A stretch of 64,000 bases of DNA from Escherichia phage vB_EcoM_WFbE185. Below are positions 1 to 64,000 of the stretch, in pieces (positions within the stretch are counted from its first letter, which is position 1; every line of letters begins with the position of its first letter). The translations under genes were made by a program, and so were the position numbers. The stretch is from sequence record MK373778.1. The stretch is one strand, 5' to 3'. Below the pieces are notes generated by a model. The model had not been told where the DNA came from and ran no database searches. It saw only the letters and a program-made list of their open reading frames with translations.

Positions 1-1214
1 TTGTATCGATTTGGAATAGGTTCCTTAACAAAAGCGCCAGGATAAGGTTGAACCGGGTGAGAACGACCTTGTGGAATCACCTTGTTCTGCTCTTTAAGGC
101 TATTAAAAATAATAGCATCCCATGTTTTAATTGGGCTAAACACAGATTGAATCTGTATCTTAGCATAATAACCCATGTCCAAACTCAAGTTGATGAACTG
201 ACGCTTAGCATCAATTTGCAATACACGATACACGTCGATAATGTTATAAGAAATATATCGTTGGTGATTGCTTTCACGAAGCTTAGAAATAGGGCCGTCG
301 TATTTCAGTTTACCAACGTTCAATTCAAATTCTGAAATGTAATCCAGAGAATACGACGGTTGATTGGTAAAAGAGAATTTTTTGTAAAGGTCAATGTAAT
401 CAAGAACAGAGATACCGAACAATGTAATGATTTCACGAGAACCATACATGTTTTCGATAACTTTAACACGAGTTTTACGATGCGGTGATAAACGTTTCGC
501 AGTAGATTCGCCAAAAATATTCTTGATTCGGTTATACACATATGGAATATCAAATGACTCAACGTTCCATCCAGTCAAAATGACAGGAGTTTTCTGTTGC
601 CAGAAGTTGAGATATTCCATCAACAATTCTTTTTCGTTATTGAATGGCATATAAATGATTTTATCGATAATTTCGGATGGAACTTCATCACCGCCTTGTT
701 CTTGAAGCTTAGCAGCGATTTCAATAGACCATTCTTCTACATTACCATACGGAGAATTCAAAAGGTCAAATACATAAAACCTGTCATCAATTGAGTCATA
801 ATGGGTGATAGCATCAATCGGATGTTTTGCTTGTGACGGCTCAGGGAACCCATCCGGAGATGTTACTTCGATGTCGAAGTTAGCCACACGAATTTTTGTA
901 TGGTCGTATTTGATTTCATAGTTATAAGTGTCAGACAAATACGCCAATTTGAAATCGTCCATGCCGAGTGCTTCAAGTCCGATATCTTCCATGCGTTTAA
1001 TCCATTGGGAGGCATCACGCATATTAGCGAACAACTTACGAGTACACGGCTTACCGTAGATATCGAAATATTTCGTAGCCTGACTTTCCGGACAATGAGC
1101 AAACAGTGATGGTTTATATTCTACTTCACGAGTACGTTCACGGCCATTAGAATCGATGTAACGTTCAAAAATTGAATCACCAATCTGTTCAACCGTTAAG
1201 TAAAATTCTTTCAT
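1..1214 (-). CDS. 43: DNA polymerase gp43, N-terminal part (gene continues past window start)
   Basis: Open minus frame from ATG 1212-1214 to edge; hand translation MKEFYLTVEQIGDSIFERY and ANFDIEV exonuclease motif; absent from ORF track because no stop in window. Confidence 0.9.
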   Translation of the reverse strand, partial: MKEFYLTVEQIGDSIFERYIDSNGRERTREVEYKPSLFAHCPESQATKYFDIYGKPCTRKLFANMRDASQWIKRMEDIGLEALGMDDFKLAYLSDTYNYEIKYDHTKIRVANFDIEVTSPDGFPEPSQAKHPIDAITHYDSIDDRFYVFDLLNSPYGNVEEWSIEIAAKLQEQGGDEVPSEIIDKIIYMPFNNEKELLMEYLNFWQQKTPVILTGWNVESFDIPYVYNRIKNIFGESTAKRLSPHRKTRVKVIENMYGSREIITLFGISVLDYIDLYKKFSFTNQPSYSLDYISEFELNVGKLKYDGPISKLRESNHQRYISYNIIDVYRVLQIDAKRQFINLSLDMGYYAKIQIQSVFSPIKTWDAIIFNSLKEQNKVIPQGRSHPVQPYPGAFVKEPIPNRY

Positions 1215-1261
1215 TTAATTTCCTTTAGACGAGTTATTGTCTTTTGTTTGTTGATGAACTT

Positions 1262-1295
1262 ATTATACTCCAAATGGGACCGAAGTCCCATTGCT
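1262..1295 (-). promoter_or_regulatory. Promoter-like -10 TATAAT preceded by UUCG-loop hairpin, upstream of gene 43
   Basis: Minus reads AATGGGACTTCGGTCCCATTTGGAGTATAAT; hairpin AATGGGAC/GTCCCATT; no clear -35. Confidence 0.35.
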
Positions 1296-1664
1296 TTAAT
1301 TACCAATTGTATATTTTGCTTTCAAAGTCCAGTCATCTTTCTGTTTAAAAGAGATAACACGGAAGTTATTAGTCAGGCCAAACAGATCTTCACGAGCAGA
1401 GTCTTCAATAACAATCAAGCCCCAGTCTTCAAGCAACTGAGCAATCGAATCACGTCGCTGATAGTCTTCACCATCGATATCAACCTGACGTCCGTCCATA
1501 CGCAGCATTTCTTTAAAGTGGACGATGTAGTATTTACCTTGCTTTTGGAGGATATGACAGGACTGATAAAGGATTTTATCCTTGTTATTAGCGATGCCCA
1601 TACGGGTCAAAGTCTCTTTGACTTTCAGAAAATCTTCAGGGTTCTTCAATTTAATTTCAATCAT
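1296..1664 (-). CDS. regA: Translational repressor RegA
   Basis: ORF track 1296..1673; MIEIKLKNPEDFLKVKETLTRMGIANNKDKILYQSCH matches remembered T4 RegA; lies between 62 and 43. Confidence 0.9.
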   Translation of the reverse strand: MIEIKLKNPEDFLKVKETLTRMGIANNKDKILYQSCHILQKQGKYYIVHFKEMLRMDGRQVDIDGEDYQRRDSIAQLLEDWGLIVIEDSAREDLFGLTNNFRVISFKQKDDWTLKAKYTIGN

Positions 1665-1666
1665 TT

Positions 1667-2230
1667 TTACCATTCCAATGCTAATTTTTTAAATTGTTTT
1701 TGTTCTTTCACATTTTTTGTAACTTCTTTGAGAAACTCATCAGTGACCATGGCCTTCAGTTCTTTAAGGACTATTGGCAACTTGTTATTTTTTTCAAGGA
1801 GCCGCTTATACTCGGTAGCATCATTCATGTTGATTGTGTAATGTTTCATCAACAGTTTGATAACTAGTAACTCTGAAGTGTCTTCGACTAGTTTAGCCCA
1901 TTTAGAGAATCGACGACCACGCGGAATTGCAGCCATCATATAGTTGAAGTGCGCTTCATCACTTAATTCAGAACCGACTAAGTTCATCATGTAAACGGCT
2001 GGCATACATTCTGGGAACTGGGATAATGAGTTCTCAACCATAAATTTTGAGTAGTCGACCTGAGCAATTGACATAGATTTCTTTTCATTAATAGCATTAA
2101 TGATTTTAAAGAATTCATTCTCAGGTTTTTCTTTAAACATGTCAGCACATTTTTGAATCGCATCAGCGTCGTTAGACTTCCATGCAATTTGGTGCTCGTT
2201 AAGTTGGACGTCATCATCAAATAAGTTCAT
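1667..2230 (-). CDS. 62: Clamp loader small subunit gp62
   Basis: 187 aa ORF; resembles T4 gp62 ([14 protein letters not shown]...KLALEW); synteny 44-62-regA. Confidence 0.9.
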
Positions 2231-2231
2231 A

Positions 2232-3194
2232 TTATTTCCAAGTCAGTTCGCAGGTCAGTTGAAGAAGCATATACATAACATGTAATTCAATATTACTTGC
2301 TAATCCATGAAACTTATTATTTTCGCCTGCAATTTCATAAAGCGAAATAATACTTTTACCTGGTGCAACTTTGTCATAACACTCAGAAACTAATTTATCG
2401 ATGAACCATGAATAATCAGCGGCATATTTTGGAGCTAACGCACGAAGCTGTTTGATATCTTTATTTTTCATTGCTTCTATGACATCATCTACCGTGCCAC
2501 GATCATTGGTTACAATCGACAAAATACCTGCATCAAGAACACCTTTAGACGAGTACTGGTCTAATTGACCAATTGTACGTCGAAAGTCCGGGAAGTTCTT
2601 TTTAACCAGAGCTGCAACAACTTTCATATCAGCGATTTCGATATTTTCGTTCTTACAGATTTCAACCATGCGATGAATCATTTTCTTCATCATTGAGATT
2701 TTATCTTCTTCGGTTGGACGTCCGAATTCGATAACTCGACAACGACTACGTAACGGTTCGATAATTCCATCGATGTTGTTGGCAGTAATAATAATAGAAC
2801 AGTTACTAGAGAATTCTTCCATGAATGTACGAAGGTGACGTTGTGATTCAGCGAGGCCACTACGGTCAAATTCATCAATAACAATAACTTTAGGCTTGCC
2901 TTCCATTGAGACTGAACGAGCGAATGCAGTTAATGGGCCACGCACAAAATCAATCTTACAATCAGAACCGTTGACGAACATCATTTCAGCGTTGATATCG
3001 TTACATAATGCTTTTGCCACGGTTGTTTTACCGGTACCAGGAGAAGGAGAGTGTAAAATAATATGAGGAAGTTTTCCTTTAGATACTAAAGACTTGAATG
3101 TTTCATGGTCATACGCGGGCAGAATACATTCGTCAATGGAAGAAGGACGATATTTCTGTTCTAGAATGTGTTCTTTGGAATTGATAGTAATCAT
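2232..3194 (-). CDS. 44: Clamp loader large subunit gp44 (AAA+ ATPase)
   Basis: 320 aa; Walker A SPGTGKTT; Walker B VIVIDEFD; synteny. Confidence 0.95.
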
Positions 3195-3269
3195 GTAATT
3201 TTCCTCATTATCATTAAACTGGAGGATTTCTCCTCCATAATCGTACTACATTAAACGTAAAGCTTTGAC

Positions 3270-3956
3270 TTAGAAGTCGTGGGTAGAATCGGCTTCCATC
3301 GCAATAACATAACTTACTTGAGAGCTTTCAAACTTAGCTGCAACTTTATCACCAGCTCCCCACAACATTACTTTATAGTTACCTGGCTGGATTTTCATAT
3401 TAGCCATATTGATTACGAAGTTAAAGTTGTTAGAACCATCATAATCAGTAAGAGTCAAAGAATACTTAGGACGAGTCAAGCCAGAATCTTCAACTTTATT
3501 ATAGCCATTGATAACAATTTTACCATCTTTATTTGTAATAGCAATTGTATCAATCTGAAGACCACGTGAAACTCGAAGCAATTGTTGAAGGTCTTCAGCT
3601 TTAATTTCAGTAATCACAGAAGCCACTGGGAATTGAATTGGCTTATTAGGAAAAACAATGGTGCTCTTGTCAGCGGCAGGCCAATAAACTGTGGAACGTG
3701 TATCTGCAATTTTAATATTGCCATCAGTGTGCATTGAAATTTCAGCATCATCAGATACTAGACTCAAAATGCTTAAGAAGCTATTCAAATCATAAAGTGC
3801 TACGTCAAAATCAATTTCATCAGAGATATTTGCTTCCGCATAAGTGGTGCCATTAACTGCACGAGTCATAATAAATTTACCTTGACTCAGCAGAATGCCA
3901 GAGTTAATAGAGGCAAAGTTTTTCAGAATAGCGATAGTATCTTTAGACAGTTTCAT
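3270..3956 (-). CDS. 45: Sliding clamp gp45
   Basis: ORF track 3270..3971; from MKLSKDTIAILKNFASINSG closely matches remembered T4 gp45. Confidence 0.95.
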   Translation of the reverse strand: MKLSKDTIAILKNFASINSGILLSQGKFIMTRAVNGTTYAEANISDEIDFDVALYDLNSFLSILSLVSDDAEISMHTDGNIKIADTRSTVYWPAADKSTIVFPNKPIQFPVASVITEIKAEDLQQLLRVSRGLQIDTIAITNKDGKIVINGYNKVEDSGLTRPKYSLTLTDYDGSNNFNFVINMANMKIQPGNYKVMLWGAGDKVAAKFESSQVSYVIAMEADSTHDF

Positions 3957-3998
3957 TTTATTTCCTTTCAAGACAATTCAAAGTTTATAACAAATTTA

Positions 3999-4415
3999 TT
4001 ATGCAGCAACCATCTGCTTTTTAATAGCTTCAGGCAGTGATTCAATATATTCTGGAATTTTAGAAGCAACAATTTCGCCAGCTGCAATTAGTTGTTCGTC
4101 GGCATCAACACAGTAAAAATCTTCAAGGCGTTCAGAACCGTCTTTATCAAGAACGATTTTAGCACCTGCTTCGATAGAATCTTTATAGTGCTTACGCATC
4201 AAATGAATCCACATATCAGACACATCGTTATCAATAAAACCATAAATCATAAAACGAGTTTCTTGTGGCAAAGATTGGAGTTTTTTAGCACTTGCGTCAT
4301 CACAATGCAGGACCCATGCTTTACGAACACGATTATGGTTATGCGGGTTAGCGTCAGTACGGATAGAAGTAACTTTCAGATCAGCAGCGGTAAAACCTTT
4401 AGCAGTAGTAAACAT
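3999..4415 (-). CDS. rpbA: RNA polymerase-binding protein RpbA (by position)
   Basis: 138 aa ORF directly downstream of gene 45, as in T4; sequence not independently recognised. Confidence 0.55.
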   Translation of the reverse strand: MFTTAKGFTAADLKVTSIRTDANPHNHNRVRKAWVLHCDDASAKKLQSLPQETRFMIYGFIDNDVSDMWIHLMRKHYKDSIEAGAKIVLDKDGSERLEDFYCVDADEQLIAAGEIVASKIPEYIESLPEAIKKQMVAA

Positions 4416-4427
4416 ATTATTTCTCTC

Positions 4428-4628
4428 TTATTCGTAGAAGTCGGTAACTGTCCATGCGGAATTGCGATTAGACATTATTTTATTATACTCATCTTTAAAA
4501 GCAGATTTGAGCATTTGTTCAGTGACAATATGTTCTTCACCTGAAAACGTATTGGTCAAAACATATTTTTTAATTTCAGGGACAACGAGAAGATGTTGTC
4601 CAGTTGAATACTCCATGTTGTTCTCCAT
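4428..4628 (-). CDS. Small conserved protein, 45.2-like
   Basis: 66 aa ORF between rpbA and 46; position only. Confidence 0.5.
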   Translation of the reverse strand: MENNMEYSTGQHLLVVPEIKKYVLTNTFSGEEHIVTEQMLKSAFKDEYNKIMSNRNSAWTVTDFYE

Positions 4629-4670
4629 TTAATTTGATGTGGTCATTATAACCACATCGTGTTAAAGCGT

Positions 4671-6359
4671 TTATGAAACAGTCATTACAGTAAATCGTCC
4701 AACTTTGCTCATTTGCAAATGTTGTCCATAACGTTGAGGGTCATGGTCCCTATGAGAAATAATGAACACGTTAGTATTTTGTAAACTTCCAAGAATGGTA
4801 TCTATAGCCTTAACAGCTTCAGAATCAACTGCCCCATCAAAAACCTCGTCAAGAATCAGAGTGTTGATTTTAACACCAGAGACCTTTTCAGCAATATCTC
4901 GCCATGTAAACAACAACGCGATATCAATGCGTGCTTTTTCACCTTGACTAAATGAAGCATAACTAAAATCTTCACGACCACGTGATTTTATAGATTCATT
5001 GAATTCTTCATCAATAGAAAACACGTAATCAGCTTCCATAATTTTAAGATAATGGTTAATCTGCTTGTTGAACAGAGGCACATATTTTTTAATGATAGCA
5101 CCTTTAATACCAGAATCTTTTAACATATCTGTGATAATACCACGATGGTATTTTTCAAGAACGATATCCGATTTTGTTTTAATGATTTTATCAAGTTCTT
5201 TTTGAAGCAAAGCTATCTCATCGGCATGGTCGATAAATTCTGCTGAGGCTTGCTCTATTGCAGCTTTAACTTTCTTAGCTTTATCAATAGTGGCAATCAT
5301 TGCTTGTTTCTTGGTACGAATATCAGATGCAAGGTCCTGCTTAGTCTTAACATTAGCTCTATATTCATCAACTAGGACACTCAGATTATCTCTGTGACAG
5401 GTAAGTTGCTCGAATGAGTGATTACATTCATGAAGCTTATCGGTAATCTTAGAGACAATAGGATCACCCTGGTGCAACTGTGATGCACAAGTAGGACATG
5501 TACCACCATCATGATACATCTTAATAACTTTGTTATATGAGTCAATTTTAGATTTAATCAAGAATGCTTCTTGTCCGATCTTGTTGAATGCCTCAGTAGG
5601 GTCTTCGTCCAGAACGATATTAAGTAGACGCTCGTTAGCTTCTTCAATTTCTGCTTTTAATGAACGAGCTTCTTTGGCTAGGTCGTCATACATATTCTGT
5701 AGACGAGCTACATTATCACCAGATAATTTCTTTTGACGTTCGATATTCTCGTTATAAATCTTAATTTGTTGGATAACACCATCTTTCTTGGCATCGAGAA
5801 CTTGTCCCTGAGAATTAAGTTCGCGAACTTGAGACTTATTGATTTTATCCATTTCAGCGAGTGTGCCAACTTCTAAAAGGTCTTCGACAAGTTTTCTACG
5901 AGCAGGGGTGCTAAGAGCCATGAAAGGGGTATACCCTGCCGTCCCAAGCACAACGATTTGTTTAAAAGACGCGTATGACATTCCGATGCTACGTTCAAAT
6001 TCTTCTTGGAAGTCACGACTGCTGGCAGATTCATCAAGACGAACACCGTCAACGGAGATTTCGAAAATATTGGGCTTTTGGCCACGTCTAATGAAGTATT
6101 TTTTATCATCGAATTCCATCCAAAGCTCAACTAAGAGCTCTTTCTTGTTCGTGCTATTAATGATTTGTCCTTTCTTAACATCACGAAATGGTTTGCCGAA
6201 AAGTCCAAAAGTGATGGCTTCTAACATCGTAGATTTACCGCCGCCATTTTTACCAGTGATTAATGTCTTTTGGACTTTATCTAATTGGATATCAATAGGA
6301 TTCCCACCTACCGACATGATGTTTTGATAACGAACACGATTTAATTTAAATGATTTCAT
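4671..6359 (-). CDS. 46: Recombination endonuclease subunit gp46 (Rad50/SbcC-like ATPase)
   Basis: 562 aa; Walker A GKNGGGKST; long coiled coil; CPTC zinc hook; D-loop LILDE. Confidence 0.9.
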   Translation of the reverse strand: MKSFKLNRVRYQNIMSVGGNPIDIQLDKVQKTLITGKNGGGKSTMLEAITFGLFGKPFRDVKKGQIINSTNKKELLVELWMEFDDKKYFIRRGQKPNIFEISVDGVRLDESASSRDFQEEFERSIGMSYASFKQIVVLGTAGYTPFMALSTPARRKLVEDLLEVGTLAEMDKINKSQVRELNSQGQVLDAKKDGVIQQIKIYNENIERQKKLSGDNVARLQNMYDDLAKEARSLKAEIEEANERLLNIVLDEDPTEAFNKIGQEAFLIKSKIDSYNKVIKMYHDGGTCPTCASQLHQGDPIVSKITDKLHECNHSFEQLTCHRDNLSVLVDEYRANVKTKQDLASDIRTKKQAMIATIDKAKKVKAAIEQASAEFIDHADEIALLQKELDKIIKTKSDIVLEKYHRGIITDMLKDSGIKGAIIKKYVPLFNKQINHYLKIMEADYVFSIDEEFNESIKSRGREDFSYASFSQGEKARIDIALLFTWRDIAEKVSGVKINTLILDEVFDGAVDSEAVKAIDTILGSLQNTNVFIISHRDHDPQRYGQHLQMSKVGRFTVMTVS

Positions 6360-6610
6360 ATGTATTCTCTTCGAATGAAGTCCTCTACATATTTTAACAT
6401 GTCATCTCTATCAGCAAAATATTCATCTAGTTCTGCATACATAACAACACCTGGTGCATACTCACAGGTAACATACATTGTTCCAAAGAAACGAGGAGTT
6501 GATTCCTCGTAATTCTCAGTCCATTCAACGATGCCAATATAACCGTCACCAATACTAAATTCATGGCGATGGATTTCATAATCAGTCTTCGTCATTATAC
6601 GCATCCTCAA
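6356..6610 (-). CDS. Hypothetical protein (46.1 position)
   Basis: 84 aa ORF, start overlaps gene 46 stop. Confidence 0.5.
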   Translation of the reverse strand: MRMRIMTKTDYEIHRHEFSIGDGYIGIVEWTENYEESTPRFFGTMYVTCEYAPGVVMYAELDEYFADRDDMLKYVEDFIRREYI

Positions 6611-6839
6611 TACACGCTTCAGCCATTTTAAGAATAGAGCCAGGAGTATCGTTGTCCATTATATTAAAGCTAAATTCAATAGCCCAGTCGGTGCAGACAT
6701 GAACTGCTTTAACTTCATTGCCTTCAACGTGTAATGGCTCAATCCAATACTTGATAGTGTTCTCGAATCCATCATCATCTTTAATGTCTATTTCAACTTC
6801 AAGCCCGAGCCCAGCATTGTTAAATTCATCTAAAGTCAT
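6582..6839 (-). CDS. Hypothetical acidic protein (46.2 position)
   Basis: 85 aa ORF between 47 and 46. Confidence 0.5.
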   Translation of the reverse strand: MTLDEFNNAGLGLEVEIDIKDDDGFENTIKYWIEPLHVEGNEVKAVHVCTDWAIEFSFNIMDNDTPGSILKMAEACIEDAYNDED

Positions 6840-7855
6840 TGTGTTGCCTCAATATAAAGTTCGTTGGAATATTTGACCAGTGCTTCTCTGTCTTCGTCTG
6901 AGATATCTGGAATCGCGTCAATATATTCTTTAATGATATCTTGAAGTGATTTAATCTCGATTTCCTGGTCGTCATCAGATTCAACATTGTTATCAACTTT
7001 AGAAACCATACGAAGAGAGTGAACTACTTTTTCAAGTTCAGATTCAAACTTAGTCAACTCTGAATCAATTTCTGATACTATAACACGTACGGCTAGATTA
7101 GTATAATCAGAATAATTGATTTTGCCTTTAAACGGATAAGTGATTCGTCGATGCCATGTTGTTTCATTAGGAATAAATTCCATACGTTCAACATCAGTAT
7201 CAAATACCCAGAATCCGCGCGGGTCGTTCTCATCGCCTGCAGTAAGGGTCCATGGTGTCCCAATATATTTGACGTTAGCAGCTTCAGAGATTGTGTGGAA
7301 GTGGCCAGACCAGACTTGTTTATAGGTCTTTAAGAAATCAGGTTCAAGCCCATGAGACTTCATTCCTTTATAGAAATAAAAGCCATTCAGTTCCCAGTGC
7401 CCAACACAATACGCTGCGGAAGAAGTCTTGATGTGCTCTAAGATTTCACCTGTATTTTCTTCACACATCCATGGAACGATATCAATCAGACATCCGTCAA
7501 AATCTACAGTAGTCGGATGCTCGTAAATAGTAAAGTTTTCAAATTGAGTTAACAATTCAGAAACAGTGTTAGGTGTTATTGTATTCTTAAACGCCATGTC
7601 ATGGTTTCCTATCGTGACATGAACGTGAATGCCTGCTTTAGAAATCATATCAACGATTTCACGATTGAATTCCATTGTACGATGTGTTATTGCTTTACGG
7701 ACGTCAAACCAATCACCGTACTGAATCCAAGTTTTAATCCCGTGTTTCTTAGAGTATTCAATTGCTTGTTGAATACCATCACGTTGAATATCTTGAACCC
7801 ATGGGTCGTCTTGTTTGACTCCGATATGGAAGTCGCCTAAGTGCAAAATTTTCAT
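6836..7855 (-). CDS. 47: Recombination endonuclease subunit gp47 (Mre11/SbcD-like)
   Basis: 339 aa; phosphoesterase motifs GDFH, GDWFD, GNHD, GHFH. Confidence 0.9.
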   Translation of the reverse strand: MKILHLGDFHIGVKQDDPWVQDIQRDGIQQAIEYSKKHGIKTWIQYGDWFDVRKAITHRTMEFNREIVDMISKAGIHVHVTIGNHDMAFKNTITPNTVSELLTQFENFTIYEHPTTVDFDGCLIDIVPWMCEENTGEILEHIKTSSAAYCVGHWELNGFYFYKGMKSHGLEPDFLKTYKQVWSGHFHTISEAANVKYIGTPWTLTAGDENDPRGFWVFDTDVERMEFIPNETTWHRRITYPFKGKINYSDYTNLAVRVIVSEIDSELTKFESELEKVVHSLRMVSKVDNNVESDDDQEIEIKSLQDIIKEYIDAIPDISDEDREALVKYSNELYIEATQ

Positions 7856-7901
7856 ATTATTTCCTCATTAGTTAATTCATTCTATCATCCGTTTATAAAG
7901 C

Positions 7902-7925
7902 AAAAAAGGAACTCCGAAGAGTTCC
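7902..7925 (-). terminator. Rho-independent terminator (GGAACTC-CGAA-GAGTTCC then T-run)
   Basis: Hairpin at 7908-7925 followed on minus strand by TTTTTT (plus A6 at 7902-7907). Confidence 0.6.
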
Positions 7926-8098
7926 TATCCACATAGTACACCGTACAGAGGCTCATTTGAACTTTTAAATCGAATGGGCTTGTACGTAATAGTTCCTTCG
8001 GCTTTAGCTTTATCATAAGACTCTTTAAAACGTCTCATTCTTTCTGCTTTGCCTTTACGGATTTTATCGAAATTTTCAGAAGTCGGGATGTTCGTCAT
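7925..8098 (-). CDS. Small basic protein, 57 aa
   Basis: Hand translation MTNIPTSENFDKIRKGKAERMRRFKESYDKAKAEGTITYKPIRFKSSNEPLYGVLCG; below ORF-track cutoff; stop overlaps terminator hairpin. Confidence 0.4.
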   Translation of the reverse strand: MTNIPTSENFDKIRKGKAERMRRFKESYDKAKAEGTITYKPIRFKSSNEPLYGVLCG

Positions 8099-8137
8099 GC
8101 ATAAGCACCTCTCAGAAAATACCTAAATCGATTTCTC

Positions 8138-8344
8138 TTATCGTTTCCACCATTTCTTAACTTGAAATGAATCGACCCACACGAGTTGTTTTGGGTCTGC
8201 CTTTACAATAGGCGGACAAATTTCTGTAATAGAACCGTCGTGATATTCCTTTTCAGAAATTTTAACACAAAGAGGACCTCCCAATTTAAGGGTGAACCCT
8301 GCGTTCAGCTTTAGACGTTTAAACTTTGTTTGAACTAGCGCCAT
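8138..8344 (-). CDS. Hypothetical protein
   Basis: ORF track 8138..8359; start moved to internal Met to reduce overlap. Confidence 0.4.
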   Translation of the reverse strand: MALVQTKFKRLKLNAGFTLKLGGPLCVKISEKEYHDGSITEICPPIVKADPKQLVWVDSFQVKKWWKR

Positions 8345-8642
8345 TAATGATGTCCTCAATAGCCTGACGAGTAGTAACCCACTGGATTTTAATTAACTTG
8401 TCATTGTATGGTTGTCGTAGAATATCCCGAGATTTCTTAATAGCATATTCGTAAGCTTCGAAGTTGTTTTGAATTGCTGCTTCTTGAGCATGAGCATAAA
8501 GACGGTTTAGTTCAAAACGATTCTTTTTAAGAATCTTTTCGGATTTTTTACGTGCTTCAGCTTCATTTTTCTTTTGGATTTCTTGTAGCATTTTAGCTAC
8601 TGCATCTTCTGCTTCTTTATTTTCAATAATCTCGGTAGTCAT
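8319..8642 (-). CDS. Hypothetical protein, 107 aa, coiled-coil-like
   Basis: ORF track. Confidence 0.45.
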   Translation of the reverse strand: MTTEIIENKEAEDAVAKMLQEIQKKNEAEARKKSEKILKKNRFELNRLYAHAQEAAIQNNFEAYEYAIKKSRDILRQPYNDKLIKIQWVTTRQAIEDIINGASSNKV

Positions 8643-8643
8643 A

Positions 8644-8859
8644 TTATCTCATTAAATTAAAATAAAAACGTCCATCCTCTTCAATACAGAACTCATATTC
8701 AACTGGAGTCCCGTTTATCGAAAATGACACGTCATGTGGGTTCAAAGGGTCGATGTCAAAATTAATTTTAAATTCACGACCCAACAGTTTTACCAAATAA
8801 GGGATTGCTTCGTCAAAAGGTTCTTCTAAGTAGTTAGAGATGTCAATTGTCATCCTCAT
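8644..8859 (-). CDS. Hypothetical protein, about 71 aa
   Basis: ORF track 8644..8937 trimmed to internal Met ([11 protein letters not shown]) to limit overlap with gene 55. Confidence 0.4.
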
Positions 8860-9418
8860 ATAAAAAATCCAAACTAGGCGAATCGCTAACAACTTCCTTC
8901 TTTTCAGCCCCAGGAGCTTTATAAGCGGATTCTTCATAATGCGTCATTTTATCGTAGATGTCTTGAATAAATGTTTCATCTACCAACGCTACCATATCAT
9001 CGTCATGACTGTCGTAGACATTATGAACGAAGTAACTATATTTCTTTGCAACTTCCTTACGTTCTTTTTTGATACGTTGGACAAAAGCATTAAAACAAGC
9101 TCGAGTTATGTATGCATGTGGGTTATTGTACTTAGTTTCGTCGAAATTATGAAGTCCCTTAATAGAGGCTTCAATCCCATCTGCAATCATCTCCTGCTTC
9201 CAAGACTGGGTATATCCTGAAAAGTTGAAACGTTTGGACAGGCCTTCGGCGATAAGCATAATTGCTAAACCGATGGTATCATTCTGACGAATAATTTTGT
9301 TTGGGTCTTTATTATTTAAGAGCTCCTTTTTCCACTCGATTATAGCGGCGAGAAGCTCTTTATTATTCACATAGTTATTTTTAGGTTTTTGTTCAGTCAT
9401 AAGTACCTCTTGGCTCAA
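8843..9418 (-). CDS. 55: Late-transcription sigma factor gp55
   Basis: 191 aa; [27 protein letters not shown]...[48 protein letters not shown] matches remembered T4 gp55. Confidence 0.9.
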
Positions 9419-9429
9419 TTCATAGGTCT

Positions 9430-9465
9430 ATTATATCATAATATTTAGAGACCTATCTTAAAGCA
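9430..9465 (-). promoter_or_regulatory. Candidate early/middle promoter for gene 55
   Basis: Minus reads TGCTTTAAGATAGGTCTCTAAATATTATGATATAAT; MotA-box-like TGCTTTA upstream of extended -10; spacing not ideal. Confidence 0.35.
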
Positions 9466-9472
9466 CGAGATA

Positions 9473-9742
9473 CTATCGGAGCAAACAATAAGCCTGAAAC
9501 ACTTTTTCCATTAAACGTTTGAACTCATGGATATCGATATAAAGCTCAGTAAGACCGGCATTATAAAGAAAATCTAAAAAGTTCTCATGTGTTTCGTTAT
9601 AGTCGCCTTCGTTTAATTGAGATACATGAGTTTCCCAAAAACCAACACCTTTAACGAATGGAAAATACGTGACTTTCATGTATTCGTCAACATAAAATTC
9701 GCCCAGCTTTTCTTCAGTTATACTGATTCGAGTTAATTTCAT
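9473..9742 (-). CDS. Hypothetical protein, 89 aa
   Basis: ORF track. Confidence 0.5.
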   Translation of the reverse strand: MKLTRISITEEKLGEFYVDEYMKVTYFPFVKGVGFWETHVSQLNEGDYNETHENFLDFLYNAGLTELYIDIHEFKRLMEKVFQAYCLLR

Positions 9743-9966
9743 TCTAGTTCCTTTGCTGCTTCAAGAGCAGCATCCAGCGAATCAAATTGGTCAACGAAAT
9801 CAATATTCAACGCATCGTCAACCGTAGCATATAACCACCATTGTTTGAATTCGTATTCTAGAATAAATCCAGGACCTTCAATCTGAGGAAGACCTAGACT
9901 ATTTGTACCAACTTCGTAACCAGCTAGACGCAGGTCATTAATCAAAGTTTCTGTTAATACGCTCAT
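9739..9966 (-). CDS. Hypothetical acidic protein, 75 aa
   Basis: ORF track; start overlaps upstream stop. Confidence 0.5.
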   Translation of the reverse strand: MSVLTETLINDLRLAGYEVGTNSLGLPQIEGPGFILEYEFKQWWLYATVDDALNIDFVDQFDSLDAALEAAKELE

Positions 9967-10295
9967 TTTACCGCCTTAACAATTTTAAGGTCAACGAATT
10001 TTTTCTTACGTTGATTTTTCATACGACGGATAGTCTTTTCAGAGATTTCATGTTTCTGATAAGCTTTAGATTCAACACCAAATGCAGCAACGTCAAATTC
10101 AGAAAGAATATATTGTACTAGAATTTCGCGAATAGAATTACGTCCAATTTTCTGGTCGTGTTTTTGCATGATTTCATAAAGACGGAATTCCCACGCGTCA
10201 AGAACTTGAGGAGTAACAATATTGCCGGATTCCAGAAGAGCAACAACTTTATCGAAAGCGAAAGAATTAACTACGTTTTTGATTTTAGTAGACAT
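9963..10295 (-). CDS. Hypothetical protein, about 110 aa
   Basis: ORF track 9963..10343; start moved to ATG 10295 with SD GAGGAAAA, because early promoter lies at 10333-10361. Confidence 0.5.
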   Translation of the reverse strand: MSTKIKNVVNSFAFDKVVALLESGNIVTPQVLDAWEFRLYEIMQKHDQKIGRNSIREILVQYILSEFDVAAFGVESKAYQKHEISEKTIRRMKNQRKKKFVDLKIVKAVK

Positions 10296-10332
10296 ATTAT
10301 TTTCCTCGGTTATTTTATTATCCAACGAGAGA

Positions 10333-10361
10333 ATTATACTCATCTCTCAAGAGTTTGTATA
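10333..10361 (-). promoter_or_regulatory. Sigma70-type early promoter
   Basis: Minus reads TATACA-17-TATAAT; GAGAGA/TCTCTC inverted repeat flanks -10. Confidence 0.5.
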
Positions 10362-10601
10362 CTATTTTTTAAGCATGAAAAGTAAGTAATTTGTATCACG
10401 TGGAGTAATATCAACACCCATATCAAAGATGCCTTTATAGATTGGGTATTTGTTTTCGGTTGTATCGAAGCTGAAACTATTTCCATCACAACTAACAGTA
10501 ATAGCATCTGTTAAAATGTCATACTCAATCCTAACAATTGAATCCCCAATTTTAACGTCGAGGTGTTTTTTGAATTTGATAAAATCTAATTCTTGGGCCA
10601 T
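10362..10601 (-). CDS. Hypothetical protein, 79 aa
   Basis: ORF track. Confidence 0.5.
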   Translation of the reverse strand: MAQELDFIKFKKHLDVKIGDSIVRIEYDILTDAITVSCDGNSFSFDTTENKYPIYKGIFDMGVDITPRDTNYLLFMLKK

Positions 10602-10664
10602 GATATTTTCCTCATTTTAAGACGATAGGAAGATAATAACATGTCTTCCTATCGTTGTACATTA

Positions 10665-10865
10665 TTAACCGAACTTTTTAGCGCCTTTCCAGCCTTCGTA
10701 CATAACTGCACAAGTCAGTAGTACAGCGTGCTGGCATTCTTTGTATTTGTAAATCCAGAACCAGCGTAAGAAGTCTTCATCCTCAACGCCGTTGAGTTTC
10801 ATATTGGCAAAGAATTCGGCACGTTCTTCACGAAGCTTTTGCGATAACATAGATTCAGGATTCAT
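10665..10865 (-). CDS. Hypothetical protein, 66 aa
   Basis: ORF track. Confidence 0.45.
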   Translation of the reverse strand: MNPESMLSQKLREERAEFFANMKLNGVEDEDFLRWFWIYKYKECQHAVLLTCAVMYEGWKGAKKFG

Positions 10866-10996
10866 TTTGTGTTCCAGGCCCCATTTTCATCGATGAACTT
10901 AATCCAGTCATTTACAGACCATTTAGTTGTATCACCCTTTGGATTAACATTTAAAGTATATAATCCCTGCTTAAAAAGCATTCGTTTGATATTCAT
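10862..10996 (-). CDS. Small hypothetical protein, about 44 aa
   Basis: ORF track 10862..11089 trimmed to ATG 10996 with SD GAGGAAA. Confidence 0.3.
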   Translation of the reverse strand: MNIKRMLFKQGLYTLNVNPKGDTTKWSVNDWIKFIDENGAWNTK

Positions 10997-11003
10997 AATT
11001 TCC

Positions 11004-11297
11004 TCAACTGTAACGATAACATTCGTTAGCTTTACGTTTGGCTTCAGTATGAGAAGTATTATAATCATACTCTTCTTTACTGTAAACATCTTTTTTCAAC
11101 TTACGAACTTCTTTGCGGAGTTGTCGATTCATTTCGTTCTTGACTTCAGAATCAACGCCTTTCATACGTTTCCATTTATCTGAGCGGAAGATGTTTTCAA
11201 CCATGTCTTTGTGGCTAACACCGTCAGGAGCTTTACGCTTACCAAAATAGTCGTAATCGCGAACTTTCAAATCTTTACGACGATATGTTTTACCCAT
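11004..11297 (-). CDS. Hypothetical basic protein, about 97 aa
   Basis: ORF track 11004..11324 trimmed to ATG 11297; Lys/Arg-rich. Confidence 0.45.
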   Translation of the reverse strand: MGKTYRRKDLKVRDYDYFGKRKAPDGVSHKDMVENIFRSDKWKRMKGVDSEVKNEMNRQLRKEVRKLKKDVYSKEEYDYNTSHTEAKRKANECYRYS

Positions 11298-11304
11298 AAG
11301 TACC

Positions 11305-11553
11305 TCAGAGGTTGATTGATACAATGCGTTTGATAAAATTCACTTCACTTACTGAAAGGTCTTTAAGACCGATTGATTCTAAACGCTGAGTAAGCGTCAA
11401 CATCGGGATATAATCCCAATGAGTTTTATTTGCTTGATAAGTACGAACGCCATTAGCAATTTCAACATACAAATCGGAAATGGTAACGAATACCGGTCGC
11501 TCGTCATTAACTTTAAGGGTTAGAACAACTTTCTTTGAATCTAAACTAATCAT
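11305..11553 (-). CDS. Hypothetical protein, 82 aa
   Basis: ORF track. Confidence 0.5.
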   Translation of the reverse strand: MISLDSKKVVLTLKVNDERPVFVTISDLYVEIANGVRTYQANKTHWDYIPMLTLTQRLESIGLKDLSVSEVNFIKRIVSINL

Positions 11554-11732
11554 GGCTTAATTTCCTTCGCAATTGAACAGAAGATACCACGGTCACAAAG
11601 CATTTCACCAATTTCTGGATATTTGATTGAACGGTACCAAACATCCAGGCTTGAAACTCTGGTTATCTGTACGGCATTACCATTGACAGAATAGTACTGG
11701 TCAACCTTAATTTCTTTATCTTCAATTGTCAT
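11550..11732 (-). CDS. Hypothetical protein, about 60 aa
   Basis: ORF track 11550..11852 trimmed to internal ATG preceded by GAGGAAAATAAA. Confidence 0.4.
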   Translation of the reverse strand: MTIEDKEIKVDQYYSVNGNAVQITRVSSLDVWYRSIKYPEIGEMLCDRGIFCSIAKEIKP

Positions 11733-11870
11733 TTTATTTTCCTCTATAGTAGATGGTTTAATCTTAACACATCTATTGAGGATGTAAACTGTTTTATGAA
11801 AATATTTTTGATTTGAGAGGGGCACAAGGAGATAGTGAAGTGAAGATTCCAATGGATTATATTAGAAATG

Positions 11871-11899
11871 AGATAAAGAAGACCAGGCGGCCCCTGGTC
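11871..11899 (-). terminator. Candidate intrinsic terminator
   Basis: GACCAGG-cggcc-CCTGGTC hairpin followed on minus by TTCTTTATCT. Confidence 0.35.
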
Positions 11900-12220
11900 A
11901 ATCTTCTATGATATCAGAGTCGTATCCTAATGAAATCAAGGACTTTTTAAACTCTGCAATATTCTTTTGTTTCTTATCATTTAAAAATATGACAGGATAA
12001 CGAATATTAAGTGAAGTGAATCCTGCACGTTTAGCAAGAGATACGATTAAAGGACGGTCATATTCAATCTTACCATTATTAGTGAGGACTTTATAAAATG
12101 TATAAGGAGCATTGAGCTCCTTTAAAAGTTTTGTAACAGTATAACATCCTGGACAACGTCCAACTTCTTCAGGGATGCCATAAATTTCAATCTTGTTCTT
12201 TAAGTTCGAGTTTTGTTCCA
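11898..12220 (-). CDS. nrdH: Glutaredoxin-like protein (NrdH-like), start uncertain
   Basis: ORF track 11898..12350; CPGC redox motif after beta-strand KIEIYGIP; upstream part overlaps next ORF, so probable GTG start near 12220. Confidence 0.55.
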
Positions 12221-12504
12221 CGAGAAATAATTCCTTGGTAAGCCCAATAAGGAGGATTAACAGAATCCTCACCAGAGTTTTCTTCAGGAAAATAAACCTG
12301 GATAACGAAGCCGGATTCATCAAAGGTAAAATAAACCGTAGGCAGTTCACCTAACAAATCGGTACGAGCGTTGATTTCTTCGAGGTCTTGTTCACGTCCG
12401 GCCCAGAAGCTTGGGTTCAGACTACATTCATAGAAATAATAGTCATTACCGAACATATCAAAACCATTCCAACTCTCTACTACATACAGCTCAAAACTAA
12501 TCAT
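12187..12504 (-). CDS. Hypothetical acidic protein, 105 aa
   Basis: ORF track. Confidence 0.5.
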   Translation of the reverse strand: MISFELYVVESWNGFDMFGNDYYFYECSLNPSFWAGREQDLEEINARTDLLGELPTVYFTFDESGFVIQVYFPEENSGEDSVNPPYWAYQGIISRGTKLELKEQD

Positions 12505-12506
12505 AA

Positions 12507-12722
12507 TTAAGCCTTTTTATCAAGAACAGAATTCAGTTTATTAGTAATTTTGTCCAAACGTTCATTGAATTCGCTGGAGGATAAACCCTTTTCTGGAGAA
12601 ATTAAACTAATCACGAAAAATACACCAGTAAAAGGAATAAGAAAAATAGCTCCAACTGCCATAAACAAAAAGAACGTTACAGTTGTAAGAAAATCAGCTA
12701 AACCTTTACGAAATTTGTACAT
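12507..12722 (-). CDS. Small membrane protein, 71 aa
   Basis: ORF track; hydrophobic segment FLTTVTFFLFMAVGAIFLIPFTGVFFVISLI. Confidence 0.5.
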   Translation of the reverse strand: MYKFRKGLADFLTTVTFFLFMAVGAIFLIPFTGVFFVISLISPEKGLSSSEFNERLDKITNKLNSVLDKKA

Positions 12723-12832
12723 ATTTACCCTTAATTAACTAAGCATTGATAATCATTAAACTATATTGCGAATAAAATTCTGGACCAAAACGAAAAATCA
12801 TATCATTTATAGTATCCATAATGTAATTCAAT

Positions 12833-13303
12833 TTAATCATGTTTCCACACCCCATCGGTATTTGACCAAAGTCGCTGATTATCTGATCCTCGCCACAGCT
12901 TTTTAGTCGGAAGATTTTTCTCATACTTCCCATCAATAATAACATCAACATATTTAAGCATTTCTAGTTGTTTAATATCTTCAAACTTATATCCTGTCCA
13001 CAACCAAATGCTTTTATTGGGATAAAGATTTTTTACTGTTTGAGCAATGCAATGAATAACATCTCGGTTATCAGGATAGAGAGGGTCACCTCCGGTTATA
13101 GTTAATCCTTCTATATAATCATTATTCAAACATTCAATTAATTGTTCTAGTGTTTCACCAGTGAATGGAACACCATTTCTAGCATTCCATGTTGATTTAT
13201 TATAACACCCTTCGCATTTATGCAAACAACCCGTAACGAAAAGAACGACCCTGCATCCGGGGCCATTCACAAAATCGCAAGGATAAAATCTATCATAATT
13301 CAT
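12833..13303 (-). CDS. nrdG: Anaerobic ribonucleotide reductase activating protein NrdG (radical SAM)
   Basis: 156 aa; CLHKCEGC (CxxxCxxC) cluster motif; directly downstream of nrdD. Confidence 0.9.
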   Translation of the reverse strand: MNYDRFYPCDFVNGPGCRVVLFVTGCLHKCEGCYNKSTWNARNGVPFTGETLEQLIECLNNDYIEGLTITGGDPLYPDNRDVIHCIAQTVKNLYPNKSIWLWTGYKFEDIKQLEMLKYVDVIIDGKYEKNLPTKKLWRGSDNQRLWSNTDGVWKHD

Positions 13304-15117
13304 TGGTGTTTAACCCTATGCATGATTTCTTTATTTTTACCGAGATTAAATCCGCGTTCGTTCGGATTTCCCAAATAACCGCATGTTCTTCTTATGGTGT
13401 TCATCTTTTTAGGATCAGTTTCTCCACAAATAGAACAAACAAATCCGTTTTCAGTAGGAGTCATTTCATGGGTACTTCCACATGTAAAACATTTATCCAC
13501 TGGCATATTAACACCAAAATAATCTAAATGTTGTGCAGCATAATCCCAGACGGCCTCAAGCCCCTTTAAATTGTTTTTCATATCTGGAAGTTCAACATAA
13601 GAAATGTGACCGCCGGTCGCTATGAAATGATAAGGAGCTTCACGAGAAATTTTTTCAAACGGAGTAATATTTTCTTCTACTGAAACATGGAAACTGTTAG
13701 TGTACCAGCCTTTATCTGTAACATCCTTTACACTTCCATATTTTTCTGTATCAAGTTTACAGAAGCGATAACAAAGGTTTTCAGCAGGAGTAGAATATAA
13801 ACTAAAAGCAAATCCAGTTCTTTCAGACCACTGTTTAAGATGAGCATTCATTTTAGTTAAAATTTCTTGCCCAATATCACGACCAACAAGAATATTCAAT
13901 TCGTGAATACCAATGTATCCTAAAGACACTGAACTTCTACCGTTTTTAAATAACTCAATTATGTCGTCATCAGGTTTAAGACGAACCCCGAATGCACCTT
14001 CTTGGTAAAGAATAGGAGCAACAGTCGCTTTAACTCCTTTTAAGGAACTAATTCTACACATCAAAGCTTCAAAACACAGGTCCATTCGTTCGTTAAATAG
14101 CTCAACAAATTTCTGTTCATTGAACTGTGTTCCAATATAAGAATCTAACGCAATACGAGGAAGATTCAGTGTTACAACACCAAGATTATTACGTCCATCA
14201 AGAATTTCATTGCCAGTCGAATCTTTCCATACACTCAAGAAACTACGGCAGCCCATTGGAGAAACAGGAACTGAAGAACCGGTAATAGCTTTATTATTCT
14301 TAACCGAAATAATGTCAGGATACATTCTTTTGCTTGCACATTCTAACGCAAGTTGTTTAATATCATAGTTCGGATCATCTTTATAAAGATTAACACCTTC
14401 TTCAACAAACATAACAAGTTTAGGAAAAATAGGAGTTATTCCATCACGACCAAGACCTTTAATGCGGTTTTTAAGAATTGCCTTCTGAATCATTCGTTCA
14501 GTCCAGTCAGTTCCCGTACCAAATGTAATTGTTACAAAAGGCGTTTGTCCGTTTGAACTAAAGAGAGTATTTACTTCATATTCATAAGCTTGGAACGCGT
14601 CATAGACATCTTTTTCTGTTTTGGATTGAGCATAATTCAACGCATCAGCAATTTGCCATTTTTCTGCATCTTCAACATGTTTAGCGTATGTGCGTTTAAC
14701 ATAAGGAGAAAGAACTTTATCGACATTCGCAAATGTAGTTCCGCCATACTGGTGTGAAGCAACTTGTGCGGTAATTTGTGCCATAATTGCAGTAGCAACG
14801 CCAATAGATTTAGGCGTTTCAATTTGAGCATTGCCTAATTTAAATCCATTCTCAAGCATCCCCTTTAAATCGACTAAACAGCAATTGGTAAACGGAAGAG
14901 CAGGAGAATAATCAATATCATGCATGTGAATGATTCCGCTTTCATGCGCATTCATAATAAAAGACGGGACCATATTTTTGGCAATGTGCTTAGACACAAT
15001 ACCAGCCATAAGGTCCCGTTGAGTTGGAAAAACACGAGAATCTTTATTAGCATTCTCGTTCAAAAGATCTTTATTAGTTTTATAAATTAATCCTTCAATT
15101 TCTTTTTCAATTTTCAT
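13300..15117 (-). CDS. nrdD: Anaerobic ribonucleoside-triphosphate reductase NrdD
   Basis: 605 aa continuous ORF; C-terminal glycyl-radical motif RRTCGYLG and Zn-ribbon CFTCG...CSICG. Confidence 0.95.
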   Translation of the reverse strand: MKIEKEIEGLIYKTNKDLLNENANKDSRVFPTQRDLMAGIVSKHIAKNMVPSFIMNAHESGIIHMHDIDYSPALPFTNCCLVDLKGMLENGFKLGNAQIETPKSIGVATAIMAQITAQVASHQYGGTTFANVDKVLSPYVKRTYAKHVEDAEKWQIADALNYAQSKTEKDVYDAFQAYEYEVNTLFSSNGQTPFVTITFGTGTDWTERMIQKAILKNRIKGLGRDGITPIFPKLVMFVEEGVNLYKDDPNYDIKQLALECASKRMYPDIISVKNNKAITGSSVPVSPMGCRSFLSVWKDSTGNEILDGRNNLGVVTLNLPRIALDSYIGTQFNEQKFVELFNERMDLCFEALMCRISSLKGVKATVAPILYQEGAFGVRLKPDDDIIELFKNGRSSVSLGYIGIHELNILVGRDIGQEILTKMNAHLKQWSERTGFAFSLYSTPAENLCYRFCKLDTEKYGSVKDVTDKGWYTNSFHVSVEENITPFEKISREAPYHFIATGGHISYVELPDMKNNLKGLEAVWDYAAQHLDYFGVNMPVDKCFTCGSTHEMTPTENGFVCSICGETDPKKMNTIRRTCGYLGNPNERGFNLGKNKEIMHRVKHQ

Positions 15118-15587
15118 TTTAAACTCTTTCTAAGCTGCTTTTTGAATGAAGCTATTAATTGTGTTTTAGTATCAGATTCATTATATTCAAATCCTCTTTG
15201 AAGCATCTCGGACATCATTTCCTCTTTACCTAGTCTTGAGAACTCTTTAGTTTTGTCTGGAACAAAATTAGGATGGATATTATTATCAGAATAATCTTGT
15301 TTCAAATAAGCAAGAAGAGATTCAAGCCATTCGAGGTAGTCGACATCACGACCTTTAAGACCAGAACGGTTGAACTTATGCTTCATTTGGCCTTCTGCTG
15401 CGTTGCACAGATTACAGAGTAACCCACGAACTCTACCTGCTTTTGGCCCGTTTAATTCGTGGTCGTGGTCAAGATGGTTACCTTGAACATCAGGGTCTAA
15501 TTCACGGTGGCAAATAGGACACTTACCGTTCTGTGCATCATAAAATTTTTGTTTTTCTTCTTTGTATAATTTGCCAGATAATAACAT
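15114..15587 (-). CDS. 49: Endonuclease VII gp49 (Holliday junction resolvase)
   Basis: 157 aa; matches remembered T4 endo VII (CPICHREL...HLDHDHELNGPKAGRVRGLLCNLCN). Confidence 0.9.
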   Translation of the reverse strand: MLLSGKLYKEEKQKFYDAQNGKCPICHRELDPDVQGNHLDHDHELNGPKAGRVRGLLCNLCNAAEGQMKHKFNRSGLKGRDVDYLEWLESLLAYLKQDYSDNNIHPNFVPDKTKEFSRLGKEEMMSEMLQRGFEYNESDTKTQLIASFKKQLRKSLK

Positions 15588-15616
15588 AATAAACCCTTAC
15601 CATATATAGATAAGGG

Positions 15617-15624
15617 TATTTATA
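15617..15624 (-). promoter_or_regulatory. Late promoter TATAAATA upstream of gene 49
   Basis: Plus tatttata, about 30 nt upstream of ATG 15587. Confidence 0.6.
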
Positions 15625-15626
15625 AT

Positions 15627-15806
15627 TTAGTAAACGTTATAAAAGTCTCGATGAAAACGTTTATACTGTCGAATCATTCTTTTAGTAGGACGTGTTACCG
15701 AAATGATTGAAGTCCTCATGTTCGGATTGTTTGGAGCCCCAATCATAATAAATTTCCAGGATTTTTGGCCGTTTGTTCTTTCGCCATAAAATAGTTCAGT
15801 TTTCAT
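15627..15806 (-). CDS. Small basic protein, 59 aa (paralogue of 16231..16401)
   Basis: Hand translation MKTELFYGERTNGQKSWKFIMIGAPNNPNMRTSIISVTRPTKRMIRQYKRFHRDFYNVY; below ORF-track cutoff. Confidence 0.4.
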   Translation of the reverse strand: MKTELFYGERTNGQKSWKFIMIGAPNNPNMRTSIISVTRPTKRMIRQYKRFHRDFYNVY

Positions 15807-15815
15807 AATAAACCT

Positions 15816-16229
15816 TTAACTTAAACGTCTTTCTAAATATTCAATGTATTCCGCTGCGGCTTGCATCAGATTACCTTCATAACCGTCATTATTTTCTTGG
15901 GCGGCTAATTTAGCTAAAGCATAAGAAATACGTTCACCTTCGAATTCGCCAAGTCCACCATCACAAACTACTTGGTCAATTTCTTCGAGTTCATCTATTG
16001 AATGGGATTCCCAGAAGCACCAAAGAGAAGTATCACGGTCATAGATGCAAAGTTTCTCACCTGTGTTCAACATCACTTCAATAATGCCATGGTCGCCATA
16101 ACCATCTTCGGTAGTAGTACCAATTACCTTGATGATCGTATCTTTCTTTAATTCAGGAAACTTGACTTGTAGTTCTTCATCTTCTTTAACAATCTTGAAC
16201 CATTTACCGCGAGTTTCAGAAATATTCAT
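15816..16229 (-). CDS. Hypothetical acidic protein, about 137 aa
   Basis: ORF track 15816..16367 trimmed to ATG 16229, which is stop/start coupled with the upstream small ORF. Confidence 0.5.
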   Translation of the reverse strand: MNISETRGKWFKIVKEDEELQVKFPELKKDTIIKVIGTTTEDGYGDHGIIEVMLNTGEKLCIYDRDTSLWCFWESHSIDELEEIDQVVCDGGLGEFEGERISYALAKLAAQENNDGYEGNLMQAAAEYIEYLERRLS

Positions 16230-16230
16230 A

Positions 16231-16401
16231 TCAATATTCTCTATAAAAGTTACGATGAGAACGTTTAGCTTTGCGAAGCTGACGTTTAGTAGGACGAACT
16301 GTAAATGGTTGTCCAGAGAAAAAATTCGGATCGGTTTTAATAAGCAAATACCAATCATGCTTGCCATTTTTTAATAAACGGTACAATAATTTAACTTGCA
16401 T
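16231..16401 (-). CDS. Small basic protein, about 56 aa (paralogue of 15627..15806)
   Basis: ORF track 16231..16428; shares C-terminal VRPTKRQLRKAKRSHRNFYREY motif. Confidence 0.4.
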   Translation of the reverse strand: MQVKLLYRLLKNGKHDWYLLIKTDPNFFSGQPFTVRPTKRQLRKAKRSHRNFYREY

Positions 16402-16529
16402 AATAATCTCTTCCCATCTCCATATCAATTAATTCATTTATTGAAGGTTCATCATAACACGTTTCTTCGTCGTTGTAAACTGTTTCGACGTCTGGCTCGA
16501 CTGTCTCCCATCGAGCCGAATACCATGGC

Positions 16530-16886
16530 TTAACCCCGGAGTTTATTGAGCTCTTCATAATCAATCCAGGATTCTAGCCCTGACGGCAGGTCACATTCAA
16601 TGTTCCACAGAAGCTCTTCAATGGCTTGCAGGCGATTATATTCTTCAACGGTAATGGTAACCATTGGTGCAACCGGTTCTGCCTTTTTAACCATCATGTC
16701 GTTCATCAGGACGTAAAGGTCATCACGAACGACAGTGTCGTTCCATCCCCATGATTTGGCTTCGTAAGCTAATGATGAAGGGAGCACATTTAAAACTTCA
16801 ATAATAGTTGGAGCATCAGGACCAAGTTCATTGGCACAAACTTCGTATACATCTTGGAAATCTTTAAGATTTAATGAATATGTCAT
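16530..16886 (-). CDS. Hypothetical acidic protein, 118 aa
   Basis: ORF track. Confidence 0.5.
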   Translation of the reverse strand: MTYSLNLKDFQDVYEVCANELGPDAPTIIEVLNVLPSSLAYEAKSWGWNDTVVRDDLYVLMNDMMVKKAEPVAPMVTITVEEYNRLQAIEELLWNIECDLPSGLESWIDYEELNKLRG

Positions 16887-16904
16887 TTAAAATTTTCTCG
16901 CAGG

Positions 16905-17201
16905 TTATTGTTCTACCCATGAACAAGAGACTTCAAAATCAGGACCACCGTATTCCCAGTGATATTCACCAACAGGAATCCAGTCACCGTGCTCGTTTTC
17001 TTCATAGTCCTCAGGCTCAAGGCCAACGAATCGCCATTGGACACCGATGATTCGATTACCCATCATTACTCGAAATTCGCCCCATGGATTATCGATAGCA
17101 TACTGAATATCGTTCTTGGCACGAGAGCACATTTCTTGATATAATAAAGCTTCTAATTCACCCTGGTCATAAGGGCCAGGGAAAGTTAAATCAATACTCA
17201 T
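16905..17201 (-). CDS. Hypothetical acidic protein, 98 aa
   Basis: ORF track. Confidence 0.5.
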   Translation of the reverse strand: MSIDLTFPGPYDQGELEALLYQEMCSRAKNDIQYAIDNPWGEFRVMMGNRIIGVQWRFVGLEPEDYEENEHGDWIPVGEYHWEYGGPDFEVSCSWVEQ

Positions 17202-17461
17202 TTAAAATATTCTCGTAGTTGGTCAAATCCACCAATGTGACTTCCGTCAGGAGCAAACACCTGAGGCATAGTCAATCCAACTTGTGATTCACGTCCAAGC
17301 TTAACCAGAAGCTCAGTAATTTTCTCATCATCGAACACACCTTTTTCCGGCATAACATTAATGAATTCGAATGGTTGTTTCTTAACAGTCAGCAATCGTT
17401 TCGCATTATCACAATAAATGCATTTATGAATAGTAGAGTCATACCCGTACACTTTAAACAT
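17198..17461 (-). CDS. nrdC: Thioredoxin/glutaredoxin NrdC
   Basis: ORF track 17198..17476; from MFKVYGYDSTIHKCIYCDNAKRLL matches remembered T4 NrdC; CxxC active site. Confidence 0.85.
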   Translation of the reverse strand: MFKVYGYDSTIHKCIYCDNAKRLLTVKKQPFEFINVMPEKGVFDDEKITELLVKLGRESQVGLTMPQVFAPDGSHIGGFDQLREYFK

Positions 17462-17867
17462 TATTTTTCCTTTCATCGATTAAATATGCAATGCCAAATA
17501 CAATACATGTAATAAAACCTGTGATACAGATAGAAACCAACAATACTGTACCAAAGAACCAAATCAAGTTATCTTTGGTAGTTTGTTTGATATCCATCTC
17601 ACGAATTTCTATAGCTATCGTATCACCTTTATTCAGAAGCGTATAAAACGATGGCGATACACGCCTGTCAAAAACTCGTCCTTGCTCATCTTTATAGACT
17701 GCAATAAATTCTAATTTAGAATATTTTCCTGTAGATTGGCCTGAGATTAATTCCACTACCTCCACAGGAATTACTTTAGTTTCCATGTAAGTATTCTGGC
17801 TGTTCCAAATGAATGGAATAATAGCAAAAACTAAAGCTGTGATAAAACAACGAAGGCTATATCTCAT
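17454..17867 (-). CDS. Membrane protein, 137 aa
   Basis: ORF track; N- and C-terminal hydrophobic segments. Confidence 0.5.
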   Translation of the reverse strand: MRYSLRCFITALVFAIIPFIWNSQNTYMETKVIPVEVVELISGQSTGKYSKLEFIAVYKDEQGRVFDRRVSPSFYTLLNKGDTIAIEIREMDIKQTTKDNLIWFFGTVLLVSICITGFITCIVFGIAYLIDERKNNV

Positions 17868-18172
17868 TATAATGTTCTCTCAAATTTGTGGAAGCATTTA
17901 CGGCATTTCAATTTCAAGTTATCAGTTGTCCAGTTAACCAGTTGGACTTGGATAGTTCCACATTCCGGGCATGGATGTTTTGCTGCCGATTTGGCAGCAT
18001 TTTCACGTCGTTCAACCATTTTCATTATTTCGTTCCATGCCGGAGGAACAAACTCTTCTTCACCGTGGATTTTATCTCGCTGAACAAATTCAATCTTTGA
18101 ACTATCGTCAATAAACTTAACCAAGCCATGATTAGTGCTCATATCAATATCCTCTAAAAGACGTAGTTTCAT
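17867..18172 (-). CDS. Zinc-ribbon protein, 101 aa
   Basis: ORF track; CPECG ... CRKC pair. Confidence 0.5.
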   Translation of the reverse strand: MKLRLLEDIDMSTNHGLVKFIDDSSKIEFVQRDKIHGEEEFVPPAWNEIMKMVERRENAAKSAAKHPCPECGTIQVQLVNWTTDNLKLKCRKCFHKFERTL

Positions 18173-19122
18173 TATAACACCTCAATGGCATTTCGTAAAC
18201 CATCCGCTTTCGCATTCAGAGCTTTTAACGATTTAGTTTGTTCTGCAATCTGGGCTTCGACTTCTTTCAGACGAGATTTGAGATATTCGCGTTCTTCTCT
18301 TAAGTTATCAACTTTTTCTGCTTTAGGCTCTTTAATAGGCTTAGGCTTATACTCGTTAGGGTTCTTCAACTTAATTTGAATGCGAGAACTGTATAACATT
18401 GAACCATTATCTTCGGTTTCATCATACATTTCTACCACGTCCATGATTCTTAACATCATGCGAAGTTTATAAGACAGCGAACGAATGGTTTTATTGTGCT
18501 TCTTAATTTCTTCAGCTTTCATGGTGCCGAGATTACGTGAGTAATAATAAGGAACCTGAATATCAATTGATAATGATGCGGTACCATTACCGGTTGGTTT
18601 GAACACTGCAGTAACCCAATCTTTAGCATGAACTGTATTTGTACGATCATCGCCGCCTGTGAATAATTTACGAGAATGTTTAAAAAGCATATTCACTTGG
18701 TTATTGAATTCACAAGCAAATTTATCAGCAAATTTAGTTTCAGGAATGGTAGATAACCAATCAGCCAAATGAGTCTTTTTAACATCATTAACAATAGTGA
18801 ATTCAACCAAATCGGTTTTAGATGTCACAGATTTAATAAAGCTCGGCTTCATAAAGTTTTTAATGTTATCGCGAGCTACAGTAGAAGATAATAAACGAGA
18901 ACGTTTGAACCATTGAAGCAGTGTCCCTAATGAATGAGAATATGCATTTTGAGTATCTTTACAGATATGATTTTCTTGGCCTATGTATGTACCAAAATCT
19001 CGAAGAATACCACTTACTACATCTCGGTGTGGAACATCAAATCCTAGTGCACCAGAAGCACGTTGGGCATGAACGTTAGCGATAAGACCTGCAAAGTATT
19101 CAATGTAATGTGAACGTGTCAT
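18172..19122 (-). CDS. Hypothetical protein, 316 aa, paralogue family member 1 with C-terminal coiled coil
   Basis: ORF track; own early promoter at 19151-19180. Confidence 0.6.
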   Translation of the reverse strand: MTRSHYIEYFAGLIANVHAQRASGALGFDVPHRDVVSGILRDFGTYIGQENHICKDTQNAYSHSLGTLLQWFKRSRLLSSTVARDNIKNFMKPSFIKSVTSKTDLVEFTIVNDVKKTHLADWLSTIPETKFADKFACEFNNQVNMLFKHSRKLFTGGDDRTNTVHAKDWVTAVFKPTGNGTASLSIDIQVPYYYSRNLGTMKAEEIKKHNKTIRSLSYKLRMMLRIMDVVEMYDETEDNGSMLYSSRIQIKLKNPNEYKPKPIKEPKAEKVDNLREEREYLKSRLKEVEAQIAEQTKSLKALNAKADGLRNAIEVL

Positions 19123-19150
19123 AATATTTTCCTCTCGTTAAGATAGAAAG

Positions 19151-19180
19151 ATTATACTCCAACCATCCTTGGTTGTAAAC
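19151..19180 (-). promoter_or_regulatory. Sigma70-type early promoter
   Basis: Minus reads GTTTACA-spacer-TATAAT; spacer CCAAGGATGG shared with promoters at 20171 and 40617. Confidence 0.55.
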
Positions 19181-19184
19181 TGAT

Positions 19185-20144
19185 TTATGATTTTAACGCA
19201 TTCATTGCGTTAAAAAGTTTAGAATACTGCAACTGGAGATTCGTTACAACACTTTGAGCATCACGAAGCTTAGCTTGTGCTTTGTCAAGTTCAACAGACA
19301 GTTGGTCCATAGTGGCCTTGATTTGATTGTAATGGTAATCTTCGGCCGGAAGAAGGTCATTATAAACATTTAGTTTTACTGCAGACAGTTTGCACACATT
19401 TGGCAAACCTTTAAACATTGATTTAGCCGAAGTAGAATAAGCACTTAGGACTTCGGCTTGTTCAATTGGGGTCCCAGTAAGCGATGATTCAAACAATGCA
19501 TTTTCCTTTTTAAGATTTTGATAGTATTCAGAGTCTTTGTGCCACCATGGCGCAGGAACCTTTTTACCAATAGATACACGTGCCTGGATAGCGATATGGC
19601 CTTTATTCTTGATAGGGTTGATAATATTAAGCTCGCGAGAATAAATTGCTTTAATCTGGTGGATATTATCACCTAACACTTCCAACGCTTGGTGAAATAC
19701 ACGAGCAACGTTATCATTCTTAGGTTTATACGTAAGAGTGAACTCGTTCTCACTGATAACCATGATTTCTAACTTATCGTAAGTATATTTCAAATGTTTC
19801 ATGTTAATTGCTTGAGGACGAATACGAGAAGCAATGGCCATCAGATTGTTAAGGTTATTTCTGAACTGTTTAGCAAAATATTGTCCATAACCGCCAATGC
19901 AAAAATTACGAAGTTTCTGTTTGGCCAATAAACGGCTGAACTCGCCATTTTTAATGAACTCTTTAACGGGTGTGTTAGTAACGCATTCAAATTGAGTAAA
20001 CTTACGAGAATTAATCCCATAATACGAACAGATTTCCTCAATCTCTTCAGGAGTCTTTACAGGCATACGGATAGGATTAGGTCCTGGAGTATATGCGTTC
20101 GAGGTAAATTCTTTGATAAGTTCTCTACGTGTAATAAAAGCCAT
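19185..20144 (-). CDS. Hypothetical protein, 319 aa, paralogue family member 2
   Basis: ORF track; own early promoter at 20171-20200. Confidence 0.6.
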   Translation of the reverse strand: MAFITRRELIKEFTSNAYTPGPNPIRMPVKTPEEIEEICSYYGINSRKFTQFECVTNTPVKEFIKNGEFSRLLAKQKLRNFCIGGYGQYFAKQFRNNLNNLMAIASRIRPQAINMKHLKYTYDKLEIMVISENEFTLTYKPKNDNVARVFHQALEVLGDNIHQIKAIYSRELNIINPIKNKGHIAIQARVSIGKKVPAPWWHKDSEYYQNLKKENALFESSLTGTPIEQAEVLSAYSTSAKSMFKGLPNVCKLSAVKLNVYNDLLPAEDYHYNQIKATMDQLSVELDKAQAKLRDAQSVVTNLQLQYSKLFNAMNALKS

Positions 20145-20170
20145 TTTATATTCCTCATGTTGAAAAATTT

Positions 20171-20200
20171 ATTATACTCCAACCATCCTTGGTTGTACAT
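20171..20200 (-). promoter_or_regulatory. Sigma70-type early promoter
   Basis: Minus reads TGTACA-17-TATAAT; same spacer as 19151. Confidence 0.5.
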
Positions 20201-21195
20201 CATTCCTTAAGAAGTTTTACTACTTGAATAAGATTAGCTCGTTCTGTTTTATTTTTACCGTTTAAGCCTGCTAATCGTGAGATTTCATCGTCAGTCTGCT
20301 GAATAGTTACATTAAGTTCGTTAATCAAAGCTTCAAAGTATTTGATTTGCTCAGCATGTTTTGATTCAAATTTCTGAACTGGAATAACGTCTTGGTTTAG
20401 TTCATCAATAAGGTCTTTAAGAGCATCTTCTTGGTTGATATCATATTCAACTTCTTTTATTTCTTCAACAAGCTCGTCTTTATATCTAACGTCTTTTAGT
20501 CCTGGTGCTGGTCCTGAAATCTCTTCTTTAAGAGTACAAACATACCCAATACGGTATCCAATGCCGTCTCGCTTGATATCAACTTCGTCGATAAATCCAC
20601 AATGTTTAAGACCAGAGCCGATTAGGTCAAAATATCCTTGACGTCGTCCTTCAAACGTTACACGAACTACTAAGACAGTTTTGCCTGCAACCTTTTGAAG
20701 CTCACATTTATAAAAGTCAGTTGAACCTGAATAACTTGGATGAGTTTTAAAGTTCATCTGACGATCTAGGCCCATTTGTAAGCGTGCTGTTACGGCCATA
20801 AAACGTGTTTGGTTCTCGTTAAGATGAGCAACAATCCATTTCAAAGGCATTTTACACTGTTCACGGCCGAACAAATCAGTACGTCCTAGATTACGCAGGA
20901 TGTTGTTAGAGTTAATCATCGACAGAACGTTAAGTTTATTCAGCGCGCTGAAGATTCCATCAGCCATTGATTTTCCATAACCTTTACACGCTTTAATAAG
21001 TGCTCGCGGCAGATTAGTATAGATTTCAGACGGCATATGAAAATCAAATTTACTAGTCAGTAATTGATGAACTTGGATAGCAATTTGTTCATAATTAAGT
21101 GCCCTGCGATCATTATGGTCTTTAAACCATACTTTAATCTGTGAAGCACATAAACCGTTAATTTCATGTTTTACCGCATCAGATGTAATGCTCAT
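20200..21195 (-). CDS. Hypothetical protein, 331 aa, paralogue family member 3
   Basis: ORF track; N-terminal region aligns by eye with 18172..19122. Confidence 0.6.
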   Translation of the reverse strand: MSITSDAVKHEINGLCASQIKVWFKDHNDRRALNYEQIAIQVHQLLTSKFDFHMPSEIYTNLPRALIKACKGYGKSMADGIFSALNKLNVLSMINSNNILRNLGRTDLFGREQCKMPLKWIVAHLNENQTRFMAVTARLQMGLDRQMNFKTHPSYSGSTDFYKCELQKVAGKTVLVVRVTFEGRRQGYFDLIGSGLKHCGFIDEVDIKRDGIGYRIGYVCTLKEEISGPAPGLKDVRYKDELVEEIKEVEYDINQEDALKDLIDELNQDVIPVQKFESKHAEQIKYFEALINELNVTIQQTDDEISRLAGLNGKNKTERANLIQVVKLLKE

Positions 21196-21257
21196 AACTA
21201 TTTCCTCAGATTGAATTGGAACTCAAAACCATTATAACCCGTCCTTGGGTAAAGCGT

Positions 21258-21785
21258 TTATGCGTGAACCGTCTTTAAACGTTCTTCAAATTTCCGAAGA
21301 GTACTAATACGTTCTGCTTTCTGTTTTGTATAGTTTGCAATACGTTCTGAAGTGAGAGCGTATCGTTCGTTTACTGTTTCTTTCATGAAGTCAGGGATTT
21401 CACGAGAAGCTTTAATTTCATCAAACTTATCGAGTACTGCCTGGTCTTCAGCAATTAAATTTTCGTACATCTCGATATCTTTCTTGATGAAGTCGATATC
21501 TTCCTGGGTTACTTTGGATAAACGAGATGCCTTATCCTTTTTGTACTGCTCGTTAGTTTCACGAGACCAGAATAATGTACGTTTTTTGTTAGTGTTTTTG
21601 TAGACTTCCACAATTCCAACTGAATCGATGATAACAATCCAATTCCAGCGAGATTTGAAAATCTGACCTCCGTCCACGGTAATCTCGTTACCATAAGCAA
21701 TGTCATTAAAGAACTTACTTTGTGCTTCAGATTTAAATTTACCGTCGTTATAATTTACCAGGTTGAAAATATCTTTAGCGTTCAT
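21258..21785 (-). CDS. Hypothetical protein, 175 aa
   Basis: ORF track; promoter at 21824-21850. Confidence 0.55.
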   Translation of the reverse strand: MNAKDIFNLVNYNDGKFKSEAQSKFFNDIAYGNEITVDGGQIFKSRWNWIVIIDSVGIVEVYKNTNKKRTLFWSRETNEQYKKDKASRLSKVTQEDIDFIKKDIEMYENLIAEDQAVLDKFDEIKASREIPDFMKETVNERYALTSERIANYTKQKAERISTLRKFEERLKTVHA

Positions 21786-21823
21786 GTTTTACCTCCAGTA
21801 GTTGATAGGTCTATAATAACATA

Positions 21824-21850
21824 ACCATAGACCTTGTAAACAACTAAAAG
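21824..21850 (-). promoter_or_regulatory. Sigma70-type early promoter
   Basis: TTTACA / TATTAT; AGGTCTAT/ATAGACCT inverted repeat flanks -10. Confidence 0.45.
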
Positions 21851-22131
21851 AAACTTTTTTCGGTATTTTTTCCACTGAACCAAACAGACTTCGGGATTTT
21901 TTGTAATTTTTCAGATTTAAGTTTCTCTTCCTGTTCTTTCTTATATACACCCTTGTCGTACTGGAGCATCTCTATGGCATTCTTTTGCAAACGATCTAAG
22001 GTAATTAAGGCTTTAGTTTTTCCTTTCAAGGAAGAGTCCTGGCGAACCTCCTCGCTATATTGCATTGTAGAACTAACCATACGATGAGCATAGAGTTCGA
22101 CTGCGGCTTTAATTTTTTGCATAAAATCCAT
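21844..22131 (-). CDS. Hypothetical protein, 95 aa
   Basis: ORF track; overlaps another candidate ORF 22026..22232 in a different frame. Confidence 0.4.
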   Translation of the reverse strand: MDFMQKIKAAVELYAHRMVSSTMQYSEEVRQDSSLKGKTKALITLDRLQKNAIEMLQYDKGVYKKEQEEKLKSEKLQKIPKSVWFSGKNTEKSFF

Positions 22132-22269
22132 AACATATCCTCTTTGATTTGTACATCATTATTTTTAAATATTTCTATGCCCTCAGTAGGTTCCAGGTGT
22201 CCTTCTTTGAGGTAAGCCATATGATTATTCATCTTTATGGCTTTTGTTACCTCAGAACTTCCTATAAGC

Positions 22270-23262
22270 TTATTTCAGTAAAGTTACTTCAGAGATTTCC
22301 TCCCAGCCATCTTTATCAGTTGAAATAAAATCTGCTACATAAAGAGCGGTACGTAATGATACATTGCGAAGACGAGATACATTAGCCTTCATCCAGGACA
22401 ATGCTTTGTACGTTTCTGCATCCGTCAGGCCACGTTTCTGCATCATGTCAGTAGATAATATTACATCTTCAACTCGAACCATAATCTCTTCATTAGAGTG
22501 TACTCCAAGATCGAGATATACTGAACGAGATACTAAAGCTTGAAGGTGTGGAGCAAGTTTCGAACCCCGTTCTAACTCTTTATCGATATCAACGTTTGTA
22601 ATGAAAACGATAGTACCTTCAAACTCAAATTCTTTATCGATACCCTTATCATCAAGATAAGATGATGCAGTGCTCCAGCAAACTTTGCGTTTATCACCGG
22701 TATCTAATGCTGCTTTAAGAAGGTTCAAGATGTCCATATCCGAGAATACGTCAACGTCGTCGATTAAGAGAACGCTGTCTGCATCACGGTTGAGCCAAAG
22801 TTGTTCGTAAAGGCCAATACCTGAGATTTTACCATTAATGCTTTTGTATTTGATGAAACCATTATCATTAGCATTATTAAGTGCTTTATCCAGAGAATAC
22901 GTCTTACCAATACCGGCTGCACCTGAAATAATGAGTGAACGAATTTTGCCATCGATAATACCATTAGTCATCATGTTCATTACTTTAAAGCGTTTGTTGA
23001 TACGAGTTTTCATATCTTCAGTGCTTTCAACAACTGCAACTGGTGATGTCTCAGCTCCTTCCATTATGATGTCTGATTTGAAGACCCATACTCCACGTTC
23101 AGAACCATCGATCATAACGAAAATTTTACCATCACCTAAGTGGGAACATTCAGGATTAAGCTTTGCCGGGAACCATGTCTTTGTGGCAACATAAGAACCA
23201 GAGATTTCGTTATTACGATAGATACCTTTTTTGATTTGAACGTTGAACATTTTATTCTCCAA
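22270..23262 (-). CDS. P-loop ATPase, 330 aa
   Basis: ORF track; Walker A GAAGIGKT; Walker B VLLIDDVD. Confidence 0.65.
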   Translation of the reverse strand: MENKMFNVQIKKGIYRNNEISGSYVATKTWFPAKLNPECSHLGDGKIFVMIDGSERGVWVFKSDIIMEGAETSPVAVVESTEDMKTRINKRFKVMNMMTNGIIDGKIRSLIISGAAGIGKTYSLDKALNNANDNGFIKYKSINGKISGIGLYEQLWLNRDADSVLLIDDVDVFSDMDILNLLKAALDTGDKRKVCWSTASSYLDDKGIDKEFEFEGTIVFITNVDIDKELERGSKLAPHLQALVSRSVYLDLGVHSNEEIMVRVEDVILSTDMMQKRGLTDAETYKALSWMKANVSRLRNVSLRTALYVADFISTDKDGWEEISEVTLLK

Positions 23263-23289
23263 ATTTACTCATTTCGTTTCGATAGGTCT

Positions 23290-23318
23290 ATAATAACATG
23301 TTTAAAGCAAAAGTAAAC
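23290..23318 (-). promoter_or_regulatory. Sigma70-type early promoter
   Basis: GTTTAC-17-TATTAT; TGCTTTA motif in spacer. Confidence 0.5.
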
Positions 23319-23320
23319 AA

Positions 23321-23539
23321 TTATTTGCGACGAGATTTTTTGGTAAGAGGTTGAAAGAACACTGCTTTACCGGCAGGAGTCAAAGTGACTCGTAATGCAT
23401 TACCGATTCCCAAGGATGCTTTAACCAGACCTTTAGATTTCAGTTCACCGAATGCTTGACGTTGGTCTGCATTACGAGTGTTAACCATAAGACCTTTATC
23501 ACCAGCTTCACGAATCATTTCTAGCATTTTGGTTTTCAT
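23321..23539 (-). CDS. Small basic protein, about 72 aa
   Basis: ORF track 23321..23599 trimmed to ATG 23539 with SD AGAGGAG. Confidence 0.45.
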   Translation of the reverse strand: MKTKMLEMIREAGDKGLMVNTRNADQRQAFGELKSKGLVKASLGIGNALRVTLTPAGKAVFFQPLTKKSRRK

Positions 23540-23570
23540 TTTGTTTTCTCCTCTTGTTTTGATAGGTCCT

Positions 23571-23599
23571 ATAATAACATATCCTAAAAGCATGTACAC
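23571..23599 (-). promoter_or_regulatory. Sigma70-type early promoter
   Basis: TGTACA-17-TATTAT. Confidence 0.5.
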
Positions 23600-23619
23600 T
23601 ACTTTTTAAAAATATTTTG

Positions 23620-23644
23620 ACCCCCTAAAAGGGCCCGAAGGCCC
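23620..23644 (-). terminator. Rho-independent terminator (GGGCC-UUCG-GGCCC then U-run)
   Basis: Hairpin at 23631-23644 followed on minus by TTTTAGGGGG. Confidence 0.55.
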
Positions 23645-23647
23645 TTA

Positions 23648-24637
23648 TCATTTATAGTATGAATTATGATTTTCGAGATAGACTTGCTCAAGGAAATCAT
23701 CCCAGAAACTCATATCTACTTTTTGTTGCATACCGTTCTTAGCGGCTTGTTCTGACGCGTGTTCAACTTGGACAACGATATCTTCTAGGAATTCTTGTAC
23801 AGTTTTAAACGTATGTTTACCAAGCTTAACATCGAGAATAAATGGAGCATCTTGAAGTGGGTAAACCAGGTCGCCGGTTTTGTAAATTTCCAATAATTGA
23901 AGTCCACCACGACATGCATGACTCAATGCTTTCCAGTCAATACCTTCGTTAGCTTCTGCCTTACGAGCACGTTCACCATAGTTCTCTTCCAGTTTAACCA
24001 GGATGGCATTGAACTCTTTATTGGTTAACGTGTCTTGGAATTTACGGTCTAACAGATTATAGAATGTTTGCTTACCTGTTTTCTCATTTTCGGTTTCAAC
24101 CCACGAAGCAAATTCACCTATAGGCAGAACATTCTTCATATGTGATAAACGAATTACTGCACCGTTATCAAAGTATCGTCCCCATTCATTAGAACGTTTA
24201 AGGGCTTGACGAAGAACAGCCAGTCGAGAACCCTTGACGCCATATTTAGAAGCTTGCTTACGGACATACCCTAAATAAGATTTCATGTTAGTGGTATAGA
24301 AACGAGACCTGTTATCTTGAATATACTTCCATACATAAGGCAAATCAGATTTAACTACTAGACTTGGTGGAGTGTGAAGCATATCTAATGCGACGGTTTC
24401 ACCATCAGCAGCTAGTTTAAAGAAATATTTGAGACTATACAACTCATGGTCCACGTCGTCTTTTGTGTTCTTAGAAGATGTGTTATTCGTGTTCTTGCTC
24501 ATATGTTCTTTAACGTTACCGGTCAAGATATCACGAGCATGAGGGACATAAATTTCTTTAAAATCGACGTCAGATTCAGGAGTAGACGTTCCATAAAGGT
24601 GGCTACCAAAGTAGCCTTTCATAATTGTTTTCATCAT
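23648..24637 (-). CDS. Pol-beta-superfamily nucleotidyltransferase-fold protein, 329 aa
   Basis: ORF track; N-terminal signature FGS-x10-DVDF (YFGSHLYGTSTPESDVDF). Confidence 0.55.
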   Translation of the reverse strand: MMKTIMKGYFGSHLYGTSTPESDVDFKEIYVPHARDILTGNVKEHMSKNTNNTSSKNTKDDVDHELYSLKYFFKLAADGETVALDMLHTPPSLVVKSDLPYVWKYIQDNRSRFYTTNMKSYLGYVRKQASKYGVKGSRLAVLRQALKRSNEWGRYFDNGAVIRLSHMKNVLPIGEFASWVETENEKTGKQTFYNLLDRKFQDTLTNKEFNAILVKLEENYGERARKAEANEGIDWKALSHACRGGLQLLEIYKTGDLVYPLQDAPFILDVKLGKHTFKTVQEFLEDIVVQVEHASEQAAKNGMQQKVDMSFWDDFLEQVYLENHNSYYK

Positions 24638-25107
24638 TTAGCCTTATATTCAAGAGTAGGACAGACTTTTTCTTTACGAGCTTTAAGGTATTCACCTATT
24701 AATGATTTCTTACGTTCAATAGGCTCAAGTCCATTTTTAATTCGTTCTTGGTTTTGCGCAATGAGCTCAATTTCTTTATAATACTTCCGCTCTCTATATA
24801 AGTCGATTAGCCACGGTATGCCTAATACTAAAACTATAGAAATACCAACACATAATGCAATGAATAAAACACCTACACCAATTGAGGCCGGAACCAATGA
24901 CCATAAACTACTAAAGACAAAGAATTTAGTTAAAATTTCATGGCCAACGATTGTGGCCGCTGCTAAAATCGCAAATCCAATAATCGAAACAAACAATACC
25001 GGGAGAAACGTTTTCCAAAAATAAGCACACAACGTTTTCGGACGATTCCATGTACTATTAAACGCGGCATAAATTTTAAAGTGCCAAGAGTTTTCATTGA
25101 TAATCAT
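24634..25107 (-). CDS. Membrane protein, 157 aa, coupled to the nucleotidyltransferase gene
   Basis: ORF track; several hydrophobic helices; stop overlaps downstream start. Confidence 0.55.
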   Translation of the reverse strand: MIINENSWHFKIYAAFNSTWNRPKTLCAYFWKTFLPVLFVSIIGFAILAAATIVGHEILTKFFVFSSLWSLVPASIGVGVLFIALCVGISIVLVLGIPWLIDLYRERKYYKEIELIAQNQERIKNGLEPIERKKSLIGEYLKARKEKVCPTLEYKAK

Positions 25108-25116
25108 AATAATTCC

Positions 25117-25647
25117 TTATTTCAAAGTTGGGATAATAGAATCGAGATAAGCTTTAAGAGCAACTGCTTCATCTTTGTCTAATGTAACGATATGTTGACG
25201 AAGGTCATCAATTTGGCGAATAACTACAACATCGCCATCTTCATAAGAAGGATTAACGCCTAGGACCGTTGTATAGTCAGGGCGGTCCTGATTTGTAATA
25301 AAAGCATTACGGCATTTAGCCCATTGAAGTTTAGCCTTTTTGGCTGTTTCAGATTCCATTAATTCTTTCACCTTAGTGACAAACGTTTTCCAATTATTAA
25401 TAGAAAGGCATTCATCTTCTGTTTCGATATTAACCCCACTATAAAGACCGTGATAAAACCGAACTTGAAGGTCTTCATCGATGTTAATTACAGATGCATG
25501 GCCGGGCGGATTGAGTTTCAAAATCTTGTCCAGTTCCATAGGAAGAATAGTAACAGAATCATCTTCTTGTGTCAGAACATACACATAACCACGTTTTTCG
25601 ATAGACAAATCACCAAACAACTCGGTTGTTTCAATTACGGTTTTCAT
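25117..25647 (-). CDS. Hypothetical protein, about 176 aa
   Basis: ORF track 25117..25659; first ATG at 25647. Confidence 0.5.
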   Translation of the reverse strand: MKTVIETTELFGDLSIEKRGYVYVLTQEDDSVTILPMELDKILKLNPPGHASVINIDEDLQVRFYHGLYSGVNIETEDECLSINNWKTFVTKVKELMESETAKKAKLQWAKCRNAFITNQDRPDYTTVLGVNPSYEDGDVVVIRQIDDLRQHIVTLDKDEAVALKAYLDSIIPTLK

Positions 25648-25648
25648 A

Positions 25649-25828
25649 TTATTCACCAATTAAAGTTTCAACAAAATTCACCAAATCATTCAGACAAGCA
25701 TCAACCTGATTTTCATAAAAGTCTTCGTTATCATTTACTGCATGATAAGCTACATCATTCAAATCTGAATCGGCTTCACGTAAGTTACGGATAAGTTCCA
25801 TCAATTTATTAGCTTGTTCACGGGTCAT
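25649..25828 (-). CDS. Small acidic protein, 59 aa
   Basis: Hand translation MTREQANKLMELIRNLREADSDLNDVAYHAVNDNEDFYENQVDACLNDLVNFVETLIGE; below cutoff. Confidence 0.35.
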   Translation of the reverse strand: MTREQANKLMELIRNLREADSDLNDVAYHAVNDNEDFYENQVDACLNDLVNFVETLIGE

Positions 25829-25963
25829 TTTACCATACTCGTTTCAATAAGATTCACTATGCCGTTTACCATGTTATAAGTAAACATCGGATAATTGTAT
25901 TGTACTACAACATAAGCGATAAGCAAAAGTTTCATTTTGTTCTCCGTTCGTTTTGGTAGGACT

Positions 25964-25993
25964 ACTATAACATAATCCTACCAAGATGTAAAC
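25964..25993 (-). promoter_or_regulatory. Sigma70-type early promoter inside GGTAGGA/TCCTACC inverted repeat
   Basis: GTTTAC ... TATAGT. Confidence 0.5.
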
Positions 25994-26226
25994 TACCGAT
26001 TGTGTTTTAAATGTTGATAAAGTTCTTCAACTTGTTTAGGGTCCAAAACAATTAGGTCATTTTCTTGGCGAAGATAAATCCATCCCTTATCACCAGGGCC
26101 ATTTTTACAAAACATCACCACCGTATCATCATCTTCAGCGCTTTCAGGTAAAAGTTCAAGTACACCGTCTTCAGATTTTCCAGTATAATCGTAAAGCATA
26201 ATATCCTCACATAATCTCGTTAACAT
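25993..26226 (-). CDS. Hypothetical acidic protein, 77 aa
   Basis: ORF track. Confidence 0.45.
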   Translation of the reverse strand: MLTRLCEDIMLYDYTGKSEDGVLELLPESAEDDDTVVMFCKNGPGDKGWIYLRQENDLIVLDPKQVEELYQHLKHNR

Positions 26227-26386
26227 ACATTTGCAATTCGGTGTGGGTGTCAGCCATCTTTTTCATTGCCTTATTGATATCAATATCGCCATCTTCGCAC
26301 CCATGGGCATTCTCCCAATCAGATACGGCATTAGCGTACTCTTCAATCAAAAACATTAACTTAGAAATTTTTTCTTTACGTGACAT
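26207..26386 (-). CDS. Hypothetical protein, about 59 aa
   Basis: ORF track 26207..26425 trimmed to ATG 26386 downstream of promoter 26414-26442. Confidence 0.4.
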   Translation of the reverse strand: MSRKEKISKLMFLIEEYANAVSDWENAHGCEDGDIDINKAMKKMADTHTELQMYVNEIM

Positions 26387-26413
26387 AACGTTCTCCTCTA
26401 GTAAGTAAAGACT

Positions 26414-26442
26414 ACTATAACACAACCTGCGGAGAAGTAAAC
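26414..26442 (-). promoter_or_regulatory. Sigma70-type early promoter
   Basis: GTTTAC-17-TATAGT. Confidence 0.5.
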
Positions 26443-26452
26443 TGATAGATAC

Positions 26453-26480
26453 AAAAAAGCCCCGACCTTTCGGAAGGGGC
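26453..26480 (-). terminator. Rho-independent terminator, conserved GCCCC...GGGGC motif
   Basis: Minus reads GCCCCTTCCGAAAGGTCGGGGCTTTTTT; one of three near-identical copies. Confidence 0.6.
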
Positions 26481-26487
26481 TAGTAAA

Positions 26488-26791
26488 TTAGATAGATGTA
26501 GGCTCTAATTTTATTTTCATGAACTCGGCAAATTGTCTGGCAGTTTTTATGCCTTGTTCATGACATTCAAATGCATCATCACAGGGGCTATTTTTGTAAT
26601 GCTTTGCCATATACTTATAGAATTTTTCAGAATTCTCGACATTTTGAATTTCAAACAAAGTATATACGTTTTTAATACCTGATTCCATAAAGTTATCAAA
26701 ATATGGGTCAATATGTGCAGTACCAACGATAGGAGTTGTTGCTGCAAAAAAACCCCAGCATCGCTATGACAGCTATCGCTCTTAAGGCCAT
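26488..26791 (-). pseudogene. rI: Lysis-inhibition regulator rI, split by frameshift at a homopolymer
   Basis: ATG 26791 with AGGAGG SD gives MALRAIAVIAMLGFF then stops after 27 codons; the RI domain continues in the +1 frame after plus-strand A7 at 26746-26752. Confidence 0.6.
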
Positions 26792-26803
26792 ATAGGCCTC
26801 CTG

Positions 26804-27016
26804 TTAATTTTGGCCAGTATTTATTTTTCGCCTTTGGACGGCCTTAACATCTGCGAGGTATTTTTCCAGCTTGCGCTTGCGTGTATAATCAGCTTTAGAA
26901 CCAGTTTGACGAATATCCTCGTTTAAATGAGAAATAGAATGTCCTAATTCTCTTCGGATTTCGTCCAATTGGGTTACAGTAAGATTACGAAGTTGTCTTT
27001 CGTTTAATTGCTGCAT
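26804..27016 (-). CDS. Hypothetical basic protein (rI.1 position)
   Basis: ORF track 70 aa; late promoter TATAAATA 23 nt upstream. Confidence 0.5.
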
Positions 27017-27038
27017 ATACCTCTTGGTTAGATATTAG

Positions 27039-27046
27039 TATTTATA
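27039..27046 (-). promoter_or_regulatory. Late promoter TATAAATA
   Basis: Plus tatttata immediately upstream of ORF 26804..27016. Confidence 0.55.
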
Positions 27047-27623
27047 ACAACCCTGTCAAATCGTTCCAATGCTTCCGGCATAATGACACATATCTATCGG
27101 TATCACCAATTTCAATTTGACTGCCATCTGTAATTGGAAGTCCGTCTTCCGTGACTCTAGCTACCATTGTGGCCTTTTTACCACAATGACAGACACCTTT
27201 AAGTTCAACAAGCTTATCGGCAATAGCCATTAATGCTTGAGAACCTTCAAATAGATTACCTTTAAAATCTGTTCGTAGTCCATATGCCATTACCGGCACA
27301 TTGTACACGTCAACAATACGACTAAGTTGATACACCTTTTCAGTAGTTAAGAACTGAGCTTCGTCAACAAATACACAGTGAATATCCTTTTGTGCTGCAG
27401 CCCATTTATAGAATTCAAAGATATCCATGTCTTTTGTAATTATATTGGCGTCCTTACGAATACCAATACGAGAGACTATTTCACCTTTTGAATCGCGAGT
27501 ATCAATAGCCGGTTTAAGAACTAATACACCCATGCCACGTTCTTTATAGTTATGTGCGGCAGTAAGTAATGAAGCAGACTTACCAGCGTTCATAGCAGCA
27601 TATGTAAAAATTAAACTAGCCAT
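27042..27623 (-). CDS. tk: Thymidine kinase
   Basis: 193 aa; P-loop AMNAGKS; Zn-ribbon CHCGKK...CRKH; resembles T4 Tk. Confidence 0.9.
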   Translation of the reverse strand: MASLIFTYAAMNAGKSASLLTAAHNYKERGMGVLVLKPAIDTRDSKGEIVSRIGIRKDANIITKDMDIFEFYKWAAAQKDIHCVFVDEAQFLTTEKVYQLSRIVDVYNVPVMAYGLRTDFKGNLFEGSQALMAIADKLVELKGVCHCGKKATMVARVTEDGLPITDGSQIEIGDTDRYVSLCRKHWNDLTGLL

Positions 27624-27632
27624 AAGAGTCCT

Positions 27633-27815
27633 TTATAGTGAATTCACATAGTCAATGAGTTCTTGTTCTTTCCTGTCAAATGATTCCATCAATGCTTGAT
27701 ATTCTTCGTCTGTTAAAGGAGCATATTCATCGTACGCATTGGTGGCTGCTTGCTCATCCAATAGGTCATGGATAAGTTCGAACAGTTTAGTTTTCTCTTC
27801 TTTAGTCAATTTCAT
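27633..27815 (-). CDS. Small acidic protein, 60 aa
   Basis: ORF track. Confidence 0.45.
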   Translation of the reverse strand: MKLTKEEKTKLFELIHDLLDEQAATNAYDEYAPLTDEEYQALMESFDRKEQELIDYVNSL

Positions 27816-28033
27816 TTAGGTTCACCTTCTTTAACGAAATCTGGGTAAGGGTAAAATCCTGAGTAAAACCCTTCACCTTTATGATTGCTACAACCTTTGT
27901 TCGAACAGTAACACCAATAATCAAAATCACAAGCCATTTCGTCATTGCATAAAGCAAAAACTACAGGCCATTCGCATTTTTCGCATTTAGCACCTGTAAG
28001 AATTTTTGTTTGGCTCATAACAATGGTTCCCAA
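27812..28033 (-). CDS. Cys-rich small protein, 73 aa
   Basis: ORF track; CEKCEW ... CYCSNKGC. Confidence 0.45.
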   Translation of the reverse strand: MGTIVMSQTKILTGAKCEKCEWPVVFALCNDEMACDFDYWCYCSNKGCSNHKGEGFYSGFYPYPDFVKEGEPK

Positions 28034-28512
28034 TCAACAATCACAATTTCTAGTTTAGTGGAATACGTATCTAAAATCTCTTCGATGACATCCCAGTTTC
28101 CACCACCAATACCTGCACCAATTCTTGGCATATAAATTACAGGCTTTGTTATCTTATTTTTTCCGAATTCATTTAATTCTATTATACAATTCATTAAAGC
28201 AGAGTACTCAAAATTAGGTCCCGGCTCAAACTGTGTATAAAGATTAAAGCAATAAGCTTTATGGGTCTTAAAATATTTTTCATAAACCGAATAAGTCCCG
28301 AGTTTAGACTTGTCTCCGAATTCGGTTTGAAGTTTATCGGCTTCTAAAATTTTTGGATAAGCCTTTGCCAATTGACCTGCTACACCGGCACCCATTGTAT
28401 GAAAACAATTGCACCCATGAGCAATATTATTACCTTTAGAAAACAGGGCGACAATATCGCCCTTGATATAGTTTTTAATCACTTGCTGCAAGTCCTCTAG
28501 TATAAGAGTCAA
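28015..28512 (-). CDS. Macro-domain protein (predicted ADP-ribose binding/hydrolase), start uncertain
   Basis: ORF track; IAHGCNCFHTMGAGVAGQ and YMPRIGAGIGGGNWDVIEEIL resemble the two macro-domain loops; plus 28510-28512 is caa so the listed start is TTG, likely true start GTG about 28482. Confidence 0.55.
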   Translation of the reverse strand: MTLILEDLQQVIKNYIKGDIVALFSKGNNIAHGCNCFHTMGAGVAGQLAKAYPKILEADKLQTEFGDKSKLGTYSVYEKYFKTHKAYCFNLYTQFEPGPNFEYSALMNCIIELNEFGKNKITKPVIYMPRIGAGIGGGNWDVIEEILDTYSTKLEIVIVDWEPLL

Positions 28513-28822
28513 CTAGGCGGTCTACCATAGAATTGCATGCTGCCTTATCTTTAGGCTCCGCCACCGAGCATTCTAATATTTGCCATTTTTTATGATATCG
28601 TTTAATTAAGGTAGACGCCTTGAACCTACTAGACGCCCCATCTTTTTCTCCGTCTTTATATGCGTATAACAATTTTTGTGAAAAATCTACTTTACACTCT
28701 TGACTTTTACCACAATAATCAGACGCCGTTCTGTTTGTATACTCCGTTACATCAGTATATGTAGTATTAGCAAGAGCGTTAAATGAAACCAAGCCAACTA
28801 TTAAAGCCAACATTTTGGTCAT
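28475..28822 (-). CDS. Secreted Cys-containing protein, 115 aa
   Basis: ORF track; signal peptide MTKMLALIVGLVSFNALA; four Cys. Confidence 0.5.
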   Translation of the reverse strand: MTKMLALIVGLVSFNALANTTYTDVTEYTNRTASDYCGKSQECKVDFSQKLLYAYKDGEKDGASSRFKASTLIKRYHKKWQILECSVAEPKDKAACNSMVDRLVDSYTRGLAASD

Positions 28823-29361
28823 TCTTTTATTTCCAGTAGTTTATTTGATTTAAGGTAATTAGCCTTTTCTAGGACTTCAGAAGCATATTTACTTCCGGCA
28901 CTTGTCTTCCATCCCGCATTATATGAGGATATAGCTTTTCTTATATCCCCGTTATGTATATTTAACCAATAAGAAAATTCGATATAAGCCCATCTGGCTG
29001 AATTAGACCGCTTAGATAGCATTTTCTTAATTTGGGCATCAGTCATATTATAACCAAGTTGGTTAATTCTTGCCCTCATTGTTGGTAGATAATTTTGGAA
29101 CATTCCATACGCATGGTGACCTTTCTTATCTTTAAGATTAATACCGGCCGATGATTCCTGCCATAGTATTGCGGCCATTATGTATCCAAGTCCTTTCTTA
29201 TGCATATTTTCATGCGTTTTAAATTTTCCATCCTTAGAAAACTGTTCCCCAAACTGATAAGCATAATTCAAGTTATCGAGTTGGACATTACTAAAAGTAT
29301 GCTCGGAGCTATGTGCTGATAATGAAAGAGCAAATAGACCAGCGAGTAGTGCTTTTCTCAT
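28819..29361 (-). CDS. Secreted lytic transglycosylase-like protein (SLT domain)
   Basis: ORF track 180 aa; signal peptide MRKALLAGLFALSLSAHS; motifs LWQESS, YGMFQ, SYNAG. Confidence 0.6.
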   Translation of the reverse strand: MRKALLAGLFALSLSAHSSEHTFSNVQLDNLNYAYQFGEQFSKDGKFKTHENMHKKGLGYIMAAILWQESSAGINLKDKKGHHAYGMFQNYLPTMRARINQLGYNMTDAQIKKMLSKRSNSARWAYIEFSYWLNIHNGDIRKAISSYNAGWKTSAGSKYASEVLEKANYLKSNKLLEIKE

Positions 29362-29369
29362 GTTTACCT

Positions 29370-29828
29370 CTAGATTTTAATCACTGCTTTAGAAGCTTTT
29401 CCTGGTAGTCGTTTACTGTTAATAATAGCCATTCTACATTGAAGAGTCTTCATTTTAAATGCTGGATTTTCGCGACAAACTGTAAGTCCTAACCAAAGAT
29501 TTCCGTCAGTTATTTCTAAACGGCCCGGGCGATATTCGACACCTTCGTCAAAATCTTCATCAACATCTGGACGTGCCGGCATTGATAAAAATTCTGCAAC
29601 TTCTTTAACATGATTTTTTACTTTATGAAATAATTCAAAAACGTAATTCTCATCTATTTCTCTCTGGATGGCACGATCTAAGAGATGTTGAGAATACTTG
29701 ATATGAAAGCCTGGTAGTCCAAGAGACTTTGCAGCATCTTTTATACTGGCATTTATTTTGCGGAACTCCGTTTCAAAGATTCGACGGAGTTTATTACGGC
29801 GGATAAAAACGTCTGAATTGATAGTCAT
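29370..29828 (-). CDS. regB: Endoribonuclease RegB
   Basis: ORF track 29370..29852; from MTINSDVFIRRNKLRR...LKYSQHLLDRAIQREIDE matches remembered T4 RegB. Confidence 0.85.
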   Translation of the reverse strand: MTINSDVFIRRNKLRRIFETEFRKINASIKDAAKSLGLPGFHIKYSQHLLDRAIQREIDENYVFELFHKVKNHVKEVAEFLSMPARPDVDEDFDEGVEYRPGRLEITDGNLWLGLTVCRENPAFKMKTLQCRMAIINSKRLPGKASKAVIKI

Positions 29829-29856
29829 TTTGATTTCTCCTCTAGTTGACAAGTCT

Positions 29857-29885
29857 ATAGTAACACAACTAGAGGAGAAGTAAAC
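29857..29885 (-). promoter_or_regulatory. Sigma70-type early promoter nested in an 11-bp inverted repeat
   Basis: GTTTAC-17-TACTAT; arms TTCTCCTCTAG at 29835-29845 and 29869-29879. Confidence 0.5.
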
Positions 29886-29889
29886 TACT

Positions 29890-30105
29890 TTATTGATAAA
29901 ATGGAGTTAAAGCCCAAGATTCTTTAGATACCATATTGGCGAAATGCCTCATCTCTTCGATTTGGCGACGACGCTGGTCAGCATAGTCTTCTTCGCCTTC
30001 TTCCTTACAATCTTCAAGGTCTTCTTCAAGATACTTTAAGTATTCACTACAAATTTTGTTGACCTTTTCTTGAAAGTCCAATAACCCAGTAATAGTAGAA
30101 GCCAT
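29890..30105 (-). CDS. Hypothetical acidic protein, 71 aa
   Basis: ORF track. Confidence 0.45.
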   Translation of the reverse strand: MASTITGLLDFQEKVNKICSEYLKYLEEDLEDCKEEGEEDYADQRRRQIEEMRHFANMVSKESWALTPFYQ

Positions 30106-30371
30106 TAGTATTTTTCCTCAGGACGAAATACTGCACGACACGCCCACATGCTGGCTTCTTTTAGATGTTGCTTAGCATACTTAAGAGCCTGCACTGCATC
30201 CATATCTTCTTTGGTTTGTTCCTCTGTTTCATTTTCTTTCAAGATATATGCTTCTTCAATCAGAGCATCAAACAACAATCCAAGACGGACTTCGGCATCT
30301 TTAATAGCGTTCACTTTACTGATTTTATCATCGGTATGCGGCTTGTAGCCTTTGATGTCTTCAATCGACAT
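30105..30371 (-). CDS. Hypothetical protein, about 88 aa
   Basis: ORF track 30105..30539 trimmed to internal Met. Confidence 0.4.
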   Translation of the reverse strand: MSIEDIKGYKPHTDDKISKVNAIKDAEVRLGLLFDALIEEAYILKENETEEQTKEDMDAVQALKYAKQHLKEASMWACRAVFRPEEKY

Positions 30372-30585
30372 AAGGAATTTCCTCATCGGTGGCAAGGTCG
30401 TATTCGACCAATTGGATAGGCTCATTAATACCATATCCACGTACAGTGATATCAGTTGCCGGATAGTTTCCAGTAATATCACCCATTCTAAATGATTCAA
30501 TGAATGATTGCTCGCCTGAGCAACTAAACCAGGCGGCAAAACATTTTAAAACATCTTCGGACCCTTCTATAATCAATTTAGCCAT
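30361..30585 (-). CDS. Hypothetical acidic protein, 74 aa
   Basis: ORF track. Confidence 0.45.
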   Translation of the reverse strand: MAKLIIEGSEDVLKCFAAWFSCSGEQSFIESFRMGDITGNYPATDITVRGYGINEPIQLVEYDLATDEEIPYVD

Positions 30586-30947
30586 TATAGACTCTCAGTA
30601 AAGGTACGAGCAATAACGTCACGCTGCTGTTCCGGAGTCAGAGAGTTAAAGCGAACTGCATAACCGGATACACGGATGGTCAACTGCGGATATTTTTCTG
30701 GATGCTTAACTGCATCTTCCAGAGTTTCACGACGCAGAACGTTAACGTTCAGGTGTTGACCACCTTCAATTTTAACTTTAGGTTGATGTTCAATTTCAAT
30801 TTCACGGGCATTCAAACCGTAGAAAATTTCCGGGTCTACAATAGCGTCTTCTTTAAAAGTCTTAGAGACAATAATCCGGGCCTGAGTACCGTCTTCAAAA
30901 TAAATAGTGCCTTTGTGTGCACCTTCAAGAATTTGATATGCTTTCAT
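30585..30947 (-). CDS. grcA: Autonomous glycyl-radical cofactor (GrcA/YfiD-like)
   Basis: 120 aa; C-terminal [60 protein letters not shown] with RVSGYAV glycyl-radical motif. Confidence 0.85.
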
Positions 30948-30953
30948 ATAACC

Positions 30954-31262
30954 TCAATTAGAAAATAAATTTATCCAAGTTTTTTCTTTAATCAAAAATG
31001 GGTCGGAATTAAACGCCATTAAACTTTGAGTGATTAATCCCTTAAATGGCCCGTCAATAAATTCCATTTTGAAATGCGGAATACTAGTCATCAACCGTGC
31101 ATTAGGAGCAGTACAAAGAACCTGCTGCCCTGCAAACGGTCCTTTAGTTAAACGGTATCGTTTAGGTTTAAAATGGTAAATCTCGTAATTTTCTACAAGA
31201 GCCCTTTTATTGCATACTGGGCTGTTATAACAATACTCAAAAACTTCAATAGTTGTCATCAT
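30954..31262 (-). CDS. Hypothetical protein, 102 aa
   Basis: ORF track. Confidence 0.5.
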   Translation of the reverse strand: MMTTIEVFEYCYNSPVCNKRALVENYEIYHFKPKRYRLTKGPFAGQQVLCTAPNARLMTSIPHFKMEFIDGPFKGLITQSLMAFNSDPFLIKEKTWINLFSN

Positions 31263-31834
31263 TGCATTCCAATCACAAAAAATTGAGGACGAGCATTACC
31301 GCCGATGCAATATTTGCTTTTGCAGCAGTGCTGTACTGTTTTAATGTGGACATTGTAAATCTTATCCATATCAGGAGCTTTAATAGGCTCGTCAATTATA
31401 TACAGAATACGAGAAAGCGTTAATCCACGGAATTTAGAACCTTCATTGCCAATAAAACTACGAACAGAATCAGTAAATAAACGGAATCGAATATCGTCGC
31501 TAGAATAACGAAAAAATTCTTTTTCAATGTTGCCAGCAGAAATTTTAGCATAAGCTGAAGTATTAGAAAGAACAATAACTGTTCCGCCATCATACAGCCA
31601 ATTAGCAGCAAAGTTAGTCACAGCAATTGATTTACCTGATTGTCGGCCGCCGTCTAAACGAAGTGTACAGTACTGCTTGAGTACGTCTTCAAATGGTGTG
31701 ACATAACCGTTCTTACAAATTTCTTCTACTCTAGCATCAGAATGGTGTGTAAAAGCATTCATCAGGGATAGATAAGGTCCAGTTAAAAATGTTCTCATAT
31801 TATTTCTCTTAAGGTTTGGGCCATTCCGTGGCAC
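31259..31834 (-). CDS. P-loop-containing protein, 191 aa
   Basis: ORF track; GGRQSGKS Walker A-like. Confidence 0.5.
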   Translation of the reverse strand: MPRNGPNLKRNNMRTFLTGPYLSLMNAFTHHSDARVEEICKNGYVTPFEDVLKQYCTLRLDGGRQSGKSIAVTNFAANWLYDGGTVIVLSNTSAYAKISAGNIEKEFFRYSSDDIRFRLFTDSVRSFIGNEGSKFRGLTLSRILYIIDEPIKAPDMDKIYNVHIKTVQHCCKSKYCIGGNARPQFFVIGMQ

Positions 31835-31911
31835 ATGAATTGTCCATTTCTGTATTTACCCCTCCAAGTAATTATGAATATACTATCACAATTCTAGGAG
31901 AAAGTAAACTG

Positions 31912-32214
31912 TTATTTACCTTTAATTACTTTAGCTGCTTCGATAGCCGCTTGCTGAAGGTCATCCATAGACATACCGAATTTAGAAGCAAAGTTATCAA
32001 TTTTCTTTTCGACAGCATTCAAAGGCTTGGCCTGTTTACCTTCATTAGCGCCAGGAAGAGCGAGAATACGCTCTTTGTCAATATAAAGGCTTACAAGTTT
32101 CTTACGGTCTTTATCGGACAAATCATGAAATGAATGGGCTTTTTTATTTATAGCGGCTTCTAATTTACCTGCACTCACTCGCGCTTCAGTAATAAATTCT
32201 TGATATGTTTTCAT
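31912..32214 (-). CDS. Internal protein with capsid-targeting sequence
   Basis: N-terminus MKTYQEFITEA (CTS plus prohead-protease LxE site); 100 aa; basic. Confidence 0.6.
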   Translation of the reverse strand: MKTYQEFITEARVSAGKLEAAINKKAHSFHDLSDKDRKKLVSLYIDKERILALPGANEGKQAKPLNAVEKKIDNFASKFGMSMDDLQQAAIEAAKVIKGK

Positions 32215-32277
32215 TTTTTGTTTCCTTGTTTGTTTGATAGAGTAATTATACCATATTAATACTTAAGCGTAAACAAT

Positions 32278-32538
32278 TTAAGCTTTACCGCCAGAAATAA
32301 TTCCGAAGTTGTTAAAATCGTATCCAATATCGTCAACATCTACTTTAGGACTTGCTACAACATAAGCAATTTCACTACGTTTTGCGTAGGTGTTGATTTC
32401 TTTACCATCGCCACCTAAGAAAGAATACCCATTACGTTTTAATGAGCCAAAATCTTCCGCATCACCAATGAAAGCTTTAACTTTAAATTTAGGACCTTTG
32501 GCATCTGCTTCAGCGATAAATTCTTGATACATTTTCAT
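32278..32538 (-). CDS. Internal protein with capsid-targeting sequence
   Basis: N-terminus MKMYQEFIAEA; 86 aa. Confidence 0.6.
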   Translation of the reverse strand: MKMYQEFIAEADAKGPKFKVKAFIGDAEDFGSLKRNGYSFLGGDGKEINTYAKRSEIAYVVASPKVDVDDIGYDFNNFGIISGGKA

Positions 32539-32544
32539 TTTTCC

Positions 32545-32958
32545 TTAGTAAATTGATTTACCATAGTATTTGTACCAAGTAGGACGTTGAGCAATTTTTT
32601 CGTCTAAGCGTGCTTGACTTATCGCAATGGACGCTTCGGACGGGACGTAATTATTACGAAATTCGGCAGGGATGTCGGAAATATCCTGGACTGTTGTGTC
32701 CTTGATTTTGAAACCACGTTTCAAACATTCGGCGATTAGCTCGATTTGACGTAAACGTAAAAATTCGAGTTTGTCGTAAAAGAATGTTACGTGACCTGTG
32801 CCTAAGATAAATGTTGGAGAGATTTTAAAATCCTTTACACGTTTACCGTTTTGAACATGTTTACGGACTGCACCAAATACGCGTGGTAATTCACGATACT
32901 CAGCCATAAGATGTTGGTCGGTCAGTTCAGAAACAAGTGTTAAATTGATACGAGTCAT
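32545..32958 (-). CDS. denV: Endonuclease V, pyrimidine-dimer DNA glycosylase
   Basis: ORF track 32545..32970; from [12 protein letters not shown]...[15 protein letters not shown] matches remembered T4 DenV. Confidence 0.9.
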
Positions 32959-33016
32959 AATTTCCTCCAAGTAGTTGATGAATGTATAGTATCAAAGTCC
33001 TTGGAGGAAGTAAACA

Positions 33017-33298
33017 CTATTTTTCTGAAGCGCCTGAAATATATTTTTCAAGACGTTGTTTCATTAGCGAGCCGTTCTTAGCGATTTCTTCCGGTTTATC
33101 GCACATACGTAACAAGGCTTCAAGCTTAGCGATATCGCTGGTACGTTCAAATTTGCGAGTATCTATCTTACTAGCAAGTTCAGAAATACGTGCTAATAGA
33201 CTTTCGGCTTCAACCAAAGCTGCACCTAGCTTAGTTGCAAATGTGTCGGTAGCTTCGTTAAGAATAGATTCTGATAAAAATTCACTATATGTTTTCAT
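33017..33298 (-). CDS. Internal protein with capsid-targeting sequence
   Basis: ORF track 33017..33313; from [11 protein letters not shown]. Confidence 0.55.
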
Positions 33299-33783
33299 AT
33301 ATACGCTTTCCAAGTTCCTGTTTTAAATGTTGAGATTACGCGTTTCGCGCGATTAGGTGTCTGACGATACCATTTAGATTGGGCTAAATTTACTGCCGCT
33401 TCGTCCCAACGTTTCTGTTGAAGCATACGAAGAGAATTAGTAAAACCGGAGACGCCTGCTACACCCATTTGGAAGACCATATTGACCAATGCACATCGAC
33501 GAACCGCATCTAAAGAATCGTATACCGGTTTAAGTTTAGCATTACCCAAGATTCCGCGAACGGCTTTATCAACGTCTTCATTAAATAGCTTTTCAGCCTC
33601 ATCAAGGGTAATTGTACCGTTGCATTTACGTCCGATCATTCTGTCAAGTTCAGCTTTAGCTACGGCTAAAGACGGGTTCTTTGTTACTAAATGGCCTATG
33701 CCAATAGTCCAAAAGCCTTCGGTGTCTTTGTATAAAGTCAGTCTAAGACCTTCGTCATTACGAAGCATTTCAAATATATTCAT
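33295..33783 (-). CDS. e: Lysozyme (endolysin) e
   Basis: ORF track 33295..33795; [32 protein letters not shown] matches remembered T4 lysozyme with catalytic E11/D20. Confidence 0.95.
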
Positions 33784-33817
33784 AATACCTCCCACGTTTA
33801 TAGGAGGTATTTATTAC

Positions 33818-34276
33818 TTATAGGAGTGTAGTGAGCACCTTATATAATGATTTGCCCATTACATATTCCCATTGAGAAGGTTTAATTAAAGCGAATGCAT
33901 CAAATTCAGGAATCTGTCGTCCTTCTGGGAATGTATGATAGGAATTACAAACACTGTTTCTGAATTGCTCGTGCTCTACAGGGATGGTATATAGGAACAG
34001 ATGAATATTCTTATTGTCTGAGTAATGATGTTCACCTAGGTCTTTCAGGAAGGCAGGGTCATATTGTGTAAACCCAGTTTCTTCTTCGCATTCACGAATA
34101 GCGGCTTCAATAGGAGATTCACCCGGCTCGACACGTCCTTTAGGAATATCCCACCGATGAGCTAAAGAACCTTTAGGACGAGAACCAGTTACACGCCCCA
34201 TGAATAATTCTTTATCTTCGGTAAGGAAAATAATACCGGCTGATAGTTCTTTCACTTTATTTTTCTTACTCATCAT
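33818..34276 (-). CDS. nudE: Nudix hydrolase
   Basis: 152 aa; Nudix box GRVEPGESPIEAAIRECEEETGF; directly upstream of e as in T4. Confidence 0.8.
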   Translation of the reverse strand: MMSKKNKVKELSAGIIFLTEDKELFMGRVTGSRPKGSLAHRWDIPKGRVEPGESPIEAAIRECEEETGFTQYDPAFLKDLGEHHYSDNKNIHLFLYTIPVEHEQFRNSVCNSYHTFPEGRQIPEFDAFALIKPSQWEYVMGKSLYKVLTTLL

Positions 34277-34517
34277 CTCGGTCCCATGATTTGGCCATTA
34301 ATTCGGACATAAATTCTTCAATGCGCGTTTCTTTAGATGGACTTTCACTATTAGAGACCGCAAGTTTGTAATCTGCAATAGGACAGAACATATCAAGGTC
34401 CATATTAAGGTCGTCTTTGATTTTTTCTTCTGACACATCTTTATCGTATGTGTACAGATAACTATCACATGATTCTGATTTAATGTAAATTGCTATACTC
34501 ATCTCAAATTCCTGCAT
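34266..34517 (-). CDS. Hypothetical acidic protein, 83 aa
   Basis: ORF track. Confidence 0.45.
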   Translation of the reverse strand: MQEFEMSIAIYIKSESCDSYLYTYDKDVSEEKIKDDLNMDLDMFCPIADYKLAVSNSESPSKETRIEEFMSELMAKSWDRDDE

Positions 34518-34990
34518 TCGGTAATAAAACGTTCAACTTCATTATTCTTGGCCTTTATCTTGTCTTTACGTTCCTGTAAACTACTTTTAACAAGATTAAT
34601 AATGATGCCTACAGTACCTCCACCAATAATACCACCAATAATACTTACGATAGTAGATGCTAATAAGATAGCAATAATATCAACAAAACCGAAAGAACTC
34701 ACCTTAGTACTAAAAAACCATACCGACGGTACAAATATAATCCATCCTGTTATCCATTGGCACTTATTGAAAAACTTTTCAAGCTCAGCTTGAGTTGTTC
34801 GTATTACTTCATCGATAGGTTGATATCCGTTAATGTATCTGTTCACGATAATACCTGCTGGCTGGTCGATTTTAAATTCTTGGCAAATACGTTTAACTAA
34901 GTAGGATGGACATCCTGTCCAATCTACTGAATAGTATGAAATACCTTCGTTGCCATCGTCTATATTAGACCAATATGTTTTGTTAATCAT
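34499..34990 (-). CDS. Membrane protein, 163 aa
   Basis: ORF track; Gly-rich helix IIGGIIGGGTVGIIINLV. Confidence 0.5.
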   Translation of the reverse strand: MINKTYWSNIDDGNEGISYYSVDWTGCPSYLVKRICQEFKIDQPAGIIVNRYINGYQPIDEVIRTTQAELEKFFNKCQWITGWIIFVPSVWFFSTKVSSFGFVDIIAILLASTIVSIIGGIIGGGTVGIIINLVKSSLQERKDKIKAKNNEVERFITECRNLR

Positions 34991-35676
34991 TACCAGCCTT
35001 CCATAGGGAATTCCAGATAAACTTGAGCATTGACACGAATTTCATTGGTAATCTTTTTAACTCGGTCTGTATTACGAGATACACGTCCGAACCAACGCCA
35101 TCCGTTACTAATTGCACGAGAACCAGTGTGCCATGTTTGCCAATCAAACTGAAGAAGAGTACGATCTGGAGCTTCCCATTTCTCTAGTTCACCTTTTTCA
35201 ATTTTTTCGAGGACTTCTTTGTGCCACTGGCGATAGATAAGTTCGCCATCAGGAATCTGACTGAACTCTGCAGTTCCTGTTGCAAAATGAGTAGGACACA
35301 CGTCAGCGTTAACAAGACCAAGAATGTGTTCAGACAAATAGCGAGGATTGTCATAATCAGGTTGTCCTGCAGTAATAAAGTGTTGACCTACCGGAATATC
35401 CGGGCGTGGTACATCGTCATGGTGATAACCTGGGATAGCAGGGTACCAACCAGGCATCAGCATGTGGACTCGTGAATCAAATACAACCTGATCGGTGTTC
35501 CAATCATCTGGCAAGTTCATGATGAAGCTGCGAGTAATAGGACCGCCGTTATTATAAGCAAATTCTAAACTACAGTTGAAGAACATAGGCTCGTTTTTAA
35601 TCTGCTCGTTTTTAATCGCATGAGCAAAACCACCTACTGCACGAGCTTGACTATTAAACACTTTAGAACTATTCAT
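34990..35676 (-). CDS. Hypothetical protein, 228 aa
   Basis: ORF track. Confidence 0.55.
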   Translation of the reverse strand: MNSSKVFNSQARAVGGFAHAIKNEQIKNEPMFFNCSLEFAYNNGGPITRSFIMNLPDDWNTDQVVFDSRVHMLMPGWYPAIPGYHHDDVPRPDIPVGQHFITAGQPDYDNPRYLSEHILGLVNADVCPTHFATGTAEFSQIPDGELIYRQWHKEVLEKIEKGELEKWEAPDRTLLQFDWQTWHTGSRAISNGWRWFGRVSRNTDRVKKITNEIRVNAQVYLEFPMEGW

Positions 35677-35677
35677 A

Positions 35678-35983
35678 TTATTTTCCTCGACATTCTTTAA
35701 TGAAATTTTCTAGATTGGTAGATTCAATAGCTTTTTTACGAGCTTCTGCGTGTTCTTCTTCAGACAATTTACGTTTATAATTGACCCAGACATTATGGTC
35801 TAAACCGGTCGTGGCATATAATATCAAAGCTCCGACGAATAATAAAAACGGTGATAAAAATATACAACCAGGAACACCATCCATACTGTAAGCCTTTTGT
35901 AATACTGCAACAGAAAGAGCTGCGTAAAAAAGTGATGCAAATATTGTAAAAAGACCAATTCGGTTGGTTTCGCCTAATTTCAT
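35678..35983 (-). CDS. Membrane protein, 101 aa
   Basis: ORF track; two hydrophobic helices. Confidence 0.5.
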   Translation of the reverse strand: MKLGETNRIGLFTIFASLFYAALSVAVLQKAYSMDGVPGCIFLSPFLLFVGALILYATTGLDHNVWVNYKRKLSEEEHAEARKKAIESTNLENFIKECRGK

Positions 35984-36011
35984 AATATTCTCCTCATGTT
36001 TTAATAGGACT

Positions 36012-36041
36012 ACTATAACATAGCCCTATAATTGTGTAAAC
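36012..36041 (-). promoter_or_regulatory. Sigma70-type early promoter inside ATAGGACTA/TAGCCCTAT palindrome
   Basis: GTTTAC-18-TATAGT. Confidence 0.5.
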
Positions 36042-36053
36042 AGTTTTGTGAAG

Positions 36054-37010
36054 TTATTTGAAAGGTTTTACCATATGGAAATTTTGTTTGAAACGTTTTA
36101 CGTAATCGTCATGTCCTAAGCTTTGGTACATACTTACAACTTTGCTGTAGTTTTCCCAGGCGTATTCACGGAACCAACCGGAGGTGATGCTTGTGCAGAC
36201 TTTTTCTAATGCCATCATGAAACTGGCTTCAGGGTTAATTTTAAAGTCATTAGGAATCTGAGAACGTTCTAATGCTAGTACACATGATTCTTCATATACA
36301 CCGGCCAATTTGACCATTTCTGGTAACGATTCGAACTTCTCGCGTGAGGTCATGACTTCAGAACCGTCTTTCATATAAAATGTATACGCTGGGCGGTCTG
36401 TTAGCGCAATGGCTTCGTGAATAGTGTCATGGTCATATGTATAGATGTCATCTTTAAAGAACGCACTTTTAGAAGTGTCAAGAACTGGGTGAGCATAGTT
36501 CAAGGTTTCTTTCTGGCGTTTCAGCATAATTTCAGTAAGTTCATCGTTCAGTGTAACACCTTTACCACGAAGATACTGAATATGGTTCATAGTCTTTAAA
36601 AAGAATGGATTATTTTTCTTGAAACGATGAGACATCTTAATTGCAAGGCACATCTCAGGAGTCGCCCAGTAAAACCCGTTCAAACGGTCTTTAGACAAAT
36701 TTTTCTTGGCGTATTTTAAAAGGTCATAAGAAGACGTGAAATCTTCAGGAGTGAGTTCACCTACTAATTCACGGACATTAGTGATTGCCGGAACAATATA
36801 TGCTTCAAAATGAGTTTCGCGTCCATTATGGAAGCATTTGAAAACTTGGACATCAGGGTTATCTTGGTGAACATATACACCCATCATTTGATTTTTGAAT
36901 GCATTCCAAGAACATTGGTCCGCAATAAAGTCCCAATCACTATTTTTGATAGCGCTAGAATCAATAAGACCGTGATAGTGAAGTGCACGAGAACCAATAA
37001 CTAACATCAT
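36054..37010 (-). CDS. Hypothetical protein, 318 aa
   Basis: ORF track; N-terminal GS...SDWDF weakly nucleotidyltransferase-like. Confidence 0.55.
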   Translation of the reverse strand: MMLVIGSRALHYHGLIDSSAIKNSDWDFIADQCSWNAFKNQMMGVYVHQDNPDVQVFKCFHNGRETHFEAYIVPAITNVRELVGELTPEDFTSSYDLLKYAKKNLSKDRLNGFYWATPEMCLAIKMSHRFKKNNPFFLKTMNHIQYLRGKGVTLNDELTEIMLKRQKETLNYAHPVLDTSKSAFFKDDIYTYDHDTIHEAIALTDRPAYTFYMKDGSEVMTSREKFESLPEMVKLAGVYEESCVLALERSQIPNDFKINPEASFMMALEKVCTSITSGWFREYAWENYSKVVSMYQSLGHDDYVKRFKQNFHMVKPFK

Positions 37011-37038
37011 AATATTTTCCTCGGATTAATTCATTAAC

Positions 37039-37290
37039 TTAAATTTCACGACATGCGATATTATATTCATCCCAGAGGTCAACATGTGAAGCCTCTACCA
37101 ATGGAACGATTGTACCGTTTATGTCTTCATTATAAGGGCAAATTGTACAGTGCGCATCTTCGAATCGGATGCCTTTATGTTCAGATTTTTTATAACGCAT
37201 ATCGAATATCTTTGCAAACTTTTCACGACTAATAGTTTTAGCAACTACTTCAGTTCCGATACTTTCGTAATAAATCATTGTGGACTCCAT
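37039..37290 (-). CDS. Hypothetical protein, 83 aa
   Basis: ORF track; Cys/His-containing. Confidence 0.5.
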   Translation of the reverse strand: MESTMIYYESIGTEVVAKTISREKFAKIFDMRYKKSEHKGIRFEDAHCTICPYNEDINGTIVPLVEASHVDLWDEYNIACREI

Positions 37291-37306
37291 TTAATTTGAT
37301 AGGACT

Positions 37307-37336
37307 ACTATAACATAGCCCTATCTTGTTGTAAAC
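37307..37336 (-). promoter_or_regulatory. Sigma70-type early promoter inside 10-bp palindrome
   Basis: GTTTAC-18-TATAGT; arms GATAGGACTA / TAGCCCTATC. Confidence 0.5.
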
Positions 37337-37340
37337 TGTT

Positions 37341-37538
37341 TTAGCAAGAATAACTAGATGATACCCAGCCTTGAACAGTAATACTATTGTGGGATAATGA
37401 GATCGCGTCCTGGAGATTCAGACCTGCGTTATCTTCAATCCATAATGTAACTTCTTCGCGTTCTTCTGTTGCAATCTGGAACAGGTTTTCCAGAGCAGCT
37501 ACTGCGGTACGCACAGCACAATCTAATTCACGAGACAT
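37341..37538 (-). CDS. Small protein, 65 aa, with C-terminal GWVSSSxxC tail
   Basis: ORF track; ends QGWVSSSYSC. Confidence 0.5.
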   Translation of the reverse strand: MSRELDCAVRTAVAALENLFQIATEEREEVTLWIEDNAGLNLQDAISLSHNSITVQGWVSSSYSC

Positions 37539-37547
37539 ATTGTTTCC

Positions 37548-37820
37548 TTAACAAGTGTGAGAAGATGCGACCCAACCACCAGTTTCGAGGCTCAAGTTGT
37601 AGTCGTATTGGTAAACGTCAGCCCATTCAGCATAGCCGTTTTTTGTACAACGTTCAAGATCAGCTTTAAGATGTCCGGGTGAATGATAGGTTCCACCCAT
37701 ACCATAAGCTGGGTACAAGTTGAATGTTGTGTTTTGTTTATCGGCAATTTCTTTGGCAGCCTCAATAGCTGCATAGATTTTTGCTACAGCTTCAGCCAGT
37801 TCGGTTTGTTCTTTAGACAT
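37548..37820 (-). CDS. Small protein, 90 aa, with C-terminal GWVASSxxC tail
   Basis: ORF track; ends GGWVASSHTC. Confidence 0.5.
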   Translation of the reverse strand: MSKEQTELAEAVAKIYAAIEAAKEIADKQNTTFNLYPAYGMGGTYHSPGHLKADLERCTKNGYAEWADVYQYDYNLSLETGGWVASSHTC

Positions 37821-37829
37821 AATGATTCC

Positions 37830-38135
37830 TTAGCACAACGCAGAAGACGAAACCCAAGCACCTTCAGTAATAACGTAACCATTACCTTCACGCTTAACAT
37901 CGCCACCATTATTTTCAATTTCATCTTTCATCCACTGGGATACGATTTCACCCTTAGGATAATAAGTACGACCGCTACCATAATCACCTACAGAAAATGA
38001 TACGGCATATTGGTCTGCGATCTTTGTTGCTTCTTCTTCGATACGTTCAGCTTGATTCAGAAGTTTATAAATTGCATCTGAAGCGGATTTGGCATCATTA
38101 AACTCTGGTACTTTAATTTCAATAATCTTACTCAT
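37830..38135 (-). CDS. Small protein, 101 aa, with C-terminal AWVSSSxxC tail
   Basis: ORF track; ends GAWVSSSALC. Confidence 0.5.
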   Translation of the reverse strand: MSKIIEIKVPEFNDAKSASDAIYKLLNQAERIEEEATKIADQYAVSFSVGDYGSGRTYYPKGEIVSQWMKDEIENNGGDVKREGNGYVITEGAWVSSSALC

Positions 38136-38205
38136 TTTCTACATTCCTTAATAAAGTTTTCGATTGTTTCATTTTCACGTTTAGCTAGGAGTTCATTATA
38201 ACTAT

Positions 38206-38490
38206 TCATTTGAGAAGCGTAAACCCTTTTATTTTCTTGTTATGGTTTATAAAATCGTAGTAAAAATAGACTACAGTACAAAATGATGCGATTGATGCAA
38301 AGGCTTGAGTATATCGTAAGTCCTGCCACTGGTCTGTGAATCCACCAGTGTTCCCTATAAATCCTAACACAACGCCGTCAATAAGAAATCCAACTAATCC
38401 AAAGGCAAATCCCATGCCAATACTCATAATAAAAATTAGAATGTTCTCACCAAGAGAAGGCCATACGGTTAAGAGTTGAGGCTTTTGCAT
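38206..38490 (-). CDS. Membrane protein, 94 aa
   Basis: ORF track; hydrophobic. Confidence 0.5.
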   Translation of the reverse strand: MQKPQLLTVWPSLGENILIFIMSIGMGFAFGLVGFLIDGVVLGFIGNTGGFTDQWQDLRYTQAFASIASFCTVVYFYYDFINHNKKIKGFTLLK

Positions 38491-38894
38491 CTTATTTCCT
38501 TAACGAATTCCATAGCTTCTTCATATTCATACTTTTTAACAGCTTCATCATACTGAGCTTGGGCTTTTGCGCACTGAACTTTCCATTCTCTTAATCGGGC
38601 TCTGTGATGACGGCCTTGGTGCCAATATCCTGCCCAATTAATAGGCATTAATAAAAATGGTACAATAAGTGGGGCGACGAACATTAATGAAAATGCTGCA
38701 TCAGACGATATAACTTTACTAGAATCTAAAACAGCTCCTATAATCATAAAGATTAAAAATGCTAAAGCTAAAATAGGGCCAAATAGTACTTCGTTTGGGA
38801 TTAATTTACGTTTGTATTCGTATGCCCAGGGCTTAATTGGCATGTACAGGGTTGGCTTTGACATATTCTCTACATTCCATAATAAATTGCTCAA
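38469..38894 (-). CDS. Membrane protein, 141 aa
   Basis: ORF track; two predicted helices. Confidence 0.5.
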   Translation of the reverse strand: MSNLLWNVENMSKPTLYMPIKPWAYEYKRKLIPNEVLFGPILALAFLIFMIIGAVLDSSKVISSDAAFSLMFVAPLIVPFLLMPINWAGYWHQGRHHRARLREWKVQCAKAQAQYDEAVKKYEYEEAMEFVKEIRCKSLNS

Positions 38895-39456
38895 GGATTA
38901 AATTGTTAGTGAAATTAGGACTAACAACCATAGTTTCATAAAGCGCATCAATAGCACTTAAAGCATCAACTCTTTTAAGCAAAGGCTTGCCTTCATACAT
39001 AGTTTCAGAATCAACGATTAACGTAAAGTAATATTTTTTATTATCGACTAGAACTTCTGTGTCGATATAAAACATATTAGACCTCAGAAGCTTATCTCTA
39101 AAACCATAATAATCTTCTGAACGTTCGCTGATATATTCCCATTCAGTGTTTAAACAACAAACAGACCACGTAGGAGAAACGAAATCAGTGAATCTAATAT
39201 CATGGTCTGCAACTAGTTTAGCAATAGCTCCGATATCATGAATCATAATACCTGGGGCTAATAAAGATTTTCTGCTATGGCTAGCCGTTTTCTCAGTGGT
39301 CTCATAAGAAGCTGACCAGTACCATTTACGTCCGGTTGCAACATATCGTAATGAATCAACTAAAGACGTAGGTGGATTTACCTTATCTCGGAACTCTTCG
39401 AACATTGAGTCAATATCATTATTTTGGTTTCGCATGTTAACTCCTTTATTATCCAA
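38833..39456 (-). CDS. Hypothetical protein, 207 aa
   Basis: ORF track. Confidence 0.5.
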   Translation of the reverse strand: MDNKGVNMRNQNNDIDSMFEEFRDKVNPPTSLVDSLRYVATGRKWYWSASYETTEKTASHSRKSLLAPGIMIHDIGAIAKLVADHDIRFTDFVSPTWSVCCLNTEWEYISERSEDYYGFRDKLLRSNMFYIDTEVLVDNKKYYFTLIVDSETMYEGKPLLKRVDALSAIDALYETMVVSPNFTNNLILEQFIMECREYVKANPVHAN

Positions 39457-39484
39457 AAGGAGGACCGGAGTCCTCCGTATTATT

Positions 39485-40078
39485 TTATTTCAAAGAGTTA
39501 ATATATTCTTGTACATCAGCAGAAGTGGTTTCGACACCGGCTAGAGTGCCATTAAACGTTTCAACACGAGTCAGAGTGTCTTCGATATCAACCTTAGTCA
39601 GTGCAGCGATTTCAATTACATCATCGGCTGTAGAGATACCAAGGGCATTGGCTGCTCGAGTTTCACGAATGTATTCGAGTTTGATTGCCAGGTTCTGACG
39701 AGCATCGTCAAGTTCAACCACCTTACGAGCAATTTCAATTCGCATAGCGGCATACCCGTCAGCTTTTGTATTAAGTTGTTCGGCAGTTCGACGATACAGA
39801 AGACCAAGCTTAGCATGCATGGTAACATCTTGTCCTTCGGCCAAGAGCTTACGAATTTCACGTTCCTTAGAAGCGGCTTGCTTATTCTTTTCAATAACAA
39901 GTTCGCGAATACGTTTTTCTTCATTAATAGATTTAACAGAGGCCGTTTTTAGTTCTTTGATTTGGGTAATCAACTTATCTGCAGCTGCGTTATACTGTTC
40001 TTCGACAGTCAGATTTTTAGCCATAGCAGTACCCAGTTTAGTGCGGATGAATTCAACAAGTTTCTTCAGTGTGTTCAT
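39485..40078 (-). CDS. Coiled-coil protein, about 197 aa
   Basis: ORF track 39485..40120 trimmed to ATG 40078 (SD AAGG); heptad-rich. Confidence 0.5.
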
Positions 40079-40118
40079 ATTATTACCTTTCAATTGGTGG
40101 TTTATTATCCATGAGAGC

Positions 40119-40147
40119 ATTATACTCTGCTCTCAAGAGTTTGTAAA
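40119..40147 (-). promoter_or_regulatory. Sigma70-type early promoter
   Basis: TTTACA-17-TATAAT; GAGAGCA/TGCTCTC inverted repeat flanks -10. Confidence 0.55.
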
Positions 40148-40375
40148 TTATTTTTTAATCAAATTGACATAAAACTCTGCGTCTTCGGGGTGCATGCCTT
40201 CGCAGTATTCTTCAACCATGAACTTCTTAACGGCTTCATAAGGACCACTCAGATTAAGCTCAGTTGTCCAGAACTTGGAATCTTGTACTGAATCGATACG
40301 AACTTCAGGGTGACGGTTGCGAATAACTTCTTCTGTGTATTCATAATCAACGACATCAATACTAACTTTAGCCAT
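40148..40375 (-). CDS. Hypothetical acidic protein, 75 aa
   Basis: ORF track. Confidence 0.5.
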   Translation of the reverse strand: MAKVSIDVVDYEYTEEVIRNRHPEVRIDSVQDSKFWTTELNLSGPYEAVKKFMVEEYCEGMHPEDAEFYVNLIKK

Positions 40376-40403
40376 TTTGTTTTCCTCTTGATTTGATAGG
40401 ACT

Positions 40404-40432
40404 ACTATAACATAAACTTACTTAGATGTAAA
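40404..40432 (-). promoter_or_regulatory. Sigma70-type early promoter
   Basis: TTTACA-17-TATAGT. Confidence 0.5.
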
Positions 40433-40586
40433 TTATTTCAACGTCACCTTTAGCTGCTTTATAACCTTCAGCCCAAGATACAACAGAGTTTTTATCTGAG
40501 GATTCAAATTCAGGCATTGGACTTTCACCAATATTCACACAGTATGTTTCTTCATTTTCATCGAACCAAATAATTAAAGTAGTCAT
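40425..40586 (-). CDS. Small acidic protein, 53 aa
   Basis: Hand translation MTTLIIWFDENEETYCVNIGESPMPEFESSDKNSVVSWAEGYKAAKGDVEIIYI; SD GGAG; below cutoff. Confidence 0.35.
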
Positions 40587-40616
40587 TTTGTTTACTCCTC
40601 TGTAGTTGATAAGTCT

Positions 40617-40645
40617 ATAGTATCACCATCCTTGGTGCTTGTACA
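40617..40645 (-). promoter_or_regulatory. Sigma70-type early promoter
   Basis: TGTACA-17-TACTAT; CCAAGGATGG spacer. Confidence 0.5.
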
Positions 40646-40654
40646 TCGTTATTT

Positions 40655-40960
40655 TTAATTTTTCCAACTTAACAACTTGTAGTGTCCTTCATTCGTACGA
40701 GGTTTATCCCAAGAAATACTAATATATGATTCGCTATCAATAGAAGTCGCCGGGTTTTTCTCTACCGTAAGACCTTCACTTTCCAGCCATTCAATAGTAT
40801 TTGCGCATAAATCTGAAGAACACCTCATCGGAAACCGGCAAGATTTTTCACCTTTAGCTGCAGTGTTATACATCTTTTCTAAAATACGCTTTTGCACGTT
40901 TTTAAAAATAGTTTCAGCAGATTCTTCAGATTTTTTATTCAGTTCAGTGTAAAGACTCAT
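40655..40960 (-). CDS. Hypothetical protein, 101 aa
   Basis: ORF track. Confidence 0.5.
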   Translation of the reverse strand: MSLYTELNKKSEESAETIFKNVQKRILEKMYNTAAKGEKSCRFPMRCSSDLCANTIEWLESEGLTVEKNPATSIDSESYISISWDKPRTNEGHYKLLSWKN

Positions 40961-40979
40961 AATATTTTCCTCTGTAGTT

Positions 40980-41008
40980 GATAAGTCTATAATATCATGC
41001 CCTTAGAA
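40980..41008 (-). promoter_or_regulatory. Sigma70-type early promoter
   Basis: GTTTAC-17-TATTAT. Confidence 0.5.
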
Positions 41009-41050
41009 GAAGTAAACATCTTTATGAAATATTTTTATGCCCTAGATACC

Positions 41051-41077
41051 AAAAAGCCCCAACCGTAAGGAAGGGGC
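41051..41077 (-). terminator. Rho-independent terminator, conserved GCCCC...GGGGC motif
   Basis: Minus reads GCCCCTTCCTTACGGTTGGGGCTTTTT. Confidence 0.6.
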
Positions 41078-41085
41078 ATTCTATA

Positions 41086-41550
41086 TTATTTAATTTGTTT
41101 AGCAGACCAGATACGGTCTTTAATAAGTTTTTGGATATCTTCAACATACTCAAGGCTATGAGCGTGAGGATTATCTTTGAAGCTATGTGCTCGAGCGAGT
41201 TTCTGACCTTCAGTTTTGATTACCAAAAGTTCTTTAAGAATTGCTTCATACTTAGAAATAATTCCTTTGGCGATATTTTTTTCTTGAGCTGCTTTAGGGT
41301 CCGCTTTTGGTGATGGTGCTTTACCTGTAGCTTTCTGGAACAATTCACCTGATGCAGCTAGGCTTTTAAAAACTCGACTAACAGTATTAGCATTAGTAAA
41401 TCCTTCAGCTTTAAAATCTCTAATAAAACGGAAACGTTCTTCATCAGAGGCGTCTTTATAAGAATATTTACCTGCTTGAATTGCTGCAATTGCTGCGGCT
41501 TTTACATCTGAACTAGATTGTTCAGTCAAAAATTCTGCATATGATTTCAT
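41086..41550 (-). CDS. Internal protein with capsid-targeting sequence, 154 aa
   Basis: N-terminus MKSYAEFLTEQ; Lys/Ala-rich. Confidence 0.55.
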   Translation of the reverse strand: MKSYAEFLTEQSSSDVKAAAIAAIQAGKYSYKDASDEERFRFIRDFKAEGFTNANTVSRVFKSLAASGELFQKATGKAPSPKADPKAAQEKNIAKGIISKYEAILKELLVIKTEGQKLARAHSFKDNPHAHSLEYVEDIQKLIKDRIWSAKQIK

Positions 41551-41594
41551 GTTACTTTTCCTAAGTTAATTAACTTATCTATTTATTATTATGC

Positions 41595-41622
41595 AAAAAA
41601 GCCCCAACCTTTCGGAAGGGGC
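41595..41622 (-). terminator. Rho-independent terminator, conserved GCCCC...GGGGC motif
   Basis: Minus reads GCCCCTTCCGAAAGGTTGGGGCTTTTTT. Confidence 0.6.
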
Positions 41623-41665
41623 TATATACCTTGTCGGGGTCCCACCTGCTAAGGCAAGTGTTTGT

Positions 41666-41757
41666 ACGAAACGCCGGGATTCGAACCCGGTTATTAAGCA
41701 GTTGACGCTACTCAATATTTTTAAAAGGCCATATCTCGTCCATATCCGAACGTTCCG
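41666..41757 (-). ncRNA. tRNA-like element (canonical T-arm and 7-bp acceptor stem, atypical interior)
   Basis: Minus reads CGGAACG...CCGGGTTCGAATCCCGG-CGTTTCG; the 60-nt interior does not fold as a standard D or anticodon arm. Confidence 0.3.
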
Positions 41758-41925
41758 TCAAAAACGCTACTCGGCTTACGGCAAAGATATTTCCTCGAAT
41801 CGATAATTCTGTGCGCCGTTTCTGCTGTGATGTGAGGGGATATTAACAAATCGTAAAGATTTGTTAAGACCAGTCCTTACTCAGGGAACATCAGTCCGAC
41901 GTCTTGCCGGTAGCGACCCGGCTTC

Positions 41926-42270
41926 TTATTTTGGCATATCATCAATTTGCTCTCGACGCCGACGCCATAGATTAATCGCTTCATAGGCACATTCTGCGTT
42001 TGGTATATGACGGCAATAATATAATGATTCGCGTTTCTGGAACCGATGTTGCAACGGGATTTCGTTTAAAAGGTCTTTACGGTCAAAGTATTCAAAACTA
42101 GTTAACCCGGAACGGTTTTTAAGAAACTTCCAATGTCCGAATTCATTTTTAAAATAAACATAATCAGCATGTTGATATAATGAATTAATTAACCTATCGG
42201 AAATAACTGTTTCACGTTCGTTAAAATAAAACGTTAAATCATGAACTACCAGATACACATTGCCTTTCAT
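41926..42270 (-). CDS. Hypothetical protein, about 114 aa, embedded in the tRNA cluster
   Basis: ORF track 41926..42318 trimmed to ATG 42270 so it does not overlap tRNA-Arg. Confidence 0.45.
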   Translation of the reverse strand: MKGNVYLVVHDLTFYFNERETVISDRLINSLYQHADYVYFKNEFGHWKFLKNRSGLTSFEYFDRKDLLNEIPLQHRFQKRESLYYCRHIPNAECAYEAINLWRRRREQIDDMPK

Positions 42271-42288
42271 ATTTTCCTCACTTGAAGT

Positions 42289-42365
<77 letters not shown>

Positions 42366-42371
42366 AATATA

Positions 42372-42445
42372 TGACCCAGACCAGATTCGAACTGGTAACC
42401 TTTCCCTTATGAGGGGACTGCTGCTAACCATTGAGCTACAGGGCC
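42372..42445 (-). tRNA. tRNA with CAU anticodon (Ile2 or Met)
   Basis: Hand fold: T-arm ACCAG-TTCGAAT-CTGGT, anticodon loop CTCATAA, D-loop AATGGTTA; one mismatch in acceptor stem; CCA not encoded. Confidence 0.6.
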
Positions 42446-42524
42446 TAAATAACTTTCTATTATGAAAGGCACTTTAGAGCACCTTTGGTAATAGAGGGTA
42501 TGAATTAATAATAACACATAATTC

Positions 42525-43040
42525 TTAAAGCAAATCAATCATTTTAACAGTCGGCAAAACGATTTCTTCTTCAATATAAGCAAATTCAACACATTCAACT
42601 ACACGCAAGAAATCATAATCATAATATTCAGAAGCATGGCCAAGAATATCAATGAGACCTTCTGATACTAAATATCCATTCTCATGGAACAGGTCAAATA
42701 CACGCGATTCGTCTTCTTCAGATTTATTACCAAGGTCGACTTCAATATCAAAGACCTTTTTAATGAATTCTGGATAAAGCTGGTCCGAGAACAATCCTTC
42801 AACCAAGTATTCATAGATTAAAAGCGAGCAATCACTGAATAGTGTATTACCACAGTAACGTTCAGCTTTAGTGCTAGAATGACGACTCTTAAATTTCTTC
42901 AAAAGATATTTAAACTGTTGGAGCTCATGCTCTTCCACACCAAATAATGTTTTGGTTTTATAGTTGTCGCCGTCATTTTCCCAAGTAGTGACATCAATTA
43001 CGTAACCCTTAGGAATTGTACTGCCTAAACAAATATTCAT
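42525..43040 (-). CDS. Hypothetical acidic protein, 171 aa
   Basis: ORF track. Confidence 0.5.
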   Translation of the reverse strand: MNICLGSTIPKGYVIDVTTWENDGDNYKTKTLFGVEEHELQQFKYLLKKFKSRHSSTKAERYCGNTLFSDCSLLIYEYLVEGLFSDQLYPEFIKKVFDIEVDLGNKSEEDESRVFDLFHENGYLVSEGLIDILGHASEYYDYDFLRVVECVEFAYIEEEIVLPTVKMIDLL

Positions 43041-43044
43041 TTAC

Positions 43045-43335
43045 TCACCGTACCATATTAATGTAATTATATTCAATGCAACGTAATTTCAAAGGATTTT
43101 TGAAAATATCATATTCAAGAGGACCTTTTTCTGTTTCAATAAAGAAATCAAAGTTCACTGTATTAAATTTACGGTCTTCCCATAGTAATTTGACCTGTGA
43201 AGACGAACGGTCGATATAAACCTTTTCAACCTCAAAGTTAGTCAGAATACCGTAGTCGTCAACTAGTGCTTTAGCTGCACGTTGATCGCTTTCATATCCG
43301 TTCTCAATAGATGACACTTTAGCATAAAGAATCAT
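43045..43335 (-). CDS. Hypothetical protein, 96 aa
   Basis: ORF track. Confidence 0.5.
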   Translation of the reverse strand: MILYAKVSSIENGYESDQRAAKALVDDYGILTNFEVEKVYIDRSSSQVKLLWEDRKFNTVNFDFFIETEKGPLEYDIFKNPLKLRCIEYNYINMVR

Positions 43336-43727
43336 GAATGTTCCACCACTTCAAAGGTGTGAGCATCAACAATATGATACCAGTCAAAATTTTCTTCTGC
43401 GTTTTTATAAATTTCGCGAAGAGCCTCAACGGTTTTTCCTGTAGCAACAAGGTCGTCAATACCACCAAGAGGATAACAGTCGTAACCAGCAAACAGAAGG
43501 AAATTAATAGTTTCTGTAGGTTCTGGATGCAGTGTACCATTGTCATCGACTACTTCAAAGAACATATAACCAGGCGATTTAGATTTAATCCAAGCCCATG
43601 CTTGAGCTGCTGAATCAAATGGTTTGCGTATCAAACGACAATCAGGGTCTTTAGAAGGATTTGCTTCAAAATCCGCATATACGTGATATTTCATTTTACT
43701 CACCTTTTGCAATTTTATCCATAACAA
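43332..43727 (-). CDS. Hypothetical protein, 131 aa
   Basis: ORF track. Confidence 0.5.
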   Translation of the reverse strand: MLWIKLQKVSKMKYHVYADFEANPSKDPDCRLIRKPFDSAAQAWAWIKSKSPGYMFFEVVDDNGTLHPEPTETINFLLFAGYDCYPLGGIDDLVATGKTVEALREIYKNAEENFDWYHIVDAHTFEVVEHS

Positions 43728-43881
43728 TAGCGATTAAACCGATTAGAAATGCTACTACCAATGAGATAGAATTTTCAGTTGTTGTCAGTAGTCCGCAAAT
43801 GAATCCTACAAACATCGAAAAACTAAAAGCCATTGAAGCAATTACTACAGCAACATTACGAATCAGTTCAGCGCGTTTCAT
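43696..43881 (-). CDS. Small membrane protein, about 61 aa
   Basis: ORF track 43696..43902 trimmed to ATG 43881 with SD GGAG. Confidence 0.45.
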   Translation of the reverse strand: MKRAELIRNVAVVIASMAFSFSMFVGFICGLLTTTENSISLVVAFLIGLIAIVMDKIAKGE

Positions 43882-43918
43882 TTTATTTCTCCGTTTACTC
43901 ATTTGTTTTGATAGGACT

Positions 43919-43948
43919 ACTATAACATAGTCCTATCATCATGTAAAC
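43919..43948 (-). promoter_or_regulatory. Sigma70-type early promoter inside perfect palindrome
   Basis: GTTTAC-18-TATAGT; arms GATAGGACTA / TAGTCCTATC at 43910-43937. Confidence 0.55.
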
Positions 43949-43950
43949 TA

Positions 43951-44214
43951 TTAAATTCCAGCTTCGCGTTTAACATAATCAACATAAGCTTCGATAGCTT
44001 TCTTGCTGGTAATTTTTACCTGGCCACGTCCATTGCCTTCTTTAGAGTTTTTCTTAACAACTACATTACCATCTTTAACACCCCATACATGGACATAAGT
44101 ACCGATGTTTCGGTCGTAGAACATTGCATGGTCGTTGTTGTAAGAGAATGATTCGTAGTTCTCCGACAGAGTAGAAGATTGAGATTCAGCGATAAATTCT
44201 TTATACGTTTTCAT
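43951..44214 (-). CDS. Internal protein with capsid-targeting sequence, 87 aa
   Basis: N-terminus MKTYKEFIAES. Confidence 0.6.
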   Translation of the reverse strand: MKTYKEFIAESQSSTLSENYESFSYNNDHAMFYDRNIGTYVHVWGVKDGNVVVKKNSKEGNGRGQVKITSKKAIEAYVDYVKREAGI

Positions 44215-44249
44215 TTGTTTTTCCGTTTGGTTGTTGATTTGATAGGACT

Positions 44250-44279
44250 ACTATAACATAGTCCTATCGGCATGTAAAC
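44250..44279 (-). promoter_or_regulatory. Sigma70-type early promoter inside perfect palindrome
   Basis: TTTACA-17-TATAGT preceded by TG; arms GATAGGACTA / TAGTCCTATC at 44241-44268. Confidence 0.55.
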
Positions 44280-44282
44280 TAC

Positions 44283-44570
44283 TTACAGAAGAGTTTTTGC
44301 AATAATTTTAAGCTGAGCTACAGAAATATGCTTAGCTTTAAACAGTGCAGTCTCTTCGGCCGGAGAGATAACAATAGTAGCGCCGTCTTTCTTAGCAGAC
44401 CATCCGTCCCCTAAGTAAACAGTACCTTTTACTTCTTCACCGTCAACCAGACTAATCATTGGTTTACCCTCACGTCCTTTATTTGCTTTAATAACTTCGG
44501 AAGTAAGGGTTGCTTCGGTTAGAGTAGAAACGTTAGCATCAGGTGATATAAATTCTTTATAGGTTTTCAT
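44283..44570 (-). CDS. Internal protein with capsid-targeting sequence, 95 aa
   Basis: N-terminus MKTYKEFISPDANVSTLTEA. Confidence 0.6.
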   Translation of the reverse strand: MKTYKEFISPDANVSTLTEATLTSEVIKANKGREGKPMISLVDGEEVKGTVYLGDGWSAKKDGATIVISPAEETALFKAKHISVAQLKIIAKTLL

Positions 44571-44604
44571 TTTATTTCCTTGAGGTCGTTTATTTGATAG
44601 AATG

Positions 44605-44634
44605 ATAGTAACACACCATCATCCTTATGTAAAC
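44605..44634 (-). promoter_or_regulatory. Sigma70-type early promoter
   Basis: GTTTAC-18-TACTAT. Confidence 0.45.
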
Positions 44635-44647
44635 TGTTTTGTGAAAA

Positions 44648-45333
<686 letters not shown>

Positions 45334-45337
45334 TTTA

Positions 45338-46072
45338 TTACCTTAAGATTGTTTCAATTTTAGAATAAAGCTCTTCTAAAGAGCCGTCGTTTGTAATAAC
45401 TAAATCGCCTTCTTCAATAGGCAACCCAGCTTCTGTAATATGTTTATCGGTGGATTCCGTACCAGAGCGAACCACATGAATAACTGTAGCACCCATCGCT
45501 CTAGCGGTTTCCATTTCATGGACTTGGCGTGTATCGGTTACAACATAGTAATCGAAATCACTTCCAATATAATCCATATAGTTTAATGCAAAAAGCTTAA
45601 CCCAATACATACGGTCAAATAAATTAACGACAACATCCGTACCGAGGGCTTGCATAAGACGGCGGATTGACCATGTGTCGTTGGTATTATTTATAGCTTC
45701 ACGCAGGGCTTCGTATGGTTTAATATCTAGATATGAATACCCACCTTCTAATGATGATAATACTTTAACATTATTAATTGGTAAATATTGACTTTGTAAA
45801 TAAATTAGCGCTTCTTCCATTAATTCAAGAACATCCAACTTATTGATATTTAATGGTGTTTCACGGTCGTATCCAACACCTTCAAAGTATTCATATTTCA
45901 ACTCAGTGAATACATCAGGGTTTTCAGCATGTTTACGTCCCCAGGCTATTGCTAGAGCGTCTTTAATCGGATATGCCAATTGGTATTTTACGGATTTAAA
46001 GTTTGAATTGATGTAATCAGCAGTGGTGTCTTTACCACTACGTTTGATGCCGCTTAAAAAGATTAGCTCCAT
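45338..46072 (-). CDS. 1: Deoxynucleoside monophosphate kinase gp1
   Basis: 244 aa; P-loop GIKRSGKDT; synteny 57A-1-3. Confidence 0.9.
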   Translation of the reverse strand: MELIFLSGIKRSGKDTTADYINSNFKSVKYQLAYPIKDALAIAWGRKHAENPDVFTELKYEYFEGVGYDRETPLNINKLDVLELMEEALIYLQSQYLPINNVKVLSSLEGGYSYLDIKPYEALREAINNTNDTWSIRRLMQALGTDVVVNLFDRMYWVKLFALNYMDYIGSDFDYYVVTDTRQVHEMETARAMGATVIHVVRSGTESTDKHITEAGLPIEEGDLVITNDGSLEELYSKIETILR

Positions 46073-46125
46073 AGGTTTTCCTCATATAATTTATGAGTGA
46101 TTATAACATACGGAGCTAGAAGCGA

Positions 46126-46716
46126 TTAACGCAAGGAAGGGTGTCTAGAAATGGATTTAGATTCGGCTGCCTGACGTGGTTGTTGAGATACAATGACTTC
46201 GCCATCCTTTTCTATCGTCATATACGCGTAGTGAATAGTTGCTACGCACGTAACGGCAGGGTCAGAGTCTTCAGTGTAACTAAATTCAATTTCACTCAAA
46301 TCAGAAATCCATGGTTTATAGAAATTTGCCGTCAAAACGACTTCAGTCTTATTGTTGTTTAAAATGTGCAAAGTAACAAACTCAGGACCATCGGAGTGGG
46401 CCGTATTATGTCCGGTTATATAGTTATTAGTGCTGAGCATCCATTTATACATGTTCATCCAGGACGTCATGTCTTCATCAACTATAAATCGTACAACAAA
46501 AGGGTCATATTCAAATGTGGTGCCTGCACGCATTGCACGTCCTAACCCCATTGTGCCTGTCACAGTTTCAACAACAGGAATTCTCACACCTGGCAATGGA
46601 GCCGTTTGGGCATTGAGCACAAAACCCGAAGTTCGTGTACTATCTGGGATATCCACAACAAAGTTTGTTATATTTGTTTGGTTAAAAATCTGTCTCGCTG
46701 GACGAGTCATAAGCAC
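46126..46716 (-). CDS. 3: Tail completion / sheath stabiliser gp3 (start uncertain)
   Basis: 196 aa ORF between genes 1 and 2; position-based. Confidence 0.7.
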   Translation of the reverse strand: MLMTRPARQIFNQTNITNFVVDIPDSTRTSGFVLNAQTAPLPGVRIPVVETVTGTMGLGRAMRAGTTFEYDPFVVRFIVDEDMTSWMNMYKWMLSTNNYITGHNTAHSDGPEFVTLHILNNNKTEVVLTANFYKPWISDLSEIEFSYTEDSDPAVTCVATIHYAYMTIEKDGEVIVSQQPRQAAESKSISRHPSLR

Positions 46717-46812
46717 CTCAAAAACGCTTTAATAAAAATGCAGTATAATGGTTTTAGGTCTCTTCCATTAATCTGGTTCAACAGAATATCAGAAGAACGG
46801 AAGAGAATAGAA

Positions 46813-47634
46813 TTAAGATTTCCAAACAGTATTCGCAGAGAAACGTTTTCCTTTTGACATAAACTGCTGAGTAGGTAACATGATTATGTTAGCCCAGTCT
46901 TTAGGAGCTATTTCTGTTATTGTTCCTCTAATGTGGCCTGGCAGATATGCTTTAATCATTTTGTCAGCACCTTGAAATCCTTTCACCTTGCTCCAGTCTA
47001 TCTTCAACTTTGTGTTATTAGTAATAGTAGTTGTGCTAGCATATTGCTTCAGCAATTCTTCAAGAAACTGTTGACGTGCTTTAGGTGGGATATAGTGCAA
47101 GTTTAATCCATACATCAAATTATGTTTACCTAATCCTAAATAAATAATCAAAGGATATCTGTCCCAATACGGCAGAGTATCTTTATGTTTAGCATCATAC
47201 ACGTAAGTATAAATTTTGCCTGGCGTAGGCTTGACTACTTTATGACCTTTTACACTTTTCTTAATTGTTTCAACAAACCACTTAGATGATTTGTTGTTTA
47301 CTGCTGCGCCTTCATTTCTAATCTTTTCTCGTATTGAACTGCGAAACGAGTTTATCATCAGAAGTTGACGTTCTTGCTTATTGAGTTTATTTTTAGGTTT
47401 AGATTCAAGCGTTTCAATTTTCTGTGCGGTCTTAATAGATGATGCATATCTAGACATTGCAGATGTAAACGACGAGTATTTTATTCCTTTTGATTCTGCA
47501 AATGCTTTTGCAGTGATTCCTTTCTCTTTAGCTTTCTTGTATTCTAATCCTATCTCAATCCATTTTCTTTCATTCATAGACTGAGCAATCTTAGGGGCTT
47601 GTACGCCTTCAGATATAATTTGGAATATGCTCAT
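46813..47634 (-). CDS. 2: DNA end protector protein gp2
   Basis: 273 aa basic protein between genes 3 and 4. Confidence 0.8.
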
Positions 47635-47636
47635 AA

Positions 47637-48086
47637 TTACCCCTTGTATCCGAGTTTTCTAAGACCATCTTCGGTTAGAACTCGAAATTTTATATTTCTC
47701 TTTTCTGCGACAGCAGAAGCAGCTTTCCATTTGTCGCAGTTCACAGACCAGGTGTATATTTCATTCATATAACGTTTCTTTGCTGCGGTAGTAAGATTTG
47801 CAGGCTTAATAGGTGGTTGAGTTTCTTTCTTTGGTTTTATTTCTACAAAGAACTCTTGACCTGATGCATCTTTCATCCATATGTCCATATAGTATCGACG
47901 TTTCTTACCTTCAGCATTACAAAAATATGGAATTACTGCTGTTTCACTACCCCATGCAATAATTTCCGGATTTTTATCCAACCATTCGAAAAAGAATTTT
48001 TCCCAGTTTGAACGATACGTTATTTTGGTATGGTCTCCACGGTATTTTTTTAAATTTTTTGGGACCCATTTACCAGAGTAGGCCAT
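47637..48086 (-). CDS. 4: Head completion protein gp4
   Basis: ORF track 47637..48230 trimmed to ATG 48086 (SD GGAGGA); [18 protein letters not shown] matches remembered T4 gp4; late promoter upstream. Confidence 0.9.
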
Positions 48087-48097
48087 GTTGTCCTCCT

Positions 48098-48105
48098 TAT
48101 AAATA
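48098..48105 (+). promoter_or_regulatory. Late promoter TATAAATA for gene 53
   Basis: Exact TATAAATA about 43 nt upstream of ATG 48148. Confidence 0.7.
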
Positions 48106-48112
48106 GTATTAT

Positions 48113-48120
48113 TATTTATA
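48113..48120 (-). promoter_or_regulatory. Late promoter TATAAATA for gene 4
   Basis: Plus tatttata, 27 nt upstream of ATG 48086; divergent from the gene 53 promoter. Confidence 0.7.
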
Positions 48121-48147
48121 CCAATTTCATATTGGAAGGAGACTATC

Positions 48148-48723
48148 TTGTTATTTACATTCTTCGACCCAATAGGATATAGTGCTAAAACAGTTAATAA
48201 GAATGCACCTACTATTCCTATGACAGACATATTTCGTAACTATAAAGAGTACTTTAAGCGTGTGGCTGCCAATTATAGATTACGTTCTTATTATATTAAA
48301 GGCTCTCCACGTCCTGAAGAACTAGCTAATATCATTTATGGCAACCCGCAATTATACTGGGTTCTTTTGATGTGCAACGATAACTACGACCCGTATTATG
48401 GTTGGATTACATCTCAGGAAGCAGCGTATCAAGCTTCTATTCAGAAATATGCAAATGCTGGTGGAGACCAAATTCTTTACCATATTAATGAGAACCGTGA
48501 GAAATTTTACAATTTAGTTTCATATCCAGACGAGCCTTTAGTGTGGTACGATAAAGGTGATGAAGCTCGTAAGTATCCGCAATATAAAGGACCTTTAGCT
48601 GCAGTAGATACTTATGAAGCGGCAGTATTAGATAACGAAAAACTTCGTAAAATAAAAATTGTTGCAAAAGAAGATATAAACTCGTTTATTACAGATTTGA
48701 TTCGTGAGATGGAGATTGCATAA
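48148..48723 (+). CDS. 53: Baseplate wedge protein gp53
   Basis: 191 aa; MLFTFFDPIGYSAKTVNKNAPTIPMTDIFRNYK matches remembered T4 gp53. Confidence 0.9.
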   Translation: MLFTFFDPIGYSAKTVNKNAPTIPMTDIFRNYKEYFKRVAANYRLRSYYIKGSPRPEELANIIYGNPQLYWVLLMCNDNYDPYYGWITSQEAAYQASIQKYANAGGDQILYHINENREKFYNLVSYPDEPLVWYDKGDEARKYPQYKGPLAAVDTYEAAVLDNEKLRKIKIVAKEDINSFITDLIREMEIA

Positions 48724-50456
48724 TGGAAATGATTAGCAGTAGCCTTAATTGGTTCGTGGGTGTTGTCGAGGACAGAATGGACCCATTAAAACAAGGGCGA
48801 GTTCGAGTGCGAGTAGTTGGACTTCATCCAGCACAGAGAGTACAAGGCGATGTGCAGGGTATTCCTACAGAAAAACTTCCATGGATGACTGTTATTCAAC
48901 CTATTACGTCTGCATCAATGTCAGGTATTGGTGGTTCTGTTACAGGTCCTGTTGAAGGAACTCGAGTATATGGTCATTTCTTAGACAAATGGAAAACAAA
49001 CGGGATTGTACTTGGCACATACGGCGGAATCGTACGTGAAAAGCCTAATAGACTTGAAGGTTTTTCAGACCCGACAGGCCAGTATCCGCGACGTTTAGGT
49101 AATGATACGAACGTATTAAACCAAGGTGGTGAAGCTGGTTATTATTCGAACTCTAACGTAATTCAAGATAACAACTTGGATTATGGTATAAACCCAGATG
49201 ATACAGATTTAGCAAATATTCCAGAAGATGATGACCCTAATTTTACAATAACAGAAATGTTACGTCGTGACGAAGGTCTTCGTGATAAAGTGTATTGGGA
49301 CCATCTCGGGTATCCTACAGTAGGTATTGGACACCTTATCGTAATGGAAAAGACCCGAGATATGTCTCGAATTAATAAATTGTTATCTGATCAAGTAGGG
49401 CGTGAAGTAACAGGAAATCCGGGAACTATTACATTAGAAGAAGCAACAGCGTTATTTGAGAAGGACCTTGCTAAGATGCAGAAAGACATTCGTTCTAATT
49501 CTAAAGTAGGTCCTGTTTATGCTAAAATGAACAGATCTCGCCAAATGGCATTAGAAAACATGTGCTTCCAAATGGGCGTTGGTGGTGTAGCAAAATTCAA
49601 TACTATGCTTAAAGCAATGGCCGAAGGTGATTGGAAAACTGCATACAAATCTGGGCGTGATTCATTATGGTTCCAACAGACTAAAGGACGCGCTTCACGT
49701 GTAACAACAATTATTTTAACCGGTAACATGGAATCATACGGTGTTCCTGTTAAAACACCGCCTTCACCAGGAGTTGGTGCCGATTTAGTTACTAGAAATA
49801 CCGATTCAGAAGACCCGGCAGGTCCTCCTGTTCCATTAGATTCACGCATCCTTTTTAAAGAACCGGAATCAAGTTATCGTGGTGAGTACCCATATGTTCA
49901 TGCTATGGAAACAGAAAGTGGCCATATCCAAGAATTTGACGATACTCCAGGTAATGAACGTTATCGCTTAGTTCATCCAACAGGGTCATATGAGGAAGTT
50001 TCTCCATCAGGCCGTCGTACTCGTAAAACTGTAGAAGACCTTTTTGACATCACTAATGGTGACGGGAACTTCTTGATTTCTGGCGATAAGCTTGTTAACG
50101 TTGGTGCTAATGAAATATATTATAACATGGCAGACCGCCTCCATCAAATAGACGGCAATGACACAATCTTTATTCGTGGTAACCAATCTAAAACTGTTGA
50201 AGGCGATGGAACTCTTTACGTTAAGGGTAATATCAAAATAGTTGTTGACGGAAATGCAGATATTCTTGTTAAAGGTGATGCTAAAACTCAGGTAGAAGGG
50301 AATCATGATTACACCGTCAACGGAAACGTTAAATGGACTGTTAATGGTAATGTTGATATGACTGTTGCCGGGGATTGGGCAGAAACAATGTCTACAATGA
50401 GCTCAGTAGCTTCAGGACAATACACTGTTGACGGATCTCGTATTGATATTGGGTAA
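48723..50456 (+). CDS. 5: Baseplate hub and tail lysozyme gp5
   Basis: 577 aa; N-terminal OB domain, lysozyme domain (EGLRDKVYWDHLGYPTVGIGHL), C-terminal VxGxxxxx beta-helix repeats. Confidence 0.95.
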   Translation: MEMISSSLNWFVGVVEDRMDPLKQGRVRVRVVGLHPAQRVQGDVQGIPTEKLPWMTVIQPITSASMSGIGGSVTGPVEGTRVYGHFLDKWKTNGIVLGTYGGIVREKPNRLEGFSDPTGQYPRRLGNDTNVLNQGGEAGYYSNSNVIQDNNLDYGINPDDTDLANIPEDDDPNFTITEMLRRDEGLRDKVYWDHLGYPTVGIGHLIVMEKTRDMSRINKLLSDQVGREVTGNPGTITLEEATALFEKDLAKMQKDIRSNSKVGPVYAKMNRSRQMALENMCFQMGVGGVAKFNTMLKAMAEGDWKTAYKSGRDSLWFQQTKGRASRVTTIILTGNMESYGVPVKTPPSPGVGADLVTRNTDSEDPAGPPVPLDSRILFKEPESSYRGEYPYVHAMETESGHIQEFDDTPGNERYRLVHPTGSYEEVSPSGRRTRKTVEDLFDITNGDGNFLISGDKLVNVGANEIYYNMADRLHQIDGNDTIFIRGNQSKTVEGDGTLYVKGNIKIVVDGNADILVKGDAKTQVEGNHDYTVNGNVKWTVNGNVDMTVAGDWAETMSTMSSVASGQYTVDGSRIDIG

Positions 50457-50459
50457 TAT

Positions 50460-50975
50460 ATGGCACAAATACTTCCTTTAAATACCGACTTAGGAGAAGA
50501 CATGGAAGGGGTGTCTATTGACGTCCTTTTTACTCCACAGTTAGAAACAACCGAAACTTTAGTGTCAATAAATATAACAGATTATGAACCGACACAAGGC
50601 ATTACGGTAGATGGTAATCGTTTATATGGAACATATGAAAGTGTGTTTAGCTTTTCTTCGGATGCATTGAAATACCGATTAAATGATGATTTTGAAACCG
50701 CATCTTCATGGGATGATTTACCAAAAGATGAATCAACACAGTTATATTTGTGGAGAGCTCCTCAGAATCTTCGTAAAGTGTTTAGTTATACGGTTGAAAT
50801 GATTTATAACCACCAAGAAGAAAGTTCATCAGGCGGTTCTAGAAGTGACTCTGGTACAGAACCTCCACCGGCCCCAGTACAAAAAACTCTTACTAAGGTT
50901 TATACAAAAACCATAGTAGGAAATTGGAGCAAATGGGCTCATCAATTACGAAACTATGTTTATGTGAGGCCGTGA
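50460..50975 (+). CDS. Hypothetical protein (gene 5.1 position)
   Basis: 171 aa ORF between genes 5 and 5.4. Confidence 0.6.
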
Positions 50976-50977
50976 AA

Positions 50978-51271
50978 ATGTCTGGCTTAAGTTACGACAA
51001 GTGCGTTACAACAGGTCATGAAGCATGGCCTCCTACTGTAATAAATGCTTCCCAATCTAAAGTATTCACCGGCGGTATTCCTGTTCTTGTGGCAGGAGAC
51101 CAAATAACACCTCATACAGAAATTAAAAAACCATACGAGACTCATGGAGGTGTTACTGAACCTCGTACATCTAAAGTATACGTCACCGGTAAAAAGGCCG
51201 TTCAAATGGCTGACCCAATTTCATGCGGGGATACTGTTTCTCAGGCCTCGTCAAAAGTCTTTATCAAATAG
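50978..51271 (+). CDS. 5.4: Spike-tip PAAR-like protein gp5.4
   Basis: ORF track 50924..51271 trimmed to [14 protein letters not shown]; about 97 aa; position after gene 5. Confidence 0.7.
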
Positions 51272-51279
51272 GAATTAAA

Positions 51280-53253
51280 ATGGCAAACACTCCTGTAAAT
51301 TATCAATTAACCCGAACAGCGAATGCTATTCCCGAGATTTTTATCGGGGGCACATTTGCCGAAATCAAACAGAACATTATCGAATGGCTCAATGGGCAGA
51401 ATGAATTTCTTGATTATGATTTTGAAGGTTCGCGTTTAAACGTATTGTGTGACCTTTTAGCATATAACACTCTTTACATCCAACAGTTCAGTAATAGTGC
51501 AGTGTATGAAAGTTTTATGCGTACTGCAAACTTGCGTAGTTCTGTTGTACAAGCGGCTCAAGATAACGGATATCTGCCTTCATCTAAATCAGCAGCACAA
51601 ACAGAAATTATGCTCACATGTACAGATGCATTAAATAGAAACTATATCACCATTCCACGTGGCACTCGTTTCTTAGCATACGCTAAAGATACTTCTGTTA
51701 ACCCATATAACTTTGTTTCTACTGAAGATGTCATTGTAGTTAAAGACAAAAATAACCAATATTTTCCACGTCTTCGATTAGCTCAAGGACGTATTGTTCG
51801 CACTGAATTAACATTTGATAGATTAAAACCTATCATTATTCGTGATAAGAATATTGACCGTAATTTGGTTAAGTTGTATGTTGACGGAGCAGAATGGATT
51901 AACTGGACTCGTAAGTCGATGGTTCACGCTGGTTCTACGTCAACAATCTATTATATGCGTGAAACAGTTGATGGGAACACCGAATTTTATTTTGGTGAAG
52001 GCGAAATCTCTATTAACACGTCAGAAGGTGCGTTAACATCTAACTATATTGGTGGCCTTAAACCTGTTCAGGGTTCTAAAATCGTAATTGAGTATATTTC
52101 TACTAATGGCGCAGACGCTAACGGTGCCGTAGGATTTTCTTATGCTGATACATTAGCTAATATCACGGTGATCGATATTAACGAGAACCCTAGCAATAAC
52201 CCAGACTTTGTTGGGGCTGACGGCGGTGGTGACCCTGAAGATATTGAACGTATCCGCGAATTAGGCACAATTAAACGCGAAACTCAACAACGTTGTGTAA
52301 CCGCTTCCGACTATGACACATTCGTTTCTGAGCGGTTTGGTTCTATTATTCAAGCGGTTCAAACATTCACAGATTCATCTAAACCAGGGTACGCATATAT
52401 TGCTGCTAAGCCTAAATCTGGATTGTATTTGACTTCTGTTCAACGCGACGACATCAAAAACTATTTAAATGATTATAACTTAGGGACTATTACACCTGTT
52501 GTTATTTCGCCCGACTATTTGTTTATCAAAATGAATATCAAAGTTACATACGCGTTGAATAAACTTCAAGAATCAGAGCAATACCTTGAAGGACAGATTA
52601 TTAATAAGATAGACCGTTATTATATTGAAGATGTAGAAATTTTTAACTCATCGTTTGCAAAATCTAAAATGCTAACTTATGTCGATGATGCAGATATTTC
52701 TATTATTGGTTCTTCAGCTACTATTCAAATGGTTCGCGAAGTACAAAACTTCTATAAAACGCCTGAGGCCGGTATTAAATACAATAATCAGATTAAAGAT
52801 AGATCGATGGAATCTAATATATTCTCGTTTGATTCGCACAGACCTAATCCAGAAAATGCAAACGAAACTATTAAATATGGTGTTCGCATAGTATCTTCTG
52901 ACCGTAATGACCGTGGCATAGGTCAAGTTATTATTGGCCCATTTGCAGACGGCGATGTTGTTGAAAACGAAAATATACAACCTTATACAGGTAATGATTT
53001 TAATAAACTTACTGTTACTGACGGACGAAACAAATACTATTCAATTGGTGAAGTGAATTATCCTGCCGATTCGATTTATTGGAACATTGCTAAAATTGAC
53101 CTCACTTCAGACCGTTTTGAAGTTCAAACAATTGAACTTTATTCCGACCCTGCGGATGATATTATTTTTACAAAGGATGGTTCTTTAATCGTATTCGAAA
53201 ATGACTTACGTCCTCAGTACTTAACTATAGATTTGGAGCCTATTTCACAATGA
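51280..53253 (+). CDS. 6: Baseplate wedge protein gp6
   Basis: ORF track 51223..53253 trimmed to ATG 51280 (MANTPVNYQ); about 657 aa. Confidence 0.9.
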   Translation: MANTPVNYQLTRTANAIPEIFIGGTFAEIKQNIIEWLNGQNEFLDYDFEGSRLNVLCDLLAYNTLYIQQFSNSAVYESFMRTANLRSSVVQAAQDNGYLPSSKSAAQTEIMLTCTDALNRNYITIPRGTRFLAYAKDTSVNPYNFVSTEDVIVVKDKNNQYFPRLRLAQGRIVRTELTFDRLKPIIIRDKNIDRNLVKLYVDGAEWINWTRKSMVHAGSTSTIYYMRETVDGNTEFYFGEGEISINTSEGALTSNYIGGLKPVQGSKIVIEYISTNGADANGAVGFSYADTLANITVIDINENPSNNPDFVGADGGGDPEDIERIRELGTIKRETQQRCVTASDYDTFVSERFGSIIQAVQTFTDSSKPGYAYIAAKPKSGLYLTSVQRDDIKNYLNDYNLGTITPVVISPDYLFIKMNIKVTYALNKLQESEQYLEGQIINKIDRYYIEDVEIFNSSFAKSKMLTYVDDADISIIGSSATIQMVREVQNFYKTPEAGIKYNNQIKDRSMESNIFSFDSHRPNPENANETIKYGVRIVSSDRNDRGIGQVIIGPFADGDVVENENIQPYTGNDFNKLTVTDGRNKYYSIGEVNYPADSIYWNIAKIDLTSDRFEVQTIELYSDPADDIIFTKDGSLIVFENDLRPQYLTIDLEPISQ

Positions 53254-56200
53254 CAGTAAAAGCGCCAGCAGTCACAAGTCTCAGAATATCCAAGTTGTCC
53301 GCTAACCAAGTTCAAATACGCTGGGATGACGTTGGTGCTAATTTCTACTATTTCGTAGAAATCGCTGAGACTAAAACGGCAGACGGGGAAATAATTCCCC
53401 CTGCCAGCTACAGATGGATAAATTTAGGATATACTCCTAATAGCAACTGGTTCGAAAGTAGCTTAGACCCATTAACTTCTTATATTATTCGTGTATCAAC
53501 TGCAGCCGAAGGCTTCGAGAGATCTGATTGGGTATATACCGAAATATTTGAATCATTTCAGACTAACGCGTATACATTTCAACATATGATTGAAATGCAA
53601 TTGGCTAACACTTTTATTAGAGAAAAATTTACAAATAATAACATGGCTTATGTCGATTTTAATAACGACACTATAATGGCAGCTCTAATGAATGAATCGT
53701 TCCAATTTAGCCCTGCTTATGCGGATATTTCATCTATTAAAAATTTCATTATTGGCGAAAATGAGTATCATGAAATTCAAGGTTCGATTCAACAGGTGTG
53801 TCATGATATAAACCGTGTTTATTTGATGGAATCCGAAGGAATTCTTTATTTGTTTGAACGGTATCAGCCTGTGGTTAAAGTCTCTAATGATAAGGGACAA
53901 ACCTGGAAATCGGTTAAATTGTTTAATGACCGTGTAGGGTACCCTGTATCAAGAACAGTGTATTACCAGACAGGTTATACCACGTATGTTCTTGGGTACG
54001 ATAAATTATTTTACGGTCGTAAATCAACAGACGTTCGTTGGTCTGCTGATGACGTGAGATTTAGTTCCCAAGATATAACATTTGCTAAAATTGGTGACCA
54101 GTTAAATTTAGGATATGATGTAGAAATATTTGGTAACTACGCATCATTACCTGCTAACGTATCACGTATTGCAGAAGCTATCGTTTGCAACGACGATTAT
54201 GTATACGTTGCTGCTCGAGATAAAGTTCGTTTTATTAAAACTAGTAATGCCCCTATTGATTCAGACCCGTTATCTCCGACATATTCCGAACGTTTGTTTG
54301 AACAAGAAACATTTAACATCACAGGTAACCCTAAGGCAGTTTGCTATAAAATGGATTCTGTTGGTGGTAAAATATTTGCACTGATTATCGGTGAAGTTGT
54401 TAATCTTAACGATGACCCGAGGACCACTCCTATTGTTGATTCTGCTGATAAGGGTGTTTACGTTCTAGACCATGACGCTGGCACATTTAAACGTGTGTTT
54501 GGTAATACTGAAGAAGAACGTCGCCGTATTGAACCAGGGTACACTAGTATGTCTACCGATGGTGTTGAGTTATCTATTTCATCTAGTAATTTTAAATTTC
54601 TAGAATCTGATATTGTTGATGACCCAAAAACACAAATCAAGTACGGTTTAATCGGTGCTGTTAAATATGAGTATCCTCGTGAATGGCTGGCTGATAAACA
54701 TTATCATATGATGGCATTTATTTCAACTGAAGACTCTCAATGGGAATCGTTCACTCCTCAACCGATGGAATACTATGCCGAGCCATTCTTTAGTTATTCT
54801 AGAAAGTCTGGTACTCGTTGTTGGATTAATAACTCAGACAAGGCCGTTGTAATTTATTCTGATTTACTTTACACTAAGGTTATTGAGAATCATCCACTTA
54901 GTTCTTCAGACCGTGAAGTTCATGAATATTGGAAGGACGGTGACTGTACAATAGTGATGCCTAACGTAGATTTCACCGGATTTAAAAAATATGCATCCGG
55001 CATGATTTTCTATAAATCATCAGGTGAGATTATTTCTTATTATGATTTTAGTTATCGTGTTAGAGATAATGTTTCTATAATTTGGAAGCCTACTAATATA
55101 TTCTTAACAGCATCATTACAAAACCAAGAAAAAGATACCACATGGACTCCTGTAGAAGAGAACGGTATTGCAGACCCAGATTTACGACCATTGCTCACTA
55201 CAATGATGCCGGAGTCTTATCTTTTAGATAATACAAACTTCGAAGCATTCTGCGAGGCTTATATTCAGTATCTTTCTGACGGTTATGGGACCCATTATAA
55301 CAACCTTTTAAATCTTATTAAAAATCAATATCCGCGCGAAGAACATGCGTGGGAATATTTATGGTCTGAGATTTATAAACGAAACATTTACTTAAACGCA
55401 GAAAAACGCGATTTAGTGTCTCGTTTCTTTGAATCAAGAAGTTATGACTTCTATTCAACTAAAGGAACTGAAGCATCATATAAATTCTTGTTTAAAGTGC
55501 TTTATAACGAAGATGTTGAAATTGAAATTGAATCTAGTTCCGGGACCGAATATGATATCATCGTTGAATCTGATTCGTTGACAGAAGATTTGGTCGGACA
55601 AACCATATACACCGCGACAGGACGTTGTAATGTGACGTATATCGAGAGAAGTTACTCTAAAGGTAAATTACAATGGACTGTAACAATTCACAACCTCTTA
55701 GGTCGTTTAATCCAAGGACAGGAAGTTAAAGCTGAAAGACTCCCTGGTTTTGAAGGTGAAATTGTTCGTGGTATTAAAGGTAAAGAGCTTTCTCAGAACA
55801 ACATCGATTACATAAATCGTGGTAGAGCATACTACGTAATGAAGATTAAATCTAAACTTCCATCATCTCGTTGGAAATCAGACGTATTACGTTTTGTTCA
55901 TCCGGTTGGATTTGGATTTATCGCAATTACCCTTCTCACAATGTTTATTAACACCGGATTAACACTTAAACATGTTGAAACCGTTATTAATAAATACAAA
56001 AACTATAAGTGGGATTCTGGATTACCGACTAAATATGCAGACCGAGTGGCTAAATTAGACCCACAAGGAAATGTTGAGTTTGACCCTATTACAGGTAAAG
56101 CGATATATGAAATAGGCCCTATGGCTGGTCAAGATTATCCATTACCTGAAGATTATAACGCTGAAAACAATAACTCCATATTTCAAGGTCAACTTCCATC

Positions 56201-56348
56201 GGAACGACGTAAACTGATGAGCCCATTATTTGATGCGTCCGGAACAACATTCTCTAAATTTAGAGATTTGGTTGAACAGCGGTTAATCGATAATGTAGGA
56301 AATCCAAGAGACCCCGTGAATCCACCACAGGTTAAATTAGATGAATGA
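53250..56348 (+). CDS. 7: Baseplate wedge protein gp7
   Basis: 1032 aa; start overlaps gene 6 stop. Confidence 0.9.
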   Translation: MTVKAPAVTSLRISKLSANQVQIRWDDVGANFYYFVEIAETKTADGEIIPPASYRWINLGYTPNSNWFESSLDPLTSYIIRVSTAAEGFERSDWVYTEIFESFQTNAYTFQHMIEMQLANTFIREKFTNNNMAYVDFNNDTIMAALMNESFQFSPAYADISSIKNFIIGENEYHEIQGSIQQVCHDINRVYLMESEGILYLFERYQPVVKVSNDKGQTWKSVKLFNDRVGYPVSRTVYYQTGYTTYVLGYDKLFYGRKSTDVRWSADDVRFSSQDITFAKIGDQLNLGYDVEIFGNYASLPANVSRIAEAIVCNDDYVYVAARDKVRFIKTSNAPIDSDPLSPTYSERLFEQETFNITGNPKAVCYKMDSVGGKIFALIIGEVVNLNDDPRTTPIVDSADKGVYVLDHDAGTFKRVFGNTEEERRRIEPGYTSMSTDGVELSISSSNFKFLESDIVDDPKTQIKYGLIGAVKYEYPREWLADKHYHMMAFISTEDSQWESFTPQPMEYYAEPFFSYSRKSGTRCWINNSDKAVVIYSDLLYTKVIENHPLSSSDREVHEYWKDGDCTIVMPNVDFTGFKKYASGMIFYKSSGEIISYYDFSYRVRDNVSIIWKPTNIFLTASLQNQEKDTTWTPVEENGIADPDLRPLLTTMMPESYLLDNTNFEAFCEAYIQYLSDGYGTHYNNLLNLIKNQYPREEHAWEYLWSEIYKRNIYLNAEKRDLVSRFFESRSYDFYSTKGTEASYKFLFKVLYNEDVEIEIESSSGTEYDIIVESDSLTEDLVGQTIYTATGRCNVTYIERSYSKGKLQWTVTIHNLLGRLIQGQEVKAERLPGFEGEIVRGIKGKELSQNNIDYINRGRAYYVMKIKSKLPSSRWKSDVLRFVHPVGFGFIAITLLTMFINTGLTLKHVETVINKYKNYKWDSGLPTKYADRVAKLDPQGNVEFDPITGKAIYEIGPMAGQDYPLPEDYNAENNNSIFQGQLPSERRKLMSPLFDASGTTFSKFRDLVEQRLIDNVGNPRDPVNPPQVKLDE

Positions 56349-57345
56349 TTCAAGTGTTATCTATCGTGCAATAGTTACATCAAAATTTAGAACAGAGAAA
56401 ATGCTGAATTTTTATAATTCAGTTGGGGATGGAGATGATAAGAACTCCATTTATATTACGTTTGGACGTTCAGAGCCTTGGGCGTCAAATGAAAATGAGG
56501 TGGGCTTCGCCCCACCTTATCCTACAGATTCTGTTCTTGGTGTTACTGATATGTGGACCCATATGATGGGTACCGTTAAAGTTTTACCTTCAATGTTAGA
56601 TTCTGTTATTCCTAGACGTGATTGGGGAGATGTGCGATATCCAGACCCTTACACGTTTAGAATTAACGATATAGTCGCATGTAATACTGCTCCGTACAAC
56701 GCGACAGAAGTTGGAGCCGGTTGGTTAATTTACCGTTGTTTAGACGTCCCTGACGTAGGGCTCTGTTCAATAGAATCTTTAGATAATAAAGACGAATGTC
56801 TTAAATTAGGTGGTAAATGGACTCCGTCTGTTCGTTCTATGTCTCCTCCTGAAGGCAGAGGCGATGCTAATGGGGTTATCGAAACCGGTGATGGATATAT
56901 TTGGGAATATCTTTATGAGATCCCTGCCGATGTGTCAATTAACCGTTGCACTAATGAATATCTTGTAGTTCCATGGCCGGAAGAAATTAAAGAAGACCCC
57001 ACCCGTTGGGGATATGAAAATAACTTAACTTGGCAACAAGACGACTACGGCTTGATTTATCGTGTTAAAGCTAATACAATGCGGTTTAAAGCATATTTTG
57101 ATTCTGTTTATTTCCCTGAGGCAGCTTTGCCAGGTAACAAGGGTTTTAGACAGATATCAATTATCGCAAACCCATTAGAAGCTAAGAAAAATCCAAATGA
57201 CCCTAATGTTAAAGCAGAAAAGGATTATTACGACCCTAGAGACCTGCAACGTCATTCTGGTGAAATGATTTATATGGAAAACCGACCACCTGTTATTATG
57301 GCAATGGACCAAACAGAAGAAATTAACATTTTGTTTATGTTTTAA
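56341..57345 (+). CDS. 8: Baseplate wedge protein gp8
   Basis: 334 aa; synteny 7-8-9. Confidence 0.9.
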   Translation: MNDSSVIYRAIVTSKFRTEKMLNFYNSVGDGDDKNSIYITFGRSEPWASNENEVGFAPPYPTDSVLGVTDMWTHMMGTVKVLPSMLDSVIPRRDWGDVRYPDPYTFRINDIVACNTAPYNATEVGAGWLIYRCLDVPDVGLCSIESLDNKDECLKLGGKWTPSVRSMSPPEGRGDANGVIETGDGYIWEYLYEIPADVSINRCTNEYLVVPWPEEIKEDPTRWGYENNLTWQQDDYGLIYRVKANTMRFKAYFDSVYFPEAALPGNKGFRQISIIANPLEAKKNPNDPNVKAEKDYYDPRDLQRHSGEMIYMENRPPVIMAMDQTEEINILFMF

Positions 57346-57348
57346 TTA

Positions 57349-57372
57349 GGGAGCCTTCGGGCTCCCATTTTT
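57349..57372 (+). terminator. Rho-independent terminator after gene 8
   Basis: GGGAGCC-TTCG-GGCTCCC hairpin followed by ATTTTT. Confidence 0.65.
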
Positions 57373-57377
57373 GTATC

Positions 57378-57385
57378 TATAAATA
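57378..57385 (+). promoter_or_regulatory. Late promoter TATAAATA for gene 9
   Basis: Exact TATAAATA about 33 nt upstream of ATG 57418. Confidence 0.7.
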
Positions 57386-57417
57386 GAATATAATATCGGA
57401 CAACAAAAGGCAGAATT

Positions 57418-58290
57418 ATGGCATTTTTTAAGCAAACTCCTAAACAATTAATCGATACCGGCGAAATTGGTAATGCCTCAACAGGTGATATCTTATTCGA
57501 CGGTGGTAATAAAATAAATGACGATATCAACGCTATTTACAATGCATTTGGCGATCAACGTAAAATGGCCGTAGCAGATGGAACCGGACCTACAGGTCAA
57601 ACTATTCATGCCACAGGTTATTATCAAAAAGGAAAGGCGGTCGATTATCAAACTCCTATTAAACCAGGCACTATGCATGATATTGATGCTTCTGATGGTG
57701 GTGTGATTGTTATTATTGACCGTCCTGAATTAGGTGACTCTGTAGAATTCATAAACTCTAATGGGTCTATTTCTGTTAACAATCCTTTAAGTATCCAAGT
57801 AACTGATGGTTCAATTAAAGGTGTTCTTAATAATCTTGTTATTTCCACCCCTTATACCCATGTTGTTCTTCGTTGTGTTGAAATTAATGGGCCGACTTCA
57901 GTATGGAATTATTCTACTGATAGCATGTTTGGGCAGAAAGAATCTCCTGTCGATGGGACTTGGAGTCTTACAGGAAACACAGTTTCTATTCCTCTGTTTT
58001 ATCGCACAGATTATAACATGGCTAAATTGCTTGTTACATGTCAATCCGCTGACGGCAGAAAAATAAAAACATGTGAAATAAATATTCTAATAGATACAAT
58101 TAACTCAGAAGTTCTTTCTACCGAATTTGCAGTAATGCGAGTTGGTAATGTAGATGAAACCGACGAGATTGCTAATATTAGCTTTAGTATTATTAACAAC
58201 TTTGCTACTATGACGATTACATCCGATATTATTGGATTACGTTCGGCAGTTAAAATTATCTCAACTCAGAAAATTGGGGTCGCTCAATAA
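57418..58290 (+). CDS. 9: Baseplate wedge / long-tail-fibre socket protein gp9
   Basis: 290 aa; LIDTGEIGNASTGDILFDGGNKIN matches remembered T4 gp9. Confidence 0.9.
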   Translation: MAFFKQTPKQLIDTGEIGNASTGDILFDGGNKINDDINAIYNAFGDQRKMAVADGTGPTGQTIHATGYYQKGKAVDYQTPIKPGTMHDIDASDGGVIVIIDRPELGDSVEFINSNGSISVNNPLSIQVTDGSIKGVLNNLVISTPYTHVVLRCVEINGPTSVWNYSTDSMFGQKESPVDGTWSLTGNTVSIPLFYRTDYNMAKLLVTCQSADGRKIKTCEINILIDTINSEVLSTEFAVMRVGNVDETDEIANISFSIINNFATMTITSDIIGLRSAVKIISTQKIGVAQ

Positions 58291-60095
58291 TGAAACAAAA
58301 TATTAAAATTGGTAACGTCGTTGATGACGGACAAGGCGATTACCTTCGTCGAGGTGGTGAAAAAATAAATGAGAACTTTGACGAAATCTATTATGAATTA
58401 GGTGATGGTGAAGTTCCTTATGCCGCTGGTGCATGGAAGACTTATGATGCGGCTGATGGTCTTAATCTTAAGGCTGCTTGGGGTAAATCTTATGCAATTA
58501 ATACTACTTCTGGACGAGTTTCGGTAAATCTTCCTAAAGGGACAATTGCAGACTATAATAAAGTTATTCGTGCTCGTGACGTATTTGCAACTTGGAACAT
58601 TAACCCTGTTACTTTAATTCCGGCAAACGGAGACACGATTAAAGGTTCTTCATCTCCGGTGGAAATTAACGTTCAGTTCTCTGATTTAGAATTAGTTTAT
58701 TGTGCTCCTGGACGTTGGGAATACATCAAGAACAAACAAATTGACAAAATAGTTAGCTCTGACATTAGTAACGTTGCTCGTAGAGAATATCTGGTTGAAA
58801 CCCAAGGTCAGACCGATTTCATGGATGTTTTTAACGGGACCTCTTATAATGTTAACAACATTCGCGTAAAACATCGTGGCAACGAATTGTACTATGGTGA
58901 TGTATTCAGTGATAATAGTGATTTTGGTTCTCCAGGCGCTAATCCTGGTGAACTGGTTGCACTCGATGGATTTAATATTAGATTACGCCAACCATGTAAT
59001 GTTGGCGACACTGTACAAATTGAGACATTCTTAGATGGTGTTTCTCAGTGGCGTAGTTCATATACTCGTCGCCAAGTTCGCATTTTAGATAGTAAATTGA
59101 CTGCTAAAAAGTCTATTGATGGAAGTATTTACGTCACTGATTTGAGTACGTTCCGGTCTATTCCATTTACAGCATTTGGTATTAATCCTACGGAACCACC
59201 TAACCCTAATTCGTTAGAAGTTCGCTTCAATGGTATTCTCCAAGAATTAGCTGGTACTGTTGGAACTCCTATTTTCCGTTGTGAAGGTGTGGATGCTGAT
59301 TCTGAAGAGTCATGCGCTAATCTCGGTGGGACGTGGACTCAATCGTATACAGATTATGCGATTGAATATACTGATAATATCCCTAGCGCAATTCTGTTTG
59401 ACCGTCAATTTGAAGACCAAGACATTATTACCATCACATGGTTTAATAACGATTTAGGAACTCTTCTTGAAATGGAAGAAATCCTTGATGTCGCTGATGA
59501 GAAATATGTTTCTCAAGGGTCTAACATTGAAATTACTGGTGACGTTGCATTAACCGATTTCGATAAAATTGGATGGCCTAATGTAGAACCTGTTCCTAAG
59601 TATGAACGTGAATTCTCGACTATCTCAGCAATATTTGATACAATTTATCCTGTCGGGACTATTTACGAAAATGCGGTTAACCCTAATAATCCGGCAACTT
59701 ATTTAGGTTTTGGTTTGTGGAAAATTTGGGGACAAGGCAAAGTATTAGCAGGTTGGAATGACGACGCATCCGATCCTAATTTTGCATTAAATAATAATGA
59801 CCTTGACGTCAATGGTAACCCTACTCATACCGCAGGTGGTACCGTTGGTGTAACAACCATCACATTAGAAAATGCTGATTTACCAGCTACACAAACCGAT
59901 GAAAAGGTTCTTATTTCTGATGATAATGGTACAGTAATTATAGGCGGTTGCCAATATGACCCGGATGAAGAAGGTCCTATTTACACTAAATATCGTGAAG
60001 ACCATGCAAAGACTAATGGATCTCATGTTCCAGCGCGTTCTATAACTAATATTCAGCCATCTATAACTGTATACCGTTGGGTAAGGATTGCATAA
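58290..60095 (+). CDS. 10: Baseplate wedge / tail pin protein gp10
   Basis: 601 aa. Confidence 0.9.
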
Positions 60096-60754
60096 TGACT
60101 GTACTTAATACAAAGGCGGGAGTTATTTCCCGTCATGCTGATTTTTTGAATTACAGAAAAAATCCAGCTCAAATTGATGTTTTAAACAACCAAGCTGTAG
60201 GTTCCGTGACTATTTCTCAGTTAGCTCGCGGTTTTTATGATGCTAACGTAGAATCTGCAATAAATGATGTCCATAATATGGCACGAGCTGATATTGGTAC
60301 TGTTGTCACAAACACTTCAGGCGTATCGCCTGAAGGTACAGCACAAGTTGATTATTGGACTTTTTCTGGTGATGTTCTCGACGATACTTTGACCACTGGA
60401 ACGCCAGTCGTTATTAACGTATTTGGACTTGCTGTTAAAGCAACAATCGGTATGACTGATAACGAATTAACGGCACAAGTTCGTATAGCTTTACAAGAAG
60501 CCATTGCTAATCAAATCGCTATTTCTTCTTATAAAGACCATCCATCCGAAGGTAATAAACTTCAGGTGACATATTTAGATAACCAACGTCATGTGTTGCC
60601 AACATATGCTTCGTTTGGTGTAACAATTTCGCAAGAAATTTTGTCTGAAGCAAAATCCGGATACGGAACATGGAATTTATTAGGTGCCCAAACGGTTACT
60701 CTTGATAACCATGATACTCCTACCGTTTTCTACCACTTTGTGAGAGCCTCATGA
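60095..60754 (+). CDS. 11: Baseplate wedge protein gp11
   Basis: ORF track 60077..60754 trimmed to ATG 60095 (TAATG overlap with gene 10); [13 protein letters not shown]...TVFYHF matches remembered T4 gp11. Confidence 0.9.
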
Positions 60755-62334
60755 GTAATAACAATACATACCAACACGTTTCAAATGAATCTATTTACGT
60801 TGAATTTGACCCTACTGGGTCGAATTTTCCAGATACAGTCACTAATGTCCAAGCCGCATTAGCTGCTATTTCTCCTTCAGGTGTTAATGGCGTACCGGAA
60901 GCAACAACTACTACACCTGGAATTATTCAAATAGCCACTCCACAAGAAGTTATTGATGGATTAGATAATAGTAAAGCTGTTACTCCGGCATCACTGAATG
61001 CTCGTCTACAATATCCTAATGCAACCGAAATTCAATATGGTTTAACTCGTTATGCTACTGAAGATGAAGCAGTAGCCGGAGCTATTGACGATGCATCAAT
61101 TACTCCGCTTAAATTGAATCAAAAAATAGACAATGTATTCCAGACAAAAGTATCAACAGAAGCAACAAATGGTGTAATTAAAATTTCAACTTCTGCTGCG
61201 GCATTAGCTGGTTCTGACGATACAACGGCAATGACCCCGTTAAAAACACAACAATTAGCAATTAAACTTATTTCACAAATTGCTCCAAATAATAGCGACG
61301 CCACCGAATCTATTACAGGTGTTGTTCGTTTAGCTACAGTTGCACAAGCACAACAAGGCACCCTGCGTGAAGGCTATGCAATTTCACCTTATACCTTTAT
61401 GAATTCAGTAGCATCAGAAACTAATAAAGGTGTCGTTAAACTAGGGACACAGACTGAAGTAAATAGTAACAACTCTTCAGTTGTAGTGACCGGCGCAACA
61501 TTAAACGGACGTGGTGCTACAACTTCTTTACGTGGAGTTGTTCGTTTAACTACACAAGCGGGTAGCCAATCAGGTGGTGATGGTTCTTCTGTCCTTGCTT
61601 GGAATGCTGATGTTATCCACCAACGAGGCGGACAAACTATTAATGGCACTCTTCGCATTAATAATACGTTGACGGTTGGTTCTGGTGGCGCTAATATAAC
61701 GGGTAATGTCAATATGACCGGTGGTTATATTCAAGGCAATCGTATTGTGACTCAAAATGAATTAGACCGAATTCTTCCAGTTGGCGCTATTACAATGTGG
61801 GCTGCAGATAGTTTACCGAGTTCTGACTGGCGCTTCTGTCACGGTGGGACCGTTTCTGCTTCAGAATGTCCGGTATATGCTTCCAGAATTGGGACACGAT
61901 ATGGTGGTAGTTCTTCTAACCCAGGCTTGCCTGATATGCGTGGATTATTTGTTCGTGGCTCAGGTCGTGGCTCTCACTTAACAAATCCAAATGTTAATGG
62001 TAATGACCAGTTTGGTAAGCCTAGATTAGGTGTAGGTTGTACTGGTGGATATGTTGGTGAAGTACAGAAACAACAGATGTCTTATCATAAACACGCTGGC
62101 GGATTTGGTGAGCATGATGATTCTGGAGCATTCGGTAATACCCGTAGATCAAATTTTGTTGGTACACGTAAAGGACTTGACTGGGATAACCGTTCATACT
62201 TCACCAATGACGGATATGAAATTGACCCGGCATCACAACGAAATTCCAAATATACATTAAATCGTCCTGAATTAATTGGAAATGAAACACGTCCATGGAA
62301 CATTTCTTTAAACTATATCATTAAGGTAAAATAA
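60751..62334 (+). CDS. 12: Short tail fibre protein gp12
   Basis: 527 aa; close match to remembered T4 gp12 including the C-terminal receptor-binding region. Confidence 0.95.
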
Positions 62335-63782
62335 TGGCTGATATAACTCTGGTAGATTTACCATATGTTGACGGCCCGCCAGACGCGGGTCAGAGTCGTA
62401 TTGAATGGATTAAAAACGATGAAGAAATAACAGGTGCTGACACAAAATACGGTTCTGAAGGTGTAATGAACCGTCCTATTGTTGAAGTTCAACGTAACGT
62501 AGAAGCGTTAGATGTTAATATTAAAACTATAGCATCTTCTTTGAATACGGCCAACGAAGATATCAAAGTTATTCAAGGTATTTTAGATGTTTCTGGGGAT
62601 GTTGATGCTCTTGCACAGATAGGCCAGAACACCCAAGATATTGATGTCATTAAAGTCACAGTTCAAACCCATGCTAGTGAATTGAATGATTTGAATGAAC
62701 ATATTGATGCGAATACTGATGATATTGGTGTTTATAATCAGGAAACAGATTCAGTTTATAGAACGGTTCGTAACGACCTGCTTTGGATTAAAAATGAATT
62801 AGGACAATATACTGGTCAAGATATTAATGGGGTTCCTACTCCAGGAAATGATAGCACTGGTATGAAACGCCGTATTATGACTAATAGCTCCGTAATTGTT
62901 GACCACGGTGTTCGATTAACTGATTTAGAAACTAAATTTGCTGATTCTGACGTCGGCTCTTTAACTATTGAAGTCGAACACTTGCGCGAAGAAATGGGAC
63001 CTCGCACTTCTTTCACTACTCCAGTGTTTAGTCGTCTTTCCAGTATTGATTTAACTTTGTCGCGTCAAAATGCTGACTTGGATGGCATTAAACAGTCTAT
63101 TGGGTATCCTAATACGACTTCTATTATTACTACCACTAATGCAAATAGTTCAGCAATAAACGACATTAATCTTGAGCTCAATCAATCAGGTGGTATTAAA
63201 CCTCGTTTGACTACAGTAGAAACTGCCATTGGCGCTGATGATTTGCCTACTACAATCCAAGGACGTATTAAACTCAATACTGATGCTATCAGAGCATTGA
63301 ACACTGTTGTCGGCTCTGGTTCTTCGTCAGGACTGCGTTTTAATGTGTCATGGTTAAATAACGTAGTCGGTGTTGACGCTTCAGGTGGGAAACCGGAACC
63401 AGACGGCTCTTTGCTTTATCGTACTCGAGAGCTTGAAGGAACTATCGGTGGGATGAGTAATGACATTCAGAACATTCAAACTGATGTTGGGACTAATTCC
63501 ACAGGAATTAAGGGATCTGTAATCACATTAAATACTCTTATAAACGGCACCAACCCAAATGGTTCAACTGTTGAAGAACGCGGTATATTGCCTACAGTTA
63601 AAAGTCATGATACGACAATTAATGGTTTAACTTCTAGAATTGCTACTCTTGAAACTGATTTGGCCGCTGCAGAAGCCGAAATCCAAACTCTTAAGGACGC
63701 TGGATATATTGAAGATGCTCCTTCAGACGGTAAATTCTATGTTCGCAAAGATGGTTCATGGGTTGAACTTCCTACAGCTTAA
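62334..63782 (+). CDS. wac: Fibritin (whisker antigen control)
   Basis: 482 aa; N-terminus [16 protein letters not shown], coiled-coil repeats, C-terminal foldon GYIEDAPSDGKFYVRKDGSWVELPTA. Confidence 0.9.
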   Translation: MADITLVDLPYVDGPPDAGQSRIEWIKNDEEITGADTKYGSEGVMNRPIVEVQRNVEALDVNIKTIASSLNTANEDIKVIQGILDVSGDVDALAQIGQNTQDIDVIKVTVQTHASELNDLNEHIDANTDDIGVYNQETDSVYRTVRNDLLWIKNELGQYTGQDINGVPTPGNDSTGMKRRIMTNSSVIVDHGVRLTDLETKFADSDVGSLTIEVEHLREEMGPRTSFTTPVFSRLSSIDLTLSRQNADLDGIKQSIGYPNTTSIITTTNANSSAINDINLELNQSGGIKPRLTTVETAIGADDLPTTIQGRIKLNTDAIRALNTVVGSGSSSGLRFNVSWLNNVVGVDASGGKPEPDGSLLYRTRELEGTIGGMSNDIQNIQTDVGTNSTGIKGSVITLNTLINGTNPNGSTVEERGILPTVKSHDTTINGLTSRIATLETDLAAAEAEIQTLKDAGYIEDAPSDGKFYVRKDGSWVELPTA

Positions 63783-63787
63783 TGAAA

Positions 63788-64000
<213 letters not shown>

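Follow-up and report, generated by a model that had tools for sequence, protein, structure and literature searches.

Many early promoters of Escherichia phage vB_EcoM_WFbE185 lie inside inverted repeats whose arms change from promoter to promoter and from phage to phage while remaining complementary. They probably belong to cassettes of the promoter-early stem-loop (PeSL) type, in which a strong early promoter is combined with a hairpin that forms in read-through RNA, one class (class II) hiding the ribosome-binding site and the other (class I) acting as punctuation. Such hairpin promoters are real but not new: they follow the PeSL design already described in T4-like phages (Arbiol et al. 2010, PMC2839356; Comeau et al. 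2014, PMC4122927). Our analysis of 64,000 nucleotides of this Mosigvirus genome (record MK373778.1, hereafter the window) thus mainly re-identifies a published, little-used concept, and what it adds is quantitative evidence for selection on structure at the level of RNA.

Hairpins at the early promoters of the window

The minus strand carries some 26-30 promoters in the region from 9.9 to 45.8 kb, many of them before open reading frames (ORFs) of 36-110 aa. They were called by pattern and their start sites derived from it, because the RefSeq and GenBank T4 records carry no promoter features. An earlier note on this DNA, made from sequence alone, had placed the -10 element of at least five of them inside perfect 10-bp inverted repeats or close variants. 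The arrangement is confirmed, since these are strong sigma-70-type promoters, with TATAGT 17 nt downstream of GTTTACA and the -10 in the loop, but the repeats are perfect only at 43910-43937 and 44241-44268, and the copies at 37298, 36004 and 25953 are imperfect. On the minus strand both perfect copies (44268-44241 and 43937-43910) read GATAGGACTA-TGTTATAG-TAGTCCTATC, two 10-bp arms around an 8-nt loop that contains TGnTATAG. The five hairpins are as follows.

44241..44268, minus strand: class I promoter hairpin; arms GATAGGACTA / TAGTCCTATC, loop TGTTATAG; -10 at 44255-44250, -35 at 44278-44273; folding energy -16.9 kcal/mol, z -3.7
43909..43938, minus strand: class I promoter hairpin, near-identical second copy; arms TGATAGGACTA / TAGTCCTATCA; -10 at 43924-43919, -35 at 43947-43942; folding energy -20.1 kcal/mol, z -5.9
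37298..37325, minus strand: class I hairpin; arms GATAGGGCTA / TAGTCCTATC with one G.U (G.T in DNA); -10 at 37312-37307; z -4.1
36004..36029, minus strand: class I hairpin; arms ATAGGGCTA / TAGTCCTAT with one G.U (G.T in DNA); -10 at 36017-36012; z -2.8
25953..25984, minus strand: class I hairpin at the mobD.2-homologue promoter; arms TTGGTAGGATTA / TAGTCCTACCAA with one U.G (T.G in DNA); z -3.7

The first precedes an internal-protein-like ORF of 87 aa that starts at 44214, and the second a trna.4 homologue that starts at 43881; a further outer stem is possible at the second, between GTTTAC of the -35 and GTAAAC in the leader. One position in the arms at 25953..25984 is compensated relative to the other GATAGGACTA-type copies, and the orthologous mobD.2 promoter of T4 has the arms AGTTGACAAGATTA / TAATCTTGTCAACT. 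GATAGGACTA itself, at one mismatch or fewer, occurs 13 times where 2.7 occurrences are expected.

All five belong to class I, the first of two main classes, in which the arms hug the -10; their 3' arms end 17-27 nt before the ATG, so that the Shine-Dalgarno sequence is left free. Unlike arms are found at about ten further minus-strand early promoters. Sites with different arms that had been reported near 21816, 40119 and 10333 were recovered at 21834-21807, 40135-40112 and 10348-10327. A fourth, at 9421, is a genuine repeat (9456-9422), though its arms are ATAGGTCT / AGACCTAT instead of those first given and its promoter is of the middle type. The hairpins at 10622..10655 and at the ipI promoter are absent from the earlier note.

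21807..21834, minus strand: class I hairpin at the nrdC.8-homologue promoter; arms AGGTCTAT / ATAGACCT
40112..40135, minus strand: class I hairpin; arms TGAGAGCA / TGCTCTCA around TATAAT; z -3.7
10327..10348, minus strand: class I hairpin at the 55.2-homologue promoter; arms GAGAGA / TCTCTC
10622..10655, minus strand: class I hairpin; arms ACGATAGGAAGA / TCTTCCTATCGT, perfectly paired over 12 bp; -10 in the 10-nt loop; z -4.5
44599..44625, minus strand: class I hairpin at the ipI promoter; arms AGGATGAT / ATCATTCT with one G.U; -10 at 44610-44605
9422..9456, minus strand: hairpin at the gene 55 promoter, which has a MotA box (middle type); arms ATAGGTCT / AGACCTAT on either side of the -10
19151..19179, minus strand: class III hairpin, entirely within the spacer; CAACCA-AGGA-TGGTTG

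The spacer-internal hairpin of the last line is repeated at the promoter with its -10 at 20176, and a shorter form, CACCA-AGGA-TGGTG, occurs at the promoter with its -10 at 40622. Ten hairpins fold with z-scores of -2.5 to -5.9 and energies of -14 to -22 kcal/mol.

Class II accounts for about one third of the helices (22-26 of 64-72). Here the 5' arm is complementary to the Shine-Dalgarno sequence, as at the promoters of regB, denV and the 55.6 homologue.

29835..29879, minus strand: class II hairpin of 14 bp at the regB promoter; 5' arm TTCTCCTCTAGTTG directly after the -35, 3' arm CAACTAGAGGAGAA; -21.6 kcal/mol, z -4.0
32962..33009, minus strand: class II hairpin of 10 bp at the denV promoter; arms TTCCTCCAAG / CTTGGAGGAA; z -3.5
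11740..11782, minus strand: class II hairpin at the 55.6-homologue promoter; arms TCCTCAATAG / CTATAGAGGA with one mismatch, inner stem TAGATG / CATCTA
26391..26436, minus strand: weak class II pairing; TTCTCC / GGAGAA

Between the regB arm CAACTAGAGGAGAA, which includes the Shine-Dalgarno sequence, and the ATG at 29828 lie 6 nt; the denV arm CTTGGAGGAA is itself the Shine-Dalgarno sequence, at a distance of 3 nt from the ATG at 32958; in T4 the denV arms are TCTCCTGTAG / CTACAGGAGA. The promoter of the weak pairing lies just downstream of a terminator-like GGGGCTTTTTT. The three Shine-Dalgarno-pairing stems at 29879-29835, 33009-32962 and 11782-11740 had also escaped the earlier note.

Two of the class I copies are part of a longer repeat.

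43902..43953 with 44234-44285, minus strand: direct repeat of a promoter-plus-hairpin block of about 52 bp

Between them the blocks enclose a cassette (43954-44233) that is missing, together with one copy of the block, from phage mobillu, and the two blastn alignments between the phages overlap by 52 bp on the repeat, which puts the crossover inside the duplicated promoter element. The enclosed ORF, in the ipI locus, begins with the internal-protein leader MKTYKEFIAE and is present in some close relatives and absent from others. At the edges of the block stand TAA/TAG directly before the -35 at 43950, and GGAG with an ATG 33-45 nt past the -10. Such repeated blocks may therefore double as recombination points for gene cassettes.

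Read-through transcripts, ribosome-binding sites and termination

No 5' arm reaches past -11, and the 3' arms of class I have their ends in the range from -2 to +12. Transcripts that begin at the promoter should consequently lack the 5' arm, which agrees with the earlier proposal that only read-through RNA can form the hairpin, given start sites deduced from promoter geometry. The promoter positions free of constraint, namely the spacer that separates the -35 from the -10 and the bases that immediately follow the -10, would on this model have been shaped into hairpin arms. Transcription would start in or just past the 3' arm and give an unstructured mRNA of the gene's own, and RNA arriving from an upstream promoter would contain both arms and fold, so that a hairpin would mark read-through at each gene boundary.

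In class II the fold would bury the ribosome-binding site, and the gene would be translated essentially only from its own early promoter. Predicted accessibility is in keeping with this: in own transcripts the Shine-Dalgarno window is unpaired with a predicted probability of 0.70, which drops to 0.415 in read-through RNA. A value below 0.2 is predicted in read-through RNA for 22% of promoters, against 6-7% of chimeric and shuffled controls (Fisher p ~2e-6) and 0.7% of own transcripts. The controls were single chimeras and shuffles, which replaced a mean of chimeras that was too smoothed. Because pyrimidine-rich spacers are common, accessibility is lowered in the chimeras as well (0.45) and the overall shift relative to them is marginal (p = 0.067); the predicted occlusion signal sits in the tail of the distribution. 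When the regB promoters were folded jointly with RNAalifold, the helix between anti-Shine-Dalgarno and Shine-Dalgarno sequences was recovered, and it was the only common one, since indels misalign the variable inner pairs. Orthologous promoters swap between class I and class II, which suggests that what persists is a read-through-specific hairpin, whichever form it takes.

For class I the most likely role is intercistronic punctuation: the hairpin may attenuate read-through, or it may block 3'-to-5' exonucleases that would enter after RegB or RNase E has cut in the downstream leader. RegB cuts are known entry sites for 3' exonucleases (PMC3014915). The true terminator that T4 has at the place of the hairpin at 10327..10348 also fits a punctuating role. 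We offer more tentatively, as a possibility short of an even chance, the fuller reading that hairpins sort transcripts by origin, the Shine-Dalgarno-pairing class limiting translation of genes like regB and denV to RNA from their own promoters and the -10-hugging class keeping 3' exonucleases that start at RegB or RNase E cuts away from the upstream cistrons.

As originally proposed for PeSLs, every such hairpin, those of class I among them, would chiefly terminate or attenuate transcription and so insulate the early genes from one another; the earlier note had likewise entertained termination. Two observations speak for it. The stem-loop of PeSL211/210 of phage RB49 cut downstream lacZ expression as much as rrnB T1 did, and T4 has a canonical intrinsic terminator, upstream of 55.2, at the position of the hairpin at 10327..10348. 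Yet the RB49 experiment is the sole published assay, performed on one G-rich stem (PMC2839356), and a lacZ readout cannot separate termination from RNA decay or translation effects. The hairpins of the window, for their part, do not look like terminators: at least five T in the next 8 nt follow none of 46 class I and none of 26 class II stems, A accounts for 53% and T for 16% of the sequence after class I stems, the stems themselves are rich in AT, with a GC content of about 40%, and none was detected in a terminator scan. We accordingly rejected their identification as intrinsic terminators, and without a U-tract or a hit in the scan efficient intrinsic termination is doubtful. Moreover, part of the expression of T4 early and middle genes is known to come from upstream transcripts that extend into them. 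Termination as the primary role is thus unlikely. Stems of 7-14 bp also look short for RNase III.

Co-variation, wobble pairs and the level of selection

Complementarity of the arms far exceeds chance. Helix scores of 8 or more are reached by 33.5% of 164 non-redundant T4-type early promoters, but by only 3.3% of cross-pairs, in which the upstream half comes from one promoter and the downstream half from a second, a control that includes the effect of the consensus. Across 142 non-redundant promoters (from the window, T4 and IMG/VR relatives) complementarity within promoters exceeds that between promoters with a z-score of 20. In the window, the duplex energy of spacer with downstream sequence is -9.1 kcal/mol within and -6.2 kcal/mol between promoters, a difference matched by none of 20,000 permutations. 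Perfect inverted repeats of at least 8 bp were counted against shuffles, as a plain search of the whole window is swamped by short extended palindromes; there are 45 where shuffles give 29 +/- 4.9, and nine of the 45 fall on promoter cores, which make up about 2% of the sequence. The only structured RNAs found by Rfam in the window are two tRNAs.

The earlier note had made its proposal hinge on whether arms co-vary or merely reflect an ordinary extended consensus. They co-vary, both across promoters and across orthologous promoters of related phages, and with cross-promoter pairing tenfold rarer than self-pairing the balance favours structure. Orthologous promoters of T4 and other relatives have unrelated yet complementary arms: those of regB read CTAGTTG/CAACTAG, CTTGACTG/CAGTTAAG, CTTTATG/CATAAAG and TGTAAG/CTTACA, and the mobD.2, trna.4, ipI, denV and nrdC.8 promoters differ in the same way, with a perfect ATCATCCT at the ipI promoter of phage mobillu and, in the T4 nrdC.8 promoter, a spacer that pairs with the Shine-Dalgarno sequence instead. 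Relatives' arms at the 55.2-type promoter are GGGAGC/GCTCTC, GGGACC/GGTCCC and GAGGAC/GTCCTC; in the alignment 98% of cells are paired (36-58% in slid controls), with double, compensatory changes in four of seven pairs. When all promoters are instead aligned on the -10 and pairs are read in fixed register (-16 with -7 and so on), co-variation is weak, at best 0.42 observed against 0.31 expected, because registers differ between promoters and the consensus is partly symmetric (TA.G at -23 to -20, C.TA at -3 to +1); the register-free comparison of self- with cross-pairing was used in its place. The feature is frequent, not universal: in 56% of promoters no helix scores 7 or more, and about half lack a convincing stem, so a hairpin is dispensable for many genes.

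Mismatches within the helices indicate the strand on which pairing matters. Under a helix scoring blind to mismatch type, the sense strand carries 23 G.T or T.G and five A.C or C.A mismatches (binomial p = 4.6e-4), where chance helices give 64:64. This excess points to pairing in sense RNA, and argues against a cruciform and against a sequence-specific site for a dimeric protein. The same bias would also be expected of a hairpin in single-stranded non-template DNA, G.T being also the least destabilising mismatch in DNA hairpins. A structure at the DNA level, whether a cruciform or a non-template-strand hairpin, might pre-melt or modulate the -10, which would be single-stranded in the loop, or might serve recombination or replication; PeSL stem-loops do block sequencing polymerases on single-stranded template, and according to an annotation in the T4 record, one such promoter had earlier been reported with its 14-bp loop the other way round. 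A cruciform, however, needs both strands paired, and at each G.T the template strand presents the disfavoured A.C. Loops of 15-34 nt in class II, and loops of about 8 nt with AT-rich arms of 7-14 bp in class I, are poor cruciform formers. The cruciform was rejected on wobble asymmetry and loop sizes, and since the 3' arm of class II is the ribosome-binding site, which makes sense only in RNA, we consider any DNA-level role improbable.

Equally improbable, in our estimate, is that the repeats are functionless by-products of a partly symmetric extended consensus, or of quasi-palindrome-templated mutation and cassette duplication in unconstrained intergenic DNA. T4 is a classic system for quasi-palindrome-templated mutations, the consensus does have TA.G in its spacer part and C.TA close to +1, several of the copies arose by recent duplication, and at 40404-40395 the downstream arm sequence is present with no partner arm. 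Against this, neither a shared consensus nor templated mutation leads one to expect the mismatch ratio of 23:5, cross-promoter pairing is rare, and the arms differ wholly between orthologues. Furthermore, the Shine-Dalgarno-pairing arms extend well past the anti-Shine-Dalgarno core, and their inner pairs co-vary.

Least credible of all is a set of palindromic operators, an option raised in the earlier note, at which a dimeric phage or host protein would bind over the -10 and turn early promoters off: the symmetry is centred on the -10, five promoters share nearly identical arms, and early-promoter shut-off in T4 is still unexplained (PMC2988021; PMC3014915), but there is no conserved half-site at a fixed spacing, arms being unrelated (yet complementary) between promoters and orthologues and 6 to more than 25 nt apart, about half of early promoters have no repeat, one-strand wobble mismatches are irrelevant to a protein that reads duplex DNA, and the common GATAGGACTA copies are accounted for by duplicated cassettes.

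Precedents and implications for T4-type phages

The PeSL-type cassette, which we prefer to these alternatives, agrees with its published counterparts in several respects. Both have a strong sigma-70-type promoter with AT-rich sequence upstream, a stem-loop between the boxes or over the -10, and then a Shine-Dalgarno sequence and start codon. The window offers GTTTACA, a 17-nt spacing, TGnTATAGT and A-rich upstream sequence; arms that flank the extended -10, with spacer-internal variants at 19156, 20176 and 40622; a stop codon of the upstream gene at the 5' edge and a Shine-Dalgarno sequence with ATG at the 3' edge; many copies between the small ORFs of variable early regions; and copies that bound an indel between close relatives, the crossover falling within the element. 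The stems here include G-T pairs, as do those of published PeSLs (PMC2839356), and elements of the T-even internal-protein locus have been described as AT-rich PeSL analogues (PMC4122927). The differences are that RB49 and phi1 stems pair a G-run with a C-run, whereas those of the window are AT-rich and highly variable in sequence, and that the 2014 legend for PST and T4 puts the stems 'just upstream' of the promoter, whereas the arms here straddle the -10 or pair the spacer with the Shine-Dalgarno sequence. The PeSL papers treat the stems as terminators and recombination sites; translation does not figure in them, nor does a test of co-variation or strand asymmetry. Conserved early-promoter blocks of about 70 bp flank T-even internal-protein genes, much as the two copies at 43902-43953 and 44234-44285 flank their ORF here; they were described by Repoila et al. 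(1994), whose subject, as relayed in PMC2839356 and PMC4122927, was recombinational shuffling and who apparently did not treat the -10 inverted repeat as a structural element. When the literature was searched for palindromes at T4 early promoters, nothing but unrelated papers on palindromes came up, and a search for mapped T4 transcript ends gave no usable result.

For translation the nearest precedents are the switches of T4 e, soc, 49 and I-TevI (PMC3014915), in which long read-through transcripts bury the Shine-Dalgarno sequence or AUG in a helix. The promoter lies within the DNA of the 5' arm or loop, and own transcripts, without the 5' arm, are translated. Class II stems have exactly this geometry, own transcripts again lacking the 5' arm if start sites are where promoter geometry puts them; in the five class I copies first cited the Shine-Dalgarno sequence and AUG lie outside the helix of the read-through RNA. 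The known switches use late or middle promoters to delay expression, whereas the internal promoter here is early, which reverses the logic: expression would be limited to the early burst. Intrinsic terminators and 3' stabilisers resemble the hairpins of the window in being stable and intercistronic, just past the upstream stop codon; those of the window differ in having no U-tract, a moderate GC content and a 5' arm in common with a functional promoter.

If the hairpins act in the way suggested here, each early gene so equipped would carry a device that tells its own transcripts from read-through RNA, with a bearing on the abrupt switch-off of early protein synthesis in T4 and on the uncoupled decay of neighbouring cistrons after RegB cleavage. 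On the fuller, more tentative reading, synthesis of proteins such as RegB and DenV would stop when early promoters are shut off, despite continuing transcription from upstream, and the hairpins would amount to a genome-wide, post-transcriptional layer of early-gene timing that is described neither in the PeSL papers nor in reviews of T4 translational control. Hairpins with such roles would also account for some of the unexplained 'extra consensus' in the early promoters of T4, provide compact, portable promoter-plus-insulator parts, and give a reason why these blocks serve as the joints at which gene cassettes recombine.

Hairpins built into promoters

The window has a T4-like gene order, running from about gene 55 through nrdC, mobD, tk, vs, regB, denV and the ip genes to the tRNA genes, ipI, 57, gene 1 and then baseplate genes; its early genes lie on the minus strand. 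Over 2.5 kb around the two main hairpin copies, identity reaches 96-98% with Shigella phage JK45, O157 typing phage 3 and phage mobillu, all classified as Mosigvirus, subfamily Tevenvirinae. The tRNA cluster (42289-42445, minus strand) holds two genes only, tRNA-Arg (tct) and tRNA-Met (cat), compared with eight tRNAs and two small RNAs in T4.

The earlier note placed the -10 of at least five early promoters within perfect 10-bp palindromes or close variants of them. This description is exact at 43910 and 44241, where arms without mismatch enclose an 8-nt loop, TATAGT lies 17 nt downstream of GTTTACA and a TG extended -10 is present; the copies at 37298, 36004 and 25953 each carry one wobble. 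The different arms noted at 21816, 40119 and 10333 were confirmed, and the repeat near 9421 is real, but has arms ATAGGTCT / AGACCTAT and lies in the MotA-box promoter of gene 55. Compared with dinucleotide shuffles, ten hairpin regions fold with z-scores between -2.5 and -5.9.

Promoter hairpins of the window
44268-44241 and 43937-43910, minus strand: main copies, both reading GATAGGACTA-TGTTATAG-TAGTCCTATC
37325-37298, minus strand: cited copy, one G.T in the arms
36029-36004, minus strand: cited copy, one G.T in the arms
25984-25953, minus strand: cited copy, one T.G and one compensated position; stem reaches 12 bp
21834-21807, 40135-40112 and 10348-10327, minus strand: hairpins with other arms
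9422-9456, minus strand: gene 55 promoter hairpin, MotA-box (middle-type)
10655-10622, minus strand: additional perfect 12-bp pair, from a scan of all minus-strand promoters
29879-29835, minus strand: regB class II stem, 14 bp, spacer paired with the Shine-Dalgarno
33009-32962, minus strand: denV class II stem, 10 bp, spacer paired with the Shine-Dalgarno
19151-19179 (-10 at 19156), minus strand: class III, within the spacer, CAACCA-AGGA-TGGTTG
20171-20199 (-10 at 20176), minus strand: class III, within the spacer, CAACCA-AGGA-TGGTTG
40617-40645, minus strand: class III, within the spacer, CACCA-AGGA-TGGTG

Class I comprises about two thirds of helices, including all five cited copies; its 5' arm spans about -28 to -16, its 3' arm about -7 to +5, and its loop (median 8 nt) is the extended -10. 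As the 3' arm stops 11-45 nt short of the ATG, the ribosome-binding site is left free. In class II, the remaining third or so, the 5' arm begins directly after the -35 and carries TCTCC or TTCCTC as its anti-Shine-Dalgarno run, the 3' arm includes the Shine-Dalgarno and ends 0-8 nt from the ATG, and the inner pairs co-vary. The arms sit exactly where promoter function imposes no constraint, and more than half of promoters have no stem. Standard sigma-70 geometry puts the transcription start about 7 nt past the -10. All 5' arms stop at -11 or further upstream, so a promoter's own RNA, with its start predicted in this way, would be unable to form the stem and the hairpin would be confined to read-through RNA, as the earlier note had proposed.

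The two identical class III spacers lie upstream of paralogous ORFs of ~316-319 aa. On the minus strand at 43879-43953, pairing of the -35 hexamer, GTTTAC, with a GTAAAC of the leader (GAGTAAACGGAG) could enclose the class I hairpin in an outer stem; several phages share the leader motif AAATGAGTAAAyGGAGAA.

Co-variation, chance and consensus

Co-variation of the arms across relatives, set beforehand as decisive, favours structure: at orthologous promoters the arms differ between phages and complementarity is kept.

Arms of orthologous promoters
regB: this phage TTCTCCTCTAGTTG / CAACTAGAGGAGAA; T4 type TTTTCCTCTTGACTG / CAGTTAAGAGGAGAA; further phages TTTCTCCTCTTTATG / CATAAAGAGGAGAAA and TCTCCTGTAAG / CTTACAGGAGA
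mobD.2: this phage TTGGTAGGATTA / TAGTCCTACCAA; T4 AGTTGACAAGATTA / TAATCTTGTCAACT
ipI: this phage AGGATGAT / ATCATTCT; T4 TGATGAGGTA / TACCTCATCA
trna.4, different phages: GATAGGACTA, GGTAGGACTA, ATAGGGTA, GTGTAGGGATA and AGGGTTAT, each with its complement

When the 55.2-type promoter is aligned without gaps, 98% of cells are paired, against 36-58% in slid controls, and four of seven pairs have changed on both sides. Co-varying arms also surround the -10 of MotA-box promoters at window 9422-9456 and upstream of 55.2 homologues (comparison loci L031, L035, L037, L041-L043, L048 and L049), with the pairs ATAGGTCT/AGACCTAT, ATAGGCAT/ATGCCTAT, ATAGGTAT/ATACCTAT and TTAGCCAT/ATGGCTA; the hairpin design is thus not limited to early promoters. 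At trna.4 and nrdC.8 the hairpin class, I or II, changes from one orthologous promoter to another. In T4 the region upstream of 55.2 holds an intrinsic terminator (~40790-40830, locus L001; GGGCTTCGGCCC, then a T-run) at the position of window 10327-10361, which in this phage and others is occupied by a promoter with embedded hairpin, and the downstream TTGGATAATAAAAT is conserved between T4 and the window. Class switching and this true terminator at the position of the 10338 hairpin suggest that it is the hairpin as such that is conserved.

The promoter-hairpin observation is real and statistically strong. Within the window, duplexes of spacer with downstream segment average -9.1 kcal/mol when both come from one promoter and -6.2 when partners are mismatched, and none of 20,000 permutations was as low as observed. 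The window has 45 perfect inverted repeats of 8 bp or longer, compared with 29 +/- 4.9 in shuffles; promoter cores, ~2% of the sequence, hold nine of the 45. The collection was widened by T4 early regions and by 88 loci from T4-like phages in IMG/VR, chosen around regB, gene 55, 57B and modA, and helices were scored ungapped in 164 non-redundant promoters with Shine-Dalgarno and ATG: 33.5% reached a score of at least 8 when paired with their own downstream half, compared with 3.3% of cross-promoter pairs (z-score 20 in an earlier pass of 142 promoters). The early-promoter consensus has a weak dyad (TA.G at -23 to -20, C.TA at -3 to +1), but the cross-promoter control includes any such symmetry; the excess of self-pairing therefore exceeds the ordinary consensus, to which the earlier note had allowed that the repeats might reduce.

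Predicted pairing in read-through RNA

Helices scored blind to mismatch type contain 23 G.T/T.G, 5 A.C/C.A and 12 other mismatches, compared with 64, 64 and 250 in chance helices from cross-pairs. This sense-strand wobble bias is what pairing in transcribed RNA predicts, although a hairpin in single-stranded non-template DNA may be an alternative. Cruciform extrusion is unlikely, since the opposite strand would hold A.C wherever the sense strand has G.T and loop sizes are unfavourable. Of the two readings in the earlier note, the RNA one was the better half; a palindromic operator for a dimeric protein at the -10 is essentially excluded by variable arm sequence and spacing and by a wobble asymmetry that would not matter to a protein bound to duplex DNA. 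If the repeats were a by-product of consensus, duplication or templated mutation, the tenfold higher rate of self- than cross-pairing, the 23:5 mismatch bias and the extended anti-Shine-Dalgarno helices would be left unexplained.

In promoter-initiated RNA the Shine-Dalgarno window is predicted to be unpaired with a probability of 0.70, and in read-through RNA with one of 0.415. Values under 0.2 are predicted for read-through RNA at 22% of promoters, compared with 0.7% of their own transcripts and 6-7% when the upstream half is foreign or shuffled (Fisher p about 2e-6). Over all promoters, the difference from chimeras is no more than marginal (p = 0.067), since many spacers are rich in pyrimidines, and occlusion is predicted to be carried by one distinct subset, class II. 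Termination sites between transcripts, also suggested earlier, fared less well: a T-rich tail followed none of 72 stems (class I tails are 53% A), which argues against efficient intrinsic termination, and none of the promoter hairpins was called terminator-like, though the canonical terminator at 39476-39459 was. The latter (GGAGGACTCCGGTCCTCC, then TTTT), its hairpin readable on either strand, is the sole convincing intrinsic terminator on the early strand within 30-46 kb.

Kinship with PeSLs and proposed roles

Promoter-early stem-loops (PeSLs), early promoters into which a stem-loop is built, were defined in RB49/phi1, and one such stem-loop cut downstream lacZ expression like rrnB T1; recombination between PeSLs excises cassettes, and elements of the T-even internal-protein locus were described as analogues that use T4 early promoters and whose stem-loops are weaker and AT-rich (Arbiol et al. 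2010, PMC2839356). They were later extended to T4/PST and KVP40/nt-1, middle-promoter versions included (Comeau et al. 2014, PMC4122927). The main copies here belong to the ipI locus, one on either side of an 87-aa ORF that bears the internal-protein leader MKTYKEFIAE. Mobillu, 97% identical, lacks this ORF (window 43954-44233) and one promoter copy; its alignment pieces share 52 bp (L093 1404-1455) on the duplicated promoter (repeats 43902-43953 / 44234-44285), so that the deletion junction falls inside the duplicated promoter/hairpin block, the recombination signature of PeSLs. Every defining feature testable here was found, terminator activity being the one remaining, and the element belongs to this published kind.

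Two T4 observations stand apart. Six early promoters (-10 at 27056, 55360, 70672, 146851, 163649 and 167062; loci L085, L001 and L092) share a near-identical -10-to-leader block, GGTACTATACAACTATCAACTACTGATACGGATTTGGAGAATAAAATG, with no stem across the -10 and a spacer palindrome, CATAAAGCTTTATG, in two; they seem to form a duplicated cassette family of their own. At promoter Pe133295 (L092 14301-14314, T4 133300-133313), a 14-bp stretch annotated in the T4 record as 'inverted complement of previously reported sequence' coincides exactly with the loop, containing the -10, that 7-bp arms GGTAGAG / CTCTACC enclose. The discrepancy may be a sequencing error of earlier days at a hairpin, or else a hint of loops able to flip.

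The roles we infer for both classes treat the hairpins as RNA elements that would be present in read-through transcripts only. Class I would most plausibly act as intercistronic punctuation, either attenuating read-through, as the PeSL authors proposed, or blocking 3' exonucleases that gain entry once RegB or RNase E has cut the downstream leader; RegB cuts are known to open such entry sites (PMC3014915). Class II has the geometry of the gene e switch with its logic reversed, so that a gene would be translated only from RNA begun at its own early promoter. The 2010 review of T4 translational control (PMC3014915) names hairpins that hide the ribosome-binding site solely for e, soc, 49, I-TevI and several further endonuclease genes, whose promoters are all late or middle ones, and the PeSL papers do not consider translation, a word missing from the 2010 text (PMC2839356). 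To what is known of PeSLs are added co-variation, a signal at the RNA level and a class that pairs the Shine-Dalgarno.
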